NCBI GenBank assembly: GCA_963729895.1
Contig: CAVSQB010000011.1
Coordinates: forward strand, 27,441-91,440
Reading direction: 5' to 3'
Source: an uncultured Fibrobacterota bacterium
Lineage (GTDB): Bacteria; Fibrobacterota; Chitinivibrionia; Chitinivibrionales; FEN-1185
Length of the DNA: 64,000 bases
Shown here: piece after piece, positions 1-64,000 of the stretch
Numbering within the stretch: the stretch's first letter is position 1
Layout of the letters: each line of letters opens with the position of its first letter
Translations under genes and position numbers: made by a program
The notes under the pieces: model-generated
Database searches by the model: none
Seen by the model: the letters and a program-made list of their open reading frames with translations, nothing else
Told to the model about the DNA's origin: nothing

Positions 1-705
1 GTAGTAACGCATTTCGAAATGCAAATGGCTTCCGGTCGACCTGCCGGTGTTGCCTCCGAGCCCTACCACATCCCCGGCCTTTATTCTCTTATTGACGGTT
101 ACGCATTCCCGCGAAAGGTGGCCGTAAATGGTTTCGAGGCCGAACGGATGCCGCACCACCACCACATTTCCGTATCCGTGACGGTCGCACTTGGTAACCC
201 GCACGATACCGTCAAACGCCGCCCGAACGGTATCGCCTTTGGAAAGCCTGATGTCAACGCCGTTGTGCCACAGCCATCGTCGCTCTCCGAAATCCGACGT
301 GACGACGTTTTTGAATGGATGGACATAGAACCGGCCCGCCAGCGAGTCCACGAGCACGATGGTTGCCGTATCGGTCCACGCATCCGAGGCAAAGTGACCG
401 CTGTTGATCTTCCAGTTGTCCCACGCAAATGTGTCCACCGAGGGCTCTTCGGAGGGAAACAGGGTGTCGACCCCATCCTGGAATTCGTCCTCTTCGGTTT
501 CCGAACTTGTCTCGCTGTCTGCCTGCCGCTGGGTCAAAAGAGAATCGGACCGGGCCTGTTCAACAGGAGACGCGGAAACCGCGCCGGAAAATGTGAAGCA
601 GCAGAGCGCACCCACCAGGGAAAGAAACTCCGTGGCAGAACGCGAGACCTGCAACGCTCTTTTCGGGCTCCGCGGTGGCGCCGCTCTCGTATGCTTGTGA
701 TGCAT
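1..705 (-). CDS. M23 (LytM) family metallopeptidase; C-terminus cut by the window edge; absent from the supplied ORF track
   Basis: My reverse-strand translation of 1-300 reads FGERRWLWHNGVDIRLSKGDTVRAAFDGIVRVTKCDRHGYGNVVVVRHPFGLETIYGHLS..GDVVGLGGNTGRSTGSHLHFEMRYY (HxxxD and HxH M23 motifs). ATG at 705-703 (MHHKH...). A hydrophobic segment lies near the N-terminus. Confidence 0.85.
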   Translation of the reverse strand, partial: MHHKHTRAAPPRSPKRALQVSRSATEFLSLVGALCCFTFSGAVSASPVEQARSDSLLTQRQADSETSSETEEDEFQDGVDTLFPSEEPSVDTFAWDNWKINSGHFASDAWTDTATIVLVDSLAGRFYVHPFKNVVTSDFGERRWLWHNGVDIRLSKGDTVRAAFDGIVRVTKCDRHGYGNVVVVRHPFGLETIYGHLSRECVTVNKRIKAGDVVGLGGNTGRSTGSHLHFEMRYY

Positions 706-769
706 CAATAAAAAATACACAAAAAGCTTTGAGTGAAGTCGAACTTCCCGCTCACGTCCCGGCCGGCAC

Positions 770-3445
770 TCACAAGCCGCCCGCTCGTACCACCCTGATC
801 ACCTTTCCGGGCGTGAGCACGGTGTCCGGGTTTAGTTTGTTATCTTTGTAAAGGTTGTCGATCGGAACCCCGAATTCGGCCGCTATCCGCGTGAGGGTGT
901 CTCCATCCTTGACTTTGTAATAAATGACGTCGGCCTGCGAAGGAGGAACACCCGGATTCAACACGGTGTCGTGCGCCGCGGGGATGAGCAGGGTGTCGCC
1001 GGCATGGACGAGCAATACATCGGTAAGGTGATTCGCAGACATGAGTGAATCCACGCTCACGGAATACCGGAGCGAAATCCTGAAAACATCTTCTCCCGTT
1101 GCAACAACGTAGAGGAAACCCTTCGGTTTTTGCACCGCTGCAGCAGGGGGCTGTAAAGGGGCCGCCGGAGCGGAAGCCGCGACGGAATCGGTCCTTTTTG
1201 TCGCCTCGTTGCTTTCCCGGGCGGGCGCAAGGGGCGTTTGTGGGCCGGCCACCTGCGTGTCATTCTTGACAGTATCGGAAGAAACGGTTCGGACGGTGGT
1301 TGGGGGGAGCTGCAGCGTTTGGCCGATCTTGATATTCGGATGGGCCAAATTGAGGCCGTTGAGCGTTGCCAGCTCTTTGAGTGGAATATTGAATTTGCGC
1401 GAAATGGAAAACGGGGTTTCGCCGATTTCAACGACATGAGTTGGGCCCTGCGGCGCCTGCACAACCATGGGCACCTGCACAACCACGGGCACCTGGACAA
1501 CACCTTGAGGCGTCTGCACCACGACCGGTAACGTCTGCTGCGGCCCCGTCGCCGGCGCCTGTGCAAACACGGGCGGCGGGGTTGTTTCCACCTGCGGCTG
1601 CGGCCTGCTCACAACAAGGAGGCGGCCCGGACGCAGGAGGGCGTGGCCGGTAATATGGTTCCACCGGCAGAGCTGGGTAACCGACACATGGTAGTGCCGC
1701 GCGATTCTTCCAAGAAAGTCTCCGGAATGAACCCGGTAGCGGATTGACACGCCAGAGAACTCATAGTCCGGAAGGTCGAGCGCTTTGATCTCGGATTCCG
1801 GGGGCGGGGGATAGGCAACGCCCTGTGCAAGCGGGACGGCCGACACGGGGATAAAAAGATGATGCCCTGGTGTCAGGCGGGGCGCGGTAATCCGGTTGAT
1901 AGTGACGAGTGCATCTGACGGCACGTTGTACTGCCGCGCAAGGCTTTCAACATCGTCCCCCCGTTTGATTTCACACCGGTACCACCTGACCCGTTTCTCC
2001 GGTGGAAGCTGCGCAAGAAAGCCGTTCCACGACCTCTTGCGCCCTGCGGGCAAATACAGCAGGGCGCCCGTGTCGGGCGGGGTGCACCACCGAAGGATAT
2101 GGGGGTTCATTTTCTTAAGGGTGTCCCGGTCGACCGCGAGTCCGTCCGCAATGTCGTTCAGGCTGATGCAGTCGGCGGTGTGCACGGTATCGAGCGGGAG
2201 CGGGTCGATTGGCGGCATGGTAACGCCGAAGCATTTCGGGTTCTTTGCAATTGTCAATGCGGCGAGATAGCACGGAACGTAATTCTTCGTTTGTTTCGGC
2301 AGCCGCTTGAGATTCCAGTAGTCGTTAGTTTTGTTGCGGGCGATGCAATGAGATACGCCATTTTCACCGCAGTTATATGCCGCAAGCGCAAGGTGCCAGT
2401 GGCCGAAATCGCCGAATAGTTTCCGGAGATAGCCGATGGCGGCTTCGGTGGACCGGATCGGGTCGCGGCGCTCATCAACCCAAAAGCTCCTCTTGAGGCC
2501 GTAGATTTTCCCTGTGGAAGCAATGAATTGCCAGATGCCGGACGCGTTCGCGTACGAGTAGGCGAGCGGATTGAACCCGCTTTCGATGAGGGGAAGGTAC
2601 GCCAGGTCTTTCGGCAGCCCGCTGTCCGCGAACATTTTCTTCATGAGCGGCAGGTAATACAAGGCACGGCTGAACCACCGGTCCACCGTGTTTTCTCGGT
2701 TGTGAATGTAGAACGACAGCGCCCGCTGCACCCGCCGGTTCCACACCATAGGCACATCGTAGTCCAGGCCCTTCTGACAGGCGATTGCGGCAAGAGAAAT
2801 GCTGTCGGGCGGCAGCACGTTCATCGAATCTATGGAGCGCATCATCTGCCGCTGGAATACAGCCATGGCGATGTCTTCCGGCACCGCGTATGATGCCGGC
2901 ATTTGCTCTTTGTAAATTACCGCGATCTCGTCGAAATACCGGGACGAGGGGATCCGCTCGCTTCCGCCTTCGGCTCCCTGGTCGATGCTCTCTATTGCGC
3001 GCACTGCCTCCTTGAGGATCGAGTCTGCGGCCGGGAAGTTGCCGGCGTCGCAGTCGGATTTCGCTTCGTCAATGAGATCCGCCGGATTGCCGTATACCGT
3101 GTCTTCGTCGTCGGCTTCTGCGGTATCAACGGACGTTTCGGAATCGGATGTTGAGCTGGTGTCCGGCGCGGGGCATGCAACACGTACGCTGTCATGTGCG
3201 TGAAGCCCGGTATCGCCGGTCTGGTTCAGCGTGGAGAAAGTGCGGCGACCCGGCCCGCATCCCGCGGCCAGTGCCAGCACTGCGGCGACAATCAGAACCG
3301 GGAGGCAGGGAAGAGCACACGCTTTACTTAAAGTCAAAAACCGCACCTTCCGCTTTTTTGAGGAAAAATCGTGCGACGAATTCCGAACTTCGGTGCACCT
3401 CTCCGTGCCCTCGACAAACGGCAGGGGAGCGGAACAGCGAGGCAA
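770..3445 (-). CDS. mltD: MltD-like membrane-bound lytic murein transglycosylase lipoprotein (SLT domain plus five LysM repeats)
   Basis: 891-aa ORF with lipobox LALAAGC. SLT region ESGFNPLAYSYANASGIWQFIASTGKIYGL..LALAAYNCGENGV. Five LysM-like repeats, e.g. YRVHSGDFLGRIARHYHVSVTQLCRWNHI and YYKVKDGDTLTRIAAEFGVPIDNLYKDNKL. The exact start is uncertain. Confidence 0.85.
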   Translation of the reverse strand: MPRCSAPLPFVEGTERCTEVRNSSHDFSSKKRKVRFLTLSKACALPCLPVLIVAAVLALAAGCGPGRRTFSTLNQTGDTGLHAHDSVRVACPAPDTSSTSDSETSVDTAEADDEDTVYGNPADLIDEAKSDCDAGNFPAADSILKEAVRAIESIDQGAEGGSERIPSSRYFDEIAVIYKEQMPASYAVPEDIAMAVFQRQMMRSIDSMNVLPPDSISLAAIACQKGLDYDVPMVWNRRVQRALSFYIHNRENTVDRWFSRALYYLPLMKKMFADSGLPKDLAYLPLIESGFNPLAYSYANASGIWQFIASTGKIYGLKRSFWVDERRDPIRSTEAAIGYLRKLFGDFGHWHLALAAYNCGENGVSHCIARNKTNDYWNLKRLPKQTKNYVPCYLAALTIAKNPKCFGVTMPPIDPLPLDTVHTADCISLNDIADGLAVDRDTLKKMNPHILRWCTPPDTGALLYLPAGRKRSWNGFLAQLPPEKRVRWYRCEIKRGDDVESLARQYNVPSDALVTINRITAPRLTPGHHLFIPVSAVPLAQGVAYPPPPESEIKALDLPDYEFSGVSIRYRVHSGDFLGRIARHYHVSVTQLCRWNHITGHALLRPGRLLVVSRPQPQVETTPPPVFAQAPATGPQQTLPVVVQTPQGVVQVPVVVQVPMVVQAPQGPTHVVEIGETPFSISRKFNIPLKELATLNGLNLAHPNIKIGQTLQLPPTTVRTVSSDTVKNDTQVAGPQTPLAPARESNEATKRTDSVAASAPAAPLQPPAAAVQKPKGFLYVVATGEDVFRISLRYSVSVDSLMSANHLTDVLLVHAGDTLLIPAAHDTVLNPGVPPSQADVIYYKVKDGDTLTRIAAEFGVPIDNLYKDNKLNPDTVLTPGKVIRVVRAGGL
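1454..1507. repeat. Three imperfect tandem copies of an 18-nt unit inside the mltD linker
   Basis: cgcctgcacaaccatggg / cacctgcacaaccacggg / cacctggacaacaccttg. On the minus strand this encodes the VVQ(V/A)P low-complexity linker between LysM repeats. Confidence 0.6.
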
Positions 3446-3708
3446 AGAGGCGTTTCCGGGCTATGCCTGCAACCCGACGCGGCACGCCCGCCGCGCATCA
3501 CGCACACTTGTTGAATATAATTCATTTGAGCAAAATTGGGGTTGGTTTTGGACTCCAAAATCGCGAGGTTGAAATTACGTTCAGGAGGGTCCCCAAAAAA
3601 GAAAGTGCGCTCCCGACCGCTTGATCGCGGGCCCCGGAACGCACTGCTCGGATGTTTCAACAGAAGCATTCAGGGCCGCATTGGCGGGCGAGGATGCCTC
3701 GAATGGTG

Positions 3709-4158
3709 CTACGGGGCCTTTCTTTTGGCAAGTGACTGGATGATGGCGCTTGCCGTGGATTGGTCGAAGATAACAGTGTTTGCCTCTTCCGAGTTGATGG
3801 TTGCAGACAATTGGACGGTGACTGCGAATCCCACTGAAAGGGGTTTACCCAGGACTGTTGTCCAAACGTACGCAGAATCAATGGTGATGGTGACGGTGCC
3901 GGCCCTATCGGTGACCTTTGGAGCAGAGGTTTGTCCGCCCGCGACATAATCGAAGTAAACGTCTCCTACGGTTATTCCCTGGAGGTCGATGGCATCCACG
4001 TTCGTAGTCGTGCCGTTCACATCAATGGAAAGGTTTGTGAGGCTGTTTCTCACTTGTACTGTTGTTTGCGGAGGAGGAGTGACCGTAACCGTGCATCCTC
4101 CCACCAGAACGGCAATGAACAATGTGGTGAATTTCGAAAGTTTTCTAAGCATGTTCAA
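3709..4158 (-). CDS. Small lipoprotein, function unknown
   Basis: 149-aa ORF with signal peptide and lipobox (FIAVLVGGCTV). Thr/Val-rich, beta-strand-like sequence with no recognisable domain. Confidence 0.6.
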   Translation of the reverse strand: MNMLRKLSKFTTLFIAVLVGGCTVTVTPPPQTTVQVRNSLTNLSIDVNGTTTNVDAIDLQGITVGDVYFDYVAGGQTSAPKVTDRAGTVTITIDSAYVWTTVLGKPLSVGFAVTVQLSATINSEEANTVIFDQSTASAIIQSLAKRKAP

Positions 4159-4216
4159 TTCTCCTTTGACTGATGGTTATCGTCGGATGGAATTGCATCT
4201 GTTAACGCGCCCGCCT

Positions 4217-5158
4217 CTACTGGGGCTCCACGTTCACGCGTATTTCGTCGTCTTTCTTGGAACGCACTTTGACGTTCTGATCGTCGTCACGGCCCGAATT
4301 TTGTTCCACACGAACCTTTGCCGAAGGACGGTCGCCGACAGTCTGCGGAGAATTATCGTTCTCAGCAGGCACTACCCGTTGTCTCGAATCCTGTTGCGGG
4401 GCCGTTCTCACCTCGCTTGACTGTTGCTCCGAACCACGAACGGTTGCTCTTCGGAATCGTGGTCCTACCGGCACAACAACCTGGGGACGCGATTGGCTTT
4501 GAACCTCCACTCTCACCAGCGGCCGTTCGCCCCTGGCGACGGAAACCCTGTTCGGGACCACCGTAACGACGGGAGCGCGCACTACCCTGCGCACAAAGTC
4601 CAGGCGGGGCGGCGCGCCGTACACGCGGACGCGGTTCTCGGCCACGACGGGACCTGCCCGCACTTCCACGTGCGTTCGTAAGTCCGGCGCTGTAAAGAAC
4701 GGCGCGGGGCATGTTGTCCACTCTACGTGCATCAACCTGTGGTAATGGCGTCCTGCCAGCGGAGGCGGTGCCAGGGGCGCCCAGGCTATATCCCGGTCGG
4801 TAACGTTCCATTCAACCCGTGCGGGAGACCACTCGTAACCGGGAACCCAGAGCCAACCGAGTTCCTCGTCGTTATACCAGTTGCCGTAGTGGCACACGAT
4901 CCAGCCGAAAGGCTCGTCGGAATCCCACATCCAGCCGTCGCGGGTGTAAACCCAATGACCGTAGGTGAACGGCCGCCAACCGGCCTCGGCGTAGGGACGC
5001 CACACGGTGCCGTATCCATGCACATGGATCCATTCACCGTATTGGTCAAGATCGCTGAAGTTTGTCCGGACCGATACCTCGACCTGGGCGCACACCGGTT
5101 TGGAACCCGCGGCAACAAGCATCAAAATGCCGAGAAAGGCGATGGCTCGCAGTTTCAT
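4217..5158 (-). CDS. Secreted Trp-rich repeat protein (YxWGxW / DUF6600-like) with a basic low-complexity tail
   Basis: Signal peptide MKLRAIAFLGILMLVAAGSKPVCAQ. Repeats GYGTVWRPYAEAGWRPFTYGHWVYTRDGWMWDSDEPFGWIVCHYGNWY. Arg/Val/Gln-rich C-terminal half. Confidence 0.6.
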   Translation of the reverse strand: MKLRAIAFLGILMLVAAGSKPVCAQVEVSVRTNFSDLDQYGEWIHVHGYGTVWRPYAEAGWRPFTYGHWVYTRDGWMWDSDEPFGWIVCHYGNWYNDEELGWLWVPGYEWSPARVEWNVTDRDIAWAPLAPPPLAGRHYHRLMHVEWTTCPAPFFTAPDLRTHVEVRAGPVVAENRVRVYGAPPRLDFVRRVVRAPVVTVVPNRVSVARGERPLVRVEVQSQSRPQVVVPVGPRFRRATVRGSEQQSSEVRTAPQQDSRQRVVPAENDNSPQTVGDRPSAKVRVEQNSGRDDDQNVKVRSKKDDEIRVNVEPQ

Positions 5159-5280
5159 GGTTTTCTCCTTTGGTTATGAAGAATCCTATGAGCGAAAATA
5201 ATTTGGGGACAGGGGATTGTGCTGCGGAAAACAATATCAAGATAATCAAATCAATCCTTTAACCGGTACCAGCGACACTT

Positions 5281-5440
5281 CGTGGGTGCCCCACAGCAAG
5301 GGTTAGATTCTCGCAACCCCTCCAACTTTGGGGTCACCCGGCGCTGCTATCCAGATGTATTTGACTTGTATCTAGAAATTGGATTCTCGCAAATAAACTC
5401 GTTCGGGGCCACCCGGCTCAGCCATCCAAACGCATTTGAA
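5281..5440 (+). repeat. R1 repeat family: leader motif plus two tandem units
   Basis: cgtgggtgcccc leader at 5281, also present at 56591. Unit 1 (5306-5364): gattctcgc..ggggtcacccggcgctgctatccagatgtatttga. Unit 2 (5381-5440): ggattctcgc..ggggccacccggctcagccatccaaacgcatttgaa. The same unit occurs at 13730-13790 and 30813-30873. Confidence 0.8.
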
Positions 5441-5559
5441 TTGCATTTGGATATTACTGAACCTTCAATTCGCAATTCGTCCCGAACTATTTCTTGGTCC
5501 CTGGCGATCCGCCCTTTGTATATTTTCAAAAAGGTTTTTTCAACGTTCGAAGAAATCCC

Positions 5560-6738
5560 ATGACTCGTTTCGGCCTCGATACCGTTGCAGCCGCTTTCCC
5601 GAGGGAACTCACGGGAAAACGGATCGGCCTGCTGTGTCACGCGGCGTCGATCACGTCGGCCTATGTTCACTGCATCGACGTATTCCGCAACTCCCCGTGC
5701 ACGCTCGCCTCCCTGTTCGGTCCTCAGCATGGCATGTTCGGCCAGACCCAGGACAACATGGTAGAGTGGCAGGGGTTCGTGCATCCGGTCCTTGGAATCC
5801 CGGTGTACAGTCTTTACGGGGAGAAAAGAAAACCGACGCTCGAAAGCCTTGCCGGGCTCGATGCGCTTGTGGTGGACCTGCAGGACGTGGGAGCGCGTCC
5901 CTACACCTATGTCTGGACTGTCAAGCTGTGCATGGAGGCCTGCGGCGAGGCGCGTCTTCCCGTGTGGCTGCTCGACAGGCCGAACCCGATTGCGGCCGTC
6001 GGGTTCGACGGACCGGTGCTCTCCGACGGGTTCCACTCGTTTGTCGGCGGTGCGCCGATTCCGCTTTGTCATAGAATGACGATGGGGGAAATAACCACGC
6101 TTGTCAAACGCCTGTATTATCCCGGCGCCGACCTTCACGTGGTGTGGATGGACGGGTGGTGGCGCAATTCCCTGTGGCGCGAAACGGGCCTGCCCTGGGT
6201 TCTTCCGTCTCCCAACATGCCGGCGTTCGAAACCGCTGTAATGTATCCGGGGCAGGTGCTGTTCGAGGCCACCAATGCGTCCGAGGGGAGAGGAACGACG
6301 CGCCCGTTTGAAATCGTGGGCGCGCCCTACCTGGACGCGGACGCGGTTATCGCGGAAGTAAACACGCTCGGCGTGCGCGGGTGTGTTCTGCGGCGGCACG
6401 ATTTTATCCCGACGTTCCAGAAATGGCAGGGGGAGTATTGCCGCGGCCTGCAGGTGCATGTGAGTGACCCGCGCGCGTACGAACCCGTGTTCACCACCGC
6501 GGCGCTCCTGGCGGCGATCCTCAAAACATCGGGTGGGAAATTCGCCTTTAAGCAGCCGCCGTACGAATACGAAGCGGTCCGCATGCCGTTCGATATTCTG
6601 TCGGGAGACGAACGCCTGCGTACAACGCTCGCGAGTGGCGGCAACCTGATTGCGGAAAAGGAATCCTGGCAGGCATCGTACGCGCCGTTCGAGGCCCGTT
6701 TTAGCGATGTCGCGCACTATCCCGAGGAACGCGAGTGA
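5560..6738 (+). CDS. namZ: DUF1343 / NamZ-type exo-beta-N-acetylmuramidase
   Basis: Family-typical blocks GKRIGLLCHAASITS, LFGPQHG, GIPVYSLYGE, LDALVVDLQDVGARPYTYVWT, LDRPNPI. Start moved to ATG 5560 (MTRFGLD) because the longer track ORF begins just downstream of repeat DNA and adds non-family-like residues. No signal peptide is visible. Confidence 0.8.
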   Translation: MTRFGLDTVAAAFPRELTGKRIGLLCHAASITSAYVHCIDVFRNSPCTLASLFGPQHGMFGQTQDNMVEWQGFVHPVLGIPVYSLYGEKRKPTLESLAGLDALVVDLQDVGARPYTYVWTVKLCMEACGEARLPVWLLDRPNPIAAVGFDGPVLSDGFHSFVGGAPIPLCHRMTMGEITTLVKRLYYPGADLHVVWMDGWWRNSLWRETGLPWVLPSPNMPAFETAVMYPGQVLFEATNASEGRGTTRPFEIVGAPYLDADAVIAEVNTLGVRGCVLRRHDFIPTFQKWQGEYCRGLQVHVSDPRAYEPVFTTAALLAAILKTSGGKFAFKQPPYEYEAVRMPFDILSGDERLRTTLASGGNLIAEKESWQASYAPFEARFSDVAHYPEERE

Positions 6739-7685
6739 TCGGATTCATTCTTGCCGCCGGCTTCGGCACGCGCCTGAGGCCCATTACTGACCATATTCCA
6801 AAGGCGCTTGTGCCGGTGTGCGGGGAACCTCTGCTCGGCCGCGCGATCGATTTCTTGCGAGCCCAGGGGATGGAACGAATTGCGGTGAACGCCCATCACC
6901 ACCCGGACCAGATGGAGGCGTTTCTCCATTCCGGGAAACAAGGATGCGCGTTCTTCCATGAAACCGGCCGCATCAGGGGTACGGGCGGCGCGCTCTATTT
7001 TGCAAAGGAGTTTCTCGCCTTGGACGACGCTTTCTGCGTTGCGAATGTGGACATTGTCGCGGCGGTCGACCTGCGAAAGCTCCGTGCCGCGTTTAGTGAT
7101 CTAAACTGCAGCGCGGGGTTGGTTGCCATACCTTGTGACAACGGAACGGTGTTGTACAATGCGCAATCCAAAGACTACATCGGGGCCCGGTCCGAAGCAT
7201 CGTCCGGCGTGTACGAACCCGGGGGAAGGGGCGCCGGCGCCGAGTTCCTCGGTATTGCGTTTTATAAAAGGGAAATGCTTGCCGTGCTTGACGAAGCGGA
7301 TTTCTCGGTCTTGCCGGTCTGGAAACGGATGCAGGGAACCGGCATGAGCGTGAAGATCGTCGAAACCCCTCCGGTGTACTGGAAGGACCTCGGCACGCCC
7401 TCCGGGCTTGCCGCGATCCATTTTGATGCGCTCGACGGAACGTGCGAAATGCGCGTCCCTCCCAATCTTGTTGTCGACAAAGAAGGAAAAAGGGCCTACC
7501 CGCGTTCGCTTGATCCCGCGATTGCCGCCCGGCTGGGCCCGTATTCGTGGGTGGACACGGACGTCATCCCGGCCACTGCAACGCTGTCGCGCACCGTGGT
7601 TTTCAAAGACGCGGCCATTTCGGAAGGCACGGTCCTGAAGAACGCCATCGTAACATCCTACGGAGTGATCCCGCTTGTCTCCTGA
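6735..7685 (+). CDS. murU: Sugar-phosphate nucleotidyltransferase, probable MurNAc-alpha-1-phosphate uridylyltransferase
   Basis: N-terminal motif ILAAGFGTRLRPITDHIPKALVPV. The GTG start overlaps the namZ stop (GTGA, 6735-6738). The MurU assignment rests on the fold plus the namZ/amgK context. Confidence 0.7.
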   Translation: MIGFILAAGFGTRLRPITDHIPKALVPVCGEPLLGRAIDFLRAQGMERIAVNAHHHPDQMEAFLHSGKQGCAFFHETGRIRGTGGALYFAKEFLALDDAFCVANVDIVAAVDLRKLRAAFSDLNCSAGLVAIPCDNGTVLYNAQSKDYIGARSEASSGVYEPGGRGAGAEFLGIAFYKREMLAVLDEADFSVLPVWKRMQGTGMSVKIVETPPVYWKDLGTPSGLAAIHFDALDGTCEMRVPPNLVVDKEGKRAYPRSLDPAIAARLGPYSWVDTDVIPATATLSRTVVFKDAAISEGTVLKNAIVTSYGVIPLVS

Positions 7686-8715
7686 AACCGTCCAATTGAC
7701 TCCTGCGCAGACGGGCTTTCTCAAGGAGACGGTCCCGGCATTCGACTCTTCCTGTTCCGTAACCTGCGCAGGCCGCGCGGGATCGGACCGAAGGTTTTTC
7801 CGGGTGCACGTGCCCGCAACCAAAGAATCGTTTGTGCTTGTCGCTTGGAACAGCGAGGACCACGACTGGAACAGGTTCATTTCGATCCAGCGCGATCTTG
7901 CCGTCCGCGTTCCGTTCCTGCCGCGCATTTTCGCTTACGACGACGGACACGGCCTCATCCTCGAAGAAGACTTGGGCGCCGTCACGCTCAAGAAGTTCTG
8001 CGGCCGGGCCAAGGCCGCGGAGGTGGCCGCGCAGTACCGTATGGTCATTGACGCCCTTGCCGTGTGGCAGCAGGTTGACCCCTCTGCATGCGCCGCTATT
8101 TCGTCGCGCGACATGGACCTCGATATGTTTCTGTGGGAAAGCGATTACTTTGTGACGCATTGTGTCAAGGAGTACTTCGGCCTCGACAAGCTGCTGCCGG
8201 CCGCATGGGAACGGGAGCGGGTGCGGATCGCGGCCCAGGCGGCGGGATTTCCCAGGGTGTGCATCCATCGTGATTTTCAATCGGAAAACATCCTTCTCCA
8301 CGGCGGTTCGGTCCGGTTCGTGGATTTCCAGGGTGCGCGCCGCGGTCCGGCCGGCTACGATGTGGGGTCGCTTCTGTACGATCCCTACGCGCCGAACCTT
8401 ACGCCCTCGCTCAGCAGACGCCTGTTTGAATATTATCTGTCAAGAGTGCCGTTCGAGGTGACGCCCCAGTCCTTCCGCCTGTGCTCCATTCAGCGGCTGA
8501 TGCAGGCGCTCGGCGCGTACGCAAACCTCTCCATTCACAAAGGGAAAGACTGGTACCGTGCCTACATACCGGTTGCCTTGAAGCGGCTTAAGAGAGTGAT
8601 CGGGCAGGGCGGCGATGTGCCGGCGCTTGCGGGGATTGTGGCGGGGTGCATACGGCAGGACGGAATAAAGAAGTCCTCACGGAGATGCCGGGAAATTCGG
8701 AGAAAAGAGGATTGA
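7675..8715 (+). CDS. amgK: Aminoglycoside-phosphotransferase-fold kinase, probable anomeric MurNAc/GlcNAc kinase
   Basis: Kinase motifs IHRDFQSENILL and VDFQGARRGPAGYDVGSLLYDPY. Overlaps murU by 11 nt. The TTG start at 7675 is uncertain. Confidence 0.7.
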   Translation: MSPETVQLTPAQTGFLKETVPAFDSSCSVTCAGRAGSDRRFFRVHVPATKESFVLVAWNSEDHDWNRFISIQRDLAVRVPFLPRIFAYDDGHGLILEEDLGAVTLKKFCGRAKAAEVAAQYRMVIDALAVWQQVDPSACAAISSRDMDLDMFLWESDYFVTHCVKEYFGLDKLLPAAWERERVRIAAQAAGFPRVCIHRDFQSENILLHGGSVRFVDFQGARRGPAGYDVGSLLYDPYAPNLTPSLSRRLFEYYLSRVPFEVTPQSFRLCSIQRLMQALGAYANLSIHKGKDWYRAYIPVALKRLKRVIGQGGDVPALAGIVAGCIRQDGIKKSSRRCREIRRKED

Positions 8716-8801
8716 CGTCATTGAAGAAAATGGAGTTGCTATTGTGGATAGGCCGAAGGAAATTCAGGTCGATTTATGACCACAAATCAAGAAATGCATA
8801 T

Positions 8802-8824
8802 GGATAGCTGTGCCGGGTGCGCCC
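8802..8824 (-). repeat. R1 family core motif (reverse orientation)
   Basis: ggatagctgtgccgggtgcgccc is the reverse complement of gggcgcacccggcacagctatcc. It matches 30767-30789 and 56638-56660 apart from one base. Confidence 0.7.
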
Positions 8825-9072
8825 AAGAAGGTCCCTTGATATTATCGAGTCTTCTGATGGGGCACCCTTCGAGTTCGGCTGTGCGGGTGAGATCGAGATA
8901 GCGTTGCGGGGTGGCTTTTGACAGTAACCAAACAGGTACGCCAAAAACTCTCGATAGGTGCAGGTTTTATCCTGAAGTGGACTGGTGCATTCGACTGTGC
9001 TTTTGAGCCATCTTGAATCTTATTAGCCATGCAAGAAATGATAAGGGCCAAAACAAACAAAGTACAAAAACC

Positions 9073-10377
9073 AGCCCTGTCCGGCTAAACCTCTTGACCA
9101 ATGGCTAATAGAATGATAATTGCACTGGAGCGGAGCGCAAAGAACGTAACCGCTCGTAATTGACCCGTAGTAATTCAATCAAGCTTTCAAAACCAAGCAG
9201 CCTTTCTCGGATAACCCGCAGTAATTCCAGCATGGTGAAGGCATACCGTGCTTGGAATTTTATAAACGACAACAGGAGATACAAGATCATGGCTATCCAC
9301 ACCTGTGTCATTACCGCGTTTTCGCTGGTCCCGTAGAACGTCTTTATCTTCAAGTGCTGCTTGATCCACTTGAAAAATGTTTCTATCTCCCATCTTCCCT
9401 TGTACAGTGCAGCAATTGTCGTTGCCGACAACGTGAAATTGTTCGTCAGAAAGACCAGGTTCTTGTTTAACTCCTTGTTGTAATACTGTATCAGTCGCAG
9501 CTTCTCCGGATATGCCTTGCTTTCGTAAAAATTCGACATTTCGACTTCCTGATCACGGATAATTCCGCGTCTTACGTTCGGTTCTTTGTGCTGTCCGACA
9601 AGATGATATGCCATGTTGGATTTTGCCAGGATCACGAATGTAACACCAGTCGTATGCAGTGAATGAAGCCAGCCAAAATCTGTGTAGCCTCGATCAATGG
9701 TGAGGATGCTGTCCGGCGGAAGCGCAGGAAAATCATATTCGGCATCTTTCACCACCCGAATGTCATGGACTTTCCCGTCCGTCATCCGGATAAACGACGG
9801 TAGGTAACCGTCATGGTCCAGAAGCATATGAAGTTTCAATCCACCTTTGCGCCTGCGATACCGTGCCCATGGAAACGATGACAGACATACGCTGATCAAG
9901 GTTGAATCATGCGTAAATACCGGAACCTTTACCCGAAAGTCATGACGAGGTGCCAATCGCTGGCATTTATCCAGAAACTGATAGAAAAGATCTTCAAACA
10001 TCTTGTATGGCCGGAGAGCGAGTGCATCTGCCAGTGTACTGCGGGCTACACTCGCAAGACCAATATGTTCCCACTTATCCGCATTGCTCTTCAGACACGC
10101 TTCTACATCCCGAAAGCTGACCAAATCCTTTACCAGCGAAAAGAGCAAAATCTGCATCTCCTGCCAGCAGGTCATGCTCTTTACGTACCTGTCTCCTTCG
10201 TACCGATTAACAATGCGCCAGAATCCCTTCCGATTCAACAGTTGCGTTATCTGATTGAATATTGTATTTCTTCTGTTCAAGGGCTGCCTCCTCTTTTTAA
10301 TCGTCAAAAACTAAACCTTCAACGATAAAAATAGGTTGGTAGCCCTTCTCTTGTTGTCAATTTAACCGGACACTACT
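9073..10377 (-). mobile_element. Intact IS4-family insertion sequence (about 1.3 kb) with an 11-bp target-site duplication
   Basis: Imperfect terminal inverted repeats: AGCCCTGTCCGGCTAAA at 9073 versus AGTAGTGTCCGGTTAAA (reverse complement ending at 10377). Identical direct repeat GTACAAAAACC at 9062-9072 and 10378-10388. Visibly more AT-rich than the flanking DNA. Confidence 0.8.
9105..10307 (-). CDS. IS4-family DDE transposase
   Basis: 400-aa ORF with the C-terminal YREK-type block ALYKGRWEIETFFKWIKQHLKIKTF and DDE-region blocks VFTHDSTLISV and LTIDRGYTDFGWL. Confidence 0.85.
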   Translation of the reverse strand: MTIKKRRQPLNRRNTIFNQITQLLNRKGFWRIVNRYEGDRYVKSMTCWQEMQILLFSLVKDLVSFRDVEACLKSNADKWEHIGLASVARSTLADALALRPYKMFEDLFYQFLDKCQRLAPRHDFRVKVPVFTHDSTLISVCLSSFPWARYRRRKGGLKLHMLLDHDGYLPSFIRMTDGKVHDIRVVKDAEYDFPALPPDSILTIDRGYTDFGWLHSLHTTGVTFVILAKSNMAYHLVGQHKEPNVRRGIIRDQEVEMSNFYESKAYPEKLRLIQYYNKELNKNLVFLTNNFTLSATTIAALYKGRWEIETFFKWIKQHLKIKTFYGTSENAVMTQVWIAMILYLLLSFIKFQARYAFTMLELLRVIRERLLGFESLIELLRVNYERLRSLRSAPVQLSFY

Positions 10378-10596
10378 GTACAAAAACCATAACTAAAATC
10401 CGCCTCAAAATGGAACCTTGTCCCGATTTGAATACATATCCTGCTGTCCAACCTGCCGTTATCAAAATAATACTTATTGCCAAAAGTCCTTCTAAGAGAA
10501 TGCTCAGAAACACCTACAATCGGAGTGTCACCCTATTTCGGCAAAATCAGGTGGTCAAGATCTGGTTGTTAGGACAAGGAGTGTTATCATGGTTAA

Positions 10597-11073
10597 GAAG
10601 AAGAATATTCCGGTCACGTGCTGATGGAAAACCGAAATGGGTTGTGTGTTGATATCGCCATTGCGCCAGCGACGGGGACAGCGGAACGGGATATGGCGCT
10701 TGAGCTGATAAAGCATGAACGCAGGCGCGGAAAACGCCGGATGAAGACGGTGGGTGCAGACAAAGGGTATCATGCAACCGAATTTATCAAGAGCCTGCGA
10801 CGCCTGCACGTGAAGCCTCACATTGCCGAGAAGGCCAACACTTCGCTTAAAGGGTTGGATGGAAGAACGACTCGGCATAAGGGATACAGCGTAAGTCAAA
10901 GGAAACGAAAACGGGTTGAAGAGATATTTGGGTGGATCAAGAGCGTCGGTGGCCTGCGGAAAACTCGGGTAAGAGGAATACGAATCAACCAGACTGTTGC
11001 CTACGTGGTTGCCGCAGCGTACAACTTGATACGCATGGTTAAGTTGATGCCGCAAACGGTGGGGGCAGCATGA
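10597..11073 (+). pseudogene. Remnant (C-terminal half) of an IS5/IS1182-type transposase gene
   Basis: GHVLMENRNGLCVDIAIAPATGTAERD..VGADKGYHATEFIKSL..RKRVEEIFGWIKSVGGLRKTRVRG. In-frame TAA at 10594-10596. No N-terminal half is present; upstream DNA is only faintly similar and crosses frames. Confidence 0.7.
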
Positions 11074-11522
11074 GAATGGCCTGGGAATCCGGGGAAATGC
11101 CTCGGAACGAGGCAGGTAAAACCTCTCTGACATATGTAAAGTTGAAGTTAGGTTCATAAAAAATCAACAAGAGCGCTTCTGTTAGGACTATTTCAACAAC
11201 CTGCTAGTACTATTTAATGTGCCGTCCCCATCGATTGGGTACGCGGTTGCAACCCGTTTGATTTTGTTGCCACCCTTGGCCTTGTTACTTTGTCAGAGAT
11301 TCGCGCTGCCGGACATAGGTGACAGGCTGACGCAGCAGTAAAGCCAACTATACTAATGGTATATTTGCGGAAAGTCAGAAGCTATAACTATTGGCGGGCA
11401 TGTAGAGTGATTGCCTGTTGTGCGGAAAGATGCGGTTTTGGCCTGAAGTTTGAAGCGAACGCGTTCCGAAAAGAATTTCGTGAGTGTCTGATTTGTCATT
11501 CGTTTCCGTATTGTACAAACCC

Positions 11523-13178
11523 CTATTTTTCCAAAATGACCGTCACCACGTGCTGGTCCTGCCGCTGGTTCTCAAATGCCAGCATGATCCAGTCGTCCGA
11601 GCGCGCGACCTTCGACAGGTGAATTTCGTCGAGAGCGCCTATCATCGAGCGGGTTCCGTCAGAGCCGATGGTGAACAAGGCCGTGGGGCTGTCGGCGGCC
11701 TGCGGCGAATACGAACCTGTGGAACCGCACAATCCGCCGTCCACAAAGAAGGTGGCCGTGCCGGTTGACGGCTGCCAGCGGAATGCGTAGTAGTGCCACT
11801 GGTTAAGAGGCATGTCGCGCTGGGCCGTTATGGCACCCTGGCCAATAGCCCTGAAGGTCGGCCGGAGGCCGGGCGCGCCCGTTGCGGCGCTGTCGCCGAA
11901 CCACAATTCCTTGTCGCCCGAATCGGCCATGGTGTCATCTTTGCGTTTTGAGAACACCACGCCTCCGGGCGCCGAGAGATTCACCCACGCACAGGCGGTG
12001 AAACCTGCGGCGGCCATGTCCGTAACCGGCGCGTCGGTCGGAATGCTGTCTCTCTGGGCAAACACCTGTCCCTTACCAACGAAACCGTCCTTGCCGGTCG
12101 AGGAGACGTAGTCGTTGCCGTTGGCTGCGTTGGGCGTTGCGTCTTTGTAGAGGCCAGGAGTTCCAACGCCGGCCTGGTCCTCTTCAAGGTGCCACACGCC
12201 TGCAAATCCCCGGCCGGTGTCGAAAACCGCGGGCGGGTTCGAGAGCGCGGTCGCGCTTGTATTTCCCCAGAACATTCGCACGAACTGCAGTGCGCTCTCC
12301 GGATACACGGTGTCGAGACTAAGCCAGATAACGGCCGCCGTGTCCCATTCCGCAATCTCGTAGGGCAGCGCCTTGCCGTTCGCTTTTGCAAACCGCAGGT
12401 CGGCCCCGCCCGGCTGGGCTTGGGAGAAGGTGAAGTTGGAGGCCGAGAGCCGGACAACCAGGCTGAAATCGACAACGGCGGTTTGCACGGGAACGCCTGA
12501 GTTGGATGTGTTGATCTGTATCTTCGCCGAATGCGCCCAACCCGGGAAAGGATTGAGGACCGTGGTGTCCGAAGGCCCGACCGTTACATTTGCAAAGAGC
12601 TGCACCGCGGGACCGGAGGCATTTGCTTCGAACTGCAACCCGGGATAAACGCCCTGGGCAACGGAATCGAACATCACCGACTTGTCGCCGGTATTTTTCT
12701 TCGCGTACATCGTTGTGCCTGTCGCGATCACATAGCCGGACAATTGCACAAGGCTGTCCGGCAGGTTTACCAGGAGGCGGACGGATTTACGCAGCGAATC
12801 TTCGGAAAGGACAAGGGTTCCACGATCGGACTGCACAACAATTCCGCTCGCAAGCAGCCTCAAGCCGGAGGCAAAGCCAAGGGCCTGGAGGTCGTAGGTG
12901 CCGTGATGTATGCCTTTGAACCGGTACGTTCCCGTGGAGTCGGTGGTATCGGTTGCGTTTCCGGGAACCTGGCCGCCGAACGCAGGATTGAAGTCTGCCG
13001 GCACAAGGGTGACGCCGGCGCCCGGAATGCCGGCGCCGTCCGGGGCGACAATGCGGCCGGACACTTCGGTATCGGACCCGCCGCCCGCATACATAGGAGG
13101 AGAACACGCAAGCGATCCGGCGCACACAAGGGAGGCAACTGTCCACTTGAGCTGGCTGGTGAGCAGTTTTGGTGGCAT
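11523..13178 (-). CDS. Exported DUF2341 + LamG-like domain protein with an N-terminal carboxypeptidase-regulatory-like module
   Basis: Signal/lipobox-like LVCAGSLACS. VSGRIVAPDGAGIPGAGVTLV..TDSTGTYRFKGIHHGTYDL. Core ADLRFAKANGKALPYEIAEWD..MFWGN. LamG-like tail GALDEIHLSKVARSDDWI. Same architecture as 58469-60163. Confidence 0.75.
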   Translation of the reverse strand: MPPKLLTSQLKWTVASLVCAGSLACSPPMYAGGGSDTEVSGRIVAPDGAGIPGAGVTLVPADFNPAFGGQVPGNATDTTDSTGTYRFKGIHHGTYDLQALGFASGLRLLASGIVVQSDRGTLVLSEDSLRKSVRLLVNLPDSLVQLSGYVIATGTTMYAKKNTGDKSVMFDSVAQGVYPGLQFEANASGPAVQLFANVTVGPSDTTVLNPFPGWAHSAKIQINTSNSGVPVQTAVVDFSLVVRLSASNFTFSQAQPGGADLRFAKANGKALPYEIAEWDTAAVIWLSLDTVYPESALQFVRMFWGNTSATALSNPPAVFDTGRGFAGVWHLEEDQAGVGTPGLYKDATPNAANGNDYVSSTGKDGFVGKGQVFAQRDSIPTDAPVTDMAAAGFTACAWVNLSAPGGVVFSKRKDDTMADSGDKELWFGDSAATGAPGLRPTFRAIGQGAITAQRDMPLNQWHYYAFRWQPSTGTATFFVDGGLCGSTGSYSPQAADSPTALFTIGSDGTRSMIGALDEIHLSKVARSDDWIMLAFENQRQDQHVVTVILEK

Positions 13179-13628
13179 TTTTACATCCGGTCACTTATGC
13201 CGTCGTTCCGGTGGAACTGGACGAACCCCGAGTCCGGCCGCGGGCGGAAGACTGCCGCACCCCGAACCTTTCAACAACCGATTTTGCCCGGATTTCGACG
13301 GCTACCCCTTAATATAAAAGAAAACCAATGAAATTTCACGTATGAATAACATTGCCGCCGGTTGGGACGGGGTTCTTCGATAGCCAAAGAGTTGGTCGAG
13401 TGATGAATCCCAAAGTTTGGGCATTCCCCGAAACTTGCTTCGGGGTTGGCAAACGACTGCAAGATTCTTCTTTCTTAGGGATGGAAGATGCCTCGCAGCG
13501 TGCTGCGAAGTTCTTCACTTCCCAAGCAAATGGGCTTCGGACAAATCGTGTCGAGCGCCTCGGCAATCTCCAAAGCCCAATGACAAGTGGTGCAAAGGAT
13601 CTTTGGCCAACCTGTAACGAGATATCGC

Positions 13629-13790
13629 GGGTGCCCAATAGAATCTTCGCTCCACATTTTCTCCCTCGCCCTACGGCGACCCTTGGAAGCACCCGAAAGG
13701 GTGGAGAGGGCGGGGTAAGGGTTTCCACTGGATTCTCGCAGCCAAACTGCCTTGGGGGGGTCACCGGGCTCAGCTATCCAAATACATTTC
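13629..13790 (+). repeat. R1 composite repeat (leader + hairpin module + GGGTCACC unit)
   Basis: gggtgcccaatagaatcttcgctccacattttctccctcgccc...gagagggcggggtaagg...ggattctcgcagcc..gggggtcaccgggctcagctatccaaatacatttc. Collinear with 30672-30873. Confidence 0.8.
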
Positions 13791-13933
13791 TTCGAGCTTC
13801 GTATTCATCAACCACAGATTGATTTGATTCATCCACAATCACATCGGCTTCCCTGGCCAAGATAATATATTTTGATGCGAAACGATCCTTTCGCAAACCG
13901 AATCCATTAGAGGCGGTCTCGGAACACATAGCT

Positions 13934-14917
13934 ATGAAGAACCGACAAGACAACATTGCCGCGCTCGCTCTTAGCCTCATACTTATGTTTCATTGTCAAG
14001 CATTCTCGCAGCGTGTTGAAAAGTACTCAGTGTTTTTCGGCAGGTGCGCGGTCTACAACGATACCAATTCGTATATGGCCCTGCGCTCCTTTTCCCGCGC
14101 GGGAAGACCTTATTACCTCGTGGTAAATACCCGGGACCTCTTCACGCGGATTGTTGCGCAGGACAGCGGTCGTTGTGAGAGGGCTTCGCTTCGGGAGATG
14201 CGCCTGGAATTCAAAACCGCACCCTACGTGCTTGCTCTTGACAGTGCGGAAAACAGGTCGGCCCTTGTCCAGGATGCCGGGCTCACGCACGGCTCCGTGC
14301 GCCAGAAAGGCATCGATCTCACCGCGGACCTGTGCCCGTCCAAACTCCCGCTGGACAGAAAATTCTTTGCCGAGCTTATCGACCAGTTCCTGCCCGAGGA
14401 AAAGCCGATACCGATAGCGCTTTCGGTGACGGGCAACTGGATGAACGGCCATCAGGAAGATTTGCGCTGGCTGATAGGCCTTGCTAAGAAAGGCGATCTC
14501 GCCATCACGTGGATCAACCATTCATACAATCACCGGTGGTACGACAGTATTCCGGTTCAGGAAAACTTCCTTCTCAAAAAAGGGACAAACCTCGATCTCG
14601 AAGTGCTCAAGACCGAACAGAAAATGATGGAGTACGGTATCACGCCGTCGGTGTTTTTCCGGTTTCCGGGTCTTGTATCCGACAGCCTCGTGTTTGCAAA
14701 GATCACCGCCTACGGGCTGATCCCGGTCGGCACCGATGCATGGCTTGCCAAAAATCAATTGCCGAAAGACGGGTCGATCGTGCTCGTGCATGCAAACGGC
14801 AACGAGCCGTACGGCATACAGCGGTTTTTCAAGCTCATTCGGGAACACCGCGACAGCATTAGTGCGGGAAAATGGATGCTCTACGATCTGCGCGAGAGCA
14901 TTGCTTCCGAAAAATAG
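13934..14917 (+). CDS. Polysaccharide deacetylase (CE4/NodB-like) family protein, exported
   Basis: Signal peptide. CE4-like motif series IDLTADLCPS, NHSYNH (HxxxH), FRFPG (RxPxG), GTDAW, VLVHANG (LxH). Confidence 0.65.
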   Translation: MKNRQDNIAALALSLILMFHCQAFSQRVEKYSVFFGRCAVYNDTNSYMALRSFSRAGRPYYLVVNTRDLFTRIVAQDSGRCERASLREMRLEFKTAPYVLALDSAENRSALVQDAGLTHGSVRQKGIDLTADLCPSKLPLDRKFFAELIDQFLPEEKPIPIALSVTGNWMNGHQEDLRWLIGLAKKGDLAITWINHSYNHRWYDSIPVQENFLLKKGTNLDLEVLKTEQKMMEYGITPSVFFRFPGLVSDSLVFAKITAYGLIPVGTDAWLAKNQLPKDGSIVLVHANGNEPYGIQRFFKLIREHRDSISAGKWMLYDLRESIASEK

Positions 14918-14927
14918 CGGAAACCCA

Positions 14928-16289
14928 ATGGGGGAGTTCGTGCGGTTTGCATCTATTGCCACGTCTCTGGCGGTGGCGCTCCTTTGTGTAACGGTCCGAG
15001 GCGCAAAGACCGACTCTGCATCCGTCCCCTTGTTCCGCCTGGACCTCACCCTTGCCGACGTTCCCGCTAATTCGGGCAGCAGTGCGTATTGGCCCACAAT
15101 GGCCCAGTCCAAATCTCTTGCCCTGTCGTTTAGCGAGGCCACCGGCGTCTGCATGCAACTGGCCACCCAGGGAATCCGAAGCCCCTTAGCCCGGCTGGGC
15201 GCGGTCACCGGGTTGGAACTGGGCAGGATTTTCCTCGATAATTACCTTCCGTTCGGCGTCACGTGGATGCACGAGGAATTCCACCGCGCCGTGCTTTCCA
15301 ACAGGGAAATTTCTTCCTATGACGGTATATACGATTTCAACCCGGACATTACGCAACTCAACGTGTACCATGTTTCCGACGAGGCCCTGAAAAACCTCAA
15401 GGCGGAACATCCGGAGGAATTGGTGCGCTGTGAAGCAGCCGGGTACGAAGCCCAGGTAGATCTTGCCGAGGCGCTGTTGCAGGATGGGATGATGCACGGC
15501 TCGCCCTTCATCGAACCGTCCGCACTCTATTCGTTGTTCTCGATGTCGTTTTACATGTGGTTCAACACCACGTCCGAGGCCGATGAGGAAACCCGCGAAT
15601 TCAACGCGAAAGAAACCACAATTGACCAGCGCGATATTGTGGGGTGGGATTTTTCGGCATGGACCTACGACCTGCACCGCCCAGACGAACCCTATGCGGC
15701 GCGCGGTGTTCATCCGGGCGGCGTCGGCATCAACCGGTACATTCTCTGGTCGCAGTTGACTTCCGCAGAACAAAGCTACCTGAGGCTCCAGGCGGCGTTA
15801 TCGTTAGCCAACTTTGTAAGGCCGCAACTCTACGGTGCCGCGCCGTGGCACGCCGGCCTGTTCGGCGAGGACGTGGAATTTACTGCCGGCCTCAGGCACT
15901 ATCTTACGCCGTTCGGCTACGAGATTGGGGCAATCACCGTCATGAGAAAACAGGATGCCGGTCTTGTCGCTTCAGTCAACGTTTACGGCAACGGTCACCT
16001 GGCGCTGCCCGGGATCGACTGTACGCTTCTGAACCTTCCCCTTGGCGGTCCAGCCTCCTTCCTGTCCTGGTCGCCGAGGCTTGCACTCTGGCTGCAGCCC
16101 AAGGGCCAGCGGTTGGACAGCGAGGCGGCGCAGGCGGGCATGCTCGCCTCGGAGCGGCTGGATGTGTGGCTGTCAAGCGCTTCGAGCGCGTACGCGGAGA
16201 TTGAGGCAAAATCGGGCGGCTGGGTCGCGGGAACGGTGTCGCTGGGGCCGGCGCTTGCACTACGGGTGGGAAGCGTGCTTGCGTTTTAA
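14928..16289 (+). CDS. Exported hypothetical protein, possible outer-membrane beta-barrel
   Basis: ATG at 14928, 11 nt after the deacetylase stop (the track ORF begins earlier, inside the upstream gene). Signal peptide IATSLAVALLCVTVRGA. No recognisable domain. The C-terminus ...LRVGSVLAF ends in Phe, which is only weak barrel evidence. Confidence 0.5.
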   Translation: MGEFVRFASIATSLAVALLCVTVRGAKTDSASVPLFRLDLTLADVPANSGSSAYWPTMAQSKSLALSFSEATGVCMQLATQGIRSPLARLGAVTGLELGRIFLDNYLPFGVTWMHEEFHRAVLSNREISSYDGIYDFNPDITQLNVYHVSDEALKNLKAEHPEELVRCEAAGYEAQVDLAEALLQDGMMHGSPFIEPSALYSLFSMSFYMWFNTTSEADEETREFNAKETTIDQRDIVGWDFSAWTYDLHRPDEPYAARGVHPGGVGINRYILWSQLTSAEQSYLRLQAALSLANFVRPQLYGAAPWHAGLFGEDVEFTAGLRHYLTPFGYEIGAITVMRKQDAGLVASVNVYGNGHLALPGIDCTLLNLPLGGPASFLSWSPRLALWLQPKGQRLDSEAAQAGMLASERLDVWLSSASSAYAEIEAKSGGWVAGTVSLGPALALRVGSVLAF

Positions 16290-16420
16290 GTTGAGGCACG
16301 CACAACATCCAATTTGGTTTAAACACGCGCAAAAAGCAAATACGGGCGAAAAGGATTTAGGGGGCGAGTAGCCAGTGGTGAAGCAATAATGGAATTCTTA
16401 GATGTCCTCTCAAAGAAGGT

Positions 16421-16496
16421 TGGTGAGCCGCCAAGGATTCGAACCCCGATCTCCGACAGAAAGAATGTCGTGCTTTGCCACTTAAGCTAGCAGCTC
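16421..16496 (-). tRNA. tRNA-Lys (anticodon CUU) with an atypical anticodon loop (U37) and tandem G-U pairs in the T stem
   Basis: Reverse complement GAGCTGC TA GCTT AAGTGGCA AAGC A CGACA TTCTTTC TGTCG GAGAT CGGGG TTCGAAT CCTTG GCGGCTC A CCA folds as a cloverleaf. The 7-nt loop UUCUUUC gives anticodon CUU with a pyrimidine at position 37. Pairs 50:64 and 51:63 are G-U. CCA is encoded. Confidence 0.75.
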
Positions 16497-16601
16497 AAAG
16501 ACCATGAAATATACGACGCTACGCGGTGCTCGGGCCATTATATTATTTTAATGCGATTGTATCATAAGGGATTTTCGCGGCAATAAGGAATTTCACACTG
16601 C

Positions 16602-17567
16602 ATGACCGTTCCAGATTTCGCCTTTCGGCTTGCCCAAATCAAGAAATTCGGCACCAACTCGTTTTCGACGCTTCTGTTGTACGACGATGTGACCTCGTAC
16701 ACGCTGAAGTCAACCGAGGGGTTTGTCGGTTACAGGGGCGCGGGCAAAATGCTCGTGGTATTCGGCGAGCCGATTTGCGACCCGAAGAAGTATCGCGATG
16801 CGGTGACGGAGTTCAACGCATTCTGCAAGGAACATGGAAAACAGTTTATCTGCATCTGCTGCGGAGAAGAGTTCAAGAACGCGGTTGAAGACATGGACTT
16901 CAGTTCCGTCCGCATCGGCGAGGATTTCATTTTTGAAACGGCCCTGTATGCACCGAAGGGCGACAAGGGGAAAATGGTGCGGCTCGCTAGAAACCACGCC
17001 TTGCGGATAGGCGCAGTTGTCAAGGAATACGACCACAGCAGAGGGCCGGATCCCGCATTGGAAAAAGTTTTCGGCGAAATATCGATGCGCTGGCTTCGAA
17101 AAACAAACCGGTTCAAGGCGCATATCCTGGGTCTCAACCTGTTCGATCACCGGGAGCTCAAGCGGTATTTCTACGCCGAGGTGGGCGGAACACCCGTTGC
17201 GTTCATTGCCTGCCTTCCCATTTTCGGCAGGGACGGCTATCTTCTGGAAGATGCGATCCGCAATCCGGATGCGCCGTACGGCGTGATAGAGCTGATCACG
17301 CTCGCCATCATCGACGAAATGAAGAAGCATGGCGTCAAGATGGTCACTTTCGGAATTTCTCCAAAGCTCGACGTAAGTACGCTGTCCGGGCCTTCCCGCT
17401 TTGTCGCCAACGTGGGAATGTGGCTTGCAAACAAGGCCTTCAACCTTCACAACCTGTATCATTTCCGGAAGAAGTTCCACACCGCTGCCGCGGAACCGTC
17501 GTATCTGCTCAAGTATCCCCGGGGCCTGGGTCTGATTGATCTTGCGAGAATTCTTACTTCGTTCTGA
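16602..17567 (+). CDS. Stand-alone DUF2156 protein (C-terminal domain type of MprF/LysX aminoacyl-phosphatidylglycerol synthases)
   Basis: 321 aa. Blocks typical of the family: GFVGYRGAGKMLVVFGEPICDP, RLARNHALRIGAVVKEY, ISMRWLRKTN..ILGLNLFD, GYLLEDAIRNPDAPYGVIELITLAIIDEMKKHGVKMVTFGISP, FRKKFH..PSYLL. No flippase or transmembrane domain. Confidence 0.7.
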   Translation: MTVPDFAFRLAQIKKFGTNSFSTLLLYDDVTSYTLKSTEGFVGYRGAGKMLVVFGEPICDPKKYRDAVTEFNAFCKEHGKQFICICCGEEFKNAVEDMDFSSVRIGEDFIFETALYAPKGDKGKMVRLARNHALRIGAVVKEYDHSRGPDPALEKVFGEISMRWLRKTNRFKAHILGLNLFDHRELKRYFYAEVGGTPVAFIACLPIFGRDGYLLEDAIRNPDAPYGVIELITLAIIDEMKKHGVKMVTFGISPKLDVSTLSGPSRFVANVGMWLANKAFNLHNLYHFRKKFHTAAAEPSYLLKYPRGLGLIDLARILTSF

Positions 17568-17762
17568 CAAGAAGAGTCCGGGTTGGGCCGATTCATCCTT
17601 CCCGCTACCCGCGGCAATTGCTCCGGAGCCAAAGCGAGAACCATGTACTTCCGGGGATCGTTAATTGTACAATGAAGACAAACAGGGTTTTGTATCTTTG
17701 GCGGGCACAAAAACGTGAACGGCTGCTCTTTTCGTTTTCCCGGGCAAAGGAGGTCCGATCAC

Positions 17763-19277
17763 ATGAACGCAAAGATTTGCAATTTCCGTCTTGGTAGTTC
17801 AGCAGTTCTTCTTCTGGCCGCATTTCTTGTTTCCGGCGCCCAACCCGTTTCCGTTTCCGGCACCGTCACCAACCCCGATCTCATGCCTGTCCGCGGCGCG
17901 CTGGTCGCGCTTGACAAAGCCGGGCTGTCGGCAACAACCGACGCGAGCGGCGCGTTTTCGATTGCGGGAAATGCGGGTGTGGTGTCGGCAGTGTCACAGG
18001 CCGGTGTCAATTCAATATCAATGAGTGGAAACCTTGTTAGATTCTCATTATCGAAAGATGAACGGATCTCTCTTTCGGTTTTCAACTGCAAGGGAGAGGC
18101 AACAAGATCCGTTTCCGAGAAGGTATATACATCCGGGAGTCATTCGATTGAGATGGGGAAGTATGATGCCGCTGGATTGAAAATTGTCCGAATGGACATC
18201 GGCTCGTTTTCATACACTTTCAGAGTTATTGATATTCAGGGAAATACGGCCCAATCATTCATCAATAAACAAAATCAGAATGTGCCCTTGTCAAAAACGT
18301 CTGCCGGCGTTGATTCTCTGAAGGTAACAGCTGCACGCTACAACCAGCTTATGCAAGGCCTCGGCTCCTACACCCAGTCGAACCTGAAGCTCGTGATCAC
18401 GTCGTCCATCGACACCGGCATCGGCGCGAGCCTGCACGGCTGCCGGCCGTTTCCCGACGACAATCCGTGGAACACGCCGGTCGACAAGGACTCGGTGGAC
18501 CCGCTGTCCGACAAGATTATCGCGGGCATAGGGCTCAACGTGCCGTTGCACCCGGACTTCTGCGGCCAGTGGAACGGCGGGGTGTGCGGCATCCCGTATG
18601 TGGTGGTGACCTCCAAGACGCCCAAAGTCAGCGTGACCTTCGACTACGCCGACGAAAGCGATCCCGGCCCGTATCCGATTCCGGCTGATGCACCCATCGA
18701 GGGCGGGCCCGCCTCAACGGGCGACCGGCACATTCTTATGCTTGACAGAGACAACTGGATCCTGTACGAGCTGTACGCGGCGTATCCGCCCGGAACGGGC
18801 TGGACCGCAGGCTCGGGCGCGATCTTCAATCTGGATTCCGACTCTCTGCGGCCGGCAGGCTGGACGTCCGCCGACGCTGCCGGGCTGCCTATCTTTCCCG
18901 GCCTGGTGCGCTACGATGAAGTGGTCGAACAGAAACAAATTCTGCATGCGGTCCGGTTCACGGTTGTCAACTCGCGGAACGCCTATATTCCTCCGGCAAC
19001 GCATTACGCAAGCAGCAAGACCGCAGACACGCTCCCGCCCATGGGCATGCGCGTGCGGCTCAAGGCGAGCGTCGATATTTCGGGCTATTCCGCGAACATG
19101 CAGGTGATCCTCACGGCGCTCAAGACCTACGGCATGATCGTGGCCGACAACGGCTCCAACTGGTATGTATCCGGCGCGCCGGACTCAAGGTTGAACGACG
19201 ACGAATTGAATACCCTCAAGCAGATAACGGGAAGTGATTTTGAGGTTGTCAAGATGAGGGGAATTGTGACGCAATAA
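17763..19277 (+). CDS. Secreted protein: carboxypeptidase-regulatory-like module, beta-sandwich, and a conserved C-terminal domain of unknown function
   Basis: RBS ggaggt 9 nt upstream of ATG 17763. Signal peptide. VSGTVTNPDLMPVRGALVALD..TDASGAFSI. C-terminal blocks GDRHILMLDRDNWILYELY, RPAGWTSADAAGLPIFPGLVRYDEV, HAVRFT, YGMIVADNGSNWYVSG. Confidence 0.65.
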   Translation: MNAKICNFRLGSSAVLLLAAFLVSGAQPVSVSGTVTNPDLMPVRGALVALDKAGLSATTDASGAFSIAGNAGVVSAVSQAGVNSISMSGNLVRFSLSKDERISLSVFNCKGEATRSVSEKVYTSGSHSIEMGKYDAAGLKIVRMDIGSFSYTFRVIDIQGNTAQSFINKQNQNVPLSKTSAGVDSLKVTAARYNQLMQGLGSYTQSNLKLVITSSIDTGIGASLHGCRPFPDDNPWNTPVDKDSVDPLSDKIIAGIGLNVPLHPDFCGQWNGGVCGIPYVVVTSKTPKVSVTFDYADESDPGPYPIPADAPIEGGPASTGDRHILMLDRDNWILYELYAAYPPGTGWTAGSGAIFNLDSDSLRPAGWTSADAAGLPIFPGLVRYDEVVEQKQILHAVRFTVVNSRNAYIPPATHYASSKTADTLPPMGMRVRLKASVDISGYSANMQVILTALKTYGMIVADNGSNWYVSGAPDSRLNDDELNTLKQITGSDFEVVKMRGIVTQ

Positions 19278-19313
19278 GTTGGGGTCAGGGAAATTGTAAC
19301 GAAGATTGAGCGT

Positions 19314-19430
19314 TTCCCTCGCTTCGGGCTCGGCCGTTGGGCCTTCGTTGCCGGACCGCCCTGATGCCTTTCGGCAGGGTCGGCCGGCAATGCGCTACAG
19401 CGCACCCTGCGGTCCTGCCTAACGCGAAAG
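19314..19430 (+). repeat. R2 GC-rich 3-prime-flank element, copy 1 (lacks the 5-prime hairpin module)
   Basis: Starts 37 nt after the stop of 17763-19277. Shares cttcgggctcggccg, gcct(t)cgttgccggaccgccc, gggtcggccggcaatgcgc and ccctgcggtcctgcct..gcgcgaaag with the copies at 28054 and 35213. Confidence 0.75.
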
Positions 19431-19565
19431 ACAATGAATAGAAACCCAACAATTTCAGTCTGTCGGATGAGAGAAAGACAATTGCAGAAGAAGACAACAC
19501 TTCGAGCGCACCGAAGCAATCTACGGTTATATTGCGGAAAATAAGTGTTTCACGAAAGGATAGCC

Positions 19566-21032
19566 ATGAAGGAATCGCTGTGTTTGACTGTAGTTTTCTG
19601 CGTTGCGATTGTCTTTTTACCTGTAAACGCCCGGATGCGGTCTGTCGACGGTTCCGCCGGCAATGACACCTACACCGGCACCACACTTGCCCCCTGGAAA
19701 ACTCTTCAGCACGCTGCCGACAATATCGGTCCCGGTGATACGGTGATTGTGGAGCCGGGCATGTACGCAGGGTTTGAAATGGGATGGGACAATCCTGAAA
19801 ACGGCACCGCCGCATCGCCGATCGTGTTTCTTGCCCAGCCGGGCGCCGTCATAAACAGCCGCAACGCCAAGACCGCGGACGGCATCGATCTCGAAGGAGC
19901 GAGTTACATCGTGGTTGACGGGTTTACCGTCAAGAATGCCGGCGCCATTTCGCGCGCGGGCATTCGCGCCGTCACCGACACCGGCGTTGTCATCCGCAAC
20001 AACACCATCGACAGCTGCGGCACATGGGGAATTCTCACCGGGTTCAGCCAGAACATTCTCATCGAGAACAACGTCACGTCGCGCGCTGTTGTCCAGCACG
20101 GGATTTACTTCGGCAACAGCGCGGACAACCCGGTCATTCGCGGCAACAGGGTCTTTTCGAACAATGCCAACGGCATCCACATGAACGGCGACGTGTCCCA
20201 GGGCGGGGACGGTATCATTTCCAACGCGCTTGTGGAGAACAACATCATTTACAACAACGGGCTCGCGGGCGGATCGGGTATCAACTGCGACGGCGTGAAG
20301 AACTCCCGGTTCCAGAACAACCTTCTGTACAACAACCATGCAAGCGGGATTTCTCTGTACCAGACCGACGCAAGCGGGCCGTCGGTGAACGACACCGTGG
20401 TGAACAATACCATCCTCGAGGCTTCCGACGCACGCTGGTGCATCAACATCAAGAGCGGCTCCACCGGAACCATCCTGCAAAACAATATTCTTTACAATTA
20501 TCATTCATGGCACGGCAGCATCGACCTGGATTCGGCGAGCCTGCCGGGGCTTGCGAGCGATTACAACATCGTGATGGACAGGCTCACGCCGGACGACAAC
20601 ACGGTGATGACGCTTGCCGTGTGGAGCGCGTCCACGGGCCAGGACACGCATTCGCTCGTTGCCGTGCCGACGCAGCTTTTCGTGAACACGACCGCCAACG
20701 ATTACCATCTGTTTGATACATGCGTTGCGGTCGACAGGGGAACGTCGAAGGACGCCCCGGCGACCGACATCGAAGGAACGCCCAGGCCGCAGGGGAAAGG
20801 CTGGGACATCGGTGCATACGAGGCTGTGACCGGGACAGGGCAGGTTGTCAACCGGATAGTTCCACATACTTTTCTTGGCGGGCCTGTGGGATTGAGCATT
20901 GTTGATTTGAGGGGAAGAATTGTTGCCGCAGGTTGCGGTGAAAGGGTTGGAGAATTGCCTTTTACCTCGGGGTATTATGTTGAACGGTTCAACGCATCCG
21001 TTGCAAACAGGGGAATACGGGTTGTGAGGTGA
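19566..21032 (+). CDS. Secreted right-handed parallel beta-helix repeat protein (pectate-lyase fold) with a beta-sandwich C-terminal tail
   Basis: Signal peptide MKESLCLTVVFCVAIVFLPVNA. Repeated NN(T/I)I..N..GI turns (IRNNTIDSCGTWGI, IENNVTS..HGIYF, IRGNRVFSNNANGIHM, VENNIIYNNG..GI, FQNNLLYNNHASGISL). Tail LSIVDLRGRIVA. Confidence 0.75.
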   Translation: MKESLCLTVVFCVAIVFLPVNARMRSVDGSAGNDTYTGTTLAPWKTLQHAADNIGPGDTVIVEPGMYAGFEMGWDNPENGTAASPIVFLAQPGAVINSRNAKTADGIDLEGASYIVVDGFTVKNAGAISRAGIRAVTDTGVVIRNNTIDSCGTWGILTGFSQNILIENNVTSRAVVQHGIYFGNSADNPVIRGNRVFSNNANGIHMNGDVSQGGDGIISNALVENNIIYNNGLAGGSGINCDGVKNSRFQNNLLYNNHASGISLYQTDASGPSVNDTVVNNTILEASDARWCINIKSGSTGTILQNNILYNYHSWHGSIDLDSASLPGLASDYNIVMDRLTPDDNTVMTLAVWSASTGQDTHSLVAVPTQLFVNTTANDYHLFDTCVAVDRGTSKDAPATDIEGTPRPQGKGWDIGAYEAVTGTGQVVNRIVPHTFLGGPVGLSIVDLRGRIVAAGCGERVGELPFTSGYYVERFNASVANRGIRVVR

Positions 21033-21392
21033 GGATGGTGGCGTCGATAAGCTGCAGACGGCATGCCTGGAAAGGAGAATAAGCGGACAGAATTTGAGAA
21101 CAAGATCATTCAAGAGCTGGAATCTCGTAGGGAAATGCCTGCTATGGCCCCCAAAAAAACTCTTGCCGCCGGCGCCGCCCAAAATCAGCCCGTGAACAAA
21201 CAAGCTTTCGCATGCCACTGGACCCCGGCCCGTGCCCGTAAATATTTTCAACATATTAGAAATGAACCCTAAAGCAAGTGGGGCATTGGAATACTCCGGG
21301 CCATTTTCCAAAGTCGACCAAAGCGGGGCATATCCAACTTTTCCCCAAACTTTTGGCACGGCAAATCCGAACCTCATAAAAGGAAGTCAACC

Positions 21393-22361
21393 ATGCATTA
21401 CAGATCCTTCGGACGAACCGGGTGGCAGGTAAGCGAAATAGGCTATGGCATGTGGGGGCTTGCAGGCTGGACTGGGTCAAACGATCTTGAGTCCGAAGCG
21501 TCGCTCGATTCTGCAGCGGAGCGCGGATGCAATTTCTTCGACACTGCCTGGGGCTACGGCGAAGGAAAAAGCGAACAGATCCTCGGCAGGCTTGTAAAGC
21601 GCCAGGCCGGAAAGAAAATTTACGTTGCCACGAAAATCCCGCCGAAGAATTTCAAGTGGCCGTCCAAGCGGGGCTACACGCTCGACGACTGCTTCCCGCC
21701 CGACCACATCGCCGCCTACACGGGCAAAAGCCTGCGGAACCTCGACGCGGCCATCGACCTCCTGCAGTTTCATGTGTGGGAAGACTCGTGGGCCAACGAT
21801 TCGCGGTGGCAGGAAGCCGTCGCGAAGCTCAAACGGCAGGGAAAGGTTCATGCGATCGGCGTGAGCGTCAACCGCTGGGAACCGGAGAATTGCCTCAAAA
21901 CCCTTGAAACCGGCCTGATCGACTCGGTGCAGGTCATCTACAATATTTTCGACCAGTCGCCGGAGGACAGGCTTTTTCCCTTTTGCAAAGAACACGGGAT
22001 CGCCGTGATTGCGCGTGTGCCGTTCGACGAAGGGACCCTCAGCGGCGCCGTGACTGCCGGCACGAAGTTCCCGGCAGACGATTGGCGGGGCACCTATTTT
22101 GTCCCTGAAAACCTCGCTGCCAGCGTTGAGCGCGTGGAACGGCTCAAGGAAATCCTGCCGCAGGGCGTGCCGCTTCCCCAGATGGCGCTCCGGTTTATTC
22201 TGAGTAATCCCATTGTGTCAACCACAATTCCCGGAATGAGAAAATTGGTCCACGTGGAATCCAACACGTCGGCAAGCGACGCTGGCCCGCTCACCGCGGC
22301 ACTGCTCGATGAGTTGAAAAAACACCGCTGGGACAGGCAGCCTACCGCCTGGTCGCAATAG
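21393..22361 (+). CDS. Aldo/keto reductase family oxidoreductase
   Basis: MHYRSFGRTGWQVSEIGYGMWGLAG.., FFDTAWGYGEGKSEQILG, IDLLQFHVWE, GVSVN, PGMRK. Confidence 0.85.
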   Translation: MHYRSFGRTGWQVSEIGYGMWGLAGWTGSNDLESEASLDSAAERGCNFFDTAWGYGEGKSEQILGRLVKRQAGKKIYVATKIPPKNFKWPSKRGYTLDDCFPPDHIAAYTGKSLRNLDAAIDLLQFHVWEDSWANDSRWQEAVAKLKRQGKVHAIGVSVNRWEPENCLKTLETGLIDSVQVIYNIFDQSPEDRLFPFCKEHGIAVIARVPFDEGTLSGAVTAGTKFPADDWRGTYFVPENLAASVERVERLKEILPQGVPLPQMALRFILSNPIVSTTIPGMRKLVHVESNTSASDAGPLTAALLDELKKHRWDRQPTAWSQ

Positions 22362-22845
22362 GTGTTGAAGGCGGGCGCTCGTCCGACCAGGCAATTCTCG
22401 ACCCTTTTTTCCAGTTTTCAAACGGGTTGAAATGCCGGAATTTTTCGATGAGATAGTGCGAACGGGCCGCGCCGGCGAGGGCGATGCAAATTCCGAAGAT
22501 CCCCAGAAAAAGCAGCAGCCTGCCTCTGAGGACCGCTCGTTTCCCCGTGATGACCTTTGTATCGTGGATGACCTTCTGGCCCGGGTAGGGCATACGTTGA
22601 GAGGATATTATTCTTCTGCCTATGACGATAAGGTAGCACGCCGGTCCCACGAACACGAACATGGCGCACATGATGACGATTTCCGAGACATTCATCAATG
22701 CAGGGAATGTCAGGTGGTCCATGTAGGCGCGAAAAGGGCGCACTCCCAGACTGATGGCAAGGAAAATCACAACAATACAAATTGCATAGGCCGCAAAGAG
22801 CCGTGTCCTGTACTGCTTGTCCGTTTTGATGACCTCAAGTTCCAT
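22342..22845 (-). CDS. Small integral membrane protein, function unknown
   Basis: 167 aa with three hydrophobic helices. RBS aaggtaaggag precedes the ATG. Convergently overlaps the reductase gene by 20 nt. Confidence 0.55.
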   Translation of the reverse strand: MELEVIKTDKQYRTRLFAAYAICIVVIFLAISLGVRPFRAYMDHLTFPALMNVSEIVIMCAMFVFVGPACYLIVIGRRIISSQRMPYPGQKVIHDTKVITGKRAVLRGRLLLFLGIFGICIALAGAARSHYLIEKFRHFNPFENWKKGSRIAWSDERPPSTPIATRR

Positions 22846-22912
22846 AGCTCCTTACCTTTCCCAAAGGTGTGCCGGTCAGGAAAAATCGGGCCCGCTACGG
22901 GGCATACAAAAC

Positions 22913-22941
22913 ATAATCGATGCAAAAGGTGTCGTTGTCAA
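22913..22941 (-). promoter_or_regulatory. Candidate sigma70-like promoter for the 22342-22845 gene
   Basis: Minus strand reads TTGACA, a 17-nt spacer, then GATTAT, about 65 nt upstream of the ATG. Promoter consensus usage in this organism is assumed, not known. Confidence 0.3.
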
Positions 22942-23079
22942 GAGATTTGAACCGGACGGTGTGCGGCGCGGCTTGCTCATGCAGGTAGATCCCGGTTGAG
23001 TTCCATCATCCTGCCTTCCATCCGTTCAGAAAGAAACCGGAAATCGTAACAAAATGCGACTCGAACGTGGGTGGGTGCG

Positions 23080-23577
23080 CTAGGCAGTGGAAACGGAACT
23101 GTCCTTCCTGCGCGGTCTTCTCACTATGGCCCGCAACAGATACGCGACTACGGCGCAGTTCACCATAAGGATCACCGCCTTTGTACCGGTGGCGTGCCTT
23201 ACCATCTCGAATATCTCCAAAGGAATAAACAACCCCGTTTCGAACACAGTCATGTATTCGGCCCACCGTTGCGCCAGGAGCAGGCCGGCTCCTTCCACAA
23301 ACAGCAGGCCGGCAAACCCGAAGGTGACTGCGCTTATCTCCTCGAGCATGCGGTTGTCAACCAGGTTGAGGCTCGCGAGCATGCTCTGGACAAAACGGTT
23401 TTCGAGGTCGATGTGGAGCCGCGTGATCCAAAAGGAAAAGAGCTCGCCAACGTCCTTGTCGAGCAGGTGAAGTGCGCCGATGGCGAGTACAACGAGCAAG
23501 CCCCCTTTTGTCAGTTTGAAAAGGGCGATAAGAATGATTCCTGGAGGAGGGCGGGAGAACTTCGGCATGCGGCTCAC
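23080..23577 (-). CDS. DUF2127-like membrane protein
   Basis: 165 aa. IILIALFKLTKGGLLVVLAIGALHLL... and four predicted helices. Family call made from memory of the DUF2127 pattern. Confidence 0.55.
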   Translation of the reverse strand: MSRMPKFSRPPPGIILIALFKLTKGGLLVVLAIGALHLLDKDVGELFSFWITRLHIDLENRFVQSMLASLNLVDNRMLEEISAVTFGFAGLLFVEGAGLLLAQRWAEYMTVFETGLFIPLEIFEMVRHATGTKAVILMVNCAVVAYLLRAIVRRPRRKDSSVSTA

Positions 23578-23609
23578 GTTGGATGTTCACACCGTTCTTT
23601 GGAAATGGT

Positions 23610-25511
23610 TTACAGCAGGGAAACGATCCGCCGTATCTTTGCTTTCGAAAGCTTAGTTTGTCGCAGCGTTTCCTTAACAAAATAATCCTGCGACGCAGGC
23701 GTGTGCGCCGCATCGTAATCGTCCAGTATGGTTGCGCCGCGCTCATCGTCCTTCTTTTTCGCCGCCAGCGTGTCGAGCGCGATTTTATCATGTATGTCAA
23801 GGAGCCGGACAAGATTTTTCTTCACGCTGCGAACGGCATAGCCTTCCTTTTTCAAGACCGCGCGTTGATGTTCCCACACGGGGTCGCCCGTCGACTTCCG
23901 GTACACGGTTGCCGCGGCCGCGCCTCCCGCCATGCGGTCAAGGAGCCCGCAAAGGCAGTAATACTCGATATATAGTGAATAAGCGTGAATGCCGTTGTAA
24001 CGGCTTTGCTCGGTGATGTAGTTCCTGCCCAGGCCCGGGATATGGCCGGAATCGTACCACGCCCGCTTCTCCGTTATGCCCGCAAGGCGGTCGCGCGCGC
24101 TGATGATCAGGTCCGCCGTTTCGGGCCTCAGCACCTCTAAGGAGAAGACGCTGCGCGTGGCCTTATTACGCTCCCGGAATTTTGCCTCGTTTCTGCGCAG
24201 GGCATAGATGTTGTCGCTCAGCACCCATCCGGGAAAGAGCTCATTGAGAAACGGGGCGACGCCGTCGATGCGGCTTGAAGGGAAATTGATAAGAGAGAAA
24301 GGAAACTCCAGGCGCTGGGGAAGCGTGGTGACCCCGGTGGCGATGACGCTGTAGGGAGCGCGCGTAAAGTCGGCCGGATATTTGACATTCACGCCAAGCC
24401 CGAAGAAAGTGCCTTCTCCGCACCACAGTTCCTGGTCGGGCGCGCGTGACGTATGGTTGGACCCGACATTCGCCCCGCCGGCGACATTACCTTTGCCTTC
24501 CGGCCACAGCGCTCCGATGAGCAATGCCTGATGATGGAGCCCGACAAACGGTCCCACCAGACTTGCCGTGACTTCACCTTCCGCGATGTGCGTGTTGGGG
24601 CCGACAATGCTCTGCAACACCTTGGCATGACGATTGACAACCGAATGTTCGAGCAGGACCGAGTTTTCAACGATTGCCATCGAGTCAACCCTGCCACCCC
24701 ATTGCACGCAGGAATTACGCACCAGCGCGCCGTGGCCTACAAAGGCCGGTTCTTTGGCCGATCCCAGGACGGTGCAGTTCTCCAGAAGCGCGGCGCCGTC
24801 GATAACGCAACCGGGACCCACAAATGAGTCCCGGATTTCCTGAACGCACCGGATGGTGCAGCCCGCTTCCGCAACGCCGACCGTGACGGTGCACGCATCC
24901 CGGTATTTCTTCACGAAACGGGAGTACGCCTCCTGCAAAGCCCTGTTGCCGCGGCCCAGCGCGACCGCCTGCGCAATGGGAATAGTGAGTTCTGCAAAGC
25001 CGGCCACTTCGCGGCCGCCGGTTTCGATTCCCACCGGTACCGCTATTCCGTTGCCGAAAGAAGTGCGTCCGGAACACAGCAGCGCTCCCACCGAAAACAC
25101 AACCGCTTTTTCGCCCACCAGGTAGCGCGACACCGCGGCATTGTACACCACGCTGTTGGAGCCGATTTCCGAATCGGCGATGACGCTTTTGTAAATTCCG
25201 GGCGGAACGGAGAGGGAAGCGTCGATCTCAATTGGCTTGCGGTCGAACGCGCCCAGGGCGCAGTTTCCTGTGAAGATGGAGCCGGAAACGGCATCGGGAC
25301 GAAAGCCGCGGGCAACGAGGATCAAAGACCAGCTGGAGCATGAATTCCCGCGCGCCTCGAGCCTGCGAATTTCGTCGCTTGTCAAATGGCGCACCGCGTT
25401 TCCGAACAGCCTGGTTGCGCCCGGTTTCTTTTCCACAATGCGCAGTGCGTCAAGAAAGTCCGACGAGTCAATAATGCCGCCGATGAGGCGTTCCAGGTCC
25501 CGGATCATCAT
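23610..25511 (-). CDS. DUF4954-like protein (left-handed beta-helix repeats)
   Basis: 633 aa. N-terminal RHLTSDEIRRLEARGNSCSSWSLILV..F.P..VSGSIFTGNCALG, followed by many hexapeptide-like repeats (VIDGAALLENCTVLG.., VRNSCVQWGGRVDSMAIVENSVLLEHSVV). Confidence 0.55.
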   Translation of the reverse strand: MMIRDLERLIGGIIDSSDFLDALRIVEKKPGATRLFGNAVRHLTSDEIRRLEARGNSCSSWSLILVARGFRPDAVSGSIFTGNCALGAFDRKPIEIDASLSVPPGIYKSVIADSEIGSNSVVYNAAVSRYLVGEKAVVFSVGALLCSGRTSFGNGIAVPVGIETGGREVAGFAELTIPIAQAVALGRGNRALQEAYSRFVKKYRDACTVTVGVAEAGCTIRCVQEIRDSFVGPGCVIDGAALLENCTVLGSAKEPAFVGHGALVRNSCVQWGGRVDSMAIVENSVLLEHSVVNRHAKVLQSIVGPNTHIAEGEVTASLVGPFVGLHHQALLIGALWPEGKGNVAGGANVGSNHTSRAPDQELWCGEGTFFGLGVNVKYPADFTRAPYSVIATGVTTLPQRLEFPFSLINFPSSRIDGVAPFLNELFPGWVLSDNIYALRRNEAKFRERNKATRSVFSLEVLRPETADLIISARDRLAGITEKRAWYDSGHIPGLGRNYITEQSRYNGIHAYSLYIEYYCLCGLLDRMAGGAAAATVYRKSTGDPVWEHQRAVLKKEGYAVRSVKKNLVRLLDIHDKIALDTLAAKKKDDERGATILDDYDAAHTPASQDYFVKETLRQTKLSKAKIRRIVSLL

Positions 25512-25669
25512 GCTCCAACCGGATGAAAGACACGCGTGGTTTCGCCGCGGGGGCGATCAATCCGTAATGAAATTATGACAATCCATGCTCAAATGCAAGC
25601 AAGGCCTTGCGTAAAGAAAAGCAATGGGGGACCGGTCTGTAACGCCGGCACGAAACCTGCGTCACAAGG

Positions 25670-27094
25670 CTACAGGCGGGAGAAGTAGATCGAGCGGGAG
25701 GTGCGCGACCCTGCGAGGTGCAGGTAATAGCCGCCGCAGCCGGCCTTTCCCCCGGACGCGGTGAGGCCGTTCCACGAGTAGCTCCGGGGGCCGACTTCGC
25801 TGAGGGAACAAACCAGCCTGCCTGCCGGCGAGTAAATTGACGCATTAAGAATTGGCTCGCCTGCGGGAAAGGAAAACCGCAGGGCGCGCCCCCTGCCGAG
25901 AAGGAGCTCGCAGGTTTCGCCGCCGTTCACCATCGCCCGGGGCGGGTAATTGACAGACTGGACAGCGGAAACTTCAACCCACCCGCGGCCGGAGTTCTGG
26001 TCGGGCGTCAGTGCGGTGAGGTTCTGCCTGTCGGCATCCGAGTACCCGAAGGCGGTGATGAACTGATTGAGCAGGGCGTCCGGGTGCGTGGTGCATTTCA
26101 TGATGTCGATGCGGATCTTCCGCGTTGTCAAATAATCCACGGCCGGACCGAACGTGCCCATCACCAGATAGTAAGGACTGACATTGGGAATTGCGCTCCA
26201 GTCGCCAACGGTCGACGACCACAGCGAATCGACGATGCACAGCTGCTGCCTGCACGGAACGCCCGGGCCCGGGGTGCCGATGATGGCATCGTTTTTGTTA
26301 AGTTCGAACAACTGCGCGAGGTTCTGGGGGCAATTTTGGCCGTGTGCCGCCCGGGTAATAGTACCCACGTGATTCTTAAGCGTCATGGTGAGTCCAACCC
26401 ATGTGGCAATGTGCGGCTTGTTTACTCCGATATCTATCAGAATGTCTGCATTCTGGATAATGGTGGTGCATTTGAGCGCTTCGCCCATTACGGTAACGGG
26501 AAAGGTGTCTCCACCGTTGCTCACCACAACATCCGCGGGGAGCAAGGTGCCTCGGAAGCCGTTATAGTTCGCCACGGCGTTGTCCATGGTGTCGTAAATG
26601 GTAATGTTCTGGAAGGGAACGCCGAAGCCGGCCAGTACCCTGCACACTTTGTCGATGATGGCGGCGCGGGGGTGTATTCCCGTGACCGCGTCGAGGCCCG
26701 AACAGTTTACCTTTATGGCGGCAATCACGTCTTGCCATGATTTCGCGTCGGGTTTTCGCAAGATGATCGGCCACGCCGTTTGCGGGTCGGAGGCCTGGGC
26801 AAGTGCGCATGCCATGGAATCGAGGTCGGCGGACACCTGCGCGGCGTTCACCACGGCATTCTGGGAAACGGTGTCCCACTTGAGCGGGCTCGAGTTTTCC
26901 ATTGCCGAATCGCAGCATGCAACCACGCGAAGATTATCTATGGCGGGATTGATTTGCATGCCGGCTGTGAAGCCCGAGGCGGCGCCAAAGATCTTGCGCA
27001 CGCCCGCGGAGGCGGCCGCAAGTCCTGCCGCCGCGAAGGTGGAGGTTTTGAGAAAATTGCGTCTGCCTCTGTTGTGGGAATGTCGCCGCTTCAT
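25670..27094 (-). CDS. Tat-signal exported DUF362-like protein with a beta-sandwich C-terminal tail
   Basis: Twin-arginine motif RGRRNFLKTSTFAAAGLAAA. DUF362-like blocks AIKVNCSG..GIHPRAAIIDKVCRVL and ILIDIGVNKPHIATWVGLTMTLKNHVG. Tail IYSPAGRLVCSL. Start set at the second ATG (27094). Confidence 0.5.
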   Translation of the reverse strand: MKRRHSHNRGRRNFLKTSTFAAAGLAAASAGVRKIFGAASGFTAGMQINPAIDNLRVVACCDSAMENSSPLKWDTVSQNAVVNAAQVSADLDSMACALAQASDPQTAWPIILRKPDAKSWQDVIAAIKVNCSGLDAVTGIHPRAAIIDKVCRVLAGFGVPFQNITIYDTMDNAVANYNGFRGTLLPADVVVSNGGDTFPVTVMGEALKCTTIIQNADILIDIGVNKPHIATWVGLTMTLKNHVGTITRAAHGQNCPQNLAQLFELNKNDAIIGTPGPGVPCRQQLCIVDSLWSSTVGDWSAIPNVSPYYLVMGTFGPAVDYLTTRKIRIDIMKCTTHPDALLNQFITAFGYSDADRQNLTALTPDQNSGRGWVEVSAVQSVNYPPRAMVNGGETCELLLGRGRALRFSFPAGEPILNASIYSPAGRLVCSLSEVGPRSYSWNGLTASGGKAGCGGYYLHLAGSRTSRSIYFSRL

Positions 27095-27447
27095 ATTCAG
27101 TAAATATACCACTTTGTGGAGACATTAGGGATGAAAAATGACCCCACCTGCGCGGCATTTGAATACAGCCTCATGCCGGCCGTGATTCCCGGAAATTTAT
27201 CGCTTTCGCAACGTTTTTCCCATATTGAGAATCCACGCTAGAGACCTCCGGCGAAATGCAGAAGCGTCCGTTGTGTCCTCTTCTGCCGGGTGCAAATCAC
27301 GGCGGAACAGCTTTGGCAAGTTTCTTGCGACAATGAGCCGGTTATAATAGATTTACAACAATGCACCGCAGGAATATTCCTCTTTGCATCGGTTGATCGC
27401 CGCGAGTGCGGCTATACGTCACCCATTTACAAACATAAGGAGACCGT

Positions 27448-28023
27448 ATGGAACACAAACTGCCGGAATTGCCGTTTGCGAAATCGGCGCTTGCCCCGCA
27501 TCTTTCCCAGGAAACGCTGGAATTCCACCACGGCAAACATCATAACGCCTATGTCAATAATCTCAACAAACTGATAAAGGGCACCGAGTACGAGTCGATG
27601 ACGCTTGAGCAGATTTGCGCCAAGGCGAGCGGCCCCATTTTCAACAACGCGGCCCAGCACTGGAACCACTCGTTCTACTGGCAATGTCTTGCGCCGTCCT
27701 CTTTACAGCCGTCGGGACAGCTTGCAGACGCAATTACGAGGGATTTCAAGTCGCCGGAGGGCCTGCGGGACATGTTCTTCTCCTCGGCGGTGGGAAATTT
27801 CGGTTCCGGGTGGACATGGCTCGTCAAGGGCGGCGACCGGTTGTCTATTGTCAATACAAGCAACGCTGCGATGCCGCAGAAAGACGGCAAGATCCCTGTC
27901 CTGGTGTGCGACGTATGGGAACATGCGTACTACATAGATTATCGCAACAACCGGCAGGCCTATCTGGAAGCGTTCTGGAAGATCGTCAACTGGAAATTTG
28001 CGGAAAAGCAATTTGCGGGATAA
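27448..28023 (+). CDS. sodB: Iron superoxide dismutase
   Basis: LPELPFAKSALAPHLSQETLEFHHGKHHNAYV, FNNAAQHWNHSFYW, GSGWTWLV, DVWEHAYYIDYRNNR. RBS aaggag precedes the ATG. Confidence 0.9.
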   Translation: MEHKLPELPFAKSALAPHLSQETLEFHHGKHHNAYVNNLNKLIKGTEYESMTLEQICAKASGPIFNNAAQHWNHSFYWQCLAPSSLQPSGQLADAITRDFKSPEGLRDMFFSSAVGNFGSGWTWLVKGGDRLSIVNTSNAAMPQKDGKIPVLVCDVWEHAYYIDYRNNRQAYLEAFWKIVNWKFAEKQFAG

Positions 28024-28053
28024 GGGGATTGATTCTTCTTCAGTCAAGAAAAG

Positions 28054-28220
28054 CGGGCGCCCCGCCGCTTTGCGGTGGCAGCCCTCCCTTCGGGCTCGGC
28101 CGAAGCCTCGTTGTCCGCCCGAGTCGCCTGCGGCGAGGGTACCCCCTTCGGGTACTTCCACGGGTCGTCGGCCGGCAATCCCGCGTTGCGGGACCCTGCG
28201 GTCCTGCTTGGCGCGGGAAT
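28054..28220 (+). repeat. R2 GC-rich 3-prime-flank element, copy 2 (longest)
   Basis: Starts 31 nt after the sodB stop. gcgggcgccccgccgctttgcggtgg hairpin module, then ccttcgggctcggccg, gcctcgttg, gggtcgtcggccggcaatc, ccctgcggtcctgcttggcgcggg. Confidence 0.75.
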
Positions 28221-28578
28221 ACGGACCACGCCCCATATCCCTGATTCCCAGATAAGAAAGTGAAAGTGCGAGACGAGGCTCCAGGAGCATCGCGAGGGGT
28301 AAAACGACGGAGCAACCCACCTAACGACATGTTCCCAACCGCCTCTCACTATTCCGTGCAGTTCATCAATTCCGAAACAAAGACAAGCGCAACGGACCGG
28401 CCGTTGGGGATTCACACCTCTGACGACCGGGGAGCCGGCGACCTGCGGAAAGGACGTTCCCGAATGAATTTTGCCGCAGGTGACGGAGAAAAAATCTGGC
28501 GGGAAAACGCGGAAAAGGTATATTATGATTCAGGGATTTCTCACGTTTGTCACCAACCGGAATGAGGGGGTTTGTGGT

Positions 28579-29568
28579 ATGAAGAAGGCTCTTGTTTCAA
28601 GGGGTTTGGCCGTTGCGGCCCAGGTCGGCGTTCTGGCGCTTGGATTTGCGGCTGCGGCACAGGCCGATACGGTGCAGGTGAATATTAAATCGATCCTAAA
28701 TGGTCGTGCCGTTTCCACTTTTTCAAACGGAAAGATCTACACATGGACAATGGGAATTGATGGTGGTGGAACAGGTGACGGATACGTGACACATTCCGTT
28801 GCCGTCCATCTGAACTACACCGGACACACGCTGCCGGACAGCGCGCGGTATCCTGCCAACGCCAATCATCCGACCATGATTCTAAATTTTTCCAATTCAG
28901 ACAGTACCGGGCAACAAACTCATTATATTCTCGGTTTGGATTCAGTCACGTTTCCCGTTCCGCAGGGAAATTACTCGAACCTCTACTTTGCCATGACAAG
29001 TTCGGAGGGAGGTTCTACCTTCAATGTCGTATTGAATTATTCGGATGGCCCTGTTGCTTCAACCGTCAATTTGCCGGACTATGATCAGGGTCTCACCTCT
29101 GGTATTTTCTATGTTGACTCTGCCATGCAGAAGTGGAACAATCAGAACATCCCTGGTGACAACAATGGTCATGCCCTCAACGGCTTCGGCGTTACCGCGA
29201 ATCCGGCAAAGACACTTACGAGTGTTAAGCTTCTTAAGAAAACCAGCAATTACCTTGTCCTTTGGGGCGTCACCGGCGTCGGGACATTTTCGACAGCCGT
29301 GCAACAACCGGCAGCCGTTGGAAAATCAAGATTCCAAGCCGTACGCGCCATTACCAGTAGCGACGGAAAGATCCGGTTTGAAAACATCGCAGCCAATTCG
29401 GAGCTTGCCGTGGTCTCGCTTTCAGGCGCAAAGGCCGCGCACCTGGTTTGTGCGCAAGGCGGCAACTTGGTGTGGAATAACGGTAGAACCGTTCCGCCCG
29501 GCTTATACATCTGCGAAATCAGATCAGGCACGGAAAGCCAAAGGGTGCAGGTGATTGTCGGCAGGTAA
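28579..29568 (+). CDS. Secreted hypothetical protein with a beta-sandwich C-terminal tail
   Basis: Start moved to ATG 28579 (MKKALVSRGLAVAAQVGVLALGFAAAAQA signal peptide). No recognisable catalytic domain. Tail LAVVSLSGAKAAHL..PPGLYICEIRSG. Confidence 0.6.
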   Translation: MKKALVSRGLAVAAQVGVLALGFAAAAQADTVQVNIKSILNGRAVSTFSNGKIYTWTMGIDGGGTGDGYVTHSVAVHLNYTGHTLPDSARYPANANHPTMILNFSNSDSTGQQTHYILGLDSVTFPVPQGNYSNLYFAMTSSEGGSTFNVVLNYSDGPVASTVNLPDYDQGLTSGIFYVDSAMQKWNNQNIPGDNNGHALNGFGVTANPAKTLTSVKLLKKTSNYLVLWGVTGVGTFSTAVQQPAAVGKSRFQAVRAITSSDGKIRFENIAANSELAVVSLSGAKAAHLVCAQGGNLVWNNGRTVPPGLYICEIRSGTESQRVQVIVGR

Positions 29569-29598
29569 GAAAAACATAGTCACGGAAGGTTTGTTTCA

Positions 29599-29635
29599 GC
29601 GAAGGCGGGCCAACGGTCCGCCTTCGTCATTTTTG
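29599..29635. terminator. Bidirectional rho-independent terminator between convergent genes
   Basis: gcgaaggcgg / gccaacggt / ccgccttcgtc followed by a tttt run. Lies between the 29568 stop (+) and the 29651 stop (-). Confidence 0.6.
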
Positions 29636-29650
29636 CGCCGGGGATCTCTT

Positions 29651-30307
29651 TCAGCGTGTCTTGAGCAGCTTAAAGGCATGCGACCACTCGTTGCGAAGAA
29701 GGCCGGGAATGCACCAGAGCATGCACAACGGCTCTATCGCCCTTGCCCCTTCCGCCATTCCCATGTCTTCCGCTTCAAATCCGAACGTTTCCACAATGCC
29801 GCTCACGTCTTTCTTTGCGTTGGCATCGTTGCCGCAAATAAACATCGACGGCTTTGTGCCGCCGAAATCGGGGTTCACCATGAATGCGTTGCCGATGGAA
29901 TTGAATGCCTTCACAAAATGCGCTTTCGGGAACTCCTTTTGTAATTGCTCCATGAGTGACCTGTCGAGCGATGTAAAGAACGCGATGACGCCGTTGACAG
30001 GAGACGCATCCGCGATCGGATTGGTAACGTCAATGACGGTCTTTCCGCTTATGTTTTCCGCTCCCGTCGCCTTCAGTGCCTCCAAAGCGGCCGAACCTTT
30101 CACCGCAAGCACCACGATCTGCGCCCACGCCGCGGTCTCGGGCAAACTTCCAAGCCGGCCTTTTCCGCCTGCCTGCTTCTTCCAATCGGCCAGTTTCTTC
30201 TGGTCTCGGCTTCCGAGCATAACCTCGCACCCGTGCTTTATGAATCCGTTTGCAAGTGTTTGCGCGACCGCGCCTGACCCCAGGATTCCAACTCGTTTCG
30301 CATCCAT
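29651..30307 (-). CDS. NAD(P)-binding oxidoreductase of the NADPH-dependent F420 reductase / ProC-like fold
   Basis: 218 aa. Rossmann motif VGILGSGAVAQTLANGF, VLAVKGSA, GKTVIDVTNP. Confidence 0.65.
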   Translation of the reverse strand: MDAKRVGILGSGAVAQTLANGFIKHGCEVMLGSRDQKKLADWKKQAGGKGRLGSLPETAAWAQIVVLAVKGSAALEALKATGAENISGKTVIDVTNPIADASPVNGVIAFFTSLDRSLMEQLQKEFPKAHFVKAFNSIGNAFMVNPDFGGTKPSMFICGNDANAKKDVSGIVETFGFEAEDMGMAEGARAIEPLCMLWCIPGLLRNEWSHAFKLLKTR

Positions 30308-30594
30308 CGGCTTCCCCTTTTTGCTCGTTAGTTACAATGAACGGCTCGTGCCGCGTTTGGGGGTAAAAAACGCAAAATCCGTGCCACCGGCGGACAGATC
30401 CTTTGGGCGGATTCGGTGCCGGATCGCCCCTATGCCTGCCGGCGGGCCACCAATATACAAACAGCCCTCTCGCAAGGCAAAGGCGCATCCATTCACCCGC
30501 GGTTTTCAGCAACTTCGCGTTTCCAACGTGTCTATCAACTGGAGATTCGCAGACACGCCACTCCTGTAGGATTGTATGCAGTGGTAGTCATGGT

Positions 30595-30618
30595 GCTTCG
30601 CTTCGCTCGCAATGACAC
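30595..30618 (+). repeat. R3 family solo arm (GTCATTGCGAG-type)
   Basis: gcttcgcttcgctcgcaatgacac closely matches the right arm at 37515-37540. No partner arm was found within 150 nt upstream. Confidence 0.65.
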
Positions 30619-30671
30619 ATAGTGTTTTCTATTGCGACCCTGCGGCGCCGTCGGTACAGCCGCTCTCCAAG

Positions 30672-30873
30672 GGTGCCCAAATCATCTTCTCTCCGTATTT
30701 TCTCCCTCTCCCGCTGGGAGAGGGCGGGGTGAGGTCTTCCTTTATTTTATTTCAAGGGTGGTGCCCGGGCGCACCCGGCACTGCTATCCAAAGGCATTCC
30801 TATTTTGTTTCTGGATTCTTGCCGCAACACCACCTATGGGGTCACCCGGCTCAGCCAACCAGAACGCATTTAA
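30672..30873 (+). repeat. R1 composite repeat, longest copy (leader + hairpin module + GGGCGCACCCGGCAC module + GGGTCACC unit)
   Basis: gggtgcccaaatcatcttctctccgtattttctccctctcccgctgggagagggcggggtgagg ... ggtgcccgggcgcacccggcactgctatccaaagg ... ggattcttgccgc..ggggtcacccggctcagccaaccagaacgcattt. Confidence 0.8.
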
Positions 30874-31025
30874 TTTCTTCTTCTTTCCTTTCCATCACCG
30901 CGCGCCCTGGTGCGGTACACGTGTCTCCAATGGATAAATTTGGGACAACCGGAGGCGATTGTTATATTATTAACCCAAGCCAATCACGTATAACAATATC
31001 CCCACCTTCCAAAAAGGAGCAGTGG

Positions 31026-33425
31026 ATGAAGTCAAAGGCTGTAAAGGTACTTGCCGCAGCACTCGTTGCAACAGGACTGGTGCTCATGGGCTGCGCGCCC
31101 TATGCTCAACTCAAGCCCAAACCAGAACTCTCCAATGTCGAGCAAGGGTATATTGAACTCAAGAACGACAAGAAGGATTTCGAGCTCAAGAAGCAGAAGA
31201 AATATGTGATCGCCTTCCCTGCGCCGCAGGAGGACAATTTCTACATCGTGATGAACGTTCCTGCAAAGAAGAAGATGAACAGCTTTCTCTCCAACACCTT
31301 TACGGACAAGAAGACCCCTGGCGAGAAGATAAAAGACGAAACCTTGTGGCCCGATTCGATCGGCGTGTACCCGATCAACACGAAATCCCCCGCGTTCTAC
31401 TGGTTTATGGAGACCGGCGGCGAGGATTTCGTGATGCACATGAGATACCGGTATGCGCCGCAGTGGCGCTTCAAATTCGAGACAAAGCACGCGGAATACA
31501 ACGCGACGCTTGTGCGAAATATTGTTGACAGAAGCGCATACAAGGGCATCGGCAGCACCACGCAGCTCGACGCGTTCAACTTCGGCGTTGCCATCGACAC
31601 GGTAAAGCGCCATGAGGCGGCGCTCGAAGCGGTATACAAGGAACTGCTTGCCATCGAAAGCATTTTCCCCGCGCGGATCGTGAATTCAACCGATCCGGCG
31701 TACCAGAATTACAGGAAACTGCGCTCCGCCCTCGAAGACGAGATGAATTTCCAGAAGGCATACCTCGCGACTCTCGATTTTTTCAACAAAGAAAAGGCCT
31801 CGCGGCAGAACCCGGCCGATTTCATGGCGCGCCTCGATGATTTCATCGGGTATTTCGGCCAGAAAAGCATGCTCGCGCCCAACGTGGTTTCCGAAAGCCA
31901 GCGCGTGCTCAAGAACAGGTTCGACGACGTCATGCCCTTTCTTGCCATGAGAATGTCGGGGAAGGAAGATGCGACGCCGTTCGACAGCGCGCTGTATTTC
32001 ACTCCCCATCTCGGAGGTCTCGTCACGCTGCACGAAAAAGCCGACATTGCCGTTCCGCAGGACCTTTCCCTGATGGTGAAGTATGTAGCCGATTTCGATG
32101 CCAGGGCGAAGACGACCGCAGCGCTCAAGGACACCATGGACCGCATCGGCAAATATGTCAAAGACGGGCCGCAAATGCCCGGCGACGAATTCTTCAAGGG
32201 TATTGTTGAGCGGCTCACGGCGGTCCAGAACGCGGTTCCTGCAAAGATCGACGAACAATACGGCAAGTTTGCGGGATACAAGTGCTCCCAGGCGCTTAAC
32301 GCCGAGACTGCAAAGCTCGGGGCCGACGTTTCCCAGCACCTGGCCGAATGCCGGCAGGCGGAAATGCTGGTGCAGCAGGTCAACATGCTCAAGCTCCAGG
32401 GCGATTACCGAAGCATGGTGGCCCTGCTTGCGCAGGCGAGGCAGCTCGGGTTCCTTATTGACAAATACCGCGACCTCGACAGGCTGTCGGTAGAGCAGCA
32501 AATGAAGACCATTAAAGGAGCGCTCTCGTCCGGCGCGTGGGGCCAGGCCGAGACGGGCCTGCGCACCCTGCACAACGACAACACCTTCCTGAATCCACCG
32601 GGGATCCTGCCGTTCAAACAGGCTGCGGTTCGCGAGCTGGAAGATTCCCTGTACACCGGCGTGGAGCGCCTCACGCGCGCACGCGTCAACAAGTTCTGCG
32701 AGGACAAGGTGGGCGTTTTGGAGAACGTGGATTCACTTTACTCCGACTCGGTGTTTCTCCCGGCCTACAACATCACGTTCTCGTCCGGATCGCAGAACCA
32801 CCTGCTCCAGAAAAAGGACGCGCTCGCCGCCGACCTTGCCAAGCTGAAAGACTACGATTTCCCGGCCAAGGCGATCAAGCTCTGTTACGAGCAGTTCCTC
32901 AAGAACCCCGACGACAACGGCGTGCTCAAGGCGAGGGCCGTGGTAACGCACGGCAACCATTACAAGGGCGACGACAAGGAGATCAAGATCCGTGTTGCGG
33001 AATGCAATCCGCAGTCGGCAAAGAGGATTTCGAAACCCAAGGAATACCGCCGCGTGTTCGCGCTGCCGATCACTGACAACCGCAAGGGCAAGAACAAGTA
33101 CTACATCCGCCTCAACGTGGATATCCCGACAGATGCGAATTTCCCCGTGTACGACGTGAATATCAAGCTGCCCAAGGAGATCGCGCAGAACGCGGCGGCG
33201 AGCCAGTGGTACGACGAGATTTCGCTCAACAAGAAATTGCTCAAGAACGAGGGACGGTTTTCCATCGCCGCCCCGACCGCCTCCAACGATTACGAATGCC
33301 AGATCACGCCGGTGCAGATGAACAAGGACCAGAACAACATTCTTGAGATCAACTTTACTTACCATGCGTTCAAGCCGTTCCTCGTGAGCGTGATGGTGCA
33401 GAAGCCGATCATCAAGAAGAATTGA
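31026..33425 (+). CDS. Large orphan lipoprotein (799 aa), first gene of the ABC locus
   Basis: RBS aaaaaggag, then ATG 31026. Lipobox LVLMGCAP. Lys/Asp-rich N-terminal third and a long helical middle. No domain I can recognise. The track ORF start at 30612 lies in repeat DNA. Confidence 0.7.
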   Translation: MKSKAVKVLAAALVATGLVLMGCAPYAQLKPKPELSNVEQGYIELKNDKKDFELKKQKKYVIAFPAPQEDNFYIVMNVPAKKKMNSFLSNTFTDKKTPGEKIKDETLWPDSIGVYPINTKSPAFYWFMETGGEDFVMHMRYRYAPQWRFKFETKHAEYNATLVRNIVDRSAYKGIGSTTQLDAFNFGVAIDTVKRHEAALEAVYKELLAIESIFPARIVNSTDPAYQNYRKLRSALEDEMNFQKAYLATLDFFNKEKASRQNPADFMARLDDFIGYFGQKSMLAPNVVSESQRVLKNRFDDVMPFLAMRMSGKEDATPFDSALYFTPHLGGLVTLHEKADIAVPQDLSLMVKYVADFDARAKTTAALKDTMDRIGKYVKDGPQMPGDEFFKGIVERLTAVQNAVPAKIDEQYGKFAGYKCSQALNAETAKLGADVSQHLAECRQAEMLVQQVNMLKLQGDYRSMVALLAQARQLGFLIDKYRDLDRLSVEQQMKTIKGALSSGAWGQAETGLRTLHNDNTFLNPPGILPFKQAAVRELEDSLYTGVERLTRARVNKFCEDKVGVLENVDSLYSDSVFLPAYNITFSSGSQNHLLQKKDALAADLAKLKDYDFPAKAIKLCYEQFLKNPDDNGVLKARAVVTHGNHYKGDDKEIKIRVAECNPQSAKRISKPKEYRRVFALPITDNRKGKNKYYIRLNVDIPTDANFPVYDVNIKLPKEIAQNAAASQWYDEISLNKKLLKNEGRFSIAAPTASNDYECQITPVQMNKDQNNILEINFTYHAFKPFLVSVMVQKPIIKKN

Positions 33426-33463
33426 TGGCGAAGGTTTCTTTTCTTATTTAGAAAGGGTATCCC

Positions 33464-35197
33464 ATGAAAAAAGCGATCATCATCGTAGGCGCCGTTCTCG
33501 TGTGCGCGGCCGCGGCGGCCGTGTACTGGTTCGTGTTCCGCAAGGACCTGAGCGACAAGATCATCATCCCCTACATTGCGCACCAGAAGCCGCGTATAGA
33601 TCCCCACGTGCCGAGCCCCGTTCCCATCGCCGACAAACTTGACGAAGTGGTGTTTGACGGCCTGTTCAACGTGTCCGCCAACCCGAGCGGCATCACCTAC
33701 GAAGACGGGCTGGGCGAGTACATGGGCATCGACAAGAACAATGTGGTGAGCGTTCGTCTCAAGCAGGGAAAGAAGTGGCACTCAAGCTGGGCGGTTACCA
33801 GGGACAAAGAAAAAGTCACCATTACGCCCAGGCAGGATGTGCTGTTTTCGGCGCAGGACCTCAAGTTCACTTTGCGGCGCATCCAGAAGCTCGGCAGCCT
33901 CTCGCCCGATTACATCCTCGTCTCCCAGGCCGTGCCGGATTTCGATTTCTCCGGCCCGGACAACGATAACGAGATCAAGTTCCAGTTCAAGGGCGACCGG
34001 CTCTGGGGGGAAGGCGATATCAAGGAGGTGCTGTCCTTCAAGATCCTGCCCGCCAATTCCGAAATGGACGCTCCGGCCTACAACATCGGAACAGGCCCGT
34101 ACCTGCTCACCGGTGACTACGAAGACGTGATTTACTTCCACAAGATGCCCGACGGGACCGCGCCCATCACGAACTTCATACTCAAGCCGTTCATCGACAA
34201 CAGCACCTATACCACCGAACTCAAGAACAGGAATATCAACACGCTGTTGTCGACTCCGTTCGGCGCCATCTCGCCGATCCTGGGCGACAGCACGCAATTT
34301 TTTCACAAGTCAAGCATTGCGACGTGTTTCTTCGCCATCTTCTACAATGTCGAACGGCTCAACCATGATCAGCGGCTCGCGCTTCGCAAGCTTGTCAACA
34401 ACGAAATGGTGATGGACCGATTCTTCAAGATCAATTCTCAGCAGCAGCGCCACATCGCCAATTACAAAGGGGAGGGCGACAATTACGCCGAATACCTGAA
34501 CAACAGCGTGTTCCCCACCACGTCCTACTACGTGGAGGAAAAGGTCGTGACCCCGCTTGCCGCCAAAGATGGCCCCGATCCTTCGGTGCTGCCCGATACG
34601 GTCCGCATCCAGACCTGCCTCAACTACGATTTTCGTGAGGAATTGTCCGACCTTGTGGAAATCCTCAACGACCCGGGCATGTTCCACGGCAAAATCAAGG
34701 TGAGCGCGGTCAGCAACGATGAAATAAGAAAGAGCAATTACGACGCGGTGCTGGTCCCGATATCCGGGTACCGGAGCAACTTTCTGTTCGACCTGTATCC
34801 CATTTTCCTGCGCGAGCCCGATTTCGAGGCGTACCGGATCAACCTGCAGACGCTGGTTGACAGCAAGGGAAAAGAAACGGCGGACCCGAAATGCTTCACG
34901 GCGAACAAAAACTTTTTCCACCTAGATCTGAACGGGTCGTCGTCCGAGCAGGAAGACGTCAAAAAGCTGCTCGACGACATCTACAGCTTCATGTCGACGC
35001 GTGAGATCGGCGACAAACAGGCCTATTCGCAGATGATAGACCAACTGGACCAGAAGCTTGCGCTCGGCTCGTGGTTGTTTTCCCTGCCGTCGCTTGCGTA
35101 CTTCTCAACCCAGTTCGACGACAAGACGATAGATTTGTACGGAACGGCATCGCAGTTGTCAACTGTCAAGAAATGGCAGGAGCGGGCGAAGAAATAA
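33464..35197 (+). CDS. ABC transporter substrate-binding protein, family 5 (Opp/Dpp/Nik type), N-terminally membrane-anchored
   Basis: N-terminal helix MKKAIIIVGAVLVCAAAAAVYWFVF. Family-5-like blocks IDPHV..DKLDEVVFDGLF, VVSVRLKQGKKWHS, FSAQDLKFTLRRIQK. Confidence 0.6.
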   Translation: MKKAIIIVGAVLVCAAAAAVYWFVFRKDLSDKIIIPYIAHQKPRIDPHVPSPVPIADKLDEVVFDGLFNVSANPSGITYEDGLGEYMGIDKNNVVSVRLKQGKKWHSSWAVTRDKEKVTITPRQDVLFSAQDLKFTLRRIQKLGSLSPDYILVSQAVPDFDFSGPDNDNEIKFQFKGDRLWGEGDIKEVLSFKILPANSEMDAPAYNIGTGPYLLTGDYEDVIYFHKMPDGTAPITNFILKPFIDNSTYTTELKNRNINTLLSTPFGAISPILGDSTQFFHKSSIATCFFAIFYNVERLNHDQRLALRKLVNNEMVMDRFFKINSQQQRHIANYKGEGDNYAEYLNNSVFPTTSYYVEEKVVTPLAAKDGPDPSVLPDTVRIQTCLNYDFREELSDLVEILNDPGMFHGKIKVSAVSNDEIRKSNYDAVLVPISGYRSNFLFDLYPIFLREPDFEAYRINLQTLVDSKGKETADPKCFTANKNFFHLDLNGSSSEQEDVKKLLDDIYSFMSTREIGDKQAYSQMIDQLDQKLALGSWLFSLPSLAYFSTQFDDKTIDLYGTASQLSTVKKWQERAKK

Positions 35198-35212
35198 AGA
35201 GGATACAAAATC

Positions 35213-35354
35213 TGGGGCGCCCCGCCGAAAGACGGCGGCGGCCCTCCTTACAGGCTCGGCTGTCGCCTCGTTGCCGGACCGCCCCCAATGCCTAACGGCG
35301 GGGTCGGCCGGTGACGCGCTCTGGCGCGCCTTCCAGTCCGGCCTGGCGCGAAAG
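35213..35354 (+). repeat. R2 GC-rich 3-prime-flank element, copy 3, inside the ABC operon
   Basis: Starts 16 nt after the SBP stop. tggggcgccccgccgaaagacggcgg hairpin module, gcctcgttgccggaccgccc, gggtcggccggtgacgcgc, ggcctggcgcgaaag. Confidence 0.75.
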
Positions 35355-35421
35355 AAGAACAACAATAGCGCTCTCTGCCCTTAGTGGTGCTCACCTGCGA
35401 AGACGGAAGAAAAAAGTACCA

Positions 35422-36303
35422 ATGGCATTTCGATCAACAATTTTACTTCTTCTTTATATCTGTTCCGCCTCATATTCCCAGAAAACCTCAGACTTCATTA
35501 TCCTTGCCCAGCCCCGCGACTACACCATTTTCAACCAATACGAGCAGCCGATTACCGAGGCCGAGAAAAAACTGTTTGCGCCGTTTGCTCCTTTGCAAAT
35601 AAAGAACGATAACGAGGTCCTGGGCGACCAGATAACGCATGCGCTCAGGGCGGTTTTCGAGGGAGAGACCTGGTTTCTCGAGAAGGACGAGAACGGCAAT
35701 CTGCTGGGCGACAAAGGGAAGCAGAACCGGCCGGTCTACAAGAAATGCCTTGTGCTCAACGACACGGTGCAAATCGTAAATGGCCATGCGGTCTGTTTCT
35801 CGGAGAAATTTCCCCCTTCCGGACAGGCCGGATTTCTTGAAAAAGGGGATTTCGTTGAGCGCCTATTTTCCTACGGCGGCTATTGCTGCGTCAAGAGAAT
35901 CGGTGCGCAGGTTCGCTACGGATGGAGTTCATTTGCACAGAAGGCGGCCTGGAAGCGCGTGGAACAGGTTGCGGAGAAGCTGGAGACGGGGCTCACAAGT
36001 TTCCTTTCGGAAAGGATCGTTCAGAGGTTCGCGGCCGCAAACAGGGCCTACAAGGAGTATTTCGACCATTTCAACAAATTGACGAAGCAGGAAAGAAGTG
36101 TCCCCTTCTGGCGTTGCGAGACCAGGGGAAACGAGGTGTATTGTTCGCTGAATGCCCCGTATAATGGGTCGTCCGATCTCGATGAAAGCACGCACTGTCT
36201 TGTGCGCGACATCGAGAACACGCTCATTGGAAAACACTACGTCGTTGTTCCAGGCAAGGGCGCTATGACGATACGGCCCGAAAGCGGAGGCGGCGGGCAA
36301 TGA
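35422..36303 (+). CDS. Exported Cys-rich hypothetical protein
   Basis: Start moved to ATG 35422 (signal peptide MAFRSTILLLLYICSASYSQ); the upstream part of the track ORF is R2 repeat DNA. Eight Cys residues. Its stop overlaps the next start (ATGA, 36300-36303). Confidence 0.6.
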   Translation: MAFRSTILLLLYICSASYSQKTSDFIILAQPRDYTIFNQYEQPITEAEKKLFAPFAPLQIKNDNEVLGDQITHALRAVFEGETWFLEKDENGNLLGDKGKQNRPVYKKCLVLNDTVQIVNGHAVCFSEKFPPSGQAGFLEKGDFVERLFSYGGYCCVKRIGAQVRYGWSSFAQKAAWKRVEQVAEKLETGLTSFLSERIVQRFAAANRAYKEYFDHFNKLTKQERSVPFWRCETRGNEVYCSLNAPYNGSSDLDESTHCLVRDIENTLIGKHYVVVPGKGAMTIRPESGGGGQ

Positions 36304-37364
36304 AACGGAAACTGGTTGAACACGGCATGAGCATTGCCTTTGTGACTGCGGTATTGCTGTGCATCCTGTGTATGGTGCGGGCCGGGACGCAGGCGGGCAT
36401 AGACAAAGAGAATGCTGCGTCGCGCCAGTACGGCGATCTTGGATTCGTTGATGTAAACGACCCGTTTCACAAGGCCCTGCTCAAAGACGCGGTGAACATG
36501 TTTTATCCCGGCCAGTTCGAAAAAAACAACGCCGCCGTCGAATCGATCCTTGCGAACAGGGAAGACGAGTTCAGCAGGAAACTCCGGAAATCGAACGTAG
36601 AGGAGAGGCTTTCCTGGGGGAAATGCGGCCAGTTGCTGGGTATGTTCGTCAAGTTCGTTCTTGTGTATGCCGTTGTGATGCTTCTAACGTATTATGGCGT
36701 GCAGACGCTTGCCGTATTCCGCTTTGCCCGCAAGAAACTGCGCGTGCGGGCGTCAAAGACGACGCTTCCCGGGGTACTATTGCTCATTGTCAAAACAGTC
36801 GGGAAGACTGCCGCCTATTTTGTTTTGTTCTCGCCGGCCTACGTGATAGCCTATTCGATCCGCACCGAATTCAATACCGACACGGTGATCTTCATGGCGC
36901 TTCTCGGCGTGATATCCAACGGCCTGCTCGTCACCTATGCGAACAAGTTCTATGCCTTTCTTGTGGCCGAAAGCAGGAAAGGGTATGTGGAAACCGCTGT
37001 TGTCAAGAACCTTGCGGCGTCCTATTCGCCGCGCGCAAGCGACGGAATACCGTACGGGTCGATGTTCCGGCCCATCAAGCATTTCAAGGGACACGTGTTC
37101 GAGCACATTTTTTCCAACGCACAACACCAGTACCTGTCCACCATCAAGGAACAGGCGTCGTTCCTCATCACCGGTCTCATCATCATCGAGATGGCGCTTA
37201 ACATCCACGGCCATTTGAGCTACGAAATGCTGCGCCAGATGCTGTACAAGAACTGGGACATCGTCATCGTCATCATCCTGGGAATATTTTATACCGTGAA
37301 GGGAACGGAAATTGTTGTTGATTATCTGGGGTTTAGGGCGGAGAAGAGGATTGAAAACAAGTAG
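36300..37364 (+). CDS. Divergent OppB/DppB-like ABC permease
   Basis: Multiple TM helices. KGYVETAVVKNL corresponds to the DY(V/I)RTARAKGL block of family-5 importer permeases. C-terminal FLITGLIIIEMALNIHG resembles ..GAVVVEtvFswPG. Confidence 0.55.
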   Translation: MKRKLVEHGMSIAFVTAVLLCILCMVRAGTQAGIDKENAASRQYGDLGFVDVNDPFHKALLKDAVNMFYPGQFEKNNAAVESILANREDEFSRKLRKSNVEERLSWGKCGQLLGMFVKFVLVYAVVMLLTYYGVQTLAVFRFARKKLRVRASKTTLPGVLLLIVKTVGKTAAYFVLFSPAYVIAYSIRTEFNTDTVIFMALLGVISNGLLVTYANKFYAFLVAESRKGYVETAVVKNLAASYSPRASDGIPYGSMFRPIKHFKGHVFEHIFSNAQHQYLSTIKEQASFLITGLIIIEMALNIHGHLSYEMLRQMLYKNWDIVIVIILGIFYTVKGTEIVVDYLGFRAEKRIENK

Positions 37365-37429
37365 GATGCAAGAGCCAGCCGCCCAGGACGTGGCTGAGAT
37401 TGTTTATTAATGTGATGGAAAAAAACAAC

Positions 37430-37540
37430 GTCATTGCGAGCGCAGAGAAGGAATCTCATTTATGACCGCATTGTGTGTTCGCACGAATCCAATGAAACAA
37501 CGATTGCCTAATGGGATCGCTTCGTTTCACTCGCAATGAC
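37430..37540. repeat. R3 inverted-repeat (MITE-like) element between the two permease genes
   Basis: Left arm gtcattgcgagcgcagagaaggaatc (37430-37455). Right arm gatcgcttcgtttcactcgcaatgac (37515-37540), whose reverse complement is gtcattgcgagtgaaacgaagcgatc. About 20 of 26 positions are complementary, with a 59-nt spacer. Confidence 0.75.
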
Positions 37541-37592
37541 ACCAGGTATTTATTGGTTTGGTAATCAGAAAGTCTGAATCACAGGAAGCAAA

Positions 37593-38444
37593 ATGTCTGG
37601 ATTACTTCGCAACAAAGACTCCCGCTGGCTCGGCATCTGGCTCCTGGGCATCCTTGCCGTGGGAGTATGGGACAATCTGTTCCTCAACAAACCGGCCCTG
37701 CGCCAGGTAGCTGCCGGGTTTGTCAATACGTTCAGCATTGCTTTACTTGTCGTCATCTTTACACTGCTCCTGGCATGGGGTGTCACGCTTGCGCTCCATT
37801 TTCTTGATGCGGGAAAGAACAAGACGCCGTACCTTTTGCTCACGTTCCTGTTGAACCTGATACGTTCCATTCCGCAGATCGTGGGCATTCTTTTCGGGTA
37901 TGTAGCGGTAAGCATGCTGGTGCAGGGCGAGTTCCTGAGAAGCGAGGCGGTGATCTTTCCGCTGCTCGCGTTCTGTATCAGCCTGTTCGTGTTCATAGAA
38001 TTCGTCGACCTTATGCGGGAGCGTATCGCCCATTACCAAAAGCTTGATTTTTACAACGCGATGCGCGTATGCGGCATTCCCGAGGGACGGGTGATCAATT
38101 TCGATATCTTGTGGAAGAACAGCCGGATCCACATACTCAATAAGCTGATCTCCGTATTCGGCGCCGCAATCTTCCTGCAGTGCAGCGTGGATTTCATCAT
38201 TTCCGTGGGCCTCTCCACGGACGTGAACTCGGTGACCCTGCCGGCAACCATGGGCAGCTTGCTCGCCAAAATCGACAGCAAACAGGACATCCTTGCCATC
38301 GGGTACGCGCTGACGCATCCCGGATACGTCAGCAACCTGTTCTTCGAGCACCTGCTCGGACTCACGGTGGCGTTCCTCATCGTCTTTTCCCTTATGTCTA
38401 TATACCACATCGCGAACGGATACGCGGAGAGGCACCGGCTATGA
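37593..38444 (+). CDS. OppC/DppC-like ABC permease
   Basis: 283 aa, 6 TM-like segments. EAA-region analogue YNAMRVCGIPEGRVINFDILWKNSRIHILNKLISVFGAAIFLQCSVDFI. Confidence 0.6.
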   Translation: MSGLLRNKDSRWLGIWLLGILAVGVWDNLFLNKPALRQVAAGFVNTFSIALLVVIFTLLLAWGVTLALHFLDAGKNKTPYLLLTFLLNLIRSIPQIVGILFGYVAVSMLVQGEFLRSEAVIFPLLAFCISLFVFIEFVDLMRERIAHYQKLDFYNAMRVCGIPEGRVINFDILWKNSRIHILNKLISVFGAAIFLQCSVDFIISVGLSTDVNSVTLPATMGSLLAKIDSKQDILAIGYALTHPGYVSNLFFEHLLGLTVAFLIVFSLMSIYHIANGYAERHRL

Positions 38445-39958
38445 CCGCTGCAACGTATTCGGTACATATCCGCTCCGGAACGCGGACCATCGTGTCCACG
38501 GAAAACTACCAAGTATTCCAGGATGAGATTACCTTTCTTTTCGGAGAATCCGGCATCGGGAAATCGATGATCTCCAAGGCCGTATACGGCCTGCTCGATC
38601 TGGATGAACTTGACGTGACCGTCAATGCCCGGCCCTATGCTTCCCACCTCGACGGGGAACCGGCGCGGAAGATGAGGGCAAACAGTTTCTTCGTATTTCA
38701 GGAGCCGTCGTCGCACCTCAATTCTCTCTTGAAAATTTCCGACCAGCTTCGCGAAGGCAGCCTGCGGCTGTCCACGGACGAAGAGGCTATTTTGGGCCGC
38801 TTGTGGCAGGACTCCGATGCCCAGGCGATTAGGCGGGTACTCGACGTGTTTCCCAAACCGTACCGTCCGAGCGGCGGTGAAAAACAGCGGGTGCTGCTCG
38901 CCATGGCATTCAAGAAAATCGACGTGCTCATGAGGACCGTTGGAGCCGGCGCCCCAAGCTTCTTCGTGTTCGACGAGCCGACGGGCAGCCTCGACAACAG
39001 GTATCGCAACCTGTTTCTCGAGTTGCTTTTCGAGAAGTTCCGCCAACGGCCGTTCACCGTCATGATCATCACGCACGACTATTCGGTGATAAGCGAACTC
39101 TACGCAAAATACGGCCGGCTTCTTCCAAGGATCCACCTCAAGGAATTGCGCCGGGGGGAAGGCACGCGCGTGGAGGTCGTGGACTTTTCCGCGCAGGAAT
39201 ATTTGAGCTGGCTTTCGGCCGGGATACAGAGGCCGCCCGCGTCTGGCGGGCCGGTTCTCGAAGTGGGTGCCCGCTTTTCGGTGTTCGGCAGGCAGTTGTG
39301 CCTGTACAAAGACCCGGCGCATGCGCAACCCGCGGACCTGGTGATCCGTAAGGGCGAAATGGCGTATGTGAAGGCGCCGAGCGGCGTGGGCAAGACCACG
39401 CTTGCCAAGGCGATCATGGGACTCTATCCCGCGCAGCGTTTGACCATGACGCTCTGCGGCAAGCGAATAACGGAAAAGACCCGGACAAAGGTTTGGGACG
39501 CGGAAATCTGGGGCAAGAAGGCCGGCATGGTCTTCCAGCACGCCGACGAGTCGCTCAACCTTGCTGCATCGGTCAAGGAGACGTTCGCTGGGCTGCCCCT
39601 TGCGGAAAAACTGACTCCCGCACGGCTTGCCTCGGCGCTCGCCGAATTGTTCGAAAACGCGGTGACCGAATCGTTTCTCCGCAAGAAGGTGGCCATGCTG
39701 AGCGGCGGTCAGAAACAGCGGTTGAATCTGCTGAGGACAATTGTGCTCGGCACCGATCTGCTTATTCTTGACGAACCGCTTAACGGGCTCGATTTCCTGA
39801 GTGTCAAGAAAGTGCTGGCGATCCTCGACGCGAAACGGGGCCAGGGTTCGGCCCTCCTCATGATATCCCACAACGAGGAGATCTTCGACCATTTTGTCGA
39901 CAAAGAGAATGTGTATTATCTCGCGGAAATTGCGGATGAGAACCGTTCGGCTGAATAG
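38441..39958 (+). CDS. Fused tandem ABC ATPase (two nucleotide-binding domains in one polypeptide)
   Basis: ATG 38441 overlaps the permease stop (ATGA). NBD1: GESGIGKSM, PSGGEKQRV, FFVFDEPTGSLD, ITHD. NBD2: APSGVGKTT, LSGGQKQRL, LLILDEPLNGLD, ISHN. Confidence 0.85.
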   Translation: MTAATYSVHIRSGTRTIVSTENYQVFQDEITFLFGESGIGKSMISKAVYGLLDLDELDVTVNARPYASHLDGEPARKMRANSFFVFQEPSSHLNSLLKISDQLREGSLRLSTDEEAILGRLWQDSDAQAIRRVLDVFPKPYRPSGGEKQRVLLAMAFKKIDVLMRTVGAGAPSFFVFDEPTGSLDNRYRNLFLELLFEKFRQRPFTVMIITHDYSVISELYAKYGRLLPRIHLKELRRGEGTRVEVVDFSAQEYLSWLSAGIQRPPASGGPVLEVGARFSVFGRQLCLYKDPAHAQPADLVIRKGEMAYVKAPSGVGKTTLAKAIMGLYPAQRLTMTLCGKRITEKTRTKVWDAEIWGKKAGMVFQHADESLNLAASVKETFAGLPLAEKLTPARLASALAELFENAVTESFLRKKVAMLSGGQKQRLNLLRTIVLGTDLLILDEPLNGLDFLSVKKVLAILDAKRGQGSALLMISHNEEIFDHFVDKENVYYLAEIADENRSAE

Positions 39959-40035
39959 GAGCTCCGGGAGCCGGACGGGGAGGCGCGGTATCAAGATCGG
40001 AAGCCGGCAATCTCTGCATCAGGCGGCGCGGTTTC

Positions 40036-40572
40036 CTACGGGTAAAAATTGAAAACCGCCCACACGCTGCCCGAGGCCGCGGTGTAGAATCCCACAGAAA
40101 CCTTGGTGTATGCGGTATTGGTCATATTGATGTAGTGGCCATGCTGCGAGTAAGGCTCGCCCGGACCTTCGTCCCACATGGCGGTAAGGCAGCCGTCAAC
40201 AATCGAACCGGTTGATCCGTAACCCGGACATTCGTTTTGTGCCATCTCGCCGCACCGTCCGAACGCTCCATGCGCGACGCCGGTGATACAATCGCTTCTT
40301 GCTTCATAGTCGGAACACGTGTCTTTTGCCGGCAGGAAGGTGAGCGCCGGGAGGCCTACGGTGGCCCGAAGGGAATTGATTTTGTCAACACATTCAATTC
40401 GGGCGTTGGCGTAGGAGTCGACCCACGGGGAAGCGGATGGCTGAGATGACGATCCGCAGGAGAACGCAAGCGCCGCACAAACGGTTGCAAGAGCGGTGGT
40501 GAGAGGCGATGGCAGAAGGGTAGGGGTGCAATTGTCCCCGCCCACACCGAGTTGTCGAAGCGAGCCTGCCAT
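40036..40572 (-). CDS. CAP/SCP (PR-1-like) domain lipoprotein
   Basis: Lipobox LAFSCGSS. CAP-like blocks INSLRATVGLPAL, AHGAFG..EMAQNE, MWDEGPGE..HGHYINM. Start set at ATG 40572, 2 nt downstream of the upstream gene's stop. Confidence 0.6.
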   Translation of the reverse strand: MAGSLRQLGVGGDNCTPTLLPSPLTTALATVCAALAFSCGSSSQPSASPWVDSYANARIECVDKINSLRATVGLPALTFLPAKDTCSDYEARSDCITGVAHGAFGRCGEMAQNECPGYGSTGSIVDGCLTAMWDEGPGEPYSQHGHYINMTNTAYTKVSVGFYTAASGSVWAVFNFYP

Positions 40573-40574
40573 CT

Positions 40575-40967
40575 TTATCTCGAAAAGTAATCTTTCATCG
40601 GCTTGAAGTAGAATTCCTGCCAACCTTTCCTGTATTCTGATGCCTGTCCTTGCGGAACCTCCTCATGCGTAAGGGTAAGCTCGGTTCCTTCCTTGACTTT
40701 TTCAAACTCGATTGTAAGAAGTGAGTCGGGGCTTTTGTCCGGGAATTCGGTTGTGCGCCAGCGCTGGACGATCTTCCGGTCTTTCACCAGCCGGGAAGTT
40801 GTTCCGCTGATGTAATTGTCCCATGCCGTAAACTTGCCGCCGACTTTTGGGGAAATCTTGGCGGGCGAGCCGGTAAAAGCGGAATGCTCTTTGCCGCTGA
40901 GCCAGGCGGAAAAGAGCCGGGCGGGCGGAACAGGGAAGACGGCGCTGATTGTAAAGGCATTCTTCAT
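40575..40967 (-). CDS. SRPBCC (AHSA1/START-like) family protein
   Basis: MKNAFTISAVFPVPPARLFSAWLSGKEHSAFTGSPAKISPKVGGKFTAWDNYISG..IVQRWRTTEFP..LTIEFE. Start set at the MKNAF ATG (40967). Confidence 0.7.
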   Translation of the reverse strand: MKNAFTISAVFPVPPARLFSAWLSGKEHSAFTGSPAKISPKVGGKFTAWDNYISGTTSRLVKDRKIVQRWRTTEFPDKSPDSLLTIEFEKVKEGTELTLTHEEVPQGQASEYRKGWQEFYFKPMKDYFSR

Positions 40968-41214
40968 GATAGGATCCTTTCGCACGGTATCGAGACCGGC
41001 CACGACCTTCGGATAAAATATATCTTATCAAGGATGAGGTTCAGGATATGGTGGGGCCACACGAACGGATTGGATCGTTCATGGTATCCGCGCGGTGCTG
41101 GTTTGGCGATGAAAGTACTTTTCCCGTACCTGGTATGCATTTATTTTTGAGTCGTGCGGGAGTGCCTGCCCGAACAGGCTGAACATTGAATTAAACGATT
41201 AAAGGAGGCTCGCT

Positions 41215-41844
41215 TTGAGGCCCATCATTTTTCTGAAGTCTTTTTTCGTTGTTGCCCTGGCTTGCACCTTTGTTTTTGCAAAGGACATGATCCTTACCAC
41301 GCTTGATGGGCAGAAGATAATTCTGCACGAGGACAACACCTGGGTTTTCCAAAGCGGGAAGAAGACCGAAATCGAGAGAGACTTTACCGTGCCCGTGACC
41401 GGCGGAAAGATCGTCCTGATCGCCACGGACGGCACCTGGGGTTTTGTCGAAAAGGAAATCGTCAACCAGGAGGAGTTTGTAAAGGCCGATTCGATCGTGG
41501 GAAACGGCCACTCGCTGAACAAAGACGTGACGGCAGCAAACGCGGAAGCGCAGAAACTGGCCCTTGCCCAGACGGTTTCCAGGATGAAAGTTGCCTTGGG
41601 CAAGCTGAAGATCGATCCGTCGAAGGTTGCCGATTGTGTCAAGCGAGTCGAAAAGGACGTGAGCAAAAAAGAGGATTTCCTGCAGGGAAAAGGCTGGGAT
41701 GTTTCCGTGCGCGTGTTTCTCGACCGGGGAAGCATTCTTGCGGTTGCCGATTGCGCCATGAAGAAAGGGGATGAGTCACCCGATTCCACCAAGAGGGCCG
41801 CCGGAGCCAAAAAGAAATCGGGAAAGGAACCGGCGCCGAAATAG
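41215..41844 (+). CDS. Secreted hypothetical protein with a Lys-rich tail
   Basis: RBS aaaggagg 7 nt upstream of TTG 41215. Signal peptide FFVVALACTFVFA. No recognisable domain. Confidence 0.5.
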   Translation: MRPIIFLKSFFVVALACTFVFAKDMILTTLDGQKIILHEDNTWVFQSGKKTEIERDFTVPVTGGKIVLIATDGTWGFVEKEIVNQEEFVKADSIVGNGHSLNKDVTAANAEAQKLALAQTVSRMKVALGKLKIDPSKVADCVKRVEKDVSKKEDFLQGKGWDVSVRVFLDRGSILAVADCAMKKGDESPDSTKRAAGAKKKSGKEPAPK

Positions 41845-41911
41845 GGCCGTATGGCTCATTGATCGGGAAGCCAATTCACGGGGACACGATGCAAGGTTTC
41901 CACCGGATTTC

Positions 41912-43480
41912 CTACCGCCCGAACTCCCGCTCGTCGTATTCGAAAAGATTTCCCCTGTTGAGCAGCCACTGCGGGTCAAGTGCGGTTTTTATTCTTTTCA
42001 TTTCCTCTATGGCATCCTGCCCGAACATTCTGCCGAGATAAGCAGTTTTGAGTTTTCCGATCCCGTGTTCCGCGGAAACCGTTCCCCCGTACGAGATCGT
42101 GCTATCCATCATTTCTTCGTACAGTTCCTTCGCTCTCGCAAGTTCGGCTTCGTTTTTCGGAACCAGGTTGATATGCAGGTGAAAATCGCCAAGGTGGCCG
42201 AAGACGGCGTGTTCGATGCCGCTTGCGGTTATGGCATCGATGTACTCGCCGAAGGCCTTCTCGAAGACGGGCGCCGGCAGCGCAGTGTCCGTGGAAATCT
42301 TGCGGATGTCCGCGCAGTCGCGTTTGCGGCGCGCGATGGCGCTGTTGACGGCTTCAGGAATGGCATGCCGGATCGCCTTGAGCAGTTCGATTTCATTCCG
42401 GTCAAAGCCGCTCCAGGTTGATTCGAAGGACGAACCGTGCGAAACGAGCATGGTTTCCCATGCGTCCATCCGGCTGTCGAAGGCCTCGTCCGGAGCTTCC
42501 ATATATTCCCAATAGACCGCGTATCGTTTGTTGGGCGGCAATTGGGGCACCCGGAAGGGAAGTTCGCTCGCGGACAATTCGAGAAAGCGCAGCGCGCTTT
42601 GGTCGAAATATTCTATTGCGGACACACGAGCGATAGGGCGCAGAAACGCGGCCGCGCCGAACGCCGCATTCCTGTCCGGAAAGAAGCTGAGTCCGGCCGC
42701 GAAGCGTGGATTCTTCACCAGGCGGACGCCTACGCCGGTAAAAATGCCGAGCGTCCCTTCGGAACCGATCAACAGGTCGATGATGTCCATATCGGGGGCG
42801 GCGTAATAACCGCACGCGTTCTTGACGGCAGGATAGCGGTATGACGGCACGGCAACGGTGAGCGCCGTGTTCTGGTCGGTTGTTGCACGCAGCACCCCGC
42901 CGCGCGCCGGGCAACTGCCGCGCAACAGCGTGAGTGCATCGCCGCCTGCAAGCACACAGGACAGGCGGACTACGTGCGAGCGCGTGGGCCCAAAGCGAAA
43001 GGAGCGCGCGCCCGACGCGTTTGTGGCAACCGTGCCGCCGAGGTGCGCGGTCGATTCGGTTGGATCGGGCGCATAGAGCCATTGGTCCGCGCCGAGGAGC
43101 GCCGAGCCCTCGACGGGAACGGGCCAGGCCTGCGGGTCCCTCAGAAATTCCGCCAGTTTGGCGAGCGTCACGCCCGGGTCGCACTGCAGAACAAGGGAAC
43201 CGTCGTCCTCGCGCGAAACGCGGTGAATGCGGTCCATGTCCGAGAAACAAATGGCGATGCATCCGTCAATGGGAACGCTGCCGCCCGTGATGCCGGTCTT
43301 GCCGCCGATGACGGTAATCGGTTGTGCGTTGCGGCGCGCATCAAGCACCGCCTGGCGGACATCAAGAGCGGTCCGGGGAAAATACACGGCGTCTGGAATG
43401 CCCGATGTAAAGCTGGATTCGTCGTGGAGAAGGTCGGGAAGCGTTTCCGCAATTGTCTGCCGGCCGGAAATTGTTTTCAT
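41912..43480 (-). CDS. FAD-linked oxidase (GlcD / D-lactate dehydrogenase family)
   Basis: 522 aa. FAD-binding PCMH-type N-terminus (ITVIGGKTGITGGSVP, GGTVATNASG) and a C-terminal FAD-oxidase domain (GGTVSAEHGIGKLK). Confidence 0.75.
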   Translation of the reverse strand: MKTISGRQTIAETLPDLLHDESSFTSGIPDAVYFPRTALDVRQAVLDARRNAQPITVIGGKTGITGGSVPIDGCIAICFSDMDRIHRVSREDDGSLVLQCDPGVTLAKLAEFLRDPQAWPVPVEGSALLGADQWLYAPDPTESTAHLGGTVATNASGARSFRFGPTRSHVVRLSCVLAGGDALTLLRGSCPARGGVLRATTDQNTALTVAVPSYRYPAVKNACGYYAAPDMDIIDLLIGSEGTLGIFTGVGVRLVKNPRFAAGLSFFPDRNAAFGAAAFLRPIARVSAIEYFDQSALRFLELSASELPFRVPQLPPNKRYAVYWEYMEAPDEAFDSRMDAWETMLVSHGSSFESTWSGFDRNEIELLKAIRHAIPEAVNSAIARRKRDCADIRKISTDTALPAPVFEKAFGEYIDAITASGIEHAVFGHLGDFHLHINLVPKNEAELARAKELYEEMMDSTISYGGTVSAEHGIGKLKTAYLGRMFGQDAIEEMKRIKTALDPQWLLNRGNLFEYDEREFGR

Positions 43481-44211
43481 CGGGACGGTTTTGGGATCAA
43501 AGGTTTTTTCACCGTATCTCGTTGCGCCGTTGCGATTGTCGCGAGAGACGTTTCACGTTTATCAATGACGTTTGCGAACAAAGAGAGCCCCAACCGCACC
43601 TGGAGCGACGTGGTTTCGCGCTCCGCCTCGTGCCGCGTGCGCAGGGTAACCGTTATCGATTCGCCGTCGCGGGCGTTTCCCGCGGCCCGCCCTTCCAGCG
43701 ACCTGAATTCTCTATCGGAAAGCCGGACAACGCATCCGAAATAGTGGATGGCTTCGTCGTCCGCGCCCGGCGAGCTGTACAGCGGGCGGTTGTGCAGGGG
43801 AAAAAGACGGGCCCGCTTGATCCTGATGCCCGTCTCTTCAAACAATTCCCGCACTGCGACCGCCCCGACCTTATGGATATTGCGGTCGAGCATGCCTGCC
43901 GGAAATTCGAGGTTGAGCGCGCCGTTGCCGATCCGGCGTTGACGGATCATGAGGAAGCGTCCCTCTCCGGTCCGCCTGTTCAAAACCATCGGCACCACAA
44001 TGACCGCGTGGCCCCGGATGAAAACATAGCGGTCCAACGGCCTGCCCTGCGGGTCACGGACGTCGGCTTCACACAGTGCGAACAGCAGCTCACCGTTTGT
44101 TTTGTAAAGAAGTTGGAGAGGAGAGAACGTGCGGATCGAACAGCCTGCCGTACGCACGGTTTTTCGCCATTGCATCACTTTCGGTTCTTTACGGAAGTCA
44201 CGTAGGGGCAT
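43477..44211 (-). CDS. NUDIX hydrolase
   Basis: Nudix box-like LEFPAGMLDRNIHKVGAVAVRELFEETGI. Stop overlaps the downstream oxidase start (ATGA). Start ambiguous (44211 or 44170). Confidence 0.65.
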   Translation of the reverse strand: MPLRDFRKEPKVMQWRKTVRTAGCSIRTFSPLQLLYKTNGELLFALCEADVRDPQGRPLDRYVFIRGHAVIVVPMVLNRRTGEGRFLMIRQRRIGNGALNLEFPAGMLDRNIHKVGAVAVRELFEETGIRIKRARLFPLHNRPLYSSPGADDEAIHYFGCVVRLSDREFRSLEGRAAGNARDGESITVTLRTRHEAERETTSLQVRLGLSLFANVIDKRETSLATIATAQRDTVKKPLIPKPSR

Positions 44212-44257
44212 TGGGGCTCCAAAATAGGGCGGCGACCCGGAAGGTTTGGGACGCCGC

Positions 44258-45796
44258 CTAGATGAGTCTCCTGTTGAGCACCGCTTTTGTCGTTTTCCAG
44301 CCGAGCGCAAGGAGAACGGAGAAAAGGCTTACCGCCGCCGCGCCGGGGAGGCCGGTGAGAAAGAAAAGAAACACCACGAGGAACGGAAACAGGAGCAGCA
44401 GCGAAAGAACGATGAATTTCTCACAGTAAACGAAAAAAACGTAGGTCCGAAACTCAGATGATCGCTGGCCGTAGAACCGGAGGAACCGCACGCCTTCTTG
44501 GGCAAGTTTCCGCTTGAGGCGCTTGTGGCGCGCGAATCGGGTCATAATGTCGTTCCAGCCGCTCTTTTCAACGTAGCGCATAAGGAAAGGCGTGCTGTAC
44601 GAGACGTGCCCCCTGTCAAGCATGATGTCGACCATCGGTGGAATGAGTTCCTTTTCCCCCGGCATGCTTTCGTAGGCCCGATGGAGAAAGGCGAATGCTT
44701 TGAGGTTTTCGCCCTTTTCGCGGTAATAATCCGCAAGGAACCAGTAGTCCTCGATGCAGTAGGGACGTTCCAGCTTGATGACCGTCTGGACGCATTTTTC
44801 CATCTTTGTAAAGCTGCCCGTATGCCGGAGGTGATGGTAGTAATCGCGCAGGATTTCGGAATTCCGGGGCTCTACCGACAAGGCGGCTTCAAACGCCTTC
44901 TGGGCTTGCTTGTGACTCCCTTTTTCCGAATAAGCGATTGCCTTGACGCGAAGGGCTTCAGCGTCAATCGGAGAGACGTCAAGGGCCTTGTCGGCCGTGG
45001 CAAGGGCAAGGTCGGTGTTCCCGCTGTTGAGATGCACGTAGGCAAGGTCGACATACCCTACCGGCGAATTCGGATAAAGGCGGATGGTTTCCTGGGTGAG
45101 GGCCAGCGCATCGTCCATCTGGTCGTTTTGCGACAGACAGAACACCAGCCGCGACAGCGTCCGGATGTTCTTTGGAGAATCCTTGAGGTACTGCTGGTAG
45201 AGCGCGACACTCTTCTGGGTTTCCCCGAGGAATATGTAATGGTCCGCAAGCAAGTCCCGCACTTCATCGAATTGGGGGTTGAGCTGGAGCGCGGTCTGAA
45301 AACAGCGCTCCGCGCTTTCGAAATCGCCGGTGCGCTCGTAGGCGATGCCGCCGTTGCGGAAGGTTTCCGGATTGTCGGTCCCGGTCCTGAGCGCCTTCTC
45401 GAAGTAGCGGATCGCCTTGTCGAACAGGTTGGTCTCCGTGTTGTACCATATCATTGCGCAGAGCACGGCTTCGGTGTCCGGATTGTACTTCTCCGCCCGC
45501 ACAAGATATTTCCCCGCCTTCTTGAAAGCGTTCAGCTGCGTGTAGGCGTAAAACAGGCCGAGGAGCACGTCGACATTTCTGTTGTCGATCTTCAGGCTTT
45601 TTTGAAGGTGGGGGATCGCCTTGCGCGGTTCGTCCTGTTCAAGGTACACGCGCGAATACAGGAAATAGATTTCCCATTCGTCCTGGTAGAACGAGGCGTA
45701 GTTGTCAAGAAGAGCAAGGGCTTCTTCGTAAAGCCCCAGTTCCAGAAGCTCCTGGATACGTTCAACCAGGTCCTGCAGTTCCAGCCATTCGTCCAT
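44258..45796 (-). CDS. TPR-repeat protein with a C-terminal membrane anchor
   Basis: 512 aa. About ten 34-residue TPR-like repeats (A..Y...L..NP.. pattern). The C-terminal 70 aa contain two hydrophobic helices. Confidence 0.75.
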   Translation of the reverse strand: MDEWLELQDLVERIQELLELGLYEEALALLDNYASFYQDEWEIYFLYSRVYLEQDEPRKAIPHLQKSLKIDNRNVDVLLGLFYAYTQLNAFKKAGKYLVRAEKYNPDTEAVLCAMIWYNTETNLFDKAIRYFEKALRTGTDNPETFRNGGIAYERTGDFESAERCFQTALQLNPQFDEVRDLLADHYIFLGETQKSVALYQQYLKDSPKNIRTLSRLVFCLSQNDQMDDALALTQETIRLYPNSPVGYVDLAYVHLNSGNTDLALATADKALDVSPIDAEALRVKAIAYSEKGSHKQAQKAFEAALSVEPRNSEILRDYYHHLRHTGSFTKMEKCVQTVIKLERPYCIEDYWFLADYYREKGENLKAFAFLHRAYESMPGEKELIPPMVDIMLDRGHVSYSTPFLMRYVEKSGWNDIMTRFARHKRLKRKLAQEGVRFLRFYGQRSSEFRTYVFFVYCEKFIVLSLLLLFPFLVVFLFFLTGLPGAAAVSLFSVLLALGWKTTKAVLNRRLI

Positions 45797-46080
45797 ACGT
45801 GTCGCGTTACCTCAAGGGGGAAAATACTTGATACAAAACCGGAGGGAGATGGGATTCGGAGAACAGGGAGGAGGGGCGAAAATGCCGGGAAGAAGAGTCT
45901 GACGGAAAAATTTGCGCCAAGCGTGCCCAACGGCGGAAAAGAGTGATCAGGATGCGATGATTGTGTCCCTTGCGAATAACCTACATGGTACCTTACTATC
46001 TGCAATAACCGCACCAGAAGGTGTCGTTCGGCGCAGCTATGGTAGGAGAGGGTCCTAATTTACCTGGCAGTAACTTCCCC

Positions 46081-46434
46081 TCAAACCGCCCTCGGCTCCA
46101 TCACCAGTCTCAGCCCCTCCAGAATCTCCCGAATTCTTTTCGCCGAAACCCTACCGATCTTTTCCTTCAAATCCGACTTGTCCAGCGTCATCATTTGCGT
46201 CACATTGACTACGCTTGCTCGCGGCAGTCCGGCCTCGCCTTTTCGTAAGAGGACATTCCCGGGAATAGAGGCGCGTGAGAGGTTGGAGGTGAGCGCGATT
46301 CCGATCGTTGTGTTGATACGGCTGGCGTTGAAAACGTTGTTCTGAACTATCACATAAGGATGTCTGTACCCGGGTTCGGATCCCGATGGATCATCAAGCT
46401 CGGCCCAGACGATGTCTCCTTGCTGGATCACCAT
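46081..46434 (-). CDS. mazF: Type II toxin, PemK/MazF family endoribonuclease
   Basis: MVIQQGDIVWAELDDPSGSEPGYRHPYVIVQNNVFN..IGIALTSN..GNVLL..EAGLPRASVVNVTQMMTLDKSDL. Confidence 0.85.
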   Translation of the reverse strand: MVIQQGDIVWAELDDPSGSEPGYRHPYVIVQNNVFNASRINTTIGIALTSNLSRASIPGNVLLRKGEAGLPRASVVNVTQMMTLDKSDLKEKIGRVSAKRIREILEGLRLVMEPRAV

Positions 46435-46676
46435 CGTTCCGCCTGCTTCCGGCGAGAATATGCTTTTTCCCGTTTGTGACGGGAAACGTCTTCAGTATCG
46501 TCCCTGTAAGAAGCGTTTATCCTGCGGATCAAATCAAGGTTTTCGTCCTTCTCGATCATGTGCTTTGCCGCCTGGCCGAAGAACTGGCTTCTCGAAATGT
46601 GGAGCTTTTTGGCGAGATGTTGGACTTTTTTGAACGTTTTTGTGTCAATGGAGATGGCCGTTTTTGTGGTGTTCAT
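46428..46676 (-). CDS. Antitoxin (ribbon-helix-helix / MazE-position partner)
   Basis: 82 aa. N-terminal TKTAISIDTKTFKKVQHLAKKLHISRSQFFGQAAKHMI. Overlaps mazF by 7 nt. Confidence 0.7.
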   Translation of the reverse strand: MNTTKTAISIDTKTFKKVQHLAKKLHISRSQFFGQAAKHMIEKDENLDLIRRINASYRDDTEDVSRHKREKAYSRRKQAERW

Positions 46677-46690
46677 GAGTGACTCTCCTT

Positions 46691-46731
46691 GGTTATACCA
46701 AAAGTATAACCCATGACGCTGGGAAAGTCAA
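46691..46731 (-). promoter_or_regulatory. Toxin-antitoxin promoter with an overlapping palindromic operator
   Basis: Minus strand reads TTGACT (46731-46726), a 17-nt spacer, then TATACT (46708-46703). Palindrome ggttatac-caaaa-gtataacc (46691-46711) covers the -10 and abuts the RBS aaggagag. Confidence 0.5.
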
Positions 46732-46871
46732 ATCCAACCATTCTTGGAACCCTGATGACTCATGCCGTCGTCCCATCCGTTATCATGTACAACGGATAAG
46801 CGGGGATATATTTTAAAAACCAATGTAACGAAAAAACCGCGTGTATCGTTCAGACAGGAGGAGCGGTTCGC

Positions 46872-47945
46872 ATGATAATCCACCTGACGCGCGACGCAAC
46901 GGCCAAGGACAAACAGGACGTCATCGACAGGATCCATTCGGCCGGCCTCAAGCACGAAGACCTGCATGCCACCACCGGAATCACGCTCATCGGCGTGCTC
47001 GGCGACACGAGCGCGGTGGAAGAGGGCTATTTCCTGGAACTCTCCGGCGTTGACAAGGTCATCCGCATTTCGCGGCCCTACAAGCTTGTCTCGCGCGAAT
47101 TTTCCGGCGTTTCAAAGGTTGTTTCGGTCGGCGACGTCAAAATCGGGGGCGACAAACTTGTCGTCATGGCCGGACCGTGCGCGCTGGAGAATGAGAATCA
47201 GGTTGAAACCATCGCCGGCTACATAGCCGGCCTCGGGGTCCCGGTGATGCGCGGGGGCGCGTATAAACCACGAACTTCGCCTTATGCGTTCCAGGGCATG
47301 GGCCTTGCGGGGCTCAAACTGCTGGCGAACATACGGCGGAGCTACGGCCTCGCAATCATCACCGAGGCAACCGGGCTTCACCGGCATATTGCACCGGACG
47401 GGACCCGGGAAGAGAAGACCGTACTCGAAAACGTCATCGAGTACGCGGACATCATTCAGGTGGGTGCGCGCAACATGAAAGCGTACGGGTTTCTCCAGGA
47501 ACTGGCTATTTTGACAAAGGATAACAAGAAGCCGATTCTCCTCAAGCGCGGCGAGTCGTCCACCATCAAGGACTTCCTGCTTGCGGCGGAATATCTCGTG
47601 GCCAACGGAAACCCCAACGTGATTCTCTGCCTGCGGGGCATCCGTACGTTCGAAGAGGAAAAGTTCCAGCGGTACACGGCGGACGTCGGCGCCGTCCCGG
47701 TGCTTAAGAGGGAATCCAACCTTCCCGTGGTGTTCGACCCGTCTCACGCCGCGGGGTACCGGGCAAACGTGTACCGGTTGAGCATGGCTGCCGTTGCTGC
47801 AGGCGCGGATGGCCTCCTCATCGAAACGCACAACGACCCGGCTCATGCGCTGTGCGACGGTGAACAGTGCGTGACGCGGGAGCAGTTGGGGAAAATCAAG
47901 GATGATGCGGAAAAGATCCGCGGACTGCTGCCGGGCGCATACTGA
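46872..47945 (+). CDS. aroF: 3-deoxy-7-phosphoheptulonate (DAHP) synthase, type I-beta, with an N-terminal ferredoxin-like regulatory domain
   Basis: GPCALENENQ, VPVMRGGAYKPRTSPYAFQGMG, IITE, QVGARNM, KRG, DPSHA. About 75 aa of N-terminal extension, as in Thermotoga-type enzymes. Confidence 0.85.
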   Translation: MIIHLTRDATAKDKQDVIDRIHSAGLKHEDLHATTGITLIGVLGDTSAVEEGYFLELSGVDKVIRISRPYKLVSREFSGVSKVVSVGDVKIGGDKLVVMAGPCALENENQVETIAGYIAGLGVPVMRGGAYKPRTSPYAFQGMGLAGLKLLANIRRSYGLAIITEATGLHRHIAPDGTREEKTVLENVIEYADIIQVGARNMKAYGFLQELAILTKDNKKPILLKRGESSTIKDFLLAAEYLVANGNPNVILCLRGIRTFEEEKFQRYTADVGAVPVLKRESNLPVVFDPSHAAGYRANVYRLSMAAVAAGADGLLIETHNDPAHALCDGEQCVTREQLGKIKDDAEKIRGLLPGAY

Positions 47946-47966
47946 TTTGTAAGGAGGACATGCGAG

Positions 47967-48959
47967 TTGAGCATCGTAGCGGAATTTGCACGCGAGCTTC
48001 ACACGGCCTATCCGGGCAAGAACGACCGTTCGCTCGTCCCTTTGGACTACCCTTCGAAAGGCGAAGGGCTCACCGGCATCCGCGTCGTGCTGTTTGACGT
48101 GTACGGAACGCTCTTCAACTATTGGCGGCCGGAATTCGGCGCGGAATCGAGCAAACAGGGGATTCTTCTGAAGGCTTTCAGGGAGACTATTTCCCGTTTC
48201 GGCATGCAGAAATTCCTTTTCGAAATGAACCCAGTCGAGCCGGCCGAAAAAACGCTGAGCGATTTATATCACGGCCTCATCACTCTCAAACATGAGCTGT
48301 CGGCCGAAAAGAAAATCGAATTTCCTGAAATCAGGATTGAAACAATTTGGGAACCCATCGTGCTCATGCTCAAACGCAGAGGGTACGATCCCTCGGCGAT
48401 GCATCTCGGCGGCGATGCCGACTTTGTCAAATGCGTTGCCTATTGCTACAACTTCTTTTCATTCAACCGCGGCCTGTATCCGGGCGTCGCTGAAGCCCTC
48501 AAACGGCTGCGGTCCGAGAACATTCTCCTGGGAATCGTGTCGAACGCGCAGTTCTACACGCTGGTGGACCTGTCGCTGTTTCTACGGGACCAAACGTCTG
48601 GTGAATGCGACGATTACGTCCGGCTGTTCGACAGAGACTTGCTGTTCTTCTCATTTGAATACGGCGTTTCCAAACCGAACCCCATGCTTTTTAGAAAGTT
48701 GTTCGACGCGTTGTACGAGTATCATGTGCTCCCGTCGCAGGCCCTGTTCGTGGGAAACGATCTGGCGTCCGACGTCAAGCCGGCTCAGGAGGCCGGCATG
48801 AAGACCGCGCTTTTTACCGGCGACGGTGAAAGCGTGTTTCTGCACGGCCTTGGCGGCACGGTGATGCCCGACATCTGTTTTTCGAAGTGGGACGACTTCG
48901 CAAACCTGGTCACGTTTTTCTCAAAAGAAGGCGTTGAAACAACGAAAGGACCCGGGTAA
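47967..48959 (+). CDS. HAD-superfamily hydrolase
   Basis: Motif I VVLFDVYGTLF, motif II GIVSNA, motif III/IV K..FVGNDLASDVKPAQEAGM. TTG start with RBS aaggagga. Confidence 0.7.
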   Translation: MSIVAEFARELHTAYPGKNDRSLVPLDYPSKGEGLTGIRVVLFDVYGTLFNYWRPEFGAESSKQGILLKAFRETISRFGMQKFLFEMNPVEPAEKTLSDLYHGLITLKHELSAEKKIEFPEIRIETIWEPIVLMLKRRGYDPSAMHLGGDADFVKCVAYCYNFFSFNRGLYPGVAEALKRLRSENILLGIVSNAQFYTLVDLSLFLRDQTSGECDDYVRLFDRDLLFFSFEYGVSKPNPMLFRKLFDALYEYHVLPSQALFVGNDLASDVKPAQEAGMKTALFTGDGESVFLHGLGGTVMPDICFSKWDDFANLVTFFSKEGVETTKGPG

Positions 48960-51900
48960 TGTCGACATTGAAGCGCATGCACATCGTGCTGTTCGCCGCG
49001 TGTTCGCTGGCGCTCGCCGGCGCGGGTGAGGCCAATTTCTTCACCGATTCCGTAGGGAGCATCGACGCGCTTCCTGCGGCGTTGCTCAAGGGCGCGCAGG
49101 AGGCGTACGGCGTAAACATGAAGGGTCTCGACGCTCTTGACAGAGGAGAACTCGACAGCGCCGCGGTTTACTTTTCCCGGGCCATGTCGCTGGTCCCGAA
49201 TTACACCGACGCCCGGAATAATATGGGCGTCGTGCATTTCAGGCGCGGCAACATTTCCCAGGCGCGGGAAATCTGGCGCTCCATAACCGAAAGCGACCCG
49301 TCGTACGCGACGGCATACTACAACCTGGGTGTCATTGCCTTTCACGAAAAGGACTTTCAGGCCGGCAGTGCCGTGCTGCAAAAGGCGCTGGGCCTCAACA
49401 GGAAGTTCGTTGAGGCATACATCATGCTCGGCCGGATGGAACTCATGATGGGCAAGAGACGCGAGGGACTCGAACGGTTCCGGGAAGCGTACAAGATCGC
49501 TCCCGACCGTGCCGAGGCCTGGCAGTTTTTGGCCTACGGCCTCGTATACGGCGGCGACACGGCTGCGGCGGTTGCGGTGCTTTCAAAACACAAAGACGAT
49601 GCCGCGGCCCTCAAAATGCTCGGCGAAATCGAATCGTTCCGCAAGAACTACAAGGCGGCGTCCGGCTATTTTCTGGAAGCGGCGTCCCGGGGCGGCAACC
49701 CCGACCAGTTGCTCGACCTGGCCTCGTCGGAAATTGACGAACACAACTGTGCGGACGCACGGGCCACGCTCGCCGTGTATGCCTCCAAGGTTTCGGTCCA
49801 GGCCGCGGACGCCTACCTCTACGCGGGCATCGCGGCAAAGGACTGCGGGGACATTCCCGCAGCTCGCGCGGCTTTCGAAAAGGGAGTCCAGAAGTATCCC
49901 GCCGATCCCATCCTGCGATACAATCTCGGCCAGATTTACTTTCTCCTCAAACAGTATGACCTGGCTGAAGGAATGTGGAACTCGGTGAGCGACTCCCTCA
50001 ACGATCCGTCGCTGTTCTACCTGCGCGCGCTCAACGCCCGGCAGCGCGGCAACCTCGCGCTCGCGGAAAATTACGTGCGCAGCGCCATCCGGCGCGACGA
50101 GAGACCCGAATACCTCGACCTGCTCGGCGTTGTCCAGTATGCCCAGGGAAACAAAGAGGAGGCCGCGGCAAGCTTCAGGAGAGCGCTCAAGATCGATCCC
50201 GAATTGCGTTCGGCCCAGTTGAACCTTGCCGTGGTGTCGCAATCCAAGGACGAACTGGAAAAAGCGGCCGCGGACCTGGAGAAGAAACGCGACGAATGCA
50301 GGAGCAAGTGCCAGGATGTCGCGCTGGAGCTTTCCATTTTGTACTATCACGAGGGACTGGTGGACAAGGCTGCGCGCCTTCTTGAAACGCTGCCCGACGG
50401 TGAAAAAAGCGAGCGCATCTTCCGCCATCTCGCCCTGTACTACCGTGACCTTCACGAATGGGACAAGGCGATCCGGACGCTCGAAAAATCGAAGACGTTC
50501 TTTGTGATCGATCTGCAGACCGAATACGAACTGGCCGAAGATTACCTGTTTTCGGGCAACAACCGGAAAGCGGTTGACGCGCTCAACGAGCTCCTTGGGA
50601 AATGGGAGCAGAACCCGTGGAGAATCTACTATCAGCTTGGGTATGCCTACATGGAAATGAAGGAGTTTGCAAAGGCAAAATCCTCCCTTGAGCAGAGCCT
50701 CAGGAAGAAACAGGACAACCTTGCCGCGCAAGGGCTGCTGGCTTACATCCTGAACGCGCAGGGGGACGTTGCGCAGGCGCGGACGCTGTGGGAAAAGACG
50801 CTCAGGGAAGACCCGTCGAACGTCGCCCTGCTCGTGAACATGGGGCTCTCGCTCGAAAAAGACGGGAAGTACGAAGAGGCGTTGCAATACTATCAGAAAG
50901 CCCAGCTGCTCAAGACGGATGACAAGGCGATCCAGATCAATATCGGCAACGCCTACAGCGGCATGGAAAAGAACCGCGAGGCGATCAACGCCTACACGGC
51001 CGCTCTCACCTCGCCCAAGCGCACGCTTGCCGCGTACGACATTTTCATCCTTGCGCAGAAGACCGGGGACGAGACCGCCGCGTCCGGCATGCTTTCGATT
51101 TTGACCGGCGAATTTCCCTCGTCGCCCTACACCGCCCGGGCGCAGGCCGACATGCTCCTGTTGAAGAAGGACACGGCGGCGGCGCTTGCGAAACTCGAAG
51201 CGGCATCGGACAAGGACCCCGGCGACCTGATAACGCTAGCCCGCATCTACACAAACAGGAAGAATGCGGCCAAGGCGTCGCACTACCTCGCCCTGCTTCC
51301 CGCGGAACCCTACTGGGAGAAGGCAAAGACAGGCGTGACGGCCCAGATGGATTTTTTCTCGGGCAACTATGCGCGCGCGTTTGCGGAATGGAAGAGCCTG
51401 GACGATTCGAGCTTTGCAACGCTTTACAACATGGCCGTGGCGGCGTTTAACGCAAAGGAATATGCCGATGCGATTGCGATAGGAGAAAGGGCTGTGGGGA
51501 AGGCGCGCGGCGAAGACAGGGCCGACGTATGCAGGGTTGCGGGTAACTCGGCCATGGGGCTCAAACAATGGAAGAAGGCGCTTGAGTGGTACCAGCAGCT
51601 CGAGGACGTCAAACGCACCGACCCGCTCGTGCAGTATAACCTTGCCGTCATCTGTTATAATCTGGGGACCATGGAAGAAAGCTGGACCTACTACCAGAAA
51701 GCCAGGCGGCTCGATCCCAAGCTTGAAAACAAGGACATCGAAAAACGGTACCAGGCTTTGCATTCCCCGGGCGCCGGCATTGCACAGATAATGGATTCCG
51801 TTGACTACTGGTACAATACCGCCGTCACCCTGCAGGACAGCGCTCACGACACTACCGCCGAGGCGTATTACAGGAAGATATTGGAAAAGAACCCGGCATA

Positions 51901-52162
51901 CTACCTCGCCTGGAACAACCTGGGAGCAATTTACTCCGGAAGGGGCGAATTGGATACGGCTGTGGAATGTTACCTCAAATCAATAGAAAAGCGGCACGAC
52001 ATTCCGGAGGCGTATGCAAACCTCGTGAATATTTACATCGAGATGAAGAACATCAAGGAGGCGCAGCGCTGGATTCTCAAGGGCCGGGGCCATAATCCCG
52101 ACAGCGAACTGCTCAAGGAGCTTGAGGTAAAGGTGAAGGAATTGGCAAAGAAGAAATTCTGA
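48959..52162 (+). CDS. Giant TPR-repeat protein (1067 aa), exported or membrane-associated
   Basis: N-terminal signal-like MHIVLFAACSLALAGAGEA. TPR-like repeats throughout. The start overlaps the HAD stop (TAATG). Confidence 0.8.
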   Translation: MSTLKRMHIVLFAACSLALAGAGEANFFTDSVGSIDALPAALLKGAQEAYGVNMKGLDALDRGELDSAAVYFSRAMSLVPNYTDARNNMGVVHFRRGNISQAREIWRSITESDPSYATAYYNLGVIAFHEKDFQAGSAVLQKALGLNRKFVEAYIMLGRMELMMGKRREGLERFREAYKIAPDRAEAWQFLAYGLVYGGDTAAAVAVLSKHKDDAAALKMLGEIESFRKNYKAASGYFLEAASRGGNPDQLLDLASSEIDEHNCADARATLAVYASKVSVQAADAYLYAGIAAKDCGDIPAARAAFEKGVQKYPADPILRYNLGQIYFLLKQYDLAEGMWNSVSDSLNDPSLFYLRALNARQRGNLALAENYVRSAIRRDERPEYLDLLGVVQYAQGNKEEAAASFRRALKIDPELRSAQLNLAVVSQSKDELEKAAADLEKKRDECRSKCQDVALELSILYYHEGLVDKAARLLETLPDGEKSERIFRHLALYYRDLHEWDKAIRTLEKSKTFFVIDLQTEYELAEDYLFSGNNRKAVDALNELLGKWEQNPWRIYYQLGYAYMEMKEFAKAKSSLEQSLRKKQDNLAAQGLLAYILNAQGDVAQARTLWEKTLREDPSNVALLVNMGLSLEKDGKYEEALQYYQKAQLLKTDDKAIQINIGNAYSGMEKNREAINAYTAALTSPKRTLAAYDIFILAQKTGDETAASGMLSILTGEFPSSPYTARAQADMLLLKKDTAAALAKLEAASDKDPGDLITLARIYTNRKNAAKASHYLALLPAEPYWEKAKTGVTAQMDFFSGNYARAFAEWKSLDDSSFATLYNMAVAAFNAKEYADAIAIGERAVGKARGEDRADVCRVAGNSAMGLKQWKKALEWYQQLEDVKRTDPLVQYNLAVICYNLGTMEESWTYYQKARRLDPKLENKDIEKRYQALHSPGAGIAQIMDSVDYWYNTAVTLQDSAHDTTAEAYYRKILEKNPAYYLAWNNLGAIYSGRGELDTAVECYLKSIEKRHDIPEAYANLVNIYIEMKNIKEAQRWILKGRGHNPDSELLKELEVKVKELAKKKF

Positions 52163-52407
52163 GAAGGACGGCCTTGCGTGAAATCAAAAACAAACCGCTA
52201 TCGCGACCCTCGCATCCGCTACAATCTTGAAGGCTGGAGCCGGAAAAAGCCTTTCGGGACCGGCTCGCCGGAACTGGGAAAACAGGCCATGGGGTTTGGC
52301 AGGAGGAAGAAGGGAAAATCGTGAAGCGGTATTCGCCCTCATATATTTTTGGTTTGTAATCCTTCTTGAGACGGCAACGCGCAGCAATCCGGCAGTCGGA
52401 GGAAGTA

Positions 52408-53739
52408 ATGGATTTCATGGATTCGGTCCTTATCGTCGGCAGCGGGGGCCGCGAGCACGCGATGGTCAAGGCGCTGTTGCGCTCCGACCGGCCGCTGTTC
52501 ATGTTCGGCTACCCCGGCAATCCGGGCATGCAGAACGACGGGTGTACGCTCGTTGACAGGAAGATGAAAGATTGGAACGAGCTCGCCGAATGGGTGGACA
52601 AAACCGGAATCGACCTGACCGTGGTGGGCCCCGAAGCGCCGCTGGTGGACGGCATCGTCGACACGTTCAGGAAGAAGGGGCGCGCCATCTTCGGGCCGAC
52701 CAGGAAAGCGGCGCAGCTCGAAGGGAGCAAGTCGTTTGCCAAGAAGTTCATGAAGAAATACGGCATACCCACGGCAGCGTTCTCAGTCTTTGACAACAAG
52801 GAAGCTGCCGTCGGCTACGTGAAAAAACAAGGCGTCCCCATCGTCGTCAAGGCAAGCGGCCTGGCGGCGGGAAAGGGCGCGGTGGTGTGCGACACGATGA
52901 AAGAGGCAACCGACGCGCTGTCCCTCATGTTCGACGGCAAGGCGTTTGGAGAAGCAAGCGCCACCGTGGTTGTCGAGGAGAAAATGAGCGGTGAGGAAGC
53001 CTCGGTCTTTGTCCTCACCGACGGAAAAACGTACAAGATCCTTCCGGTTTCACAGGACCACAAGCGCATCGGCGACAACGATACCGGACCCAACACAGGC
53101 GGCATGGGCGCGTATGCGCCGTGCCCGCTTGTGGACAAGAAAATGCTCACGCGGATTGAAGAAGAAATAATCGTACCAACGCTCGAAGGCATGAAGAAGG
53201 AAGACTGTGCGTATCAGGGGCTGCTGTACGCGGGCGTCATGACGACGCCGGAAGGCCCCAAAGTGGTCGAATACAACTGCCGGTTCGGCGACCCGGAGAC
53301 GCAGGCCGTGCTGCCGCTTGTCGAGTGCGACTGGTACGAGGCCTTCCTGGCGTGCGCCACGGGAAAATTGTCGTCGGTGAAATGGCGGGTGAGGCCCGGG
53401 TACTGCGTTTCGGTGGTGCTTGCCTCCAAGGGGTATCCCGGAGCGTACGAAAAAGGGAAAGTCATTGAAGGCATAGAAAAGGCCGAAGGCCATAAGAGCA
53501 ACGTGGACGCGTACCATGCGGGAACGGCGCTCAACGCCGGCGGCGACTTTGTCACCAACGGCGGGCGCGTGCTCACCGTGAGCGCATGGGACGAATCGTT
53601 GTCCGATGCCATTGCGGAGGCATACGAAGCGGTGGGCAAAGTCGATTTCGATGGCAAGACCTTCAGAAAAGATATCGCGGCCAAGGGATTGGCCAGGCTC
53701 AAAAAGAACGGGACTGCCGCGTCGGCGGTTGCGAGATAG
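52408..53739 (+). CDS. purD: Phosphoribosylamine-glycine ligase
   Basis: VLIVGSGGREHAM, VVGPEAPL, ATP-grasp blocks VVKASGLAAGKGV, HKRIGDNDTGPNTGGMGAY, EYNCRFGDPE. RBS ggagga before ATG 52408. Confidence 0.9.
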   Translation: MDFMDSVLIVGSGGREHAMVKALLRSDRPLFMFGYPGNPGMQNDGCTLVDRKMKDWNELAEWVDKTGIDLTVVGPEAPLVDGIVDTFRKKGRAIFGPTRKAAQLEGSKSFAKKFMKKYGIPTAAFSVFDNKEAAVGYVKKQGVPIVVKASGLAAGKGAVVCDTMKEATDALSLMFDGKAFGEASATVVVEEKMSGEEASVFVLTDGKTYKILPVSQDHKRIGDNDTGPNTGGMGAYAPCPLVDKKMLTRIEEEIIVPTLEGMKKEDCAYQGLLYAGVMTTPEGPKVVEYNCRFGDPETQAVLPLVECDWYEAFLACATGKLSSVKWRVRPGYCVSVVLASKGYPGAYEKGKVIEGIEKAEGHKSNVDAYHAGTALNAGGDFVTNGGRVLTVSAWDESLSDAIAEAYEAVGKVDFDGKTFRKDIAAKGLARLKKNGTAASAVAR

Positions 53740-53788
53740 GAAAACGATCGGTGTTCGTACCGTACCTTCGGTTGCGGAGGAGTTTTAC

Positions 53789-54253
53789 ATGGCGGGAATG
53801 AAAGTCGCGCTCGTGACGGGTTCCAAGTCGGACAAGGATCACGCCGACAAGGCCGAATCGTTGCTCAAGGAATTCGGCGTGGATTTTGAGACGTTCGTGA
53901 TATCGGCCCACCGCAACCCGAACAAGATAAAGAAGTTCTCCCGAAGCGCGGAGGAAAACGGGTTCGGCGTGATTATCGCCATGGCCGGTCTTGCCGCGCA
54001 CCTCCCCGGCGTGGTTGCGAGCCTCACGGTACTTCCCGTCATAGGCGTTCCCATCGAGTCGGGCCCGCTACATGGCGAAGACGCCCTGCTTTCAATCGTG
54101 CAGATGCCTCCGGGCGTGCCTGTGGCCTCCGTGGGGATCGGCAATGCGAAGAACGCCGCGCTGCTCGCCGTGCAGATCCTGTCGGTCCACAACATGAAGC
54201 TCCGGGAGAAGATGCGGGAGTACCGCAAGCAGTTCGGGGATGACCTTGACTGA
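53789..54253 (+). CDS. purE: 5-(carboxyamino)imidazole ribonucleotide mutase
   Basis: VALVTGSKSDKD, VISAHRNP, IIAMAGLAAHLPGVVA, PVIGVP, SIVQMPPGVPVA. Start set at ATG 53789. Confidence 0.9.
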   Translation: MAGMKVALVTGSKSDKDHADKAESLLKEFGVDFETFVISAHRNPNKIKKFSRSAEENGFGVIIAMAGLAAHLPGVVASLTVLPVIGVPIESGPLHGEDALLSIVQMPPGVPVASVGIGNAKNAALLAVQILSVHNMKLREKMREYRKQFGDDLD

Positions 54254-54878
54254 TAGGATTTCTCTGTCCTCGCTCCTTTCCCGCGGGTATCCTACGGCGC
54301 ATCTGAAAACGTGCGCCGGGCGGGTGAAAAACGGCGCTATCTTTGTATATCCCACGGAAACCATTTACGGCATCGGCGGCAGGGCCGACAACGCTGAGGT
54401 TGAACGCCGCATCCGTGGCATCAAAGAACGGAAGAAACTTTCGCCGTTCATCGTGGTTGCGGGAAACAGGAATTGCTTTGGTCCGCTGGGCCTCCGGTTT
54501 TCCCGCAGCGCCGAAATTCTCGCCGAAGAATTCTGGCCGGGAAATCTCACCCTTGTCCTTCCCGCGAAGGATGCTTTGGGGGGAATCGGGGTGAGGGTTT
54601 CGAACCATCCCTTTGTGGTTGCGCTGTGCGCCGAGCTCGGCGCGCCGGTTTTCTCCACGAGCGCCAACCGCGGGGATTCACCTTATGTGAACGACCCGGA
54701 TGCCATTTTCGCGACATTCGACGGCAAGATTGATTTCATGGTGGACGCCGGCGTTCTTCCGGCCGGCCGGCCTTCCACGGTGGTGAGGATACGCGCCGAC
54801 GATTCGGTTGAGGTCCTGCGTGAAGGCATCCTGTCGCGTGAACAGGTACTGCGCGTTGTGGACGGCGCACATCCATGA
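54240..54878 (+). CDS. tsaC: L-threonylcarbamoyladenylate synthase (TsaC/YrdC/Sua5 family)
   Basis: VYPTETIYGIGG, FWPGNLTLVLP, RVSNHP, PVFSTSAN. Overlaps the purE end by 14 nt. Confidence 0.8.
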   Translation: MTLTDRISLSSLLSRGYPTAHLKTCAGRVKNGAIFVYPTETIYGIGGRADNAEVERRIRGIKERKKLSPFIVVAGNRNCFGPLGLRFSRSAEILAEEFWPGNLTLVLPAKDALGGIGVRVSNHPFVVALCAELGAPVFSTSANRGDSPYVNDPDAIFATFDGKIDFMVDAGVLPAGRPSTVVRIRADDSVEVLREGILSREQVLRVVDGAHP

Positions 54879-56437
54879 ACCCGGGGCACCGAATGCCTCC
54901 GCCCGCCTGCCGAAGACCGCGACTCCTTCTTATCAATCCGTTCGCGGAGATAAAACAGTTCACGTCGAACGTCGGGTTCGCGCGGCTGATAGGCAAAAAA
55001 GCCGGGGCCACGCCGCTTGCGCTGCCCTTGCTGGCCTCGCTTGCTCCCGCCCATTGGGACGTGCGGATCATCGACGAAGAGCTCGAACCCGTTCCCGCCG
55101 GCATTACCGCGGACCTTGTGGGGATTACCGCGCTCTGCACCACCATCGACCGGGCATACACAATCGCGGACGGCTTTCGCGCCCGTAAAGTGCCGGTGGT
55201 CCTGGGAGGTCCGTATGTTACCTACAACGCGGACGAAGCGCTTTCCCATGCGGATAGCGTCGTGCTGGGCGAGGCCGAGGGGGTGTGGAAAGACCTTCTT
55301 GACGAGTGCGAAATGGGCGTGCTCGGCCGGACCTACCGGTCCTCGGCGCCCGCGGCGTTCAGGAATTCGCCGCCCCCCCGGTGGGACCTTGTCGACACCG
55401 CGCGCCTTGCCGCGCTGCCGGTCCAGGTGTCGCGCGGGTGCCCGTTTCATTGCGACTTCTGCCTCGTATCGGAAATGTTCGGCAGGACCATGCGCTACCG
55501 GGACATCGATGACATCGTCGCCGAAGTGAAGTCGCTTCCCAAGAAGACCCTTTTCTTTGTCGACGACAACCTGACTGCCGACAAGGCGTTCGCCCGCGAG
55601 CTCATGAAACGGCTCGCTCCGCTCGGCATCGCGTGGATCTGCCAGGCGAGCATCGAAGTCGCCGGGTTTCCCGACCTTCTTGCCGCCATGGCCGACGCCG
55701 GATGCATGCACATGCTGGTGGGTTTCGAATCTGTGAACGAAGCAAGCCTCAGCGAAGCGCACAAACGGCAGAACGACATCGGCCGGTACACGGAGGCGAT
55801 ACAGAGGATCCACCGCTGCGGCATCCAGGTGAATGCCTCCATGATTGTGGGATTCGACAACGACTCCCTTGACGAATTCGGCCGGATCCGGGAATTTCTG
55901 CGTGCTGCCGGCCTCTGGTATGTTAACCTGAACCTTCTGGACGCCATTCCGGGGACCGCGCTGCACCGCCGCATCGCGGCCGAAGGCAGGTGGTGCAACC
56001 GGCCGAACCGGCTCACGGGCGGCATGTTTCCCACGATGCGGTATGCGCGCATGTCGCAGACCGCCCTGTTCGATGCATACCTCGAAACCATGCGCACGAT
56101 GTATTCCTGGGAAGACTTGCACGACCGGATCGTTACGTTGTTTTCCACGGGATGGTTCAACCGCCCCGAGCACAACGCGGACATCGGTCTGCTTGACAAG
56201 ATTATGATGTCTTGCGCCATGGTCTGGAGATACCTTGTTGCGGCAAGGCCGGCCAAGCGGCGCGTCTTCTTGTCGCTGTTCCGGCTGATCCGGAGGCGCC
56301 GCGTTGCCCCGGAGAAAGTGGTGTTCTTTCTCCTTACCGTGGAGGGAATTCACCGGTTGTTTGATGAAATAACGCCGATGATTCCAAAGTGGCGAGAACA
56401 GTTTTTGGCGAGGGATAGGGAGCGTCGGTTTCCGTGA
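54875..56437 (+). CDS. B12-binding-domain radical SAM protein (DUF4070-type C-terminus)
   Basis: N-terminal cobalamin-binding-like LLINP..PLALPLLASLAP..DVRIIDE. Radical SAM cluster motif SRGCPFHCDFC. The start overlaps the tsaC stop (ATGA, 54875-54878). Confidence 0.8.
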   Translation: MNPGHRMPPPACRRPRLLLINPFAEIKQFTSNVGFARLIGKKAGATPLALPLLASLAPAHWDVRIIDEELEPVPAGITADLVGITALCTTIDRAYTIADGFRARKVPVVLGGPYVTYNADEALSHADSVVLGEAEGVWKDLLDECEMGVLGRTYRSSAPAAFRNSPPPRWDLVDTARLAALPVQVSRGCPFHCDFCLVSEMFGRTMRYRDIDDIVAEVKSLPKKTLFFVDDNLTADKAFARELMKRLAPLGIAWICQASIEVAGFPDLLAAMADAGCMHMLVGFESVNEASLSEAHKRQNDIGRYTEAIQRIHRCGIQVNASMIVGFDNDSLDEFGRIREFLRAAGLWYVNLNLLDAIPGTALHRRIAAEGRWCNRPNRLTGGMFPTMRYARMSQTALFDAYLETMRTMYSWEDLHDRIVTLFSTGWFNRPEHNADIGLLDKIMMSCAMVWRYLVAARPAKRRVFLSLFRLIRRRRVAPEKVVFFLLTVEGIHRLFDEITPMIPKWREQFLARDRERRFP

Positions 56438-56590
56438 GGTATTTTGCATTTCACCACTCAGCGGCTGCTCCAAGGCCCAAATATCCAAGCAAATCTCCGT
56501 GCGCCGCCCTCGGGTCGGGGCCGGCATTGCTTCGTCACTGTTGATTGTCAACCTGCAACAGCTTTGCACTTGACCGAACAGGGGCTCTCA

Positions 56591-56660
56591 CGTGGGTGCC
56601 CCCAGCAGATGTTTGAACTTTTTCACGGGAGGTGCCTGGGCGCACCCGGCACTGCTATCC
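56591..56660 (+). repeat. R1 family copy (leader + GGGCGCACCCGGCAC module)
   Basis: cgtgggtgcccccagcag ... ggtgcctgggcgcacccggcactgctatccagagg. Compare with 5281-5300 and 30759-30793. Confidence 0.75.
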
Positions 56661-56774
56661 AGAGGATTATTCAAGGCAACGTCCAGGGTATTTTGCCTTT
56701 ATCAAAAGTAAATACTATTTTCGTATATTCTGAAATTAAGAAGATCGTATTTTGAATCTTAATAGGAGGCGAAT

Positions 56775-57317
56775 GTGAAAATGGGCTTCTTTTTCTCCGG
56801 CATCTTCTGGGGCAGCGTCCTGATCCTGCTCGGCCTGTCGGTGATCGTCAGGATAGTGTTCAACATTCATGTTCCCCTCATGCGGATCATTTTCGCCCTC
56901 ATTCTCATTTACTTCGGCGTGCGGGTGCTTGTTGGCGGTTCGTGGTGCAGGTGGGGATGCAGCAACTCAAACACGGTCCTTTTCAGCGAGACCAAAACCG
57001 AATTTTCCAAGGACTCAAGCGAGTACAACGTCATATTCGGCAAGGGGGTGATCGGCCTGTCGGATCCGTTGCTTGCGGAGAAAAACAGGAAGATCAAGGT
57101 AAACACTATCTTCGGCTCCGCGGAACTGCGGATCAATCCGGCAGTCCCCGCCCTGGTGAGAGTGACCTCCGCGTTCGCAGGGGCCCGCATGCCCGACGGG
57201 AACACGATTTCTTTCGGCGAGTATATCTACAAAACAAAAAGTTATTCGGACGCTTCACCCTCGTTGCGCGTGGATGCAGCCGTTGTCTTTGGGGGATTGG
57301 AAATAAAGGACCACTAG
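56775..57317 (+). CDS. LiaF-like / DUF2154-like membrane protein
   Basis: Two N-terminal TM helices, then a beta-rich C-terminal domain (IFGSAELRI..VRVTSAFAGARM..AAVVFGGLEI). Start is GTG 56775 or ATG 56781. Confidence 0.5.
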   Translation: MKMGFFFSGIFWGSVLILLGLSVIVRIVFNIHVPLMRIIFALILIYFGVRVLVGGSWCRWGCSNSNTVLFSETKTEFSKDSSEYNVIFGKGVIGLSDPLLAEKNRKIKVNTIFGSAELRINPAVPALVRVTSAFAGARMPDGNTISFGEYIYKTKSYSDASPSLRVDAAVVFGGLEIKDH

Positions 57318-57639
57318 GCCTTTCGGTGTCTTCCTCCGTCAACGGGTCCGCTTTGAAAAGGCTTTTGTTGGGAAACAGATTACCGAACTTCCCTGGAAAG
57401 GCCCACATTTCATTGCACTGTGCGCTCATACTATCGCATCCGCAATCAATGCCTTAGTGTGTGTTTCCCTTGCCGGTATCTCTTACCCGGGGTAAGAAAA
57501 AACCTCTGGAATTCCCCTTGAGAGATCGTATTATTATAACGTGGACGGAATCAGAGGCATTATGAACGCTTCTTTCGCTCGGTATACGCGTGCGGACGCA
57601 ATTCCTGTTCGTCACCTCCAAGCATAGCAGGGTTTCATC

Positions 57640-58485
57640 ATGCCTAATCTCTATGAATATGTAAACTACCGGTTGTTTCTGCAGGACTTTCTCGCGGAAC
57701 ACAAGAAAGACTCGCAGCCGGATTTTTCCCACAAGGTGATCCTTGCCAAAATGGGAATTTCTTCCACCGGCTTTCTGTCCAACGTCATGGCAGGCAGGAA
57801 AAACCTCACGCCGATCCAGATCATCAAGCTTGCAAAAATCCTCAGGATGAACAAGGCGGAGTCCGCCTATTTCGAGGCGATGGTGTACTTTACGCAGGCG
57901 AAACTTATCGACGAAAAGAACGAGTATTTCAACCGGCTCGTGACGCTGCAAAAGGTAAATCTGAAAGTGCTCGACAAGAAGAAGATGTCCGTTTTTTCCA
58001 AATGGTACTATGTCGTGGTTCGGGAACTGCTGTATTTTTACAGGTATAACGGGACCAATCCGTCCGCCCTCGGCCACAAAGTGGAGCCGACCATCAGGCA
58101 TTCCGAGGCGGACCAGGCGATTCGCTACCTGGAGGAACTTGGTCTCATACAGAAAGATAAGGAAGGCTACTACAAACAGGTCGAGAACGCGGTGACGTCC
58201 GGCGATGAAGTGAAGTCGCTCCATCTCACCAATTTCCAGCTCGCCACGATGGACCTCGCAAAAAGGTCCATCCAGAAAATCCCTGCCGCGGAAAGGGACG
58301 TTTCGGTCCTGACAATGACCCTGTCTCCGGACACTTTCCAAATGGTAAAATCCGAACTGCAGCACATCAGAAAGCGGATCGCGAAAATCGCCGTGGACGA
58401 GGACAAGCCCGACAGGGTGTACCAGCTCAATATCCAGTTTTTCCCGGTTTCAAAGAAACCGGAAGTGCGTGCACCAAATGAATAG
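57640..58485 (+). CDS. TIGR02147-family (DUF4423) protein, putative HTH regulator
   Basis: Family-typical N-terminus YVNYRLFLQDFLAEHKK....FSHKVILAKMGISSTGFLSNVMAGRKNLT...I.KLAKIL.M...E..YF..MV.F. Confidence 0.7.
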   Translation: MPNLYEYVNYRLFLQDFLAEHKKDSQPDFSHKVILAKMGISSTGFLSNVMAGRKNLTPIQIIKLAKILRMNKAESAYFEAMVYFTQAKLIDEKNEYFNRLVTLQKVNLKVLDKKKMSVFSKWYYVVVRELLYFYRYNGTNPSALGHKVEPTIRHSEADQAIRYLEELGLIQKDKEGYYKQVENAVTSGDEVKSLHLTNFQLATMDLAKRSIQKIPAAERDVSVLTMTLSPDTFQMVKSELQHIRKRIAKIAVDEDKPDRVYQLNIQFFPVSKKPEVRAPNE

Positions 58486-60163
58486 GACGCCGCGCATGGT
58501 ATTCCCCCTGTTGTTTCGCGTGCTGTGCTGCGCGTGGACGGGCGCGTTTTTTTCCTGTTCGTTCAACATGGCGGGAAGCGTTACCGAAGGCGGGAACGTG
58601 GAAGTGGCGGGCGTCGTGGTCGCGCCGGACGGGAAACCCGTTTCCGGCGCGCAGGTGGCCCTCAGAACGAGTGACTACCTCACAGACACCGCGGGGATCA
58701 TGCCGCCGAGGAGCGCATTCGCCAATGCGGTCACCGACAACAATGGCCGGTTCAAGCTGGACTCGCTTGAAGCAGGGGAATATTGCATTACGGCAACCGT
58801 TGGGGAATCGCTTGCGATTTTGGTGAGGCTGGATGCCCGGCCCGGTTCCATCACGCTTCCGCCGGACACGCTTCGCGCCGCCTCCAAGATTTCAGGGGTC
58901 GTAGTCAACCAGTCGAAGGCGGCGAATGCAACGTATGTGCAGGTATTCGGCCTCGACAGGATTGCGAGGGTCGACAGTGCATCGGGAGCGTACCAGTTGA
59001 CGGCGATCCCGGAGGGGACCTACCGGCTGCAGGTTGAGGTGTCGTCGCCTTTGTTCAAGCCGCTTACGGTCCCCAACGTGACCTGTTCGCAGGGGCAGAT
59101 CAAGATCGTTGACACCATAGCCATTGCTCCGTTCTACGGCGAAGATTATTCGGTGTGGCCCTATTCCATGACCGTAAAATTTTATACGACTCCGGCCGGG
59201 GCATCTGTGGCGGGGACCGTGGTGAATTTCCCCGCGGTCGTGAGACTCAGGGGCCCTGTTTTCCCCTTTGGTCAATGCCTTGCCGACGGTCATGATCTCC
59301 GTTTTGCAAACGGCAAGGGAGTCCATCTTCCCTTTGAAATCGAACGGTTCGACCCGAGCGACAGCATAGCCGATGTCTGGGTCCTGGTGGATACTGTCAA
59401 GGGAAACGATTCGACGGCGATTACCATGTACTGGGGGAACCAGAATGCGGTGGCGCAATCGCTGGCGTCATCGGTTTTCGACACCGGCTCGGGCTACGAG
59501 GCCGTGTGGCACCTTAACAACAGAGGCCTTACCGACCGGGTGGACGCAACGGCCAACGCCGACAACGCAATACCTGCGCCGGGCACCTACGAAGGCGACG
59601 AGTGGACCTACGGGCTCATAGGCGGGTGCGACAGTCTTGACGACAACGACGACCACCTGGTTGCGCCGAGCATCAACCCGGGAAAAACCGTGACCCTCAG
59701 CATGTGGATCAACATGTACGAAATGACGGCTTCCCTCAGGCAATATTTCATCGGAAAACCAGGTCCCGTCTCGGGTAAACCGCCGTTCTATTCTCTCATG
59801 TTTTCGCAAATCGACAATCAAAGCGGCGCCTTGGCCATGAATGCCACGACAAACGGCAAGCCGGATTCTGTGAGCGGGGGGACTTTGACGCTTAACGCAT
59901 GGTACAACGTTGTCGGCACCTACGACGGCGCATCCTTGAAGGTATACGTAAACGGGGTCCTGGCTGGCAGCAAGCCGGTTGCCGGGCCGGTGGACACAAG
60001 CGCCGCCAATGTCTATATCGGCTACTACGATAAGCTGTCCCAGAAACTGCACGGCAAGATCGACGAGGTGAGGATCATGAAGACGACTGCGGGTGGCGAC
60101 TTCATAAAACTAAGCTACGAAAATCAGAAAGAGAACTCGACGATGGTCGGGTTCGGCAACTAG
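58469..60163 (+). CDS. Exported DUF2341 + LamG-like domain protein with an N-terminal carboxypeptidase-regulatory-like module
   Basis: Lipobox-like GAFFSCS. VAGVVVAPDGKPVSGAQVALR..TDNNGRFKLDSLEAGEY. HDLRFANGKGVHLPFEIERFD..MYWGN. GKIDEVRIMKTTAGGDFI. Start is 58469, 58478 or 58496; the first two overlap the upstream gene. Confidence 0.75.
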   Translation: MHQMNRTPRMVFPLLFRVLCCAWTGAFFSCSFNMAGSVTEGGNVEVAGVVVAPDGKPVSGAQVALRTSDYLTDTAGIMPPRSAFANAVTDNNGRFKLDSLEAGEYCITATVGESLAILVRLDARPGSITLPPDTLRAASKISGVVVNQSKAANATYVQVFGLDRIARVDSASGAYQLTAIPEGTYRLQVEVSSPLFKPLTVPNVTCSQGQIKIVDTIAIAPFYGEDYSVWPYSMTVKFYTTPAGASVAGTVVNFPAVVRLRGPVFPFGQCLADGHDLRFANGKGVHLPFEIERFDPSDSIADVWVLVDTVKGNDSTAITMYWGNQNAVAQSLASSVFDTGSGYEAVWHLNNRGLTDRVDATANADNAIPAPGTYEGDEWTYGLIGGCDSLDDNDDHLVAPSINPGKTVTLSMWINMYEMTASLRQYFIGKPGPVSGKPPFYSLMFSQIDNQSGALAMNATTNGKPDSVSGGTLTLNAWYNVVGTYDGASLKVYVNGVLAGSKPVAGPVDTSAANVYIGYYDKLSQKLHGKIDEVRIMKTTAGGDFIKLSYENQKENSTMVGFGN

Positions 60164-60191
60164 TTTACGGCGCCCGTCTCCCCAAAAAGAA

Positions 60192-60844
60192 TCATCCTCT
60201 GATCCGCGCAAGCCGCACGATCTCGACCCTCGTCTTTCCTTCATTTACGCGTTCTTCCCACGAAACCCGCGAACTGAATCCTGCGGCACGGGCAGCGATC
60301 TTAAAGGTATCCCACCATTGCCTGCACGGGTCAGCGACATAGGCAATGCCTGCGGGCCTGAGTGCACTGCAAAGAAAGCGGAGAACTGGTTCCACCCACC
60401 GCTGTTCGTAAATGATGTCCGACGCGATGACGCAGTCGAAGACGGGGGGAAACAAACGTGGCGCCAATCGGTACATACCACATGCGCCCCCCGGGCGTGC
60501 AGAAGCATGTTGTGCCGCGTAAATCGGCACGCGTCAAGAGCAATATCGGTTGCGACGCAGCGGACTTCCCTGTTGACAAGGACGGACGAGACGATGCCGA
60601 GGCCGCATCCAAGTTCGCAGACCAGCGCGGACGGCGGCAAAGCGGTGCCGGAATGGGCGGCCATGAAATTGAACAGCGCAAACGATGCCGGCCATTGTTC
60701 GGCCCAATAGGGAAGCAGCTTGTCTTTCTCGTATTCCTCGTCGGTCATGGCGTCGAGAATGCTTTCGGGGTCTGCGGGCCGCACAAACTCAAACGGTGCG
60801 CCCGCGCAGGGCATGGAAAAAGAAACGTGAGGAACACGGAGCAT
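60192..60844 (-). pseudogene. Class I SAM-dependent methyltransferase (Nnt1/lysine-MTase-like) split by a 1-nt frameshift
   Basis: ORF 60245-60844 carries LPYWAEQWPASFALFNFM..VCELGCGLGIVS..ATDI..TDWRH. ORF 60192-60530 carries FDCVIASDIIYEQRW..LRPAGIAYVADP. The frames meet at the G6 run at 60444-60449 (C6 on the coding strand); a seventh C would give ..DWRHVCFPPVFDCVIASD... Confidence 0.75.
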
Positions 60845-61107
60845 GGTGTAAAACTACCTTGCGCCGCTTTACCGCGTCGCATGATCCTTCTTCCGTCAGG
60901 CTGATCACCAACTTGTCCGGCGGGAATTGTGTGCCAAGCCTACCGCAGAAGCGGAAACGTGCAGCATCCGGCTGTGCTCAAACCGACCCGGGAGTTGCCC
61001 GAACAGGCCATTATTTGGGTTGACCGCGGCCCGAAGAAGGGGTATAATCAAGGTGCAAAAACGGCGGTTGAAGGGCGGCATTTTCACACAACAGGCGAGG
61101 ACCGGCG

Positions 61108-61356
61108 ATGAAGGGAAAATACTGCAAGCTCTACGACGAGACCCTTGTGCGCAACATCATGATCTCCACGGGCCTGGCGATTGTCGAGTATGTCAAGGAA
61201 TCAAAAAGCGTGGATGCGGTTGATATATGCGATTTTGTCGAGCAGAATGCCGAGCATATCATCGAGAACACCATCGAAGACATGAACCACGAGCTTTCCG
61301 ACGACCCGGCCGAGGCCGATGAGGAACCGGACGGGGAGGAACCGCCGTTTCCTTGA
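61108..61356 (+). CDS. Small acidic hypothetical protein (82 aa)
   Basis: RBS gagga 9 nt upstream of the ATG. Asp/Glu-rich C-terminus. No recognisable domain. Confidence 0.45.
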   Translation: MKGKYCKLYDETLVRNIMISTGLAIVEYVKESKSVDAVDICDFVEQNAEHIIENTIEDMNHELSDDPAEADEEPDGEEPPFP

Positions 61357-61420
61357 CGGCTGCACCTGCCCCGTGTTGCGCGGGCGGCCCACATCAATTA
61401 ATTTACTACACCGCATTTGG

Positions 61421-61504
61421 GCCGAGGTGGCGGAATTGGTAGACGCAGTGGACTCAAAATCCACCGAGAGCAATCTCATGAGAGTTCGATTCTCTCCTTC
61501 GGCA
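61421..61504 (+). tRNA. tRNA-Leu (anticodon CAA), class II with a long variable arm
   Basis: GCCGAGG TG GCGG AATTGGTAGA CGC A GTGGA CTCAAAA TCCAC CGAGAGCAATCTCAT GAGAG TTCGATT CTCTC CTTCGGC A. CCA is not encoded. Confidence 0.9.
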
Positions 61505-61675
61505 ATCCCCGAAAATGTAGTTTTTGATAAGAAGATCGCGGTCTCTTTTGTTCTCCTTGTATAACGCCGCAACTCCGGGAAATACCGCCGAACAGGGACT
61601 CCGTTATGTTGAAACGTTCTTGAGGCGACATAGGTTTCCGCCTAGTGAGGCCCCACGGCTTCCGCCCAAACAGAC

Positions 61676-61735
61676 GGGGCTACCCACGCGATCCGGAAAT
61701 CCGTTTTCCGGATCGCGTGGGTAGCCCCTGATTTT
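61676..61735. terminator. Bidirectional terminator: perfect 24-bp stem
   Basis: ggggctacccacgcgatccggaaa / tccgt / tttccggatcgcgtgggtagcccc, followed by tgatttt. Lies between tRNA-Leu (+) and the GH64 gene stop (-). Confidence 0.65.
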
Positions 61736-61750
61736 CGCAGATCAAAACAG

Positions 61751-63296
61751 TTACCAACCGATCGCGACCGCTATCCACTGGACATTGTTAATGCCCATAA
61801 ACGCCTGATGGCCGCCGTCGTCGTCATAGGCAAACCCGTAGCAGTAATTGTTTATCGACCGGCGGTGGCACCATCTTGAAAAATAATTGCACGGCGATGC
61901 TTGGTAGTAACTGGCGGAGTCATTGACGCGCCAGTTTGCAAACTGAGTGCCCTGGGGAAGCATTCCGACGTGCCTGTTGTAGGCGGCGCAATAATCGGGC
62001 GAAGCGCCCAAGTTCCCCGCACACGCCAAAACGTTCCAGGCAGTCTCTTTGCCGGGCGCGCCCGGGTTGTGGGCTATCACCGAATCCTGGTATCTTTCGA
62101 AATAATTTGCAAACACGCCGCCCGTGCTGTAATAGTTTGTAGCCATCATCTGGGGTGAATAGATATTGGCAAAATTCACTTGGGCAAGAGGGGTGAATTC
62201 CTTCGGCACCTCGTTCAGGAATTCATCAAATTTTGCCTGGCGTGTTTGAAAGAACGTTTCATAGTCGTCGCCCATTATAGTGTCGATACCGGTAGAAGTA
62301 TGGAGCCGGAAGGCTATTGGAAGCCTCCATCCGTCCACGCGGGTGGAATTACCGTTGAACATGTTGCCGTTCCAGTTAACTTCAAGAAAATCAAAATATC
62401 TGCTGTTGGAGTCGGTGGGATCAATATAGATGTAGAATCTTTCGCTGGCGATCGGCGTTGCATTCTGCTGGGAAAGCGGGGTCTTGTTCGCACCCCAGCA
62501 AATCTTGCTGTCCGGCCATGCGCCGTTGGTCCTGTTCAGGATAACAAACTGACCGTTCTTCGGATAGGTGCTCGTGTCACCCCAGAAGGCGGCGATTGAG
62601 GCCTTGTCGCCGGTCCATGTAGTGGTCTTCGTCAACACGAAATCGTAGTGTCCCACGAGCGTGTCAACCGGCGTGACTCCTATCGAGTAACCCGGCTCGG
62701 TTGCGCGCAGAGTGTCCACCATGGCTGCGAGTTTTTCCAGCCTGGCCTGGAATTCGGGAACGTTTTGAGCCATAGTTGCGCCCTGAACACGTGAAAGCGG
62801 CCGGAATTTTAAAACGGTTGTCGCGCCGTTGACGGTCACGCGAAGCAGATAGTACTGGGACGAAATTCCGCGTGTGTCAACCGATACTGAGTAATTTCCC
62901 CTGGCCTGGGCGCCGTCCATCACGTCCCGCACGTACCTGCCGGCAAGATCATACATGCTCATTTTCACCCAGGCTTTGCCCGGAAGAACGCTGAACAGTA
63001 CTCTGCCACCCGCGTACACCGGCTTTGAATAGACATCCAGCCCTATCTTCTTTGATTACGTTGACCGGAGGGCAAGCCCCTGTTCCCAGTTGGTAATTTC
63101 CGCCGGCGTCCGTTGTGACCAGGTACGGCGCTGGCCCATACCCGTTATCATACGTTGCCTGGCCCAGCCTGACCACCGTATGGGTCAGGGGATTCCCGTT
63201 CGGATCCGTAACCCTTCCGCAAATGTTGACAGTCTGGCAAAGAACAGACCCGGCGAAAAACGCCACCATCAGACACACCGCTGCTGATCTTTTCAT
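61751..63296 (-). pseudogene. GH64-like beta-1,3-glucanase with N-terminal signal peptide, carboxypeptidase-regulatory-like module and internal beta-sandwich; frameshifted
   Basis: ORF 62949-63296: signal peptide plus CGRVTDPNGNPLTHTVVRL..TDAGGNYQLG. ORF 61751-63019: VYAGGRVLFSV..MSMYDLAGRYV, then GH64-like blocks ERFYIYID, YFDFLEVNWNGNMFNGNSTRVDGWRLPIAFRL, CAAYNRHV, YGFAYDDDGGHQAF. The frames switch within about 63036-63058; removing one A from the atcaaagaag run joins them. Confidence 0.65.
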
Positions 63297-63671
63297 TTCA
63301 TCCCCCCTTTTTTTAATGATTAGGACTCAAAAAACGTACAATAGTCCCCTCGCCATTCTTACTCTTCTTCATTTTAGAGATCCTCACGCAGGCTGGAATG
63401 CGGTTGCCGGCCTACAGCTTAATCGCTAAAGAATTTCCAGGGCGTGAACTGTCCTGCCTTACACGTTCCGGCAACTGTTTCACACACTATAAGATACAAA
63501 AATATCCGTGAAATACCTTAGAAAAGTTTAACCAATTGGGGAAATCGCGCGGGAACCGGCAGCATCACACGCCGCATTTTTGTCGCAGGGGACCTTTCCG
63601 CGCCGAACGGTTGTCATCTATATTATTTTTAACCGGATCAATAAGTCCTGCAGGGTACAAAGGAGAACCGT

Positions 63672-64000
63672 GTGAACCATCGGCTCTTGGTCGCGGCTGT
63701 TGCTATTTTCCTGATTGTTGATTGCGGTACGAATCCGACCAAGCCTGCGGCGCCGGAGGCGCCTGCGATTACATCCGCCGTTGGTGGCGACAGAGAAATA
63801 ACGATTACCTGGGAGGCGGTCGGGGGTGCGTCGTCGTACAATCTTTACTGGGAGGTGGGAGACACGGTGGCGGCCGCCGGCGGACAGGAGGTCACGGGCG
63901 CTACTTCGCCATTTGTGTTGACGAGCTTGATAAACGGAGTTCGCTACGCAGTAGCGGTTACCGCTGTAGACTCCGCAGGGGAATCGGGATTGAGCCTGCC
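63672..64000 (+). CDS. Lipoprotein with a fibronectin type III-like domain; 3-prime end beyond the window; absent from the ORF track
   Basis: RBS aaaggaga, then GTG 63672. My translation reads VNHRLLVAAVAIFLIVDCGTNPTKPAAPEAPAITSAVGGDREITITWEAVGGASSYNLYW..TSPFVLTSLINGVRYAVAVTAVDSAGESG. Confidence 0.65.
   Translation, partial: MNHRLLVAAVAIFLIVDCGTNPTKPAAPEAPAITSAVGGDREITITWEAVGGASSYNLYWEVGDTVAAAGGQEVTGATSPFVLTSLINGVRYAVAVTAVDSAGESGLSL

Follow-up and report, generated by a model that had tools for sequence, protein, structure and literature searches.

The tRNA gene, the enzyme gene and the spacer between them

The window, a 64,000-nt stretch of a contig from an uncultured Fibrobacterota bacterium, carries a tRNA-Lys(CUU) gene lying back to back with the gene for a stand-alone DUF2156 protein. 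The features of this locus are as follows.

16421..16496, minus strand: tRNA-Lys(CUU), 73 nt plus an encoded CCA (ARAGORN, Rfam)
16507..16516, no strand assigned: conserved spacer block AAATATACGA (tRNA strand: TCGTATATTT), closely preceding the tRNA 5' end
16533..16550, no strand assigned: conserved spacer block GGCCATTATATTATTTTA, at a fixed distance from the tRNA across the compared loci
16537..16565, minus strand: putative sigma-70-like tRNA promoter, ATGATA, 17-nt spacer, TATAAT (consensus scan)
16602..17567, plus strand: stand-alone DUF2156 gene of the MprF synthase-domain type (PF09924), 321 aa, pI 9.05
16962..17006, plus strand: candidate alpha(+) helix DKGKMVRLARNHALR, residues 121-135, between the GNAT halves of the AlphaFold2 model

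ARAGORN called a tRNA-Lys(ctt) at 16421-16496 on the minus strand, and the same sequence matches Rfam RF00005 at 47.6 bits (gathering score 29), which bears out the cloverleaf described in a first-pass annotation of this DNA. We numbered the tRNA positions by hand from the sequence and the Rfam match. The acceptor stem runs from G1-C72 to C7-G66 and includes a U5·G68 pair; the D arm (GCUU/AAGC) has a loop of 8 nt, the anticodon stem is CGACA/UGUCG, and the variable region is GAGAU. The canonical tertiary positions are in place (U8, A14, G18G19, U33, G53-U54-U55-C56, A58 and C61), as are the Lys identity elements, an N34-U35-U36 anticodon with discriminator A73 (PMC9976931): C34, U35, U36 and A73 are invariant in the nine aligned loci.

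Both anomalies that the annotation had pointed out can be read directly from the sequence. The anticodon loop, U32 U33 C34 U35 U36 U37 C38, has a uridine at position 37, where an elongator tRNA-Lys is expected to have a purine, an A modified to t6A. The T stem (C49-G65, G50·U64, G51·U63, G52-C62, G53-C61) contains two consecutive wobble pairs, at 50:64 and 51:63, and closes a UUCGAAU loop. U37 is no genome-wide peculiarity, since the other tRNA of the window, a tRNA-Leu(CAA), carries the usual A37. The encoded CCA, also noted earlier, is present in the window and in L012; the complete copies at the other related loci lack it.

The divergent gene encodes a protein that aligns to the PF09924 profile (LPG_synthase_C) over profile positions 3-297 of 298 (E 2.3e-35, 122.5 bits against a cut-off of 27.5), which confirms the proposed DUF2156 identity over its full length. 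The highest 19-residue Kyte-Doolittle mean is 1.47, and therefore no transmembrane helix is predicted. At 321 aa the protein has no N-terminal multi-pass flippase domain like that of bifunctional MprF, and the corresponding NCBIfam model (bifunc_MprF, NF033480) reaches 82 bits where its cut-off is 600, with only profile positions 527-813 covered. The LysRS fusion of LysX is likewise missing: at 49 bits NF002821 stays below its cut-off of 742, and Pfam found no aaRS domain in the protein. The earlier description of the enzyme as free of both fusions thus holds.

Profile matches in the PDB were led by ErdS (9w9e, E 2.6e-19) and included LysPGS (4v36, 4.7e-17), MprF and AlaPGS. An AlphaFold2 model (pLDDT 84.9, pTM 0.83) gave Foldseek TM-scores of 0.75-0.80 to crystal structures of DUF2156 domains (5vrv, 4v36, 4v35 and 6lv0) and to full-length rhizobial MprF (7duw). 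As modelled, the enzyme is a complete tandem-GNAT DUF2156 protein with a basic helix between the two halves; it shares this architecture with MprF, LysPGS, AlaPGS and LysX but differs from them in lacking a flippase domain or LysRS fusion, and its sequence identity to them is 16-21%. The predicted helix (H121-135) lies between strands E101-112 and E138-143, and K124, R127 and N131 within it do not vary across the family. By analogy with aaPGS, FemX and ErdS (PMC6103681; PMC7334510), it is a candidate for binding the tRNA acceptor stem. A profile search of 1.84 billion representatives returned 3710 relatives, many of them stand-alone, and a further word-indexed search added few proteins.

The spacer between the two genes (16497-16601) was described earlier as an AT-rich stretch of 105 nt separating genes on opposite strands, and so we find it, with 41% GC against 56% for the window. 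The promoter candidate, proposed from a consensus match alone, agrees with the consensus at 10 of 12 positions; its TATAAT falls within the block at 16533-16550, and about 40 nt lie between the end of the putative -10 hexamer and the mature tRNA 5' end downstream of it. The block at 16507..16516 is present with single-base variants in the window and in L001, L004, L006, L010, L017 and L018, and it keeps its distance to the tRNA although spacer length varies from 100 to 241 nt. It may represent a leader or a second -10-like element.

Conservation of the tRNA and of its linkage to the enzyme gene

All 12 distinct loci with an enzyme of at least 65% identity to this one (the window, L001, L004, L006, L009, L010, L012, L013, L017, L018, L021 and L022) have the tRNA upstream of the DUF2156 gene in divergent orientation; the relatives were read in stretches of 21 kb or less. 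The adjacency, which the first-pass annotation had marked for checking in relatives, is therefore kept throughout this set. The hosts are uncultured peat and fen bacteria (Chitinivibrionales); metagenome-assembled genomes carrying the pair include GCA_035315105.1 (DATFYJ01), PLWQ01 and CAVWBU01. Seven of the nine loci measured have a spacer of 99-105 nt; that of L006 is 153 nt long and that of L018 is 241 nt.

Only the pair itself is invariant among the linked loci, and both flanks vary. For example, in L010 another gene borders the tRNA on the side away from DUF2156, and the gene that follows DUF2156 differs in L004, L006, L021 and L022. Surrounding gene order is largely kept too, which counts against a dedicated donor. 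Genes corresponding to 13934-14917 and 14736-16289 recur upstream and the gene at 17715-19277 lies downstream, none of them invariably linked to the pair; beyond a CarboxypepD_reg domain, these three gave no Pfam, NCBIfam or PDB sequence match that might serve as a functional clue.

Because all linked loci fall in one clade, the linkage is effectively a single evolutionary event that has been kept. ARAGORN found no tRNA beside distant stand-alone DUF2156 genes (27-56% identity; L008, L019, L020, L023 and L024), and a permissive Rfam scan found no degenerate tRNA in L008, L019 or L020. The pairing is limited to one clade and is no general property of stand-alone DUF2156 proteins. Enzymes at 27-56% identity work without an adjoining tRNA, and this too counts against a dedicated donor.

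Conservation of U37 in relatives had been named as a check on the tRNA itself. The residue is readable in all 12 related loci, so it is not a sequencing error; we also rejected a pseudogene as its source, since 12 independent assemblies agree on U37 and conservation of the tRNA far exceeds that of the DNA around it. Identity to the relatives is 93-97% for the tRNA and 46-52% at the third codon positions of the DUF2156 gene, which are saturated; against L012, window positions 16417-16550 are 99.3% identical and the flanking genes 90-93%. An apparent absence of the tRNA in L009 proved to be an artefact of an indel-rich assembly, with a frameshifted protein (P0022) and extra bases in the tRNA.

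G50·U64 and G51·U63 are both present in 11 of 11 complete copies. In the nine aligned loci, 68 of the 73 tRNA positions are invariant and the T loop reads UUCGAAU, UUCAAAU or UUCGAGU. Every stem is invariant except pair 13-22, which varies among U-A, U·G and C-G, and covariation is consequently uninformative. Positions 32 and 38 change from U and C to C and A between loci, while U37 is fixed. A metagenome scan that left position 37 of the tRNA open gave five matches, all of them with T37 and all beside DUF2156. An exact search for the tRNA in GTDB genomes, in which the species of the window is not a representative, gave no matches.

Position 37, EF-Tu affinity and comparison with known systems

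We estimated the affinity for EF-Tu using the published additive T-stem model of Schrader and Uhlenbeck (2011; PMC3239215). The model gives -10.1 + 0.0 + 1.4 + 0.8 = -7.9 kcal/mol, a predicted value about 1.5 kcal/mol weaker than the mean for the Lys(CUU) class (-9.4 or -9.5 kcal/mol) and beyond the paper's outlier cut of 1.3 kcal/mol. The T stem ranks 5th to 7th weakest among 210 modelled stems. The earlier suggestion that the two wobble pairs tune EF-Tu affinity is thus backed by the model, in the direction of weak binding. On the other side, of the Table 1 classes considered only one has a broader spread than Lys(CUU) (sigma 0.86), and stems with G50·U64 are described in the paper as sometimes non-additive, binding EF-Tu more tightly than predicted; both points count against a dedicated donor.

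By its modelled deviation of more than 1.3 kcal/mol from the class mean, the tRNA resembles the weak-binding outliers that PMC3239215 puts forward as candidate amino-acid donors outside translation. Those outliers differ in that neither a linked enzyme nor a position-37 anomaly is reported for them, and the data set behind them does not extend to these uncultured lineages.

According to PMC5372745, position 37 is 'always a purine'; a known exception, with C37 and low EF-Tu affinity, is the non-proteinogenic tRNA-Gly of staphylococci (PMC6103715; PMC7826273). The staphylococcal cell-wall tRNAs had been cited earlier as a precedent for weakened EF-Tu binding; the parallel is closer than claimed, because they too have a pyrimidine at position 37 (PMC6103715). 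Like the tRNA-Gly(UCC) species NP1-3, which serve FmhB, FemA and FemB, the tRNA described here keeps its aminoacylation identity while carrying pyrimidine 37 (PMC6103715), has T-stem pairs that are predicted to weaken EF-Tu binding (PMC7826273; PMC3239215), and would have a GNAT-fold aminoacyl-tRNA transferase as its partner. The systems differ in amino acid (Lys rather than Gly), in enzyme family (DUF2156 rather than Fem) and in host (a diderm Fibrobacterota). Where the staphylococcal tRNAs have UGC or UGU, the T loop here begins with the canonical UUC. The canonical loop, UUCGAAU, in which the tRNA departs from the staphylococcal ones, and tertiary-pair positions that all look normal count against a donor role. 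The tRNA gene here is physically paired with the enzyme gene. We know of no such tRNA-enzyme gene pairing in Staphylococcus.

Characterised MprF enzymes use ordinary aa-tRNA from the normal translational pool, which counts against a dedicated donor, and their competition with EF-Tu has been called an open question (PMC9976931). ErgS, the ergosteryl-glycine synthase of Ascomycota, is also a stand-alone DUF2156 protein and diverts aa-tRNA from a separate synthetase onto a lipid (PMC8913301). ErdS, the best PDB sequence match, is an AspRS-DUF2156 fusion. Both differ from the present enzyme in being eukaryotic, acting on a sterol and transferring Gly or Asp, with no dedicated tRNA reported.

A further likeness, if the tRNA here indeed acts outside translation, is to tRNAOther of Bacillus cereus, an envelope-affecting, tRNA-like gene with such a role (PMC3399842). 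In contrast to the tRNA-Lys(CUU) described here, which is near-perfect except at position 37 and in the T stem, tRNAOther is degenerate in structure and does not carry a Lys anticodon; it borders a genomic island and has no paired transferase. Ataide et al. (2005) reportedly found tRNAOther to be lysylated by LysRS.

A proposed dedicated lysyl donor and its alternatives

The explanation that we favour, with slightly better than even confidence, is a two-gene cassette in which a non-ribosomal Lys donor tRNA is combined with a divergent DUF2156 aminoacyl-tRNA transferase. That the tRNA evolved for, and was genetically packaged with, a DUF2156/MprF-type transferase, as the first such example, we regard as evenly balanced; it may be the first known tRNA reserved for this enzyme family.

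The two genes would be transcribed divergently from a common control region of about 100 nt. Because the Lys identity set (the anticodon, especially U35 and U36, and A73) is intact, we infer that the housekeeping LysRS would charge the tRNA. U37 could not carry t6A and would stack poorly on the weak U36-A1 pair, and each of the three T-stem contact positions would present EF-Tu with the weakest or a near-weakest pair; together, U37 and the weak T stem would lead to poor delivery to the ribosome and poor use there. The enzyme, which would be soluble or peripheral, would then use the basic helix between its GNAT halves to grip the acceptor stem, and would pass the lysyl group on to an acceptor that offers a hydroxyl or amino group. 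By analogy with MprF and LysPGS, that acceptor is most likely a membrane glycerolipid, such as phosphatidylglycerol. Lysine is also the amino acid of the most common reaction of the DUF2156 family, the Lys transfer of LysPGS, which supports the cassette reading.

If this is true, the DUF2156 enzyme gets a private pool of Lys-tRNA, and a dedicated, EF-Tu-averse donor would be one natural answer to the competition with EF-Tu that MprF-type enzymes face. Non-proteinogenic tRNAs would then extend beyond Staphylococcus and Fem to one more enzyme family, another amino acid and a distant phylum of diderms, and pyrimidine 37 with a weak T stem would be a convergent, general signature of ribosome-avoiding tRNAs. 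Such a signature could be searched for across genomes as pyrimidine 37, the weakest pairs at 49-65, 50-64 and 51-63, and an adjoining transferase gene. The pair is also compact enough to be transferred to a model host.

The tRNA could instead be an ordinary housekeeping tRNA-Lys(CUU) that decodes AAG and tolerates U37 and a weak T stem, with DUF2156 as a neighbour by inherited gene order in a young clade. We consider this unlikely, though it deserves real weight. AAG is the major Lys codon (63%; 253 AAG against 146 AAA in 13 ORFs), so a CUU isoacceptor would be useful in translation, which counts against a dedicated donor; the canonical cloverleaf, T loop, D loop and identity elements and the largely syntenic neighbouring genes fit the same picture. 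In PMC3239215, 32 of the 44 EF-Tu outliers are the sole gene copy of their class, and several of those tested turned out not to be true outliers. Yet a pyrimidine at position 37 removes the t6A and the purine stacking that ANN-reading tRNAs need, in a place said to be 'always a purine' (PMC5372745) and where the known exception is non-proteinogenic (PMC6103715). Housekeeping use also sits poorly with the fixation of U37 while positions 32 and 38 change, with a pair that stays intact where both flanks are rearranged, and with a metagenome scan in which the tRNA was nowhere found without DUF2156.

A dedicated donor might also serve an acceptor other than a lipid, namely a precursor that is soluble or at the cell surface (a protein, a natural product, or an intermediate of peptidoglycan or glycan), in the manner of soluble tRNA-dependent GNATs such as VlmA, Fem and the streptothricin-type peptide synthases. 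This would suit an enzyme with no transmembrane segment, a locus with no flippase partner, and recurrent neighbours that resemble secreted or outer-membrane proteins, together with a beta-helix protein; lower-scoring matches of the fold search include tRNA-dependent peptide synthases (9wqx) and FemX. We judge it rather improbable: the closest proteins by both sequence and fold (ErdS, LysPGS, AlaPGS and MprF) are all lipid-modifying DUF2156 enzymes, free-standing ones that act on lipids are known (ErgS, PMC8913301), and no neighbour is invariably linked.

Very improbable, in our estimate, is a role for the tRNA unrelated to DUF2156 catalysis, as a regulator, an integration site for mobile elements, or a decoy in defence or anti-defence. 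The B. cereus pseudo-tRNA tRNAOther, which lies beside an island and, outside translation, influences the cell wall and resistance to antibiotics (PMC3399842), is a precedent, and an IS transposase lies 6 kb from the tRNA. A phage or mobile origin was rejected, with no viral-contig match and no integrase beside the tRNA, and a defence system was rejected when PADLOC returned no matches for the enzyme and its neighbours. The 3' side of the tRNA has no integrase or repeat, the neighbours are ordinary conserved genes, and an Rfam scan of the spacer found neither a T-box nor any other known RNA element. What speaks instead for aminoacylation of the tRNA is that its acceptor stem is intact and that A73 and the Lys anticodon are kept.

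Sequence and conservation of the tRNA-Lys(CUU)

ARAGORN identified two tRNAs in the 64-kb window, Lys(CUU) and Leu(CAA). Their features, in standard numbering, are as follows.

16421-16496, minus strand: tRNA-Lys(CUU), GAGCUGC-UA-GCUU-AAGUGGCA-AAGC-A-CGACA-UUCUUUC-UGUCG-GAGAU-CGGGG-UUCGAAU-CCUUG-GCGGCUC-A-CCA
Its anticodon loop: U32 U33 C34 U35 U36 U37 C38
Its T stem: C49-G65, G50·U64, G51·U63, G52-C62, G53-C61
Its discriminator base: A73
61421-61504: tRNA-Leu(CAA), canonical anticodon loop CUCAAAA (A37), long variable arm

The first-pass annotation had described a clean tRNA-Lys(CUU) with an encoded CCA and the loop UUCUUUC, and the sequence, ARAGORN and Rfam (47.6 bits against a gathering score of 29) agree; the U37 and the G·U pairs at 50:64 and 51:63 that it had also pointed out are read directly in standard numbering. 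Tertiary positions U8, A14, G18G19, A15/U48, GUUC and A58 are normal. The molecule is a tRNA-Lys whose U37 breaks the rule for position 37, which has been described as always a purine; modification of this base lends stability to a first codon-anticodon pair of the A:U kind (PMC5372745).

An alignment of nine loci shows 68 of the 73 tRNA positions to be invariant, among them U37, the anticodon, A73 and the pairs G50·U64 and G51·U63; the changes fall in the D loop, at position 22 and at positions 57 and 59 of the T loop. The most divergent copy is that of L021, a related locus (L021 1-73), with the loop C32-U-C-U-U-U37-A38 and the pair C13-G22. Relative to the window, U32/C38, the neighbours of position 37, have become the usual C32/A38 and the D-stem pair shows a compensatory change, and U37 and both G·U pairs are unchanged. 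U37 is thus retained in related genomes, in all nine aligned loci and in L021. (If the frame of the L021 loop, CUCUUUA, is shifted one base later, it gives UUU followed by A, lysine again.)

The tRNA copies are 93-97% identical to that of the window where third codon positions of the DUF2156 gene are 46-52% identical and the spacer 39-68%. Between the window and its closest relative, L012 (approximately 91% nucleotide identity), the tRNA and its upstream block are 99.3% identical and the flanking genes 90-93%. These data, with tRNA-Leu(CAA) as an internal control for normal tRNAs of the same genome, leave no room for three other explanations: recurrence across loci rules out a sequencing error, conservation far better than that of the third codon positions and spacer rules out a pseudogene, and the normal A37 of tRNA-Leu(CAA) rules out a genome-wide oddity. 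Only the window (16421-16423) and L012 (3794-3796) encode the 3' CCA. Other complete copies have different bases after A73, and the encoded CCA is therefore recent and outside the conserved design.

The DUF2156 enzyme and its linkage to the tRNA

16602-17567, plus strand: DUF2156 ORF, 321 aa, starting 105 nt from the tRNA 5' end

The ORF matches PF09924 (LPG_synthase_C, DUF2156) over the whole profile (Pfam, E 2.3e-35), which together with its coordinates bears out the initial call of a DUF2156 gene 105 nt away on the opposite strand. The absence of a flippase or LysRS fusion was likewise called correctly: the 321-aa protein, which is basic (pI 9.05), has no predicted transmembrane helix, and it falls far under the NCBIfam cut-offs for bifunctional MprF and LysX, aligning only in the catalytic part. 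Lacking MprF's flippase and LysX's LysRS, the enzyme belongs to the same DUF2156 family but is neither of them.

Searched against solved structures, the family profile matches ErdS (AspRS-DUF2156; E 2.6e-19), B. licheniformis LysPGS (4.7e-17), rhizobial and Pseudomonas MprF, and AlaPGS. An AlphaFold2 model (pLDDT 84.9, pTM 0.83) has TM-scores of 0.75-0.80 to DUF2156 domain crystal structures and full-length rhizobial MprF, with lower scores for Fem transferases and other tRNA-dependent GNAT enzymes. Taken together, the full PF09924 match, the structural profile matches and the predicted fold identify the protein as an MprF-type aminoacyl-tRNA transferase domain, complete and free-standing. In the model, helix 121-135, DKGKMVRLARNHALR, joins the two GNAT halves, and its K124, R127 and N131 are invariant within the family. 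In aaPGS, Fem and ErdS the tRNA acceptor stem is bound by a positively charged helix (PMC6103681; PMC7334510), to which helix 121-135 would by analogy correspond. Free-standing DUF2156 proteins are common in metagenomes (3710 relatives in a profile search, many of 320-350 aa), and for one of them, fungal ErgS, lipid aminoacyl transfer has been proven (PMC8913301). Close homologues of the window protein, all about 321 aa, are found in Chitinivibrionales/Fibrobacterota MAGs and in peat, fen and comparable metagenomes.

The adjacency is conserved: the tRNA lies divergently upstream of DUF2156 in 12 of the 12 distinct loci retrieved whose enzyme is at least 65% identical to that of the window (the window, L012, L001, L004, L006, L010, L013, L017, L018, L021, L022 and L009; the contig of L022 ends within the tRNA). 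Duplicates were counted once (L001=L002=L003=L011=L016; L004=L005=L014; L006=L007=L015). A metagenome scan for the tRNA with any base at position 37 returned five loci, all with T37 and all adjoining DUF2156. L009 (5800-7173), a long-read metagenome contig, carries the same pair with homopolymer-type indels that frameshift its DUF2156 protein (P0022) and add bases to the tRNA, so that gene callers and ARAGORN missed the pair; assemblies of this kind can make a pair seem absent when it is there.

The surroundings of the pair are mostly, not wholly, syntenic. On the tRNA side, L010 carries another gene; the 327-aa upstream gene is missing from L006, which also differs downstream, L004 lacks the 520-aa downstream gene, and the downstream genes of L021 and L022 are not those of the window; the sole junction never broken is that of the tRNA and DUF2156. 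No tRNA was found near the stand-alone homologues L008 and L023 (55-56% identity), L019 and L020 (42-45%) or L024 (27%, a Rhabdochlamydiaceae locus), nor by a permissive Rfam scan of L008, L019 and L020. The pairing thus marks a single clade and does not extend to the family as a whole. A tmRNA gene (L024 1534-1923) 3 kb upstream of the distant L024 enzyme is probably a coincidence.

Upstream of the pair, most loci have two recurrent genes (13934-14917 and 14736-16289 in the window). Of the recurrent proteins, that of 327 aa has a signal-peptide-like N-terminus and that of approximately 430-450 aa a C-terminal Phe in outer-membrane-barrel style. Neither matched Pfam, NCBIfam or PADLOC, and the 327-aa protein also matched no PDB sequence. 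Because one or both genes are missing in L006 and L010, they are not obligatory partners.

The spacer, described at first pass as AT-rich, is 41% GC in a 56% GC window. Its length is 99-105 nt in seven of the nine loci measured and rises to 153 nt (L006) and 241 nt (L018) in the others; even in these two a pair of blocks keeps a fixed distance from the tRNA.

16507-16516: conserved spacer block AAATATACGA
16533-16550: conserved spacer block GGCCATTATATTATTTTA, with TATAAT on the tRNA strand

An ATGATA 17 nt upstream of the TATAAT completes a predicted sigma-70-like promoter, which lies some 40 nt ahead of the 5' end of the mature tRNA. One short control region is thus common to the two divergent genes, and co-regulation is plausible.

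A proposed donor role for the tRNA

The one well-studied exception to purine-37 is the staphylococcal non-proteinogenic tRNA-Gly, which has C37, binds EF-Tu poorly and the ribosome not at all, and supplies glycine to Fem transferases (PMC6103715; PMC7826273); the papers thus uphold its early citation as a precedent, and the tRNA-Lys/DUF2156 pair resembles that system functionally. The suggestion that the T-stem pairs weaken EF-Tu affinity agrees with the additive Schrader-Uhlenbeck model (PMC3239215). From a base of -10.1 kcal/mol, C49-G65 contributes 0.0, G50·U64 +1.4 (the most destabilising entry of the table) and G51·U63 +0.8, for a predicted -7.9 kcal/mol, although some G50·U64 stems bound tighter than additive prediction. 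This T stem is the 5th to 7th weakest of the 210 combinations covered. The value is about 1.5 weaker than the Lys(CUU) mean of -9.4 or -9.5 and passes the outlier cut of 1.3, with the caveat that the class is broad (sigma 0.86); only 19 of 5849 tRNAs, including the staphylococcal one, were such weak-side outliers (PMC3239215). Lysine identity resides in the anticodon and A73 (PMC9976931); with both preserved, charging with lysine is still to be expected.

We somewhat favour the reading that the tRNA is a lysine donor kept for non-ribosomal use and that the adjacent transferase passes the lysine onward. LysRS would charge the tRNA, EF-Tu and the A site would handle the product poorly, and the DUF2156 enzyme would consume it, delivering lysine to an acceptor; judged by family resemblance, a membrane lipid, for instance phosphatidylglycerol, is the likeliest candidate. 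Of the donor-plus-transferase module put forward in the first-pass annotation, the tRNA features, conservation, linkage and fold stand on the sequence; charging, exclusion from translation, use by the enzyme and the acceptor are what we infer. That a dedicated donor serves a non-lipid acceptor instead seems rather improbable, even with a soluble enzyme, no flippase, and neighbours that encode proteins of secreted or outer-membrane type.

A housekeeping role, with U37 tolerated and synteny by descent, would suit a genome in which AAG makes up 63% of Lys codons and a tRNA-Lys(CUU) that is otherwise canonical; we consider it unlikely, if less so than the non-lipid acceptor. A role as regulator, integration site or decoy is very improbable, as we found no integrase, PADLOC hit, viral match or T-box. 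The donor proposal is directly testable, and for now is based on comparative sequence evidence. A 2023 review regards the diversion of aminoacyl-tRNA from EF-Tu by MprF-type enzymes as an open question, because the tRNAs used by MprF bind EF-Tu and MprF equally well (PMC9976931). In the searchable literature we found no description of a tRNA reserved for a DUF2156 enzyme or encoded beside one, an absence that is not proof.

Other features of the window

9105-10307, minus strand: IS-type transposase (DDE_Tnp_1 and DUF4372), within segment 8716-11520
10555-11157: 200-aa ORF in the same segment
61751-63296, minus strand: overlapping same-strand ORFs in different frames, 62949-63296 (signal-peptide-like start) and 61751-63019
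770-3445, minus strand: 891-aa protein with an SLT lytic transglycosylase domain and five LysM repeats

In L012, segment 8716-11520 is replaced by a 1.9-kb stretch (8439-10308) with an ORF at 8559-10226, and the window segment looks like a recent insertion or replacement. The two overlapping ORFs may represent a single gene for a secreted protein, interrupted by a frameshift or an assembly error. The 891-aa protein is, judging by its domains, a large peptidoglycan-binding murein hydrolase.

What the first reader, a model, noticed from the sequence alone, without database searches (positions are those of the whole stretch)
31026..39958. Six-gene Opp/Dpp-like ABC locus led by an 800-aa orphan lipoprotein, with an extra Cys-rich exported protein coupled to the permease
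Same-strand genes run in this order: 799-aa lipoprotein with no recognisable domain; family-5 substrate-binding protein retaining an N-terminal membrane helix; 294-aa exported protein with 8 Cys whose stop overlaps the next start (ATGA); a very divergent OppB-like permease; an OppC-like permease; and a single polypeptide carrying both ATPase domains (ATGA-coupled to the permease). Canonical Opp/Dpp systems have one SBP, two permeases and two separate ATPases. The two extra exported proteins, the fused ATPase and the divergence of permease 1 suggest an uncharacterised variant importer, perhaps with a surface capture component. Two different repeat elements sit inside the locus, at 35213-35354 and 37430-37540.
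Basis: partly seen in the sequence, partly recalled or inferred. Interest (0 to 1): 0.55.

Follow-up and report, generated by a model that had tools for sequence, protein, structure and literature searches.

The report
Opp-type ABC importer with two novel partners
This is a real six-gene operon, conserved across Fibrobacterota, Calditrichota and Ignavibacteria, that encodes a highly diverged oligopeptide-type ABC importer plus two uncharacterised periplasmic partner proteins; its cargo is unknown.

Summary
All six genes are present at the stated coordinates, and the cluster is a real conserved unit.

**Synteny.** In 35 of 48 species genomes with enough DNA, the order lipoprotein (LP), binding protein (SBP), small exported protein (CYS), permease 1 (P1), permease 2 (P2), fused ATPase is kept. 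No other neighbour recurs. The cluster can split into LP–SBP and CYS–P1–P2–ATPase.

**Transporter core.** Profile comparisons place it in the Opp/Dpp/Yej class. The SBP is family 5, P1 is OppB-type and P2 is OppC-type. The ATPase is closest to the fused OppD/DppD of M. tuberculosis and to YejF/GsiA, so the fusion is not unusual.

**What is unusual.**
- Every SBP has an N-terminal membrane helix.
- The SBP is the slowest-evolving component (mean identity 62%, against 53% for the ATPase). It forms an isolated island in sequence space.
- Two partners have no Pfam or PDB sequence relative. One is a 799-aa lipoprotein modelled as β-sandwich, long helical region, β-sandwich. The other is a 293-aa secreted protein with weak structural matches to SH3b-containing cell-wall proteins.

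**Corrections to the finding.** The cysteines are not conserved. The two repeats are incidental, and one is absent from a close relative.

**Verdict.** A new variant of a known kind. The substrate is unknown and the mechanism is inferred.

The parts
31026..33425 (+). LP: 799-aa lipoprotein (signal peptide, lipobox LVLMG-C23). AlphaFold2 model: N-terminal beta-sandwich (~40-145), long all-helical region (~146-660), C-terminal beta-sandwich (~665-791). The C-terminal third is the most conserved part.
   Evidence: Cys23 invariant; pLDDT 89.3; no whole-chain PDB match; the short local matches are to beta-sandwich domains of CBM6/35, C-CPE, ColH CBD and PliG; no PDB or Pfam relative.
33464..35197 (+). 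SBP: 577-aa family-5 (cluster C, OppA/DppA-type) substrate-binding protein with an N-terminal transmembrane helix. It is the slowest-evolving gene of the cluster.
   Evidence: SBP_bac_5, 22 bits; 15/26 orthologs hit SBP_bac_5, best 6.8e-11; hhalign against E. coli OppA/YejA/GsiB/NikA/SapA: prob 96%, E 1e-9; helix conserved; only 52 hits among 1.84e9 representatives; nearly all 41-81% identical, one borderline hit 30%; mean identity 62%.
35422..36303 (+). CYS: 293-aa secreted protein. Signal peptide, beta-rich part (~22-180), long helix (193-221), small alpha/beta C-terminal domain (230-286). It is the fastest-evolving member and its cysteines are not conserved. Its stop overlaps the P1 start (ATGA).
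   Evidence: besides the start Met, invariant only N207, P228, W230, S256; pLDDT 83.9; Foldseek: YrvJ, TagH C-terminus, NlpC1/2, DPP-VI, AtlE repeats; E 4e-4 to 0.1, TM ~0.2; overlaps P1 in 14/39 loci; precedes P1 in 53/58 loci.
36300..37364 (+). P1: 354-aa OppB/DppB-type permease. It has an EAA-loop motif ESRKGYVETAVVKNL and an enlarged, conserved segment (~30-110) between the first two hydrophobic helices, presumably periplasmic.
   Evidence: hhalign against the OppB-type alignment: prob 92%, E 5e-7, C-terminal 126 columns; against OppC-type: 0.8%; BPD_transp_1 in 9/23 orthologs, best 9.3e-8.
37593..38444 (+). P2: 283-aa OppC/DppC-type permease. EAA-loop motif DFYNAMRVCGIPEGRVINFDILWKNS.
   Evidence: hhalign against OppC-type: prob 70%, E 4e-5, 249 columns; against OppB-type: 7%; weak match to Mtb DppB 8wd9_B; BPD_transp_1 in 8/23 orthologs, best 2.9e-8.
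38441..39958 (+). ATP: 505-aa single polypeptide with two ABC nucleotide-binding domains, both with intact motifs. Walker A: GESGIGKS / APSGVGKT. Signature: PSGGEKQR / LSGGQKQR. Walker B: FVFDEP / LILDEP. H-loop: ITHD / ISHN. ATGA-coupled to P2.
   Evidence: about 25% identity, nearly end to end, to YejF and GsiA; best PDB matches are the fused Mtb OppD 8j5q_D and DppD 8wd9_D; overlaps P2 in 34/34 loci.
35213..35354 (.). GC-rich structured spacer between SBP and CYS. It lies at the junction where the cluster splits in other genomes, and it probably separates two transcription units. Not part of the machine.
   Evidence: largely absent from close relative L082; no Rfam match.
37430..37540 (.). 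111-nt imperfect palindrome (GTCATTGCGAGCG ... CACTCGCAATGAC) in the P1-P2 spacer. A half copy lies at 30595-30618. Incidental small repeat element.
   Evidence: absent from L082; window gap 228 nt against a median of -4 nt.

Best explanation
The locus encodes a strongly diverged member of the peptide/opine/nickel (Opp/Dpp/Yej, 'PepT') class of binding-protein-dependent ABC importers. This variant has acquired two dedicated periplasmic partner proteins. It is inherited as one module in Fibrobacterota (Chitinivibrionia), Calditrichota, Ignavibacteria-type Bacteroidota and Raymondbacteria.

**Proposed mechanism.**
1. The family-5 SBP is held at the inner membrane by its N-terminal helix. It binds a peptide-like ligand and docks on the OppB-type/OppC-type heterodimer (P1/P2).
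2. The fused two-site ATPase powers import.
3. The 799-aa lipoprotein, always encoded immediately upstream of the SBP, works with the SBP. It could act as a periplasmic strut or hand-over factor whose conserved C-terminal beta-sandwich contacts the SBP.
4. The 293-aa secreted protein, usually encoded directly upstream of P1 and often translationally coupled to it, works with the permease.

**Why the ligand is probably invariant.** The SBP evolves more slowly than the ATPase and has no intermediate relatives. I therefore infer that the ligand is an unchanging molecule, possibly envelope-derived, and not a varied set of nutritional peptides. I also infer that the SBP has several fixed protein contacts.

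**Shown:** gene content, family assignments, synteny, modularity, conservation ranking, domain architecture of the models.

**Inferred:** direction of transport, physical contacts, nature of the ligand.
For: **Family assignment.**
- hhalign: SBP against E. coli OppA-type proteins, 96%, E 1e-9.
- hhalign: P1 against OppB-type 92%, against OppC-type 0.8%.
- hhalign: P2 against OppC-type 70%, against OppB-type 7%.
- Pfam SBP_bac_5 and BPD_transp_1 hits in 15/26, 9/23 and 8/23 orthologs.
- The ATPase aligns nearly end to end with YejF and GsiA. Its best PDB matches are the fused Mtb OppD and DppD.
- Both ATP sites have intact motifs (read from the sequence).

**Synteny.**
- 70 species genomes carry the LP, and the SBP follows it wherever enough downstream DNA is held (64 loci). 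35 of the 48 loci with at least 6.8 kb downstream have the complete ordered cluster.
- In 80 independent P1-anchored metagenome loci: P2 62/62, ATPase 43/43, CYS 53/58, SBP 38/44, LP 28/33.
- Only these six genes recur across loci.
- Packing is tight. Median gaps are 36, 74, 5, -4 and -4 nt, and P2/ATPase overlap in 34/34 loci.

**Modularity.** LP-SBP-only loci and CYS-P1-P2-ATPase-only loci both exist.

**Conservation.** Over the same 36 clusters the ranking is SBP 62% > P2 57% > ATPase 53% > P1 48% > LP 47% > CYS 28%. An exhaustive phmmer search with the SBP finds no ordinary OppA/DppA.

**Models.** LP pLDDT 89, CYS pLDDT 84.
Against: - There is no experimental or transcript evidence.
- No ligand-binding residues could be mapped. 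hhalign aligns only the N-terminal half of the SBP.
- Permease and SBP assignments rest on weak scores for the window's own proteins.
- Physical contacts LP-SBP and CYS-P1 are inferred only from gene adjacency and coupling.
- CYS is absent next to P1 in 5/58 loci, for example L114 where radA lies upstream, so it may not be obligatory.
- In 9 of 48 genomes LP-SBP stands alone within 10 kb. I could not check whether the transporter half lies elsewhere in those genomes.
- An SBP that outranks the ATPase in conservation is atypical for a plain importer. It fits a structural or regulatory role equally well.
Confidence: 0.55

Rival explanations
1. This is a cell-wall-peptide uptake system, a more specific version of the importer model. 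It would import peptidoglycan stem peptides or similar envelope fragments, as MppA-OppBCDF does for murein tripeptide in E. coli. The small secreted protein would use SH3b-like barrels to hold on to peptidoglycan. The rod-like lipoprotein would bridge the wall or outer membrane to the membrane-anchored SBP.
For: - Foldseek hits of the CYS model are dominated by cell-wall-associated proteins, several of which carry SH3b-type wall-binding domains by my knowledge: YrvJ, TagH C-terminus, NlpC1/2, gamma-D-Glu-DAP peptidase BT_1314, AtlE repeats, SlpA LTA-binding domain, CBD of phage P35.
- The extreme, cross-phylum conservation of the SBP fits an invariant ligand such as a stem peptide.
- OppBCDF is annotated as the murein tripeptide transporter in E. 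coli.
Against: - The Foldseek matches are weak (E 4e-4 to 0.1, TM 0.15-0.21). SH3-like barrels are a very common fold.
- No Pfam SH3 family hits in 24 orthologs.
- No peptidoglycan hydrolase, amidase or recycling gene recurs next to the cluster.
- Residues that would bind a peptide in the SBP could not be aligned.
Confidence: 0.15
2. This is not a transporter but an ABC-powered periplasmic machine. The Opp-type core would use ATP hydrolysis to move or regulate its fixed periplasmic partners (anchored SBP-like subunit, lipoprotein rod, SH3-like protein). The logic would be that of FtsEX-EnvC or other mechanotransmitting ABC systems, serving an envelope function specific to these lineages.
For: - The SBP is permanently tethered and is the slowest-evolving subunit, as expected for a structural subunit with many contacts.
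- Two dedicated periplasmic partners are co-inherited.
- The LP's central ~500 residues are modelled as long helices. Its weak whole-chain Foldseek hits include large helical assemblies such as BIRC6, Munc13-4 and M-Sec.
- The family is an isolated island with no intermediates to nutrient SBPs.
Against: - All characterised mechanotransmitting ABC systems use a different transmembrane fold (my knowledge).
- The core here keeps the EAA loops, the OppB/OppC pairing and an SBP, which are hallmarks of type I import.
- No enzyme or effector domain is found in LP or CYS.
Confidence: 0.15
3. This is an exporter built on an Opp-like scaffold, as has been proposed for E. coli SapBCDF, which RefSeq annotates as a putrescine exporter.
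For: RefSeq annotates SapBCDF, an Opp-class system, as a putrescine ABC exporter. Direction therefore cannot be read from the family alone.
Against: - A conserved, dedicated SBP encoded in the cluster is the signature of import.
- Nothing in the neighbourhood suggests a synthesised product to be exported.
Confidence: 0.05
4. The genes are neighbours without a joint function. LP-SBP and CYS-P1-P2-ATPase would be independent units that merely tend to lie side by side.
For: - The cluster splits at the SBP|CYS junction in about a fifth of genomes.
- This junction has the longest and most variable spacer. In the window it holds a 224-nt structured spacer.
Against: - Adjacency in the same order and strand is kept from Fibrobacterota to Ignavibacteria, while every flanking gene changes.
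- An SBP without its own permeases and permeases without an SBP would both be non-functional. No second SBP or permease pair recurs nearby.
Confidence: 0.05

Closest known systems
E. coli YejABEF and GsiABCD; M. tuberculosis OppABCD (PDB 8j5q) and DppABCD (PDB 8wd9). These are Opp/Dpp-class ABC importers with a fused two-domain ATPase.
   Same: - One family-5 SBP, an OppB-type permease, an OppC-type permease, and one polypeptide with two nucleotide-binding domains.
- The SBP-B-C-ATPase gene order matches yejABEF.
- The ATPase aligns nearly end to end with YejF and GsiA at about 25% identity. Its best PDB matches are Mtb OppD and DppD.
   Different: - The SBP has an N-terminal membrane helix (YejA, OppA and GsiB are soluble periplasmic proteins; my knowledge).
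- The permeases and SBP are so diverged that the window's own sequences miss or fail the Pfam thresholds.
- The ATPase lacks the C-terminal oligopeptide-transporter extension (no PF08352 hit).
- Two extra conserved genes, LP and CYS, have no counterpart in these operons.
- The SBP is the most conserved subunit, not the least.
MppA-OppBCDF murein tripeptide uptake in E. coli
   Same: An Opp-type core used for an invariant cell-wall-derived peptide. This would explain the strong conservation of the SBP and a periplasmic partner that looks like a wall-binding protein.
   Different: - No sequence relationship to MppA was shown.
- MppA is a soluble alternative SBP without accessory lipoprotein or SH3-like partner (my knowledge).
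- The link to the cell wall here rests only on weak fold matches.
ABC systems with fixed periplasmic partners (FtsEX-EnvC type)
   Same: A membrane ABC core is co-inherited with elongated, largely helical periplasmic or lipoprotein partners. The resemblance is one of logic only.
   Different: - The transmembrane fold and family are different (my knowledge).
- Here the core has EAA-loop permeases and an SBP.
- No hydrolase partner was found.
Large Opp-associated surface lipoproteins of mycoplasmas, for example the ~100-kDa OppA of Mycoplasma hominis (recalled from memory, not tested here)
   Same: An unusually large lipoprotein without obvious SBP_bac_5 similarity is encoded in an opp operon.
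   Different: - In mycoplasmas the lipoprotein is itself the binding protein.
- Here a separate bona fide family-5 SBP is present next to the lipoprotein.
- No sequence comparison was run.

Membership tests
Opp/Dpp/Yej-class (peptide/opine/nickel, TC 3.A.1.5) binding-protein-dependent ABC importer | Family-5 (cluster C) substrate-binding protein | tested here: met
   The window protein scores 22 bits, below the Pfam cut-off. However, 15/26 orthologs hit SBP_bac_5 (best 6.8e-11), and hhalign against the E. coli OppA/YejA/GsiB/NikA/SapA alignment gives prob 96%, E 1e-9 over 263 columns. A profile search against PDB sequences found nothing.
Opp/Dpp/Yej-class (peptide/opine/nickel, TC 3.A.1.5) binding-protein-dependent ABC importer | Heterodimer of one OppB-type and one OppC-type permease, each with an EAA loop | tested here: met
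   P1 against B-type 92%, against C-type 0.8%. P2 against C-type 70%, against B-type 7%. BPD_transp_1 hits in 9/23 and 8/23 orthologs. EAA-like motifs are visible in the alignments. For P1 only the C-terminal ~126 columns align.
Opp/Dpp/Yej-class (peptide/opine/nickel, TC 3.A.1.5) binding-protein-dependent ABC importer | Two nucleotide-binding domains with intact Walker A, Walker B, signature and H-loop motifs | tested here: met
   Two PF00005 domains. The motifs were read from the sequence. The best NCBIfam hits are NikD/NikE and YejF.
Opp/Dpp/Yej-class (peptide/opine/nickel, TC 3.A.1.5) binding-protein-dependent ABC importer | C-terminal oligopeptide-transporter extension on the ATPase domains (typical of OppD/F and DppD/F; absent from NikD/E, so typical but not universal) | tested here: not met
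   PF08352 is not among the 23 Pfam hits at E <= 0.1. The protein is 505 aa, about 2 x 250 aa.
Opp/Dpp/Yej-class (peptide/opine/nickel, TC 3.A.1.5) binding-protein-dependent ABC importer | SBP-dependent, ATP-driven uptake of a peptide-like ligand | not testable with these tools
   Needs binding and transport assays.
Fused-ATPase subgroup (YejF, GsiA, Mtb OppD/DppD) | Both nucleotide-binding domains in one polypeptide | tested here: met
   The fusion and its overlap with the P2 stop are kept in 34/34 loci.
Bacterial lipoprotein (for LP) | Signal peptide ending in a lipobox with an invariant Cys | tested here: met
   LVLMG-C23. Cys23 is invariant in 32 orthologs. Which membrane it sits in, and whether it is surface-exposed, was not determined.
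SH3b cell-wall-binding domain proteins (for CYS) | Recognisable SH3b domain by sequence profile or by a convincing structural superposition | tested here: inconclusive
   Foldseek's top hits are dominated by cell-wall-associated proteins, several with SH3b domains by my knowledge. They are weak, though: best E 4e-4, TM 0.15-0.21. No Pfam hit of any kind, including the SH3 families, in 24 orthologs. I do not file it as a member.
Carbohydrate-binding-module-like or C-CPE-like beta-sandwich (for the LP terminal domains) | Structural match with family-level significance | tested here: inconclusive

The most novel reading that the evidence does not exclude
The six proteins form one fixed envelope complex specific to Fibrobacterota, Calditrichota and Ignavibacteria. 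In this complex an Opp-type ABC engine no longer serves nutrition. The membrane-anchored SBP-like subunit, the ~800-aa lipoprotein rod and the SH3-like protein would act as permanent subunits. Together they would carry out an envelope task, such as retrieval of wall or outer-membrane-derived material or mechanical signalling across the periplasm. This would be a new functional class built on the type I importer scaffold.
Probability: 0.2. Interest if true: 0.75.

Novelty: new variant of a known kind. Interest (0 to 1): 0.5.

Why it matters
Opp/Dpp-type systems are among the best-studied bacterial importers. They are normally described as SBP + 2 permeases + 2 ATPase domains, with the SBP as the fast-evolving specificity element.

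This clade-wide variant differs in three ways:
- The SBP is membrane-tethered.
- The SBP evolves more slowly than the ATPase.
- Two further proteins with no known relatives are co-inherited with the transporter.

Four of the six genes are labelled 'hypothetical protein' in public records, so the system is invisible to routine annotation.

If LP and CYS prove to be physical subunits, this would define a new accessory architecture for type I ABC importers. It would also assign a role to two orphan protein families. Both families are widespread in uncultured sediment, peat and digester bacteria of the Fibrobacterota-Bacteroidota (FCB) group of phyla.

Tried and rejected
- **Sequence searches on the window's own P1, P2 and SBP.** Pfam, NCBIfam and PDB sequence profiles gave nothing or sub-threshold hits. 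The assignments needed ortholog alignments, hhalign against E. coli paralog alignments built from NC_000913.3, and Pfam scans of orthologs.
- **Homolog searches for CYS.** The word-indexed search returned only 17-18 sequences, even with a 24-sequence profile. Its AlphaFold alignment was therefore shallow.
- **RNA and regulatory signals.** Rfam found no RNA family in 30000-40500. The sigma-70 promoter and terminator scan was at background level.
- **Conserved neighbours.** I looked for flanking genes that might hint at function and found none.
- **Literature.** Two searches found no description of this system.
- **Ideas rejected.** 'Cys-rich' is not a family trait. The fused ATPase is not a novelty. 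The repeats are not functional parts of the locus.

Full report
**Observation**

| Gene | Coordinates | Size | Notes |
|---|---|---|---|
| LP | 31026-33425 | 799 aa | AAGGAG upstream; lipobox LVLMG-C23 |
| SBP | 33464-35197 | 577 aa | hydrophobic N-terminal helix |
| CYS | 35422-36303 | 293 aa | signal peptide; 8 Cys, one in the signal peptide |
| P1 | 36300-37364 | 354 aa | ATGA overlap with CYS |
| P2 | 37593-38444 | 283 aa | |
| ATPase | 38441-39958 | 505 aa | ATGA overlap with P2; two ABC_tran domains |

Pfam and NCBIfam give nothing for LP, CYS, P1 and P2 of the window. The SBP gets only a sub-threshold SBP_bac_5 hit of 22 bits. The window is a metagenome contig (ERZ25039529 contig_7876). 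Its closest named relatives are Chitinivibrionales and Chitinispirillaceae MAGs of the Fibrobacterota.

**Is it a unit?**

The lipoprotein family has about 147 near-full-length relatives, 49-97% identical among the 120 listed.

A scan of one genome per GTDB species found the lipoprotein in 70 species. These are labelled Fibrobacterota (Chitinivibrionia), Calditrichota, Ignavibacteriota/Melioribacteraceae, a few 'Bacteroidota' MAGs and Candidatus Raymondbacteria. Stray labels such as Bifidobacteriales, Caldisericaceae and Deltaproteobacteria are probably binning errors.

The SBP gene follows LP in every locus that holds enough downstream DNA to show it (64 of the 70). Of the 48 loci with at least 6.8 kb downstream, 35 carry SBP-CYS-P1-P2-ATPase in the same order and strand.

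An independent sample of 80 metagenome loci anchored on P1 gave these counts:

| Gene | Loci with the gene / loci with room for it |
|---|---|
| P2 | 62/62 |
| ATPase | 43/43 |
| CYS | 53/58 |
| SBP | 38/44 |
| LP | 28/33 |

Clustering all flanking ORFs showed that only these six genes recur. The next most frequent neighbour occurs in 8 closely related loci.

Spacing is operon-like. Median gaps are 36, 74, 5, -4 and -4 nt. P2/ATPase overlap in 34/34 loci, P1/P2 in 21/39 and CYS/P1 in 14/39 (start codons were chosen heuristically).

The cluster is modular.
- Nine genomes have LP-SBP followed by unrelated genes.
- Several contigs have CYS-P1-P2-ATPase without LP-SBP upstream: L090, L094, L101 and L103.
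- At least one has P1-P2-ATPase directly after radA, without CYS (L114).

LP therefore travels with the SBP, and CYS travels with the permeases.

**What the core is**

I built ortholog alignments from the loci (A2 for P1, A3 for P2, A6 for SBP). I also built reference alignments of E. coli K-12 paralogs taken from NC_000913.3 (Opp, Yej, Dpp, Gsi, Nik, Sap).

Profile-profile comparison gave these results:

| Query | Against | Probability | E-value | Columns |
|---|---|---|---|---|
| P1 | OppB-type | 92% | 5e-7 | 126 (EAA loop and last helices only) |
| P1 | OppC-type | 0.8% | | |
| P2 | OppC-type | 70% | 4e-5 | 249 |
| P2 | OppB-type | 7% | | |
| SBP | OppA-type | 96% | 1e-9 | 263 |

Pfam scans of the orthologs agree. 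SBP_bac_5 hits 15/26 SBPs (best 6.8e-11). BPD_transp_1 hits 9/23 P1 and 8/23 P2 sequences (about 1e-7 to 3e-8).

The ATPase aligns nearly end to end with the fused YejF (26% identity, 6e-30) and GsiA (24% identity, 5e-28). Its best PDB sequence matches are the fused OppD (Rv1281c, 8j5q) and DppD (8wd9) of M. tuberculosis. Both of its ATP sites have intact motifs (read).

The core is therefore an Opp/Dpp/Yej-class type I importer, and a fused ATPase is already known in that class. It lacks the C-terminal extension typical of OppD/F (no PF08352 hit).

**What is unusual in the core**

- *Membrane helix on the SBP.* All 26 aligned SBPs keep an N-terminal helix of about 22 hydrophobic residues ending in aromatic residues. 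No conserved cleavage or lipobox motif follows it.
- *Inverted conservation ranking.* Over the same 36 complete clusters the mean pairwise identities are SBP 62%, P2 57%, ATPase 53%, P1 48%, LP 47% and CYS 28%. Between Fibrobacterota and the other lineages the values are 56, 51, 47, 41, 38 and 23%. In ordinary ABC importers the ATPase is the most conserved part and the SBP the least (established knowledge).
- *Isolation in sequence space.* An exhaustive phmmer search with the SBP against 1.84 billion cluster representatives returned only 52 hits. Nearly all are 41-81% identical family members or fragments, with one borderline hit at 30%. No ordinary OppA or DppA appeared.

**The two extra proteins**

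*LP.* No member has a credible Pfam hit (0 of 32; one stray Vps53_N hit at 7e-4), and there is no PDB sequence relative. The AlphaFold2 model is confident (pLDDT 89.3; pTM 0.52, so domain packing is uncertain). It shows a beta-sandwich (~40-145), about 500 residues of long helices, and a second beta-sandwich (~665-791). Foldseek against the PDB finds no whole-chain match (TM ~0.1). Some weak whole-chain hits are to large helical assemblies (BIRC6, Munc13-4, M-Sec). The short local matches (about 100-160 aligned columns) are all to beta-sandwich domains: CBM6/35, the C-terminal domain of C. perfringens enterotoxin, the ColH collagen-binding domain and PliG. The N-terminal ~65 residues and the C-terminal third, right to the last residues, are the most conserved parts.

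*CYS.* No Pfam or PDB sequence relative exists in 24 orthologs. Its cysteines are not conserved. Besides the start Met, the invariant positions are N207, P228, W230 and S256. The model (pLDDT 83.9, shallow alignment) shows a beta-rich part, a 29-residue helix and a small alpha/beta domain. Foldseek's best hits are cell-wall-associated proteins, several of which carry SH3b-type wall-binding domains by my knowledge: YrvJ, TagH C-terminus, NlpC1/2, BT_1314, AtlE repeats, an LTA-binding S-layer domain and a phage cell-wall-binding domain. They are weak, with E from 4e-4 to 0.1 and TM 0.15-0.21. I treat this as a lead, not as family membership.

**Mechanism**

The best-supported reading is a binding-protein-dependent importer whose SBP is tethered to the inner membrane. 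LP would be a partner of the SBP and CYS a partner of the permease. The ligand would be invariant across lineages. Direction of transport, contacts and ligand are all inferred.

A more specific version is uptake of cell-wall peptides, as with MppA-Opp. It draws on the weak structural matches of CYS to wall-binding proteins and on the conservation of the SBP, but it has no genomic support from neighbours.

A more radical reading is an ABC-driven periplasmic machine that is not a transporter. It fits the inverted conservation and the fixed partners. It conflicts with the preserved importer hallmarks.

Export, as annotated for SapBCDF, and mere co-location are unlikely.

**The repeats**

The 111-nt palindrome at 37430-37540 is missing from the same spacer in a close relative that shares the same flanking genes (L082). 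That fits an insertion in the window's lineage; a deletion in L082 was not excluded. The window's 228-nt P1-P2 gap is an outlier against a median of -4 nt.

The GC-rich spacer at 35213-35354 is also largely absent from that relative. It sits at the junction where the cluster splits in other genomes. No Rfam family matches either element.

**Public status**

LP, SBP, CYS and P1 are 'hypothetical protein' in NCBI and JGI records. P2 is 'ABC transporter permease subunit'. The ATPase is labelled 'ABC-type glutathione transport system ATPase component'. Two literature searches found no description of the system.

**Verdict**

It is right that this is an uncharacterised variant with two co-inherited orphan partners. 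It is wrong to treat the fused ATPase, the cysteines and the repeats as significant.

The locus is a new variant of a known kind and moderately interesting. The most notable features are the membrane-anchored, ultra-conserved and sequence-isolated SBP, and the two orphan partner families.

Noticed in passing
window 37430-37540 (half copy at 30595-30618): A 111-nt imperfect palindrome, GTCATTGCGAGCG...CACTCGCAATGAC. It looks like a small REP/MITE-like element lying inside the operon between P1 and P2. It is absent from the same spacer in close relative L082. Its RNA fold z-score is -2.6.
   Followed up: partly
window 35213-35354; related motifs at 19345-19369 and 30419-30437: A GC-rich, strongly folding spacer (MFE -79 kcal/mol, z = -2.4). 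Part of it (35268-35284) recurs exactly at 19345-19361. By eye it resembles the motif CCGGAYCGCCCC.ATGCCT, which a pattern search found at 19351 and 30419. This may be a second family of small intergenic repeats in this genome.
   Followed up: partly
window 30308-31025: An unusually long (718 nt) non-coding stretch lies upstream of the lipoprotein gene. It contains several short repeats that recur at 56621-56661, 8801-8824 and 5405-5437. Because the frame stays open, the mechanical ORF list extends the lipoprotein to 937 aa (30612-33425).
   Followed up: no
window 28471-29568 (+): A 365-aa secreted protein with no Pfam family. Its C-terminus gives a sub-threshold match to the T9SS type A sorting domain (TIGR04183, 16.9 bits against a cut-off of 23). 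This suggests the organism has a type IX secretion system.
   Followed up: partly
window 38051-39994 (-): A 647-aa antisense ORF spans the whole ATPase gene. I take it to be an artefact of GC-rich codon usage, not a gene.
   Followed up: no
L006 14586-16841; L055 14435-15091 and 19475-21649: In some relatives, unrelated genes are inserted inside the cluster. L006 has a 751-aa secreted protein on the opposite strand between SBP and CYS. L055 has ORFs between SBP and CYS and between P2 and the ATPase. The cluster therefore tolerates interruption at these junctions.
   Followed up: no
L081 (E. coli K-12 sapABCDF): RefSeq now annotates the Opp-like SapBCDF as a putrescine ABC exporter, while SapA remains a 'putative periplasmic binding protein'. 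Transport direction in this class therefore cannot be assumed from homology.
   Followed up: no
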